From positions 21,142,001 to 21,206,000 of the forward strand of contig OZ024762.1 of the NCBI GenBank assembly GCA_964016885.1: a stretch of 64,000 bases of DNA, given 5' to 3'. Positions 1 through 64,000 of the stretch are shown in pieces. Every line of letters starts with the position of its first letter. Positions within the stretch are counted from its first letter, which is position 1. The notes below the pieces were generated by a model. It saw only the letters and a list, made by a program, of their open reading frames with translations, searched no databases and was not told the origin of the DNA. The stretch comes from Eledone cirrhosa. Its lineage: Eukaryota. The translations under genes and the position numbers were made by a program.

Positions 1-249
1 GTGACCTCCTCAGTGACTAAAGAGCTTTGACAATATATAAACAACCATCTGGTTATCAAACCAACCAACCAACTGGAAATTTATAATAAACTGAAGTGAA
101 AACCAACATGTGCGTGTGTTTTTATTGGCAACATGACCCTCCCAAAGTATAACAATATCTGTTTCAACACACGTTTTCAGATAAGAAATCTTGCAAAACA
201 AACTCAAAAATGAAATATATATATATATATATATAAACAAAATTCTGAT

Positions 250-1095
250 ATCGAGTTTTGAAATGCGAGTGTATTAGAATTTGTATGAAAATGGAAAAAC
301 TCGGCGTAAGGAAGCTGGTAAAACAGCAAAATACCGTTGAAATGATGTTGGGTAAAATATTACCTCAGAGGACAGAAATCAGCGGCTCAAAGTGAGTTGG
401 CTCGAAGAATTAATAGGAAGGAAAAAATAGAATGCATGATAGGAGATCACTTTGAGCCGCTGATTTCTGTCCTTCAAGGTAATGTTTTACTCAATGTTGT
501 TTCGATAGCATTTTGCTGTTTTAACAGCTTCCTTATGCCAAGTTTTTCCATTTTCTTGTCAATTCTAATACTCAAAACTCAATATTCGAGTTGATTTTCG
601 GTTATACCTTATCATAGCTATTGTAGACTTCTATTGTGGATTGATACCATGCTTAAGGTGAGTTTTCTTTTTTCCCCTTTTCCTCTGTTCCCAGTTCTGT
701 CGTTCTTTCTTTCTCTCCCTTCCCTCTTACTGCCACTTCTGCATACAGTGCCATTGTTTTTCCTTTCTTGCAATGACTTAAGGTCGAGTGGAAGCTCTTC
801 ATTTTTCTCTCTCTCTCTCTCTGAACTGTTGCAACACAAACATTATACCAATGAAGATATTTATTTCTCCGCAGTCCTTTCAGTCAAATCGTCGAAACTG
901 CAGGTGGTCTGAAAGCTGATGAGTGTATTTAAATGTTTGTGATCTCCTATCATGCATTCTATTTCTCCCTTCCTCTCAAATCTTTGAGCCACTGATTTCT
1001 GTCCTCTGAGGTAATGTTTTACCCAACATCATTTCGATGGCATTTTGCTGTTTTAACAGCTTCCTTATGCTGAGTTTTTCCATTTTCATACGAAT
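250..1095. repeat. Nested inverted repeats (A-B-A' ... B'-A')
   Basis: 250-395 is inverted at 447-590; 280-450 is inverted again at 940-1095. Confidence 0.8.
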
Positions 1096-1114
1096 ATATA
1101 TATATATATATATT

Positions 1115-1890
1115 CAGACAGTCCTAAACTAACAAGAAAGGAAAACTTTGGATGTCCTAAACAGTCCTAAACTAACACGAAAGGAACACTTTGGATGTAG
1201 TAGATGTTCAGGGCAAATTGATAGTAGAAGTGTCAGTGATAGGTACATTTTTCAAATGCAGGTAGGATCTATAGAGGTGGTTGATAGCTTCCAATATCTA
1301 GGTGATCAGATTAACAAGGGAGGAGGATGCTCCGAGGCCATAGTATCTAGAATAAGGATAGGATGGAAGAAGTTTAGGAAGCTGCTTCCTCTGTTGACAA
1401 CGAAGGGTTTCTCCTTGCGATTGAAAGTTTGGTTGCATGATGCCTACTGCATGGTAGTGAGATATGGGCAGCAACTGTGGAGGATATGTGAAGGCTGGAG
1501 AGAAATAAAGCAAGCGTGTTCTGATGGATGTGCAATGTCAATGTGCATGAATGATAAAGCATGGACGAGTTGAAAGTGTATAAGTGAAACTGTATAAGAG
1601 GAATAAACTAGAGAGAAGACTGTGTTGGTATTACCATGTGATGCGCATGGATGATGACTGCTGGGTGAACAAGTGCCGAGTAATCCCAGTGGAGGGAAGA
1701 CGCAGTAGAGGAAGACCACAAAAAACATGGGCGGAAGTGGTGAGAGCTGACTTCAGATCACTGAAGCTCACAGAGGAGATGACAAAGGTTTGTGAAAAAT
1801 GAAGAAATGCTGTGCTGATGAAGATCCGTCCCACACTTGCAAGCAAAAAACAGCGGACGGAAATTGATGAAGATGATGATGATGATGATA
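1115..1890 (+). mobile_element. Degenerate RTE LINE 3' fragment
   Basis: IEVVDSFQYLG..GGGCSEA..RIRIGWKKF; GRPQKTWAEVVRAD; (GAT)n tail; frameshifts. Confidence 0.88.
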
Positions 1891-1996
1891 TATATACACA
1901 TACATAAATGCATATACACATATACACACATATACACACATATATATATATATCAATAATATTAATAAATGGAAACTATCTTTATAAAACATTATT

Positions 1997-2058
1997 TATT
2001 TTATTATATATATTTCAAGGGTAGCAAAATTTTTGGTACGCTCTCATCAGATAAAATA
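1997..2058 (-). ncRNA. Type-I hammerhead ribozyme motif (mirror at 3014-3067 on +, stem I broken by a SINE)
   Basis: UAUUUUAU-CUGAUGA-GAGCGUACC..GCUACCCUU-GAAA-UAUAUA-UA-AUAAAAUA. Confidence 0.7.
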
Positions 2059-2356
2059 CAAAAGTTGTTTTATAGATAGTGACATATCCAAAAACAAGAA
2101 CTTATTGTTTTAAGTTCTGTTTGAATAGTGAAAGAAATTCAAATGCTAGGATGAAAATGTTAATGAGGATAACGTAAAGTTGAAAAAGATTGTTATATTT
2201 AGACGCTAGATAAATTTAAATAATTATTAGTGTTATTTTTTAAGGGAAGAAGAGAGAGGTTAATATTAATATTAGGGTGTAAGAAAATTTAAGGAAAGAA
2301 TATAAGAAAAAGTATATTATAGTTAGAAATAGACTATTATTATTAATATATAATTA

Positions 2357-2547
2357 GGGCAGTGGATTGGCAGTATCGGTAGAGGGTCGGACGCCATGCT
2401 TTCCAGCATAGTTACGTTCCTTTGCGGTCTGAGTTCAAATCCCGCCGAGGTGAACTTTGCCTTTCATCCTTACGGGGTCGATAAAATAAAGTACCAGTAA
2501 TGTACTGGGTAATTGATGGCCTTGTGCCAAAAGTAGAAACGATTATT
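2357..2547 (+). mobile_element. tRNA-derived SINE family B (Deu/Nin-like domain); other copies ~3068-3185, 11930-12070, 18490-18675, 27895-28300, 33345-33485, 45560-45927, 47485-47712, 48967-49155, 55555-55740, 60040-60180
   Basis: TGGCAGTATCGG / GAGTTCAAATCC pol III boxes; GCCTTTCATCCTTACGGGGTCGATAAAATAAAGTACC resembles the DeuSINE/Nin domain; (ATT)n tail. Confidence 0.85.
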
Positions 2548-3304
2548 AATATATAATTGTATGGATCATATTAGTGATGGTGTATAGAGAGTGAAATATT
2601 TATTTATTTAATTATATATTTTGGTAGTATTTATAATATAATAAATATAATATGAGAATTATAATTGCGTTGAAGTGGAAGAATATCAAATTTTAAAAAA
2701 TGAGAGATACTACTAATTATTGGGTCTATTCTAATATTATAGAGATAATATTTATAAGTATATTTTATGAAGAATTAGGGTTGTAAGTATATTTTATTTT
2801 ATTTTATATTACAACAGGTTATTTATATAAATAATTTTAGTGTTGTTTTTATAGATAATTTAAATATTTTTTATATGTGAATAGTTACGATGAATTTCTT
2901 GTTTACATTTTCAATATATATTTAAGAAAAAGGAAGTAGTTCTATTTTATTATAGAAGATTATTTTGTACATTCAATATTTTGGATATGTCACTATTTAT
3001 AAAACAACTTTTGTATTTTATCTGATGAGAGCATACCCAAAATTTTGGTACCCTTGAAATATATATAATTGTTTCTACTTTTGGCACAAGGCCAGCAATT
3101 ATCCTAGTGTATTACTGGTACTTTATTGTATCGACCCCGTAAGGATGAAAGGCAAAGTTGACCTCAGCGGGATTTGAACTCGGAAATATGGTTTTATATA
3201 GATAGTTTCCATTTATAAATATTATTGATATTAAGAAAATCTTGTAGAGTGCTTCGAATCTGTTATAAATAAATTTGTTGAATAACCAACAAATTAAATA
3301 ATCC

Positions 3305-4333
3305 TTGGTACAGTTAGGTAGTTAAATAAATTTCGGGTTCAATGAAAAATATTTGCTCACACACGAAAACGTGTATTCACAGTGTGTATGTGTATACATG
3401 CGTCAGTGTGTGTGTGTGTGTTTATATTTTATAATCATAAACTTCGAGCCCTTCATTTATTTAACCACGTTTTAAACAGGGGATTTCCTTTAAATATATT
3501 CCAAAACTTTCCACATTTAAAATATAATGTAGATAAATATAAAGATATGGCTGTTATCTCTAGCATTTGTATCGAACACAAACGGTCGAATATTTTACGC
3601 AACGTAAACAAAGACACACACACACATATACATATATGTACATGATGTTTAATACACACACACACATATATATATATATGTATTATGTATATATTATATG
3701 CATATATAAATATATATATTATATATATATTATATATGTATTATATATATATATTATATGCATATATAAATACATACACACATATACACCACCCCCATAT
3801 ATATATATATATATGTCTAACTTAATAGTACCACCTGACGAAGTTTTTCAAATCAGGATTTGGACACCATGGCTCACTCAAGTAGAAAGTTATTTATTGT
3901 TTACTGAGACATATCCGGGCGTAGAAGGTTTATCCGGAATTCCCCGAAGGAATTTGTCCAAAGACATCTTGAACTTTATGGGATCTGTTCCCGTATTAAA
4001 CATCATGTACATATATGTATATGTGTGTGTTTGTCTTTGTTTACATTGCGTAAAACATTCGACCGTTTGTGGTCGATACAAATGCTAGAGATAACAACTA
4101 TATCTTTATATTTATCTACATAATATTTTAAATGTGAAAAGTTTTGGAATATATTTAAAGGAAATCCCCTATTTAAAACGTGGTTAAATAAATGAGGGGC
4201 TCGAAGTTTATGATTATAAAATATAAACACACACATACTAACGCATGTATAAACACAGTGAATACACGTTTTCGTGTGAGAAAATATCTTTAATTAAATC
4301 CCAAATTTATTTAACTACTTTAATAACTAAGAG
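3305..4333. repeat. ~345-bp inverted repeat pair
   Basis: 3305-3655 vs 3993-4333, also visible as matching ORF-track peptides on opposite strands. Confidence 0.85.
3830..3995 (-). mobile_element. LINE (CR1/L2-like) 3' terminal fragment
   Basis: FKMSLDKFLRGIPDKPSTPGY resembles the FKxxLDxFLxxIPDxP..GY C-terminus of such ORF2s. Confidence 0.55.
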
Positions 4334-4682
4334 ATATCTGTGAAATAAATTTAAAAAGTTTTGAACTTTAATAAAAATTTTTTTAAAAATTCTTTACCCA
4401 TGATGCCACAGTAGCGACATCAGTATCACCAAGTTAGCGACATCAGTTCCTTAAAAGTTTTCAAAGGGAAATCTCAAGAACGATAACTCCGTTTGGCTTT
4501 AATCGCAAAATTGGGTGTAAAAACTTTTTTGTATCTGCAGTGTACACAGGCGAACGTTATCTCGATTCTTCCTTTATGAGCATTCACTCTTAACGTAATT
4601 CTCAGGAAGATTCTGTGTGGCAGATTGTATGACAAAGCTGGCCCCATATATGTATAATATATGTATTATATATATATATATA

Positions 4683-4853
4683 TAATATAAGATCAAAAGA
4701 TGGTTAAAGGAGTTCCATGTATTTTATTATGCGCATTTCCTTTAACCATCTTTTGATCTTATATTATGTATACTCCAGTCCTACAAACTGTAGAGTGCTT
4801 CTTATCCGATATCTGCATTGCTTTATTGTACTACAATAAAACTCACCTCCTAC

Positions 4854-4854
<1 letters not shown>
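4683..4854 (+). mobile_element. Internally deleted copy of fold-back family P2
   Basis: Outer arm ends and tail identical to the reverse complement of 61433-61840; centre missing. Confidence 0.8.
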
Positions 4855-4945
<91 letters not shown>

Positions 4946-5429
4946 GTATGTAGGTATACACACACACACACACACTATATATATATATATATTTATATAT
5001 ATATACCTATATATATGCATCTTCCTGAGAGGTTAAGAGTACACATAACTGGAATGCTCAGTCACTTACAGACTGGTGTGGCTGCTGGATTTGACTGTTA
5101 TTTTTATTAATCTATTTCAAATGAAATAAATATTAAGCGTAAATAGATACAAACGCGCTGTATCGTCTGCTTTCAACATTCGTCATTAAACAATGTGTAT
5201 GAGTGCACACATTATTTAATGACGAATGTTATATATATATATATATATAGGAATAGCAACGTGACTGTATATGCGTGTGTAAAGAGGTGAGGAGAGACTT
5301 TAGTCGTTCAAATCAACCCCCAGTTCTTATGTTATCGATACGTGTTTGTCGAACGGTTAATTAACGTAACGTAAACAAAGACACATCGTACGCACACACA
5401 CACATTCACGTAACTCTATCCCCATACAT

Positions 5430-5655
5430 TTTAGTCTTCGGTTCTTCCGCCTCGTTCGGCGCATGGAGCAGTAAGTACTTGCCAACGGTTACGATCAGCG
5501 GCGGTTTTTTCTGGTCCGTGCCAAATGATGTTGGCTGCCATAAGATCTTTTCGGAGTGTTCGTGGCCAGGTGATCCTGGGGCAACCCCGCCTCCGTTTGC
5601 TGCCAGGTAGAGTTCAGTTCATCGCTGATTTTGAGTGTCGTTCGTCGGGTAGGCG
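5430..5655 (-). mobile_element. RTE-like LINE C-terminal fragment, different family
   Basis: Hand translation KRRRGCPRITWPRTLRKDL...AADRNRWQVL with one internal stop. Confidence 0.7.
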
Positions 5656-5711
5656 CAGAATATAGCCAGCCACACACACCATACACACTCACACGTGTAT
5701 GTGTGTGAGTA

Positions 5712-5783
<72 letters not shown>

Positions 5784-6289
5784 ATGTATGTATGATGTAT
5801 AAGTTACAAATCGATAAATATTTATACAGATTTCAATTGAAAATGATAACTCATATACCTATATATATATACGTATGTATATGCATATGTATGTATAAGG
5901 TGTGCCTGAAAAAATAAGTCACCATTAAAAAACTAAAAGGAAGATTTGGCTGCTATTTCTAACCCTCTAAAGTATAATAACGTTGGCTGCTATATCTAGC
6001 ATGTGAACTAACCACAAACAAGGTCGAATATTTTACCAAGGGAATTAAGCCGTACTAGCTATTGCTTTCATATTTATCTCCCTTTGACTGTAAAATTCAC
6101 GTGTCTTCTAAAGTATTTTTATCTTCCATAATATTTCATTTTGTCTATTGAAACTTTGCAGAAAAACAAATTAGAACACGTAGATTACATTTCTGCAATA
6201 TATATGGGGCAGTGTTTAAATAAATGACAAAAAAACTTATAATTAAAGAGGAATTACTGTATTAAAAATCCAACATTCAATCGTTAGAG

Positions 6290-8078
6290 GCTATCGTCAA
6301 TATAGCGTCAATTTGGTGGCAGCTACCCTCTCTGTATAGCGTCAATTTGGTGGCAGCCACCCTCTCTGTATAGCGTCGTTTAGGTAACAGCTACCCTCTC
6401 TGTATAGCGTCATTTAGGTAGCAGCTACCCTCTCTGTATAGCGTCATTTAGGTAGCAGCTACCCTCTCTGTATAGCGTCATTTAGGTAGCAGCTACCCTC
6501 TCTGTATAGCGTCATTTAGGTAGCAGCTACCCTCTCTGTATAGCGTCATTTAGGTAGCAGCTACCCTCTCTGTATAGCGTCAATTTGGTGGTGGCCACCC
6601 TCTCTGTATAGCGTCGTTTAGGTAACAGCTACCCTCTCTGTATAGCGTCATTTAGGTAGCAGCTACCCTCTCTGTATAGCGTCATTTAGGTAGCAGCTAC
6701 CCTCTCTGTATAGCGTCATTTAGGTAGCAGCTACCCTCTCTGTATAGCGTCATTTAGGTAGCAGCTACCCTCTCTGTATAGCGTCAATTTGGTGGTGGCC
6801 ACCCTCTCTGTATAGCGTCGTTTAGGTAACAGCTACCCTCTCTGTATAGCGTCATTTAGGTAGCAGCTACCCTCTCTGTATAGCGTCATTTAGGTAGCAG
6901 CTACCCTCTCTGTATAGCGTCATTTAGGTAGCAGCTACCCTCTCTGTATAGCGTCATTTAGGTAGCAGCTACCCTCTCTGTATAGCGTCAATTTGGTGGT
7001 GGCCACCCTCTCTGTATAGCGTCATTTAGGTAGCAGCTACCCTCTCTGTATAGCGTCAATTTGGTGGTGGCCACCCTCTCTGTATAGCGTCGTTTAGGTA
7101 ACAGCTACCCTCTCTGTATAGCGTCATTTAGGTAGCAGCTACCCTCTCTGTATAGCGTCATTTAGGTAGCAGCTACCCTCTCTGTATAGCGTCATTTAGG
7201 TAGCAGCTACCCTCTCTGTATAGCGTCATTTAGGTAGCAGCTACCCTCTCTGTATAGCGTCAATTTGGTGGTGGCCACCCTCTCTGTATAGCGTCGTTTA
7301 GGTAACAGCTACCCTCTCTGTATAGCGTCATTTAGGTAGCAGCTACCCTCTCTGTATAGCGTCATTTAGGTAGCAGCTACCCTCTCTGTATAGCGTCATT
7401 TAGGTAGCAGCTACCCTCTCTGTATAGCGTCATTTAGGTGGCAGCTACCCTATCTGTATAGCGTCATTTAGGTAGCAGCTACCCTCTCTGTATAGCGTCA
7501 TTTAGGTAGCAGCTACCCTCTCTGTATAGCGTCGTTTAGGTAGCAGCTACCCTCTCTCTATAGCGTCATTTAGGTAGCAGCTACCCTCTCTGTATAGCGT
7601 CATTTAGGTAGCAGCTACCCTCTCTCTATAGCGTCATTTAGGTGGCAGCTACCCTCTCTGTATAGCGTCATTTAGGTAGCAGCTACCCTCTCTCTATAGC
7701 GTCATTTAGGTGGCAGCTACCCTATCTGTATAGCGTCATTTAGGTAGCAGCTACCCTCTCTGTATAGCGTCATTTAGGTAGCAGCTACCCTCTCTGTATA
7801 GCGTCATTTAGGTAGCAGCTACCCTCTCTGTATAGCGTCGTTTAGGTAGCAGCTACCCTCTCTGTATAGCGTCATTTAGGTAACAGCTACCCTCTCTCTA
7901 TAGCGTCATTTAGGTAGCAGCTACCCTCTCTCTATAGCGTCATTTAGGTAGCAGCTACCCTCTCTGTATAGCGTCATTTAGGTAGCAGCTACCCTCTCTG
8001 TATAGCGTCATTTAGGTAGCAGCTACCCTCTCTGTATAGCGTCATTTAGGTAGTAGCTACCCTCTCTGTATAGCGTCG
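6290..8078. repeat. 34-bp minisatellite, ~52 units, with 204-bp higher-order period
   Basis: Unit gcgtcatttaggtagcagctaccctctctgtata; variant unit recurs at 6581, 6785, 6989, 7057, 7261. Confidence 0.97.
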
Positions 8079-8399
8079 AACATGAGGCAGCTCCCTGTGG
8101 ATTGTTTACATAATATCTCCCTTTGAATGTAAAACGTTTACCGCTGTCTTCTTAAATTGTTGGCAGAAAAATTTATTGAAGTGTGTAGATTACTGTTTTG
8201 AAGATGAACTTAAAATAAAAATATATATAAACACATATTTATGCACTTTTGTATTAATGTACGTATGTTTGTCTGTTTAAATATATATATATTTGACCAT
8301 AATAAAGACATTGTGCTGCACATTTAATAAACTACATTGAATACAGAAGAGACTTTAATTAATTTATTAAGAACACAACATTCTATCATTGGTCGCAAC

Positions 8400-9012
8400 C
8401 CGCTCTGTATATCGTCAATTAAGGGATAGTGTCATATAGGTGGTAGCTACCCATTCTGTATAGCGTCATTTAAGGCATGGCTACCCTTACTGTATAGCGT
8501 CATATCGGTGGCAGTTACCCTTTCTGTATAGCGTCATTTTAGGCATGGCTACCCTTACTGTATAGCGTCATATCGGTGGCAGCTACCCTTACTGTATAGC
8601 GTCATATCGGTGGCAGCTACCCTTTCTGTATAGCGTCATTTAAGGCATGGCTACCCTTACTGTATAGCGTCATATCGGTGGCAGCTATCCTTTGTGTATA
8701 GCGTCATTTAAGGCATGGCTACCCTTACTGTATAGCGTCATATCGGTGGCAGCTACCCTTTGTGTATAGCGTCATTTAAGGCATGGCTACCCTTACTGTA
8801 TAGCGTCATATCGGTGGCAGCTACCCTTTTTGTATAGCGTCATTTAAGGCATGGCTACCCTTACTGTATAGCGTCATACCGGTGGCAGCTACCCTTTCTG
8901 TATAGCGTCATTTAAGGCATGGCTACCCTTACTGTATAGCGTCATATCGGTGGCAGCTACCCTTTCTGTATAGCGTCATTTAAGGCATGGCTACCCTCTC
9001 TGTATATCGTCA
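8400..9012. repeat. Related 34-bp minisatellite with alternating dimer (68-bp) structure
   Basis: tatagcgtcatttaaggcatggctacccttactg alternating with tatagcgtcatatcggtggcagctaccctttctg. Confidence 0.95.
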
Positions 9013-9407
9013 TTGTTTAAGTTGAGGATGGTGCCCTCCGAAGCTTCTTTTAGGTGGTAGATCACCTCCATTCTAGAGGCCTTGCTGTCATGTACCACTT
9101 CATCGTGTAATAAATAATTAAGTATTGCATATGATTGAACAATTTATAATATACACAGAAATTCTGAATCTCTTCCCGCCAACGTTATATTTTTATTGGT
9201 GCAATACTTGCTTATAACAATATACTCTTTTCTGGACCTATATATATATACCATATTCGACTGGTTGGATATTATACGATTCAAAGGATTATACGATTCA
9301 AAGGATAACATCAAGTCAAACTCTCTGGTAAGCAGCTTTCTTATTTAAGCATACATTCCTGATATACATAAACAAAACCTTATCTACCTTTACACACACA
9401 CGCACAC

Positions 9408-9451
<44 letters not shown>

Positions 9452-9491
9452 GTGTTTGAGATGAGTTTAAATTATTTTTCCTACATCTTAC

Positions 9492-9530
<39 letters not shown>

Positions 9531-9531
<1 letters not shown>

Positions 9532-10020
9532 CGTTCTTTACTATTAGCGGTGTCAAGAATGAAAGTAAATTTATTTTCATTTTCGAACGTCGGAAATTGA
9601 AGGTGGGATTTACCGTCATGATGTTGTGGTGCACGAACGGAACTTTGTAGATCCTGCGGACCCTGATGTGCACACACAGCTCATAGAGAACACATGGAGC
9701 CGTGCAAAGAAGAAGCTTCGTCGCCAGCATGGTACCAGCAGTGCTTTATTCCATACATATATAGCTGAATTTCTTTGGCGGCACAGAGTTGGGGCCAACA
9801 TGTTTGGCGAAATGATAAACTGTATTGCAGCTATTTATATGGTGTAGTAAACATTTAAATAAGATTGGTAATTTAAAATGTTTATATGCAATAAACGTTT
9901 ATTTACTTTCATTATCCGCGAGGTTTCGTTTAAACACACACACACAAAATGTAAATAAACTATCGAAAATGAAAATAAATTTACTTTCATTCTTGACACC
10001 GCTAATAGTAAGGAACGCCC
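9531..10020 (+). mobile_element. Merlin (IS1595/ISXO2-like) DNA transposon deletion derivative
   Basis: 56-bp TIRs (9531-9586 / 9963-10018, 1 mismatch, right end ...CGCCC) enclosing transposase C-terminus VHERNFVDP..VHTQLIENTWSRAKKKLRRQHGT..YIAEFLWRHR. Confidence 0.8.
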
Positions 10021-10154
10021 ATTAAAAATATTGTTTATCTGAATACAAAAATGATTGGACGACTACCTGCTCGCACTACGTTAGTTGATGATGTTTTGGA
10101 TGCAAATGACATCCTTAATGAGAAAATTACACTTCTTACTCTTATACCTGCGAT

Positions 10155-10375
10155 ACGCGGTGACAAGTACCAGCGCTGCTTTAGTTCAATCTTATATTGC
10201 AGAATTTCTTTATCATCTCGCCAAACTTGTTGGCACCAGTTTGGCGAGATGATAAACTGCATTGGAGCAATTTATATGGTGCAATAAACGTTTCAATATG
10301 TTATTTTTTTGTTTCAACACACACAAAATGAAAATAAATACGCGAAAATAAAAATAAATTTCATTTCCGACGTGA
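10155..10375 (+). mobile_element. Second degenerate Merlin transposase 3' fragment
   Basis: Similar to 9730-9980 (FGEMINCIxAIYMV shared). Confidence 0.65.
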
Positions 10376-10390
10376 AACTTAAGGTTTATC

Positions 10391-10436
<46 letters not shown>

Positions 10437-10584
10437 TAATATATATGAGTAATATATATGATGAAACAGATACCAACACATCTGTATTTATATTGCAAAA
10501 GAAAATTAGCCAGAATGAAGAATATTAATTATTTTACTACAGTTCGTCCACATCGATTTAAAATAATAAATCGACAAAAATATA

Positions 10585-11018
10585 TATATTAATAAGAGGA
10601 ATTCTAACTTTGTCTGATTTACTCGTTTTATTTACAATCCTTTAAAATATATATAATATGGTATTATAATGAAATAGTATGATAGAATATTAAATTCTAA
10701 GTGTTAATTGAACAAGTACTTTCATGCTTTCGCAATCTTCAGGTTCATGATATGTGGTGACAGTCGAGTTTGCAATTTTCAACTGCAAACTGCAAAAAAT
10801 TGCAAACTCGACTGTCACCACATATCATGAACCTGAAGATTGCGAAAGCATGAAAGTACTTGTTCAATTAACACTTAGAATTTAATATTCTATCATACTA
10901 TTTCATTATAATACCATATTATATATATTTTAAAGGATTGTAAATAAAACGAGTAAATCAGACAAAGTTGGAATTCCTCTTATTAATATAATCTTCTATA
11001 CACAATCATACACACCCG
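10585..11018 (+). mobile_element. Fold-back element family P1 (195-bp arms, 16-nt loop, one-sided tail), Penelope-like
   Basis: Near-perfect palindrome 10585-10779 / 10796-10990 with a hammerhead motif in each arm; second copy at 62550-62959. Confidence 0.8.
10828..10866 (+). ncRNA. Minimal type-I hammerhead ribozyme motif (mirror copy 10709-10747 on -)
   Basis: UGAAC-CUGAAGA-U UGC GAAA GCA U-GAAA-GUAC-UU-GUUCA: stem I 5 bp, GNRA-capped stem II, palindromic AGUACU stem III. Confidence 0.7.
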
Positions 11019-11042
11019 TGTATATTTACCTATCTATATCTA

Positions 11043-11073
<31 letters not shown>

Positions 11074-14000
11074 ATGTATGAATGTGTGTTATAAGAGAGG
11101 TGGTGAAAGATTCATTTCTTTACTGATCATTGCCTTTCTCCCTTTCCTTCCCCTAAACCTTTTCCTTACTTTGGTTATTAAGTTTTTTTCCCTCTTTCTT
11201 TTTCTTTTTGTTATTGCAAACATTATATAACCGAATTGAAATTTGTCGAATAAATAAAAGTCCTTTTATCATGTAGGTGATGGGACACCTACCCTGAAAA
11301 AAAAAAAATGTACGTAATGTAAACAAAGACACGCCGCAAGTAAACACACATTCACTTCTGTGTGTGTGTGTGTGTATATATGTGTAAATAATATCCCTTA
11401 TTTTTAAATTGTTTGAGGTTTTATATATCCCCAGGGTACGGTGTTCTATCAACCCGTCAGTGATATATATATATAAAGTATTCTATATATATGTTTACTT
11501 CTCTGAATAAGATATCTTAATCTCCTTTCATTGAGATGTTATGTATATCCACGACGAATTTTCTCCGAAGCCGAGAATGATTCGGTTTCATAAATAGAAT
11601 ATTAGTCTACGACTCCATTTATACCGTGTATTTCTTCTCATCTCTCCACACAACGACATATTATCTTCGTTTTTTCCGTTCATTGCCAGGGAACGTCTCC
11701 ACCAACCAAAGTATCGTCTTTCTGTTTTCCTTCGGTTGCAATGTTTTTCGAAATATTTACTTCTGCGTTCACATTGATTTTTTTTTTAGTTTCAGAAGAT
11801 CCCGTTAAGGGTGAAAGCAGCGATTCTTTGCTTAAACTTTAATCTGTTATTTTAATAAATATTTGCTCTTGGGTTCTTATATATTTGATATATATTTATC
11901 CTTATCAAGCCCTCTTTCCAGCAAAGAGTTACGCCTCTTTATGGTCTGAGTTCAAATCCCGTCGAGGTTAACTTTGCCTTTCATCCTTACGGGGTCGATA
12001 AAAATAAAGTACCAGTAATGCACTGGGGATAATTGCTGGCCTTGTACCAATAGTAGAAACAATTATTATTACTATATATATATATATAAGAACGAAGTGG
12101 AGATGTTACATAGAAGATTTATTGTTATATTTGGGGAGGGTCATATTGTTATATTGCCAGAAATAATAATAGAACACGTGTTTCGGCACATACTGGGTTC
12201 GATTTAATCGACTAAATTACTTTGTCCTTGTCAATTATATTTAATGTATCACTTCATCATTTGTATTTAATGTTAGAAATGATATAAGTGTATGATTTCT
12301 ATCATTTTCTAACATTAAATTGTTTATGGTTCGAGGGATATATCGTTGCTATTGCTAGCATTGTTGAAGACACTAGAAAAGGTCATTCCACAGGTGTTTC
12401 GAGCTGTTTACAAGACTGTTTGATTTGAGGGAGATTTTGATGTTATTTTTAGTATTTGAATATGTGCCTCATAAAATATATATTTAAAAAAAATCAAAGT
12501 TACCAAAATTGATTGATAACATACATTTGATGAAGAAATAAACACACACATTTATGTATGTGTGCGTGCGTGCGTTTTGGTATAACTGTATGTATGTATA
12601 AATATGTGTGTACGTGTGTTTCTAGTATGTATGCGTACCATAATAAAGAATTTGTGCTTCACGTTTAATGAGCGATTTTAAATACAGAAATGACAATTTT
12701 ATAATAAAAAAAATCGGCAACCCTTATGGCATCGTTTAGGGGGCAGCTACCCCTCTCGGTATAGCGTCGTTGACGACGTGGTGGCTTGTCCCCTTTGTAG
12801 TGTCGCCTCTATACAAGATGGCTTGCTGCTATGTACCAAGGTAAAAGTGATGACTTGGTAGTGAGGGTAACCATACCTTGCTTTCTGTATAATTAAACGT
12901 GTGTTTGTCTTTGTTTATGTAGCGTAAAATAGCAGATATCGAAAAAAATATGTATTGGCGTCAATTTAATCGACTAAATCATTTTAAAACAAAAATAACA
13001 GAAACAAAGCGAAGAGGCAGTACAAAGTGTTAATATTTGTGTGTGTGTTTGTAAAGAATGGGTGAGATTCACTTATCCCTATCGTCTACAACATTATGTA
13101 TGTGTATGTCCACACAGGAGTCGCCTTGCTTCTCCATGTATAACTGTGTACGTGTGTGTGTGTGTGTGTAATGGACCGCCGTCGGTTTCGATGATGCCTG
13201 TTCCTGTAAGTGACTGGGCATTCCAGTTTGTACTGTTAACATCGTTCTCAGGGAGATGCATATATATATATATATAGTGTGAGTATGCATGTACATGTAT
13301 ACAGAAGGGGGCCAATTTTGTGATACACTCTGACGCACAGAATCTCCCTGAGAACTACGTTAAAAGTGCACTTATCTGGAATGATCAGTCACTCCAGGTT
13401 TATGTATTATGTATTTCTTTACTTTCGGAGAAGTAAAGAGATAGATATAAAAGAAGAATCGACCCTAGTTCGCAGATACAAACAATTTTTTACACCCAAT
13501 TTTATGATTAAAGCCAGGCGGAGTTATCGTTCTTGAGATTTCACCCTGAAAATTTTCGAGGAACTGATGTCGCTAACTTGGTCATTGTTTCTACTGTTGC
13601 ATCATGGGTAATTAATTGATAAATCGATCAATTTTTTTTTTTAAAGATGAAGTTTTTAAATTTATTTCACATATATCTCTTTTTACTTAACTGTTAAATA
13701 TTTGGGACTTCAGAATTTATCGTAGTCAAATTTAAACACACTGAAATACATACTCTTTTGCCCGTTCCAGTCATCCGGCTGAGACCATGCTGGGGCACCA
13801 TATATATATATATAAAAAAATTTTGGAATTTATTTTAGCAATAACCCTTTTTTATTTAGAGTACTAAAAAAAAATGTGGGCTCGTAGTTTATTGTAGTCG
13901 ATTAGAAAGGCTCACATAGCTACAACAAACATACAGACATGCACGTCGTCTGCTTTCAACCAATTTTCGTAACTTTTTTCTTCTCATAAAACACAACGTT

Positions 14001-14309
14001 AAAGTAATTTTAGTCGATCTCTGCTAGGTAAACAAAGAGACACACAAACATGTGCATAAAATATTAGTGATTTGGTTGTTATTTTTAACATTTTTAGAAA
14101 TTTATATTTCGTGGCTGCTCTTTCCTGCACTCATATTAAACATGTAGTAGGGTCAAATTTTTCCCTTAGAACGTAAAATTAATGGGGTTGGGGGTGGGGG
14201 ACAGAGGAAGTAATTATAACTTTCTTAATAATTCATATTTTGTATCAAACCTTTTCAGAAATAAGTATTAAAATGAGTAGATTACGATTCTGGAGATGAA
14301 AATGATATA

Positions 14310-14405
14310 CAGGATGTCCCAAAAAATTTGACATAATTGAGCTAGACTTAGTAGTTTTCGAGATATTTGCTTTTAAAATGATGTCAAATTTTTTGGGACA
14401 CCCTG
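14310..14405. mobile_element. 96-bp Tc1/mariner-type MITE
   Basis: TA|CAGGATGTCCCAAAAAATTTGACAT ... ATGTCAAATTTTTTGGGACACCCTG|TA. Confidence 0.85.
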
Positions 14406-14692
14406 TACATTCAAGATTAAAAGTACACTTGTTTTCTGTGATTTGGCTGGTATTTCTAGCATTATCTAGGCCGATAAAGGCATATATTTCCTCAGGTAAT
14501 TTTGAGGGAGATATGGTTGATTTTTAAAGCATATTTCAATGCAGCAGCGTTTGTAATTCCACTGATATTTCTTGTAGGATGGATATATATATAGGTGTGT
14601 GTGTGTGTGTGTGAATATTTATATTTGTGATTTATGTTAGTGTATTTCTATGTTCACATATATAATCATGAAGAACTACATGTGCGTGTGTG

Positions 14693-14729
<37 letters not shown>

Positions 14730-14733
<4 letters not shown>

Positions 14734-15091
14734 ACGGCTGGAGAGAATTGAGGCAAACATGCTCCCTTGGATATGCAATGTCAATGTGCGTGAATGACTG
14801 AGCATGGATGAGTTGAGAGAAACTGTGTCTGAGAGTGATAGAATGTAGTGTGCGAGAGAGGAGACTGAGGTGGTATGGACGTGTGATGCACATGGAAGAT
14901 GACCGATGGGTGAAGAAGTGCCAGGAAATGCCAGTTGAAAGAAGACGTGGTAGAAGTAGACCTCGAAAAACATTGGCGGAGGTGGTGAGAGCAGACCTCA
15001 GATTGCTGAAGCTCACGGTGGAGAGATGCTGTGCTGAATAAGACCCGTCCCACCCTTGCAAGCAGGGAAAAGCGGACGTAAAATGATGATG

Positions 15092-15092
<1 letters not shown>
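14730..15092 (+). mobile_element. RTE LINE 3' fragment
   Basis: RRLRWYGRVMHMEDDRWVKKC..RPRKT; (GAT)n tail. Confidence 0.88.
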
Positions 15093-15139
<47 letters not shown>

Positions 15140-15142
<3 letters not shown>

Positions 15143-16413
15143 TCAACGTTTAACGTCCGTGTTCCACGCTTGCATGGGTTTGGACGGGGGTAGTCCCACT
15201 TGAGGCAAGAGTGATTGTCTTGCTCGCATAGGACTGTCTGGCAGGTTTTCTACAGTTGGATGCCCTTCCTAACACCAACCACATTTACAGTGTGGGTCTG
15301 GGAGGTTTTTACCGTGTTGCCTACACGGCCACATTACAGCGTGGACTGTGTGTTTTTTTGTCGTGACACCTACACGATCTCATTTGTTTCGGCCTGGATG
15401 GCGCGGCACCAACATAACTTTACATAGAACGGGGTGGTGTGGATAGGGTGGGGGTGGTGGCGGGACGGGGTGTAGTTTGTTAGAGATGCCTACTGGCAAG
15501 GCGGGTCTTCTCTGTTACTGAGTACCGCCAAAGGTCACGGTCCAGTGACATTGTCTTGGAGAGGTGTAAGTGTGTGAGGTCGGAGTTTATCAGCTCATCC
15601 CATGTTTTTCTAGGTCTGCCTATTCCGTGGCTACCGTCTATCTTTATTGCCCTGCACTTTGTAATACAGCTATCGACTTTCATGCGCATCACGTGTCCAT
15701 ACCAACGCAGCCTTCTCTCGAGTAAACAACATCTGATCCCTCTTATCTCTAATTTTTTCCTTAGTTCGTTTATGCTTTGCCGTTCACGTATATTACTGTT
15801 ACACATCCAGCGGAGCATGCAAGCTTCGTTCCTCTCTAGTCTGCGTATATCCTCTGCACACAATGCCCAGGTCTCACTACCATGCAACATTGCTGTTCGT
15901 ATGCAGGCATCGTACAACCTGCCTTTCATTTTTAGGGAGAACCCTTTAGCAGCTAATAGTGGTATAAGCTCTCTGAACTTTTTCCAACCAGTTCTGACTC
16001 TAGCTACAGTACTTTCAGAGCACCCTCCCCCACTGCTGATTTTATCGCCCAGGTAACGGAAGCTGTCCACTATTTCTATAGAACTCTCTGCGCAATTGAA
16101 AGAGCTAGTATTTTGTGGGCACTTGCTGCTACTTATTGCACCAGAACACCGGCCACATGTAAAGTCTATGTTCTTAGTTAGCTTACCTGTGATCCCACTA
16201 CATCTTTTATGCACCCATACTTTGCATTTAGGACATAAGATGGAGTTTCTACCTACGCCTTTCCTACATACCGAGCACGACCATTTCCCAGAAGGGACCG
16301 CCGCCTTGTTTTCTTTCCTACAAACTAGTACTTTGGTCTTAGCCAGGTTAATTTTAAGTCCTTTTGACTCTAGGCCGTGCTTCCATGTTTGGAATTTCTT
16401 CTCTAGCTCGGCC

Positions 16414-16415
<2 letters not shown>
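15140..16415 (-). mobile_element. Second, shorter copy of the same RTE LINE
   Basis: Near-identical to ~40910-42182 (311-aa ORF differs at ~1 residue); flanked by (TA)n. Confidence 0.93.
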
Positions 16416-16455
<40 letters not shown>

Positions 16456-16889
16456 TAACTGGTTTGGTCCTTTATATTATTATCAATATTTTCAAACAGG
16501 GATTTCATACAAATCAAACCTGAATTGTATTTAGCTTATCTGAATGGTTTATAGTGATAAATATCATAAACTTATATATGTTGGGCTTTGTTTCTATCTC
16601 TCCCCAGTTGCAGTACATTGGTTTGTAGCAAATTTTATTTATTTGAAAATAGACGAAAAACCAATCGTCCTCTTTTGCACCAGTCAAATACTGAGGTCAA
16701 TATAAATGAATGGACTTGTGCCTAAAGTAGAAATCATTTTTTCACATGTTCCCAGTTGGAGAATCACAATGCTATCTTCTATGTGTGTCTGCTAGAGTTG
16801 AATTGAGTTAGATATGATGATAAATTCACAGAAAGAAGGTTCAAAAGATTTTACTTCAAACAATCATTGACACATAAATGTGCCTCAAA

Positions 16890-16985
16890 TAATTTTTTTT
16901 AATAACTTTATTTAAAACAATTTCATTTAAAATAATTTCATTCATTTATTAAACAAATTAATCACAAAATAGTTTTATTTCATTT
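16890..16985 (-). promoter_or_regulatory. Candidate POLQ polyadenylation region
   Basis: Several minus-strand AATAAA hexamers (tttatt on + near 16907, 16945, 16974) ~750-800 nt past the stop; AT-rich context makes this weak. Confidence 0.3.
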
Positions 16986-17061
16986 TTTCATCTATAAAAT
17001 TCATTTGGTGGTTGGTGGAATGAGAATATTAACATCTTTTTAAGGTAATAATGTAGAAATG

Positions 17062-17094
<33 letters not shown>

Positions 17095-17644
17095 CACGAG
17101 GGAGTGATGAAACGTTTCTGGCTTTAAGGGTAGAGTTGTTACCTTTACAGGGAGGTAGGGCCACTGCAATAAGTGTGTGAATCTGAGAGGGGGAGCATGT
17201 TGAGTAAAACCATAATCAACTGATTCTCCTGTATTTTCTTTTACCCAAAGCCAGGAATATTTCAGCACCCTTCTTATACTGTATAAGTTGCATATTCTTT
17301 CATTCAAAATAACCAACATGCAACTTGTAAAGTGGATTTACAAAATACGAGTTTAAAATATAGGTTCCCTTGTAGATATTGCATGTAAAATGGCGGTGTG
17401 ACTTACCTATGAATATGAGTATGTATGATGGAAAACGTGTAAAACAATGATGATGGTGATATATAGACTGGGAATTACTAGTTTTCCACTAAGTACTCAA
17501 TACTTAGAAAAGTAGAGTGTAGGTATTGTAAAGAATTGCCTGGCAGCTGAGTTATCTAGTTGCTGTTGAAATAGCAAGAGCTTAGCCATTGGGCACTAAC
17601 TCTTTACTATATATATATATAATATACATAGACACACACACATG

Positions 17645-17681
<37 letters not shown>

Positions 17682-17720
17682 ATGTATGTATATATAAAAT
17701 AACTGCTTCAAATATCAATA

Positions 17721-57607
<39,887 letters not shown>

Positions 57608-59155
57608 CTTGGGACTGATCCAAGAAAAATAAAGGGCCAATTGCTAGAAATGGAAGAAGACATAAGGAGTCCCCATTTCTGCAATTTCTGAGTTATGTTG
57701 GCATCTTTTCTGAAAAAACAACAACAATATATATTTATGTATATATATTTATTTAGTCCTACATATGCTGGTGTGGAAGATGGACATTAAACAACAATAA
57801 TGATGGTGTATATATTGCATATTTTTCCACATACACACAAAATATCCATAAAACCCAGCATACGACTTATCTTCTATAAATTTTTATAGACAAGCCAAGG
57901 ACTGAGTCAAGAATGTTTAACAAAAAAATTCTGACAAAGGCACAAGTTTACATATTTTGGAGGGCTACAATCAATTTAATCAATCCTCATTCGTGACTAA
58001 CACTGCTGTGTGTGTGTATATATATATATATATATTCAGGGCATATCATACATATACATGTGTGTGTATATAAGATAACATAAGTGCAGTTTAGTGCCTC
58101 CCACCCGATTTAATTTCCATGTAACCTTCTTAATAATGTATATATTTTCAGAGATATATTTTCGAAAATGTGGACTGCAAGAAAATAATAATTTCCAATC
58201 TGGGAAATTTTTTTCTGATCTCATAACAGGGGATTACCTATTATCCAATGTGTCCTTTTTATTTTTCTTAAACGGCGAGTTGAGATTTAAGAGAAATTTA
58301 ACAGTTATTTCTAGCAAATTAAGCGACTACGTAAGAAACTTCCTCGTTCTATTTAAGTTCTATTCCAGTCGCGTCTTCATTCAAATTCGGTCATAGTAAA
58401 CATATATGAAAACTCCGTATTAAATATATTAAAAACATTAACTAATATCATTATTTGTTGTCCCAGCACTGGGTAATTGCTGGCCTTGTGCCTAACGTAG
58501 AAACAATTATTTGTTGTCCCAGTTGTTAATTTCATCATTTTTTCCCATATAAACGTTTCCCGTCTTTTCGTTACCATATTTCTAATTGAAAGTCGCTGCC
58601 TATAATTTTGATTACATAATAATGACAAATTTGAATAAATTTAGTAATATAATTAATTTCCCCATTATTAAACTGGTGATGGAAAGTTTTTAGATAGATA
58701 TAAAAATGTTAAAATGGTAAATTTTTACTTTAAGTTGGAAGATTTTGTTATGTTTTTTTTCTATCAGTTTTAGCGAGTTTTGAACGAATATGACTTCCAA
58801 ACTATAGAAAATTACGTTTGATGTGGTTCCCAGCACCCGAGAACACCACTAAATCCATCACCGAGACGGGTGTAGTAATAAAGATATACTAAAAACATAC
58901 TGAACACTTCATTCATATGTAAAAATAATATCATGTATATTAAAAATAATGTGTATAACGAAAAACAAAGCAAATCAAAATATGACATAATTTTGAAATA
59001 ACCGCGTTAACACGAAACATCTGTTTTGGGAATTGAAGAAAGTCAAATCATGTCTTTTATATTCCTTATTATCATTATTTCATTAACTACGGACTTATTC
59101 AACAAGATTACCTCTCACCTCAAGATAAAATTAAAAAAACCCCGCATAACTTTAC

Positions 59156-59400
59156 CTTTTTCATTAAATCTATGTTCAATAAGTTCTGTTCAGGACATAC
59201 CAGCATTGCGCTCATTATAACACCGGTGTAGTGATTTGATATTCCCCTGCCTAATTTTTGTCCACACAAACATCGGTAACTTGAAATAATTACGAAATGA
59301 CTTATTAAATTTAAAAATAAAGGAAAGATATTTACAATTCATTGAAGTTTGCTTATTGATAAACAAATAGAAATAAAAAGAAAGAGAAAAAATTAGATGG
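59156..59400 (-). other. Putative 5' UTR exon of POLQ (5' boundary unknown)
   Basis: Non-repetitive sequence with an AAG|gtaaag donor at 59155 that can join the acceptor at 57710. Confidence 0.4.
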
Positions 59401-60249
59401 CGAAGTAAGAGAAGGCAAGAAAGGGACGACAGACTCTATACCCCATCTGTTTCGGAATTTATGTTCAGATTACTGGCAGGTAGGATGAAAATGATTTCAA
59501 ATTACGACTCCCTGGGATAGGAAAGCTTGTATGTGATTTCTTTATCACGCATTCTATTATTTCTGACTATCTCCTCAAATTATTCCCCAATATCCTTCGG
59601 AGATTGTGGCTAATATGTGATATTAAAACTAACTCTAATTATTATATTAAACCGTAAATAAATTTGAATATATAAAAGCTACCATTTTTTAAGTAACACC
59701 CAGACAACGCTACAGGTGGAAAACATTTGAAGAATATATATTACGTAAAAGAACAATAAAATAAATATCAATAGTAGAATTTTTCTGAAACTAATATGCC
59801 ATTAGAGTTATTTCCCTTGTTCTTTTTGAAAACGTGGTCAACACTCAGCCTGCTAGAAATAGCTGCCAAATATCTCCTCTTTTTCCCGTTACGTCGTTTT
59901 TAAACAATGAACCGTATAAATACAGAGTGGTCACGGATGGAATAGTATTGATCACAAATACACATTATCGATCGTTCATATGTGATTGATCGTTCATATG
60001 TTAGTAATCATGTATATATGTCATTGATTTCGAAGTTTGGTACAAGGCCAGCAGTTTGGGGATGGGTGAACTCGATTATATCGACCCCAGTACTTTACTG
60101 GTACTTTATTTTATCTGTCCCAGAAGGATGAAAAGCAGAGTTGACTTCGGCAAGATTTAAACAGAACATAAAAAGTCGTAATTTATATGTTACTGATAGA
60201 TTTCTATATGATTGATCCTATACATACATGATTGGTAGTTCATATATTA

Positions 60250-60530
60250 TTGACCCTAGGCATATTATTCCCCCTAGGCATAAGATTCCTTATATGCGAG
60301 GTTGCCCTAGGCATAGAGCACACATAGGCACGTGGTCTCCCTAGGCGCGAGGTACACTTAGGCACGGAGTTTCCTTAGGCGCGAAGTTTTCTTAAGCACG
60401 AGGTCCCTGTAGGTACGGGTTTCCCTTAGGCACGAGTTGCACATAGGCACCATGTCCCCACAACCGCGCGACACACTTAGACACAGGGTGCTCATAGGCG
60501 TGGGTTCCCCTTAGTTGTAGGGACACGAGA
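60250..60530. repeat. Degenerate ~20-21-bp tandem repeat (ccctaggcacgag core)
   Basis: Recurrent taggca/taggcg motif at ~21-nt spacing. Confidence 0.65.
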
Positions 60531-61432
60531 GTGGTGAGTGGCACGAATTATTTTTCATTTCCTTAATATCGATCTCTATTGTCAAATATACACCAATATT
60601 ATGTTAAAGGCACGTGGCTGAGTGGTTAGAAAATTGGGTTCGCAATGGTGAGGTTGGGAGTGCGATTCCCGGACTGGGCAATGTGTTATGTCCTTGAGCA
60701 AGCCACTTTATTTCACGTTGCTATTTCTGTCTGGATTTCTGACAGGTAGATAGTATTACCAATTGGAAAGACCAATGGAAACATTGTTTCCTCGGTCCAA
60801 TTTGAGGAGCTCCAACCCTTTAGCATCTACATTTCTTTATATATACAATTGTATTTTTGTGAGATAATATCGAATCTATGAAATTTTGATATTTATTTCG
60901 AGAACAATACCTTAACAGCAGTATGAGTGGCCGGTTACGGCCAGTTTGAACAGAAAGAGGTGAAAGAATTCTGGCTGGATACAACCGGTTTAAATGCTAA
61001 AGGGTTAAGTGAATAAGGTCTGGGATCGTGTCGATCAACTGTTATATTATGTTTAGAACCCAACTCCCTGTTGCTAGTTCATCCTTGTATTATCCCCTAA
61101 TGTCTTGGGCCCATTTGACTAATAAAAAATACACCTTTATTAGGTTTAGATCCCCAACTCTTTGTTGTTTTGTCGTCCTTGTATTATCCATAATGTCTTG
61201 GGCTCTTGTGATCAATAAAAGATAAGCCATTATATTGTTTAACTCCCAACCAAATACAGCTACTTTAAACTTCGAACTGACAATCTGACTGGTATCAAAA
61301 TTACAATTACGCTGTTAAAATACACCCACACCCAAACATCCACCCCCACACTCATCCACACACATATATATGATAGTCATTGATAGTAGAATCGTATACA
61401 ATCATATGTATGTATATATATATATATATATA

Positions 61433-61833
61433 TGTAGGAGGTGAGTTTTATTGTAGTACAATAAAGCAATGCAGATATCGGATAAGAAGCACTCTACAGT
61501 TTGTAGGACTGGAGTATACATAATATAAGATCAAAAGATGGTTAAAGGAGTTCCATGTATTTTATTATGCGCATTTCAAAAACAAACATCATCATGCAAT
61601 AATATTTGTGTTTTCATCAGATAAAACAGGAGAACATGATATGAAGGCTAAAAAACACTTGTGGATAGTGCAGTTTTAAATCAACATATGCACTATCCAC
61701 AAGTGTTTTTTAGCCTTCATATCATGTTCTCCTGTTTTATCTGATGAAAACACAAATATTATTGCATGATGATGTTTGTTTTTGAAATGCGCATAATAAA
61801 ATACATGGAACTCCTTTAACCATCTTTTGATCT

Positions 61834-61840
<7 letters not shown>
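61433..61840 (-). mobile_element. Fold-back element family P2 (152-bp perfect arms, 16-nt loop, ~88-bp one-sided tail)
   Basis: 61521-61672 / 61689-61840 are reverse complements; flanked by (TA)n; internally deleted copy at 4683-4854. Confidence 0.8.
61733..61803 (+). ncRNA. Type-I hammerhead ribozyme motif (mirror copy 61558-61628 on -)
   Basis: UGUUUUAU-CUGAUGA-AAACACAAAUA..UGUUUGUUUUU-GAAA-UGCGCA-UA-AUAAAAUA; palindromic stem III. Confidence 0.78.
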
Positions 61841-61885
<45 letters not shown>

Positions 61886-61932
61886 TATTTAATTATACAA
61901 GAAATAACACACTATAATTACGTCCAGTACGC

Positions 61933-61998
61933 TCATCTGATGAGCGTACTGGACGTTTCTGTTAGAATCGTCTAGTTTCCTGAAACCTTTGGTAATGA
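61933..61998 (+). ncRNA. Imperfect type-I hammerhead motif inside a partly deleted fold-back (family P4, ~61885-62033)
   Basis: UCAU-CUGAUGA-long stem II (ACUGGACG/CGUCUAGU)-GAAA-CC UUU GG-UA-AUGA; base of stem II mismatched. Confidence 0.5.
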
Positions 61999-62549
61999 AA
62001 TAATTATATTGTGTTGTTTATTATGTAATTAAATTGCTCTGTACTATATATAGAGCACTCTTCTTTCCTCTACCTGTACACACACACATATATATATCGA
62101 AATAAGAGTGGTATATCATAAGAAAAGAGAAGGAACTATGATATAAAATGTTAGATGCCTTAGACAAAGCGAAGTGTGCTCAATGCTTAAAGATGCAAAA
62201 TTAAATATTATACTGGAGTTAATATTTAAGGAGAATTTGTGTACAGGATAAGCAGAACGGGTATATGCAGAAATATATATATATATATATCGAGTACTCT
62301 GGTGCGTTATGGTCCACCTGGTTCCTTACCACACTTCCTTCGTTATATATATATATTTGGTGAGGGCGCGTGGCTAAGTGTTTAGAGAATTGGATTCTCA
62401 ATTGTGAGGTTATGTCTTTATTTCACGTTGCTCCTTCTACCTAGAGTTGCGACCGATAGATAGTATTAGCAATTGGAAAGACAAATGGAAGCATTGTTTC
62501 CTCGGTTCGATTTGACCAAAGTCGTTCGACTGTTATATATATATATATA

Positions 62550-62959
62550 TATATTAATAAGAGGAATTCCAACTTTGTCTGATTTACTCGTTTTATTTAC
62601 AATCCTTTAAAATTTATAATGGTATTATAATGAAATAGTATGATAGAATATTAAATGTTAAGTGTTAATTGAACAAGTACTTTCATGCTTTCGCAATCTT
62701 CAGGTTCATAATATGCGGTGACAGTCAAGTTTGCAATTTTCAACTGTTGAAAATTGCAAACTTGACTGTCACCACACATTATGAACCTGAAGATTGCGAA
62801 AGCATGAAAGTACTTGTTCAATTAACACTTAACATTCTATCATACTATTTCATTATACCATTATAAATGTTAAAGGATTATAAATAAAACGAGTAAATCA
62901 GACAAAGTTGGAATTCCTCTTATTAATATAATCTTCTATACACAAACATACACACCCGT
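62550..62959 (+). mobile_element. Fold-back element family P1, second copy (1-nt loop at 62745)
   Basis: Same arms and tail as 10585-11018. Confidence 0.8.
62782..62820 (+). ncRNA. Minimal type-I hammerhead motif (mirror copy 62670-62708 on -)
   Basis: Identical to 10828-10866. Confidence 0.7.
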
Positions 62960-63287
62960 CTCACACTCTCTCTCTCTCTCTCACTCTCTCACTCTCTATA
63001 CACACACACACACAGAGGGAGGTGTAAGGCGAAGTTACGGTAGGTTCACCCAGGTGAGCACTCGATGTTTAGGTTCATGTCAGTGGCGAGGTGTAGAGCT
63101 AGACAGAGTGTAATGCACGGACGATTTAGTAAACCTTCATATCGTTTATTGATTGGTGACGCGAGTTTCGCTATTGATCAGCTCAAGGTTCGATCTGTAT
63201 CGATCTGGCCCGACTCTGGAATCAAAAGCTCGTCGGACCTTGTTATATCTGTTTATCTTTCACACACACACACACACACGCACACGC

Positions 63288-63319
<32 letters not shown>

Positions 63320-63377
63320 GTGTGTGTGTGTGTGTCTGTGTTTGAATATATATATATGTGTGTGTGTCTCTGTGTGT

Positions 63378-63417
<40 letters not shown>

Positions 63418-64000
63418 ATATATATATATATGTGTGTGTGTCTGTGTCTGTGTGTGTGTGTGTGTGTGTGTCTGTGTATGTGCGTGTTTGTGTGTGAATA
63501 TATATATATGTGTGTGTGTATGTGAGTGTGTGTGCGTGTCAGTGTGTACGTAAGTACAGAAATACACGCACACACACACAAACAAACAAACACACAAAGA
63601 TACTCATACATCCATTGTCAATTCCCTCACGTGTACTAAGTGTGTGTGTTTTTCTTCCAATGTAATTAGTATGTGTTCTTGCATATAATTAAGATGAATA
63701 AAGCTAATAGAAAATTCTATTAGTTGACAATATGTTTCACAAAGTATGATATTTTACAATCAATTACTCGTATTCTGTAGGAGTTCCTGATAATGTCAAG
63801 CCATTGCGATAGTCTTCGTTTAGGTTTATAGGATTTAAAGGACCCTCGAGTATTTATTACACAAATTGGATTCGGAGTAGATTTGGGCATCTATTTTCTA
63901 CTTTCTATTCATTAATATTATTATTATAATTATTTTTATTATTATTGTTATTATTATGTTTATATATATATATATGTATATATGTGTATATATATATATA

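Follow-up and report, generated by a model that had tools for sequence, protein, structure and literature searches.

Penelope-like retroelements (PLEs) are usually inserted as head-to-head copies of their pseudo-LTR (pLTR), one of them tailed, within (TA)n sequence, as set out in Craig et al. 2021 (PMC8557442) and Arkhipova et al. 2013 (PMC3846280). Minimal hammerhead motifs with a palindromic helix III and weak, dimer-dependent activity sit in PLE pLTRs according to Cervera and De la Pena 2014 (PMC4209133), who also describe dual hammerheads in Schistosoma, located on opposite strands and 100–700 bp apart. The protein of PAc (Poseidon of Anolis) cuts and extends both strands in vitro and has two internal reverse transcription (RT) starts that bound the tail, and the RNA-seq described in the same study gave no ends at the hammerhead cut site (Frangieh et al. 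2024, PMC11167929). For cleavage, the PAc ribozyme needed protein. Both the inverted repeats and one-sided tails of PLEs and the cutting of minimal hammerheads in vivo are treated as open questions where these four sources discuss them.

In this study, we analysed a window of 64,000 nt of the Eledone cirrhosa contig OZ024762.1 (21,142,001–21,206,000, forward strand), together with family members of a palindrome that begins at its position 10585. Judged by its sequence, this palindrome is a pair of head-to-head pLTR copies, one of them tailed, in (TA)n, and is the stub of a young, high-copy Penelope-like element; the layout is already known for PLEs and the structure is ordinary. We consider it probable that it is a young PLE insertion formed when a (TA)n target was cut and each of its strands served as primer for reverse transcription close to the 5' end of the element RNA, with both copies running off its capped start. 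Searches of the open literature turned up neither this family nor any account of PLE palindromes as cap-ended or twin-primed.

The palindrome and its parent element

An inverted-repeat search confirmed the palindrome with 195-bp arms that the first-pass annotation had described, with arms at 10585–10779 and 10796–10990 (195 nt each, 99% complementary) and a 16 nt spacer. The single arm mismatch claimed there was found at 10605 versus 10970, the non-family base being on the left arm, and the 39-nt hammerhead motif that had been spelled out for each arm was located at 10828–10866 (plus strand) and 10709–10747 (minus strand). The left arm extends further, to 10785 (201 nt), and is followed by a 10-nt filler built from short copies of arm sequence. 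The tail, described as unique and on the right only, is indeed one-sided but is unique only within the locus, being shared by all 30 family loci compared, and it continues beyond 11018 to ~11041, at which point it passes into (TA)n. With (TA)n at both borders, a target-site duplication is unreadable at this palindrome. The features are given below in element numbering, in which +1 is the A where arms end (window equivalent 10789).

10581..10590, no strand: short (TA)n at the left border, overlapping the arm end; likely target remnant
10585..10785, minus strand: left, tailless arm; inverted element positions +202 to +2 of the Penelope-like pLTR
10709..10747, minus strand: minimal type I hammerhead motif of the left arm, mirror of the right-arm motif
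10786..10795, no strand: junction filler of 10 nt, readable from its sequence as two short copies of arm +14 to +20
10796..10990, plus strand: right arm, element positions +8 to +202
10828..10866, plus strand: minimal type I hammerhead motif of the right arm (+40 to +78), with cleavage predicted after 10861 (+73)
10991..11041, plus strand: PLE tail on one side only, +203 to ~+253, which grades into (TA)n; in tandem copy L040 it continues into ORF1
11042..11080, no strand: right-border tract of (TA)n / (TATG)n, likely left over from the target
62545..62959, no strand: second, older palindrome of the same family, 90–95% identical, with the family's commonest junction and the tail on the right

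When 10796–11020 was compared with the genome (3.0 Gb searched), all 40 scored candidates, from a total of 425, were 100% identical. The first 30 loci comprised 12 that extend upstream into a long element, 14 short palindromes resembling the one at 10585, two with a short inverted piece and two single arms. Stretches of 7.9–8.0 kb were taken around 11 of the 12 long loci, the 11 being chosen by hand. The long loci contain a 4,204-bp unit composed of the pLTR, the tail, a 449-aa ORF1 and an overlapping ORF2 of ~775 aa, and L040 is a tandem copy with a period of 4,204 bp, whose tail runs straight into ORF1. No credible match to ORF1 was found in Pfam. The 775-aa ORF2 of L041 matched GIY-YIG at 28.9 bits (above the cutoff) and RVT_1 with an E of 3e-6 (below the curated cutoff), and by eye ORF2 has DKG, YLDD, a CX4CxxC linker before a C-terminal GIY-YIG, and a CCHH pattern. 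Inverted copies were present in seven of the 11 large loci, and a one-sided tail in 13 of 15 palindromes picked by pattern and in all seven simple two-armed long insertions. A 24-mer of the hammerhead had 6,367 exact genome matches versus none for its reversed control, which is not chance, and a 24-mer across the upstream edge of the pLTR had 1,350; therefore, most copies are stubs.

Like the EN+ PLE insertions described in PMC8557442 and PMC3846280, those of this family have an inverted head-to-head copy and a tail at one end. The likeness extends to partial tandems (L040), (TA)n targets, an RT with C-terminal GIY-YIG, and TATA/Inr sequences in the pLTR region. Unlike the printed examples, the arms here are often both pLTR-only and stop at one base, and the tail is ~50–65 nt compared with 30–40 in those elements. 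The element appears to be Neptune-type, an assignment made from motifs read against the description in PMC8557442. It shares with the Neptune clade, as described there, the CX4CxxC linker, a CxxC in GIY-YIG with two downstream His, the DKG motif and a preference for (TA)n, but differs in its upstream 449-aa ORF1, which overlaps ORF2 at a slippery heptamer. That overlap, at U-UUU-UUA, was observed in five of five copies examined (L040:4162-4180, L035, L038, L039 and L041). The heptamer suggests a putative −1 ribosomal frameshift; RNA structure prediction gave no strong structure downstream of the slippery site. According to the legend of Fig. 1 in PMC8557442, some PLE types may have a frameshifted ORF1. 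The octopus rows that we found in the metadata of that paper are of Naiad and Hydra families only.

Arm ends, junctions and the origin of the palindrome

With 17-nt exact anchors, 278 palindromes centre within +1 to +13, and none do so in the reversed control; control intervals at +30 to +44 and +86 to +100, with 14-nt anchors, gave seven and 15. Among the +1 junctions listed, which cover the first contigs only, the genomic −1 base was reached by an arm in none of 50 loci (hand count), and in a set of 109 loci with both arms complete it was carried by one of the 100 arms listed (hand count). An exception is L005, one of the 30 loci, in which two bases of genomic sequence precede +1. Where one base fills the gap between two complete arms, it is G-C in 19 of 19 cases, the genomic −1 being T-A (P 2e-6 at 50:50). 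In L040 and other long copies a TATA box is located at −31 with CCAAT boxes further upstream, an older copy has its TATA at −29, and the full-length copy L038 starts at +1. Reverse transcriptases add C opposite the m7G cap, and they can also add untemplated C at any template end; the G-C filler therefore marks an end, not strictly a cap. We infer that +1 is probably the capped start of the element RNA. The 10585 locus has a filler junction and a right arm that starts at +8, so the evidence on the cap and on annealing comes from its sister copies.

The lengths of the arms bear on whether one cDNA or two was involved. In 13 of the 15 pattern-picked palindromes one arm reaches ~+202 and the other +246 or further, and none is two-tailed. 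The 11 large loci comprise seven simple two-armed insertions, three with a single arm in the stretch examined, and one that is complex; in five of the seven (L035, L036, L038, L039 and L041) the tailless arm is the longer. Since a tailless arm cannot template a tail, nor a short arm a longer one, two RNA-templated cDNAs are needed. The commonest short junction (16 of 50, hand count) fits two +1-ending cDNAs paired across five bases around a central T-T mismatch, which is seen resolved both ways among the junctions; the other 34 are of other types. This commonest junction recurs on different subfamilies, and within any one palindrome the variants of one arm are also found in the other (L047, L049, L051, L052, L055 and the window copy at 62545). 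Together these observations fit repeated formation from what would be one source RNA per event, although the shared variants could instead reflect conversion after insertion. In a separate observation, L038 (G000:C3:178256000-178263900) is joined to its tailed arm via a short extra inverted piece, −45 to +194.

In the origin that we consider probable, the GIY-YIG endonuclease would nick both strands within the (TA)n target. One 3' end would prime at UAUA near +200 and give rise to the tailless arm, and the other would prime in the (UA)n tract at ~+253 to +269 and give rise to the tailed arm. Each cDNA would stop at the RNA 5' end, sometimes with a C added opposite the cap, and the two cDNA ends would be joined by annealing, as in the commonest junction, or by a short filler, as at the 10585 locus. 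Long copies would arise when a read-through RNA is primed at the equivalent two sites of its downstream repeat, and in the element RNA the hammerhead would likely cut a minority of templates only. As in PAc, two internal RT start sites would bound the tail, and the targets are AT-rich; cutting and extension of both strands was seen in PAc and we infer it here, and the RT start sites reported for PAc lie inside the ORF, whereas those here would lie upstream of ORF1 (PMC11167929).

The main rival to a two-cDNA origin is self-priming, in which the inverted arm would come from one cDNA or antisense template that folds back and copies itself. PMC3846280 put it forward for rotifer Penelope elements on the basis of palindromes found where inverted copies meet, whereas the junctions here favour two cDNAs. 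The arms do share variants, including a ~29 nt deletion in both arms of L051, and the filler at the 10585 locus is templated from nearby arm sequence, as self-priming would have it. However, the longer tailless arm, opposite a tailed arm with sequence that the other lacks, in five of seven long two-armed insertions is difficult to reconcile with it, and fold-back would need a loop of 1 nt both for the 19 junctions with a 1-nt filler and for the 16 of 50 overlapping ones; we regard self-priming as unlikely. Far less credible is that the palindrome is copied as a unit in its own right, whether as a non-autonomous element (MITE-like or retrozyme-like) or as a purpose-built double ribozyme. Hundreds of similar palindromes, two of them within the window, and a junction type common to 16 of 50 would agree with such a unit, but 34 of 50 junctions differ and the shared one is found on different subfamily backgrounds. 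In addition, its two motifs lie on opposite strands, a read-through hairpin would bury them, and its units are not arranged as in non-LTR retrozymes, which are head-to-tail tandem units each with a type I hammerhead (bioRxiv 10.64898/2026.07.22.740005), but as a head-to-head pair.

The +1 boundary could also be something other than a capped start, for example an RNA end fixed by splicing or processing, or a structure at which the RT stops. A pyrimidine tract closed by CAG runs from −20 to +4, with every base unchanged in an older copy, the sequence over +1 to +4 reads as a splice acceptor, and introns in PLE pLTRs are described in PMC4209133 and PMC8557442. Against a splice site, the arms of 109 palindromes retain the four bases through the AG, which splicing would have removed, and the TATA spacing of −31/−29 is retained across subfamilies, a full-length copy begins at +1, and extra G-C is found at junctions; a boundary other than a capped start is thus rather improbable. 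As for the palindrome being an assembly or library fold-back artefact, near-perfect palindromes are generally known as a sequencing artefact, but the arm mismatch, one-sided tail and filler junction at the locus, the centre that is fixed family-wide, and an older diverged copy within the same window leave almost no room for it. Among contigs of four runs aligned to the locus none spans the palindrome, and the family is very abundant in them.

The hammerhead motif and ends near its predicted cut

The motif contains the core CUGANGA and GAAA-N...UH plus helices I and II. Its minimum free energy fold when taken alone (−4.2 kcal/mol) has a 5 bp stem I and a 3 bp stem II with a GAAA loop. A U-U lies under stem II, where the G10.1-C11.1 pair closing helix II is absent; this pair is highly conserved according to PMC4209133. 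The CUU triplet ends at 10861, after which the cut is predicted, and the self-complementary AGUACU occupies the place of helix III. The earlier classification stands: the motif is a minimal hammerhead of type I that departs from the canonical form at the base of stem II. Like the minimal hammerheads described in PMC4209133, the motif has the full core, a 5 bp helix I, a palindromic helix III region and an extra base before helix II. As in the Schistosoma hammerheads described there, the motifs occur in pairs on opposite strands, although helix II is 7–8 bp in those families compared with 3 bp here. An Rfam scan of the window at E<=1 gave no hammerhead family match. A mir-6302 match from Rfam at 10746–10829 was rejected, being far under the gathering score and reflecting the hairpin.

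In a cofold of two motif copies (−16.4 kcal/mol), an intermolecular helix formed at AGUACU, this being a predicted structure and not necessarily the active fold. The previous expectation that the monomer is unlikely to work, with pairing possible through AGUACU, agrees with this model and with the class as characterized in PMC4209133. The reading of the locus as a pair of ribozymes was correct on motif class but left out the identity of the palindrome as the stub of a Penelope-like retroelement. RNA that reads through the 10585 palindrome is predicted to form a 199-pair hairpin (−312 kcal/mol) burying both motifs. Because the motifs are on opposite strands, there can be no dimer within one transcript of this palindrome, and the opposite strands together with the hairpin mean that no hammerhead function is expected at the locus; on these folds the hammerhead there is likely inert. 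In a full unit, the copy that lies 4.2 kb downstream in the same orientation would be its natural partner for dimer formation, and the hammerhead is the usual pLTR passenger.

A check of whether core positions are more conserved than their flanks, which the first-pass annotation had proposed, was carried out on one young-old pair of copies. Identity was 37/39 for the hammerhead versus 151/162 for the remaining pLTR and tail, by which the proposal is neither borne out nor refuted. The upstream promoter region of the same pair was identical at 92/120 positions, and the one real hammerhead change converts a U-A pair of helix II to U-G. As a further observation, the ~29 nt deletion in L051 starts from the hammerhead 3' end and is common to both arms.

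In the element RNA, the motif lies 40–78 nt from the start, and one unit further on there is a second copy in the same orientation. Because the arms pass through the motif to +1, most templates had evidently not been cut by the time they were copied. In an interval ending at +75, 35 palindromes have their centre, compared with seven and 15 in the control intervals at +30 to +44 and +86 to +100; the AGTACT palindrome itself can explain seven of the 35. These counts and those that follow use two control intervals only and are sensitive to local microhomology. Counted by hand, arms ending at +73 to +76 made up 44 of 70, versus 14 of 44 at the same anchor distance in the controls (Fisher P 0.002), and 11 arms end exactly at +74, both arms doing so in three loci. 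Asymmetric junctions in which a +1 arm is joined to an arm near the cut site numbered 20, versus six for the control anchor, and the 10 that were checked were all true inverted pairs.

The pile-up at the predicted cut is a hint of ribozyme cleavage of the element RNA, and could instead reflect an RT pause at stem I. It sets this family apart from PAc as its RNA-seq is reported in PMC11167929, in that genomic ends here pile up weakly at the cut site. Possibly, the palindromes form an archive of Penelope RNA 5' ends, most being pairs of strong-stop cDNAs from the capped start and a minority coming from hammerhead-cut RNA, a reading that we put forward tentatively, at slightly less than even. If true, the archive would be evidence for cleavage by a PLE minimal hammerhead (39 nt, 3-bp helix II) in an animal, and for twin priming on both target strands as the mode of PLE integration. 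The family gives base-level predictions, namely an RNA start at +1, a cut after +73, and reverse transcription primed close to +200 and +260. Being young, with RT-endonuclease copies that are almost intact and junctions in the hundreds, it is valuable as a test case.

A second palindrome family and other features of the window

A palindrome of a second family is located at 61435–61846 of the window, with 158-nt arms, a left tail and a hammerhead-like core. In a pattern search, a 21-mer of this family had ~12,400 genome matches at <=1 mismatch, and 726 palindromes were found in which both arms reach one base, with the same one-sided tail, so that the pattern of the first family recurs. Its long copies L063 and L064 encode an endonuclease that by eye resembles the Hydra clade. 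A TATA-like run is present at ~−50, and the genomic −1 is C; therefore, single-base fillers in this family do not discriminate. A third hammerhead-like stub, at 61920–61990, is a short palindrome centred on a CTGATGA core that adjoins a (TA)n run.

The minus strand of the window at ~17880–51300 contains what we take to be DNA polymerase theta-like exons, with helicase and family A polymerase motifs. The palindrome at 10585 is ~7 kb beyond the last motif exon found of this gene. An RT ORF of a non-LTR retrotransposon is also on the minus strand, in two near-identical copies at 41247–43379 (710 aa) and 15480–16454 (a 324-aa fragment), and there are many shorter remnants of the same ORF. In addition, tRNA-like matches just under the Rfam cutoff occur in a dispersed repeat at 18036–18093, 22970–23027 and 27424–27481, and this repeat is probably a tRNA-derived SINE.

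Follow-up and report, generated by a model that had tools for sequence, protein, structure and literature searches.

A palindrome with two hammerhead motifs in Eledone cirrhosa: a probable truncated insertion of a Penelope-like element

Introduction

What is a palindrome that carries a hammerhead motif in each arm and lies some kilobases upstream of POLQ in an octopod genome, how could it have formed, and are its ribozymes likely to act where they are? We addressed these questions computationally for such a palindrome, hereafter P2, in a 64,000-nucleotide stretch of Eledone cirrhosa DNA (assembly GCA_964016885.1, contig OZ024762.1, positions 21,142,001 to 21,206,000 of the forward strand), which is referred to as the window and whose first letter is position 1 in all coordinates below. 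P2 is, very probably, a recent and heavily 5'-truncated insertion of a hammerhead-bearing Penelope-like element (PLE), of which only the 3' pLTR region is present.

Results

Structure of the palindrome and its flanks

The sequence-only reading of this DNA had described perfect arms of 152 bp, a tail of ~88 bp on one side and (TA)n on both sides. The arms are indeed perfectly complementary and the tail is indeed confined to one side, but the lengths had to be corrected to 153 bp (153 consecutive complementary pairs between 61520–61672 and 61689–61841, 0 mismatches, the outermost bases also fitting the (TA)n flank) and to 86 nt (61434–61519). The flanks are as described: the alternating-AT run is 21 nt long on the left side and 39 nt long on the right. 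The two further fold-backs assigned to the same cluster, at 61.9 kb and 62.55–62.93 kb, are both real. The 16-nt spacer at the centre (61673–61688) is not self-complementary and shows no inward pairing; by analogy with a sibling copy described below, whose spacer is element sequence, we infer that it represents element sequence reached by only one of two cDNAs. The tail ends in an 8-bp hairpin (61447–61465) and an A/C-rich stretch. The parts of the locus are as follows.

61413–61433, no strand: (TA)n target tract on the tail side, a 21-nt alternating AT run
61434–61519, minus strand: one-sided 86-nt tail, the 3' end of the element (identical in the sibling at 4768–4853; computed fold)
61486–61498, minus strand: 13-nt tail motif, common to the tail of a related family at 2–3 kb
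61520–61672, minus strand: tail-bearing arm (pLTR fragment), sense on the minus strand (arm pairing)
61558–61628, minus strand: type I hammerhead in the tail-bearing arm, core from 61620, predicted cut after 61566
61673–61688, no strand: 16-nt spacer
61689–61841, plus strand: tail-less arm (inverted pLTR fragment), sense on the plus strand (arm pairing)
61733–61803, plus strand: type I hammerhead in the tail-less arm, predicted cut after 61795 (motif scan, folding)
61842–61880, no strand: (TA)n target tract common to P2 and the 61.9-kb fold-back, a 39-nt alternating AT run

Repeated insertion at (TA)n tracts accounts for the local clustering of fold-backs, one tract being joint to P2 and the 61.9-kb element. 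Because the target is a microsatellite, a target-site duplication of P2 is unreadable.

The hammerhead motifs

The core reported for both arms is present (CUGAUGA at 61741 on the plus strand and at 61620 on the minus strand, plus GAAA), and the two motifs read outward, away from the centre, on opposite strands. P2 thus contains a three-helix type I core (CUGANGA / GAAA / NUH) in which helix III is complete only as a dimer. The details given by the sequence-only reading were also borne out: stem I has 8 bp, one G-U among them, the long stem II is a 36-nt region made of 3 bp, a C.U mismatch, 12 bp and a tetraloop, stem III is AUGCGCAU, an 8-nt palindrome, the triplet is AUA, and the predicted cut after 61795 on the plus strand is supported, with a mirror site at 61566 on the minus strand. 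Their description as the best-formed hammerheads of the window holds for stem length only, given an A-U pair at 10.1–11.1, a stem III that stays open in the monomer and the lack of an Rfam match. The A-U at 10.1–11.1, in hammerhead numbering, stands in place of the usual G-C. At gathering score the Rfam hammerhead gave 0 matches in 64 kb, and at E up to 10 the interval 61300–63100 gave 46 Rfam matches, none of them a hammerhead; those to miRNA families at P2 were all below gathering scores and were set aside as reflecting the hairpin only. A descriptor with a palindromic stem III had 7 matches across the window but none in any of 200 dinucleotide shuffles, a lenient test since the descriptor was fixed after the hits had been seen, and the isolated P2 motif folded no better than shuffles (z = −1.23, 24/200 shuffles).

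In folding calculations stem III could not close in a monomer (forcing two pairs carried a penalty of ~3 kcal/mol), and two isolated motifs were predicted to co-fold via the 8-bp palindrome at −43.9 kcal/mol vs 2 x −15.9 kcal/mol. The earlier call for tests of the dimer is well founded; the palindrome needs a second RNA. The three hammerhead families found in the window have three different perfect palindromes as stem III, as expected for dimer-dependent PLE hammerheads. According to the available portion of PMC4209133, PLE hammerheads with a palindromic helix III work as dimers and cleave weakly in vitro, and in that of PMC11167929 cleavage of a PLE hammerhead occurred only with protein. The best explanation of the P2 hammerhead is that it is cargo of the parent element and of the dimer-dependent type, whose stem III would form only between two copies.

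A sibling copy and related families

Self-BLAST of the window detected a second copy of the P2 family, and head-to-head arms with a fixed outer end, a one-sided tail and an AT-repeat flank were found at 5 loci belonging to 3 hammerhead families. Besides P2 these are the following.

4682–4854, plus strand: sibling of P2, both arms matching P2 exactly, (TA)n on both sides
1951–3311 (right end approximate), no strand: related family, an older insertion with two hammerhead arms set head to head and a tail
62550–62959, with a second copy at 10585–11019, no strand: third family, head-to-head arms and a tail of ~29 nt

The sibling consists of a tail-less arm of 58 nt (4682–4739, sense on the minus strand) and a tail arm of 117 nt (4738–4854, sense on the plus strand), which overlap by 2 nt at the junction. 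Lying 57 kb from P2, it is identical to it at 145/145 shared nt; its two outer ends are those of P2, but its centre is not. The 86-nt tail is identical at 2/2 loci, and alternating-AT runs of 13–39 nt are present at 4/4 flanks of the family. These ends and this identity indicate that the unit is mobile and young, that its two 3' ends are fixed and lie 86 nt from each other, and that the centre is a variable truncation point. With an identical sibling 57 kb away, the recent insertion suggested earlier for P2 is probable.

At the older 2–3 kb locus, whose hammerhead resembles that of P2, the arms occupy 1951–2093 (minus strand) and 2979–3231 (plus strand), the latter split by an insert which we take to be a SINE, and a tail of ~80 nt starts at 3232. 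The 13-nt tail motif occurs 3 times in 64 kb (3243, 4789 and 61486), always in tails, and the similarity of the P2 tail to the 2–3 kb tail was reached by 2/5000 shuffles in local score and 7/5000 in global score. Between the arms, 2094–2978 is an AT-rich interior with a SINE at ~2336–2552, in which no protein trace was found; it is probably upstream element sequence.

The third-family hammerhead is minimal: its palindromic stem III is 6 nt long, and its stem II has a U.U at the base. Both copies turn within ~16 nt of the same point, beside a short natural inverted repeat, and this common turning point may be the 5' end of the RNA. A fourth hammerhead-like fold-back at 61887–62034 turns inside the core in an 18-bp perfect hairpin with a 1-nt loop; its outer arms are 85% alike, 44 nt are missing from one arm, and its stem III could close as a monomer in the predicted fold (3 bp + 3-nt loop).

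Several other inverted repeats were observed in the window. The older fold-back at 271–1095 has arms ~75% alike and a third inverted copy that ends at a (TA)n tract, a PLE-like layout in which the hammerhead scans picked up no motif. At 9531–10018, 56-bp terminal inverted repeats (98%) surround a transposase-like fragment, presumably an ISXO2/Merlin-type look-alike, with a partial relative near 10200–10380, and at 3318–4318, inverted arms of 338 bp (90%) surround TA-rich repeats and an apparent 3' end of what we take to be a LINE.

Assignment to Penelope-like elements

No parent RT/endonuclease ORF is present in the window, so that P2 was assigned to the PLEs by its architecture. P2 has a hammerhead in a terminal repeat and an AT-rich, microsatellite target, and its family shows a head-to-head inverted 5'-truncated copy, variable truncation and a fixed tail on one end. 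As far as the available portions of the publications go, PLE insertions comprise a 5'-truncated copy in inverted orientation with a tail at one of the ends, show a (TA)n bias and have a hammerhead in the pLTR (PMC8557442), the head-to-head orientation is the most frequent one (PMC3846280), and opposite-strand hammerhead pairs 100–700 bp apart had already been noted and ascribed to truncated PLEs (PMC4209133). The match to this published layout of 5'-truncated insertions supports the sequence-only view of P2 as a hammerhead-bearing, PLE-derived fold-back. The tail lengths given in those portions are 30–40 bp (PMC8557442, PMC11167929, PMC3846280), and the 86-nt tail of P2 falls outside this range, being 2–3 times longer.

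A regex scan of the six frames of the window for PLE protein motifs gave none that was convincing (7 chance-like matches), and Pfam searches with the six frames of the 2553–2978 interior and the P2 tail peptide returned 0 families in 7/7. The 2–3 kb interior was thus rejected as the end of a PLE ORF (no Pfam match in 6/6 frames, no convincing regex motif). On the minus strand of 61432–61521, an ATG stands exactly at the arm/tail border and is followed by 30 open codons to the end of the element. Taking this tail ORF as the N-terminus of the parent is unsupported, as it has no Pfam family and the tail of the related family is closed in that frame; the 30 codons gave one weak repeat-type match (E 3.4e-4, six repeated stretches). 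The long ORFs at 41247–43379 and 15480–16454, which resemble LINE-type RT, have no sequence in common with P2 and were discarded as its source. Three short P2 motifs gave 0 matches in the available supplement text of PMC8557442, where line breaks or non-text files may hide one. A sigma-70 promoter scan gave chance-level counts, which are not meaningful for animal DNA.

Among known systems, EN+ hammerhead PLEs of the Penelope/Poseidon, Neptune, Nematis and Hydra clades resemble P2, in the accessible text, in the head-to-head 5'-truncated copy, the tail on one end and the hammerhead in the repeat, but differ from it in a tail of 30–40 bp instead of 86 nt and in that P2 has no ORF (PMC8557442, PMC3846280). 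A (TA)n target as in P2 is reported there for Hydra and Naiad and, via a linker hypothesis, for Neptune (PMC8557442, PMC3846280). Poseidon_Ac (PAc) from Anolis carolinensis, as described in the available part of PMC11167929, shares with P2 two fixed 3' ends downstream of the hammerhead, an AT-rich target, an A/C-rich stem-loop near the end and an uncut RNA template, whereas its ORF starts within the hammerhead (no ORF start is confirmed in P2) and its start sites are 30–40 apart rather than 86 nt. The PLE hammerhead variants with a small palindromic helix III in the accessible part of PMC4209133 are likewise type I with a long helix II, need a dimer and occur as opposite-strand pairs 100–700 bp apart; compared with these, P2 has A-U (not G-C) at 10.1–11.1, no extra base after position 9, an 8-bp stem I and an 8-nt palindrome. 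Octopus Naiads (Naiad_Obim, Naiad_Ovul) also combine an octopod host, a (TA)n preference and an inverted layout with a tail, but are described, in the portion of PMC8557442 available, as free of canonical hammerheads and long inactive in cephalopods, whereas P2 has a full core and is young. The full core led us to reject P2 as a Naiad. The departures from print are small: the 86-nt tail, its length and 13-nt motif being common with the related family, and the junction evidence for two-strand priming.

Position relative to POLQ

P2 had been placed ~2 kb upstream of the POLQ 5' exon. POLQ lies on the minus strand from its ATG at 57607 to about 17724, which puts the ATG 3.8 kb away; the figure of ~2 kb fits only a putative 5'-UTR exon, possibly near 59.2–59.4 kb. 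Identity to POLQ of Octopus bimaculoides and O. sinensis is 48–49% for the large exon at 30.5–33.3 kb and about 60–98% for most other exons. No link between P2 and POLQ emerged, P2 being intergenic and its sibling lying 13 kb beyond the stop codon.

POLQ introns hold other repeats. An inverted partial copy of a POLQ helicase exon (residues 487–521) occurs at 29726–29830 on the plus strand, with 86% identity to the O. bimaculoides protein, and an 800-bp imperfect palindrome (81%) at 50998–51796 is made of common repeats. Near-identical RT copies of what we take to be LINE type, with a PHD-like finger, are found in the downstream flank (15480–16454) and in an intron (41247–43379; Pfam RVT_1 and PHD).

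Predicted fate of the ribozymes at this locus

As the motifs occupy opposite strands, transcription through both arms would yield an RNA that contains one hammerhead together with its full antisense. Such a transcript was predicted to reach −269 kcal/mol as a hairpin vs −167 kcal/mol with the hammerhead forced, so that the read-through hairpin would bury the ribozyme by about 100 kcal/mol, and the computed stem I probability in it was ~1e-64. Stem I had a computed probability of 0.7–0.9 in the isolated motif and of 0.02–0.12 in a single arm with its natural flanks (at least 40 nt of context), a predicted misfold. Owing to hairpin burial and misfolding of the single arm, no cleavage is expected from this locus. 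Any transcript that spans both arms would form one long double-stranded RNA, in which the P2 hammerhead should be silent according to these predictions. Escape from the hairpin is conceivable only for an RNA that begins close to the centre, and cleavage at the locus is unlikely. The importance that had been implied for the ribozymes here is thus not supported, given the opposite strands and the 153-bp hairpin in crossing transcripts.

Discussion

Alternative origins of the palindrome

P2 could in principle be a non-autonomous, MITE-like fold-back DNA transposon, bounded by long inverted repeats at its termini and inserted at a TA target. Its long inverted repeats between TA runs, small size and lack of an ORF suit this origin, but arm length and centre vary between copies (153/153 vs 58/30 nt), the 86-nt tail travels unchanged outside the inverted repeat, so that the terminal repeats are not the fixed ones of such a transposon, and hammerheads with a family-specific palindromic stem III are present; we regard it as extremely unlikely. 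Perfect arms would likewise arise in assembly or amplification from a fold-back chimeric read, and assemblies are known to have difficulty with inverted PLE structures (PMC8557442). Against such an artefact, which we consider barely credible, stand a second, independent locus that shares the outer ends but not the junction, older fold-backs of the same layout with diverged arms, and P2 flanks that are not mirrored. The type I hammerhead with a weak palindromic helix III also recalls the small, non-coding non-LTR retrozymes of animals, whose tandem hammerhead repeats make circular RNA (PMC7229834, available portion) and for which an origin from PLE pLTRs is reported (bioRxiv 10.64898/2026.07.22.740005). 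Retrozymes form direct tandem arrays in the portion of PMC7229834 available, whereas the pair in P2 is inverted; the window contains no copy of the unit in direct tandem, and with motifs on opposite strands no unit-length RNA can be excised, which makes a retrozyme very unlikely. Recruitment of a working ribozyme or hairpin switch for POLQ regulation would fit the position of P2 upstream of this gene, and dsRNA accessible to editing or to small-RNA processing could result from an upstream transcript that is divergent or long. The 3.8 kb to the ATG, the predicted burial of the ribozyme, the youth of P2, which leaves no room for conservation, its identical sibling at an unrelated intergenic position and the frequency of such insertions here (5 loci in 64 kb) make recruitment highly improbable.

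How the palindrome may have formed

For the truncated PLE insertion that we prefer, published PLE biochemistry suggests that an RT/GIY-YIG protein from a full-length copy elsewhere would have cut both strands of the (TA)n tract. With each 3' end as a primer, reverse transcription would then have begun at either of two positions in the element RNA, which correspond to the fixed ends 86 nt apart; two such start sites would account for a tail on one end and none on the other, the tail arm being the putative cDNA from the far site and the tail-less arm that from the near site. Copying ran through the ribozyme cut site, and the RNA template was consequently uncut or re-ligated: 9/10 arms at the five loci extend 5' of this site and 0 begin at it, showing that cleavage did not define the template. 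Both cDNAs would finally have stopped early, as the variable centres suggest, and become linked head to head, microhomology being slight or absent, and the spacer of P2 would be the length difference between them. On AT-rich DNA in vitro, PAc cleaves the two strands and extends each of them, its tail is bounded by two internal RT start sites, and uncut RNA is its dominant substrate (PMC11167929, in the portion available).

A palindrome could also be produced from a PLE by fold-back self-priming of one strand, as the accessible part of PMC3846280 proposes for rotifer PLEs. Similarity tends to be higher between the two arms of one locus than between loci (193/194 identical at 10.6 kb vs 172–184 matches between loci), although this is equally expected if one source element gave both cDNAs, and the turning point of the 61.9-kb element falls within a short natural palindrome. 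If a tail-primed cDNA had folded back, however, the loop should be continuous with the tail arm, whereas the loop of the sibling is continuous with the tail-less arm, which extends upstream beyond the tail arm by 28 nt. Both third-family copies lean to the tail-less arm too, with the same polarity in a weaker form (one by only 1–2 nt). Junction polarity was readable at 3/5 loci, the sibling and these two copies, P2 and the 2–3 kb locus giving no reading, and a tail-less arm that reaches further upstream favours two primings, from few loci. Taken together, we lean towards two-strand priming over fold-back self-priming and hold the latter to be rather unlikely.

As an extension of two-strand priming, which we offer as a clearly speculative and improbable one, the stem III palindrome might be an RNA dimerisation signal more than a catalytic part, pairing two RNAs in trans for a dimeric RT-endonuclease that would prime both strands at once; P2 and the 2–3 kb family might then form a long-tail octopod PLE lineage in which the 13-nt motif is the recognition site of the protein. 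The three different perfect palindromes in three families, the uncut templates and the junction polarity fit this idea, as does the dimer predicted for the PAc protein (PMC11167929, available portion). Naiads, however, arrive at these inverted structures although they lack canonical hammerheads, and a single source RNA, if copied two times, would give the same picture. No such model was found in a literature search that had most subscription journals and Repbase outside its coverage.

Implications

The P2 locus itself matters little, given five such stubs in 64 kb. Its value is as evidence for recent activity of a hammerhead-bearing PLE family in an octopod. The long tail with its conserved 13-nt motif is a candidate RT recognition site, and stubs of the P2 type are natural insertion products that bear on the formation of the head-to-head and tail structures and on the role of the hammerhead in PLEs.
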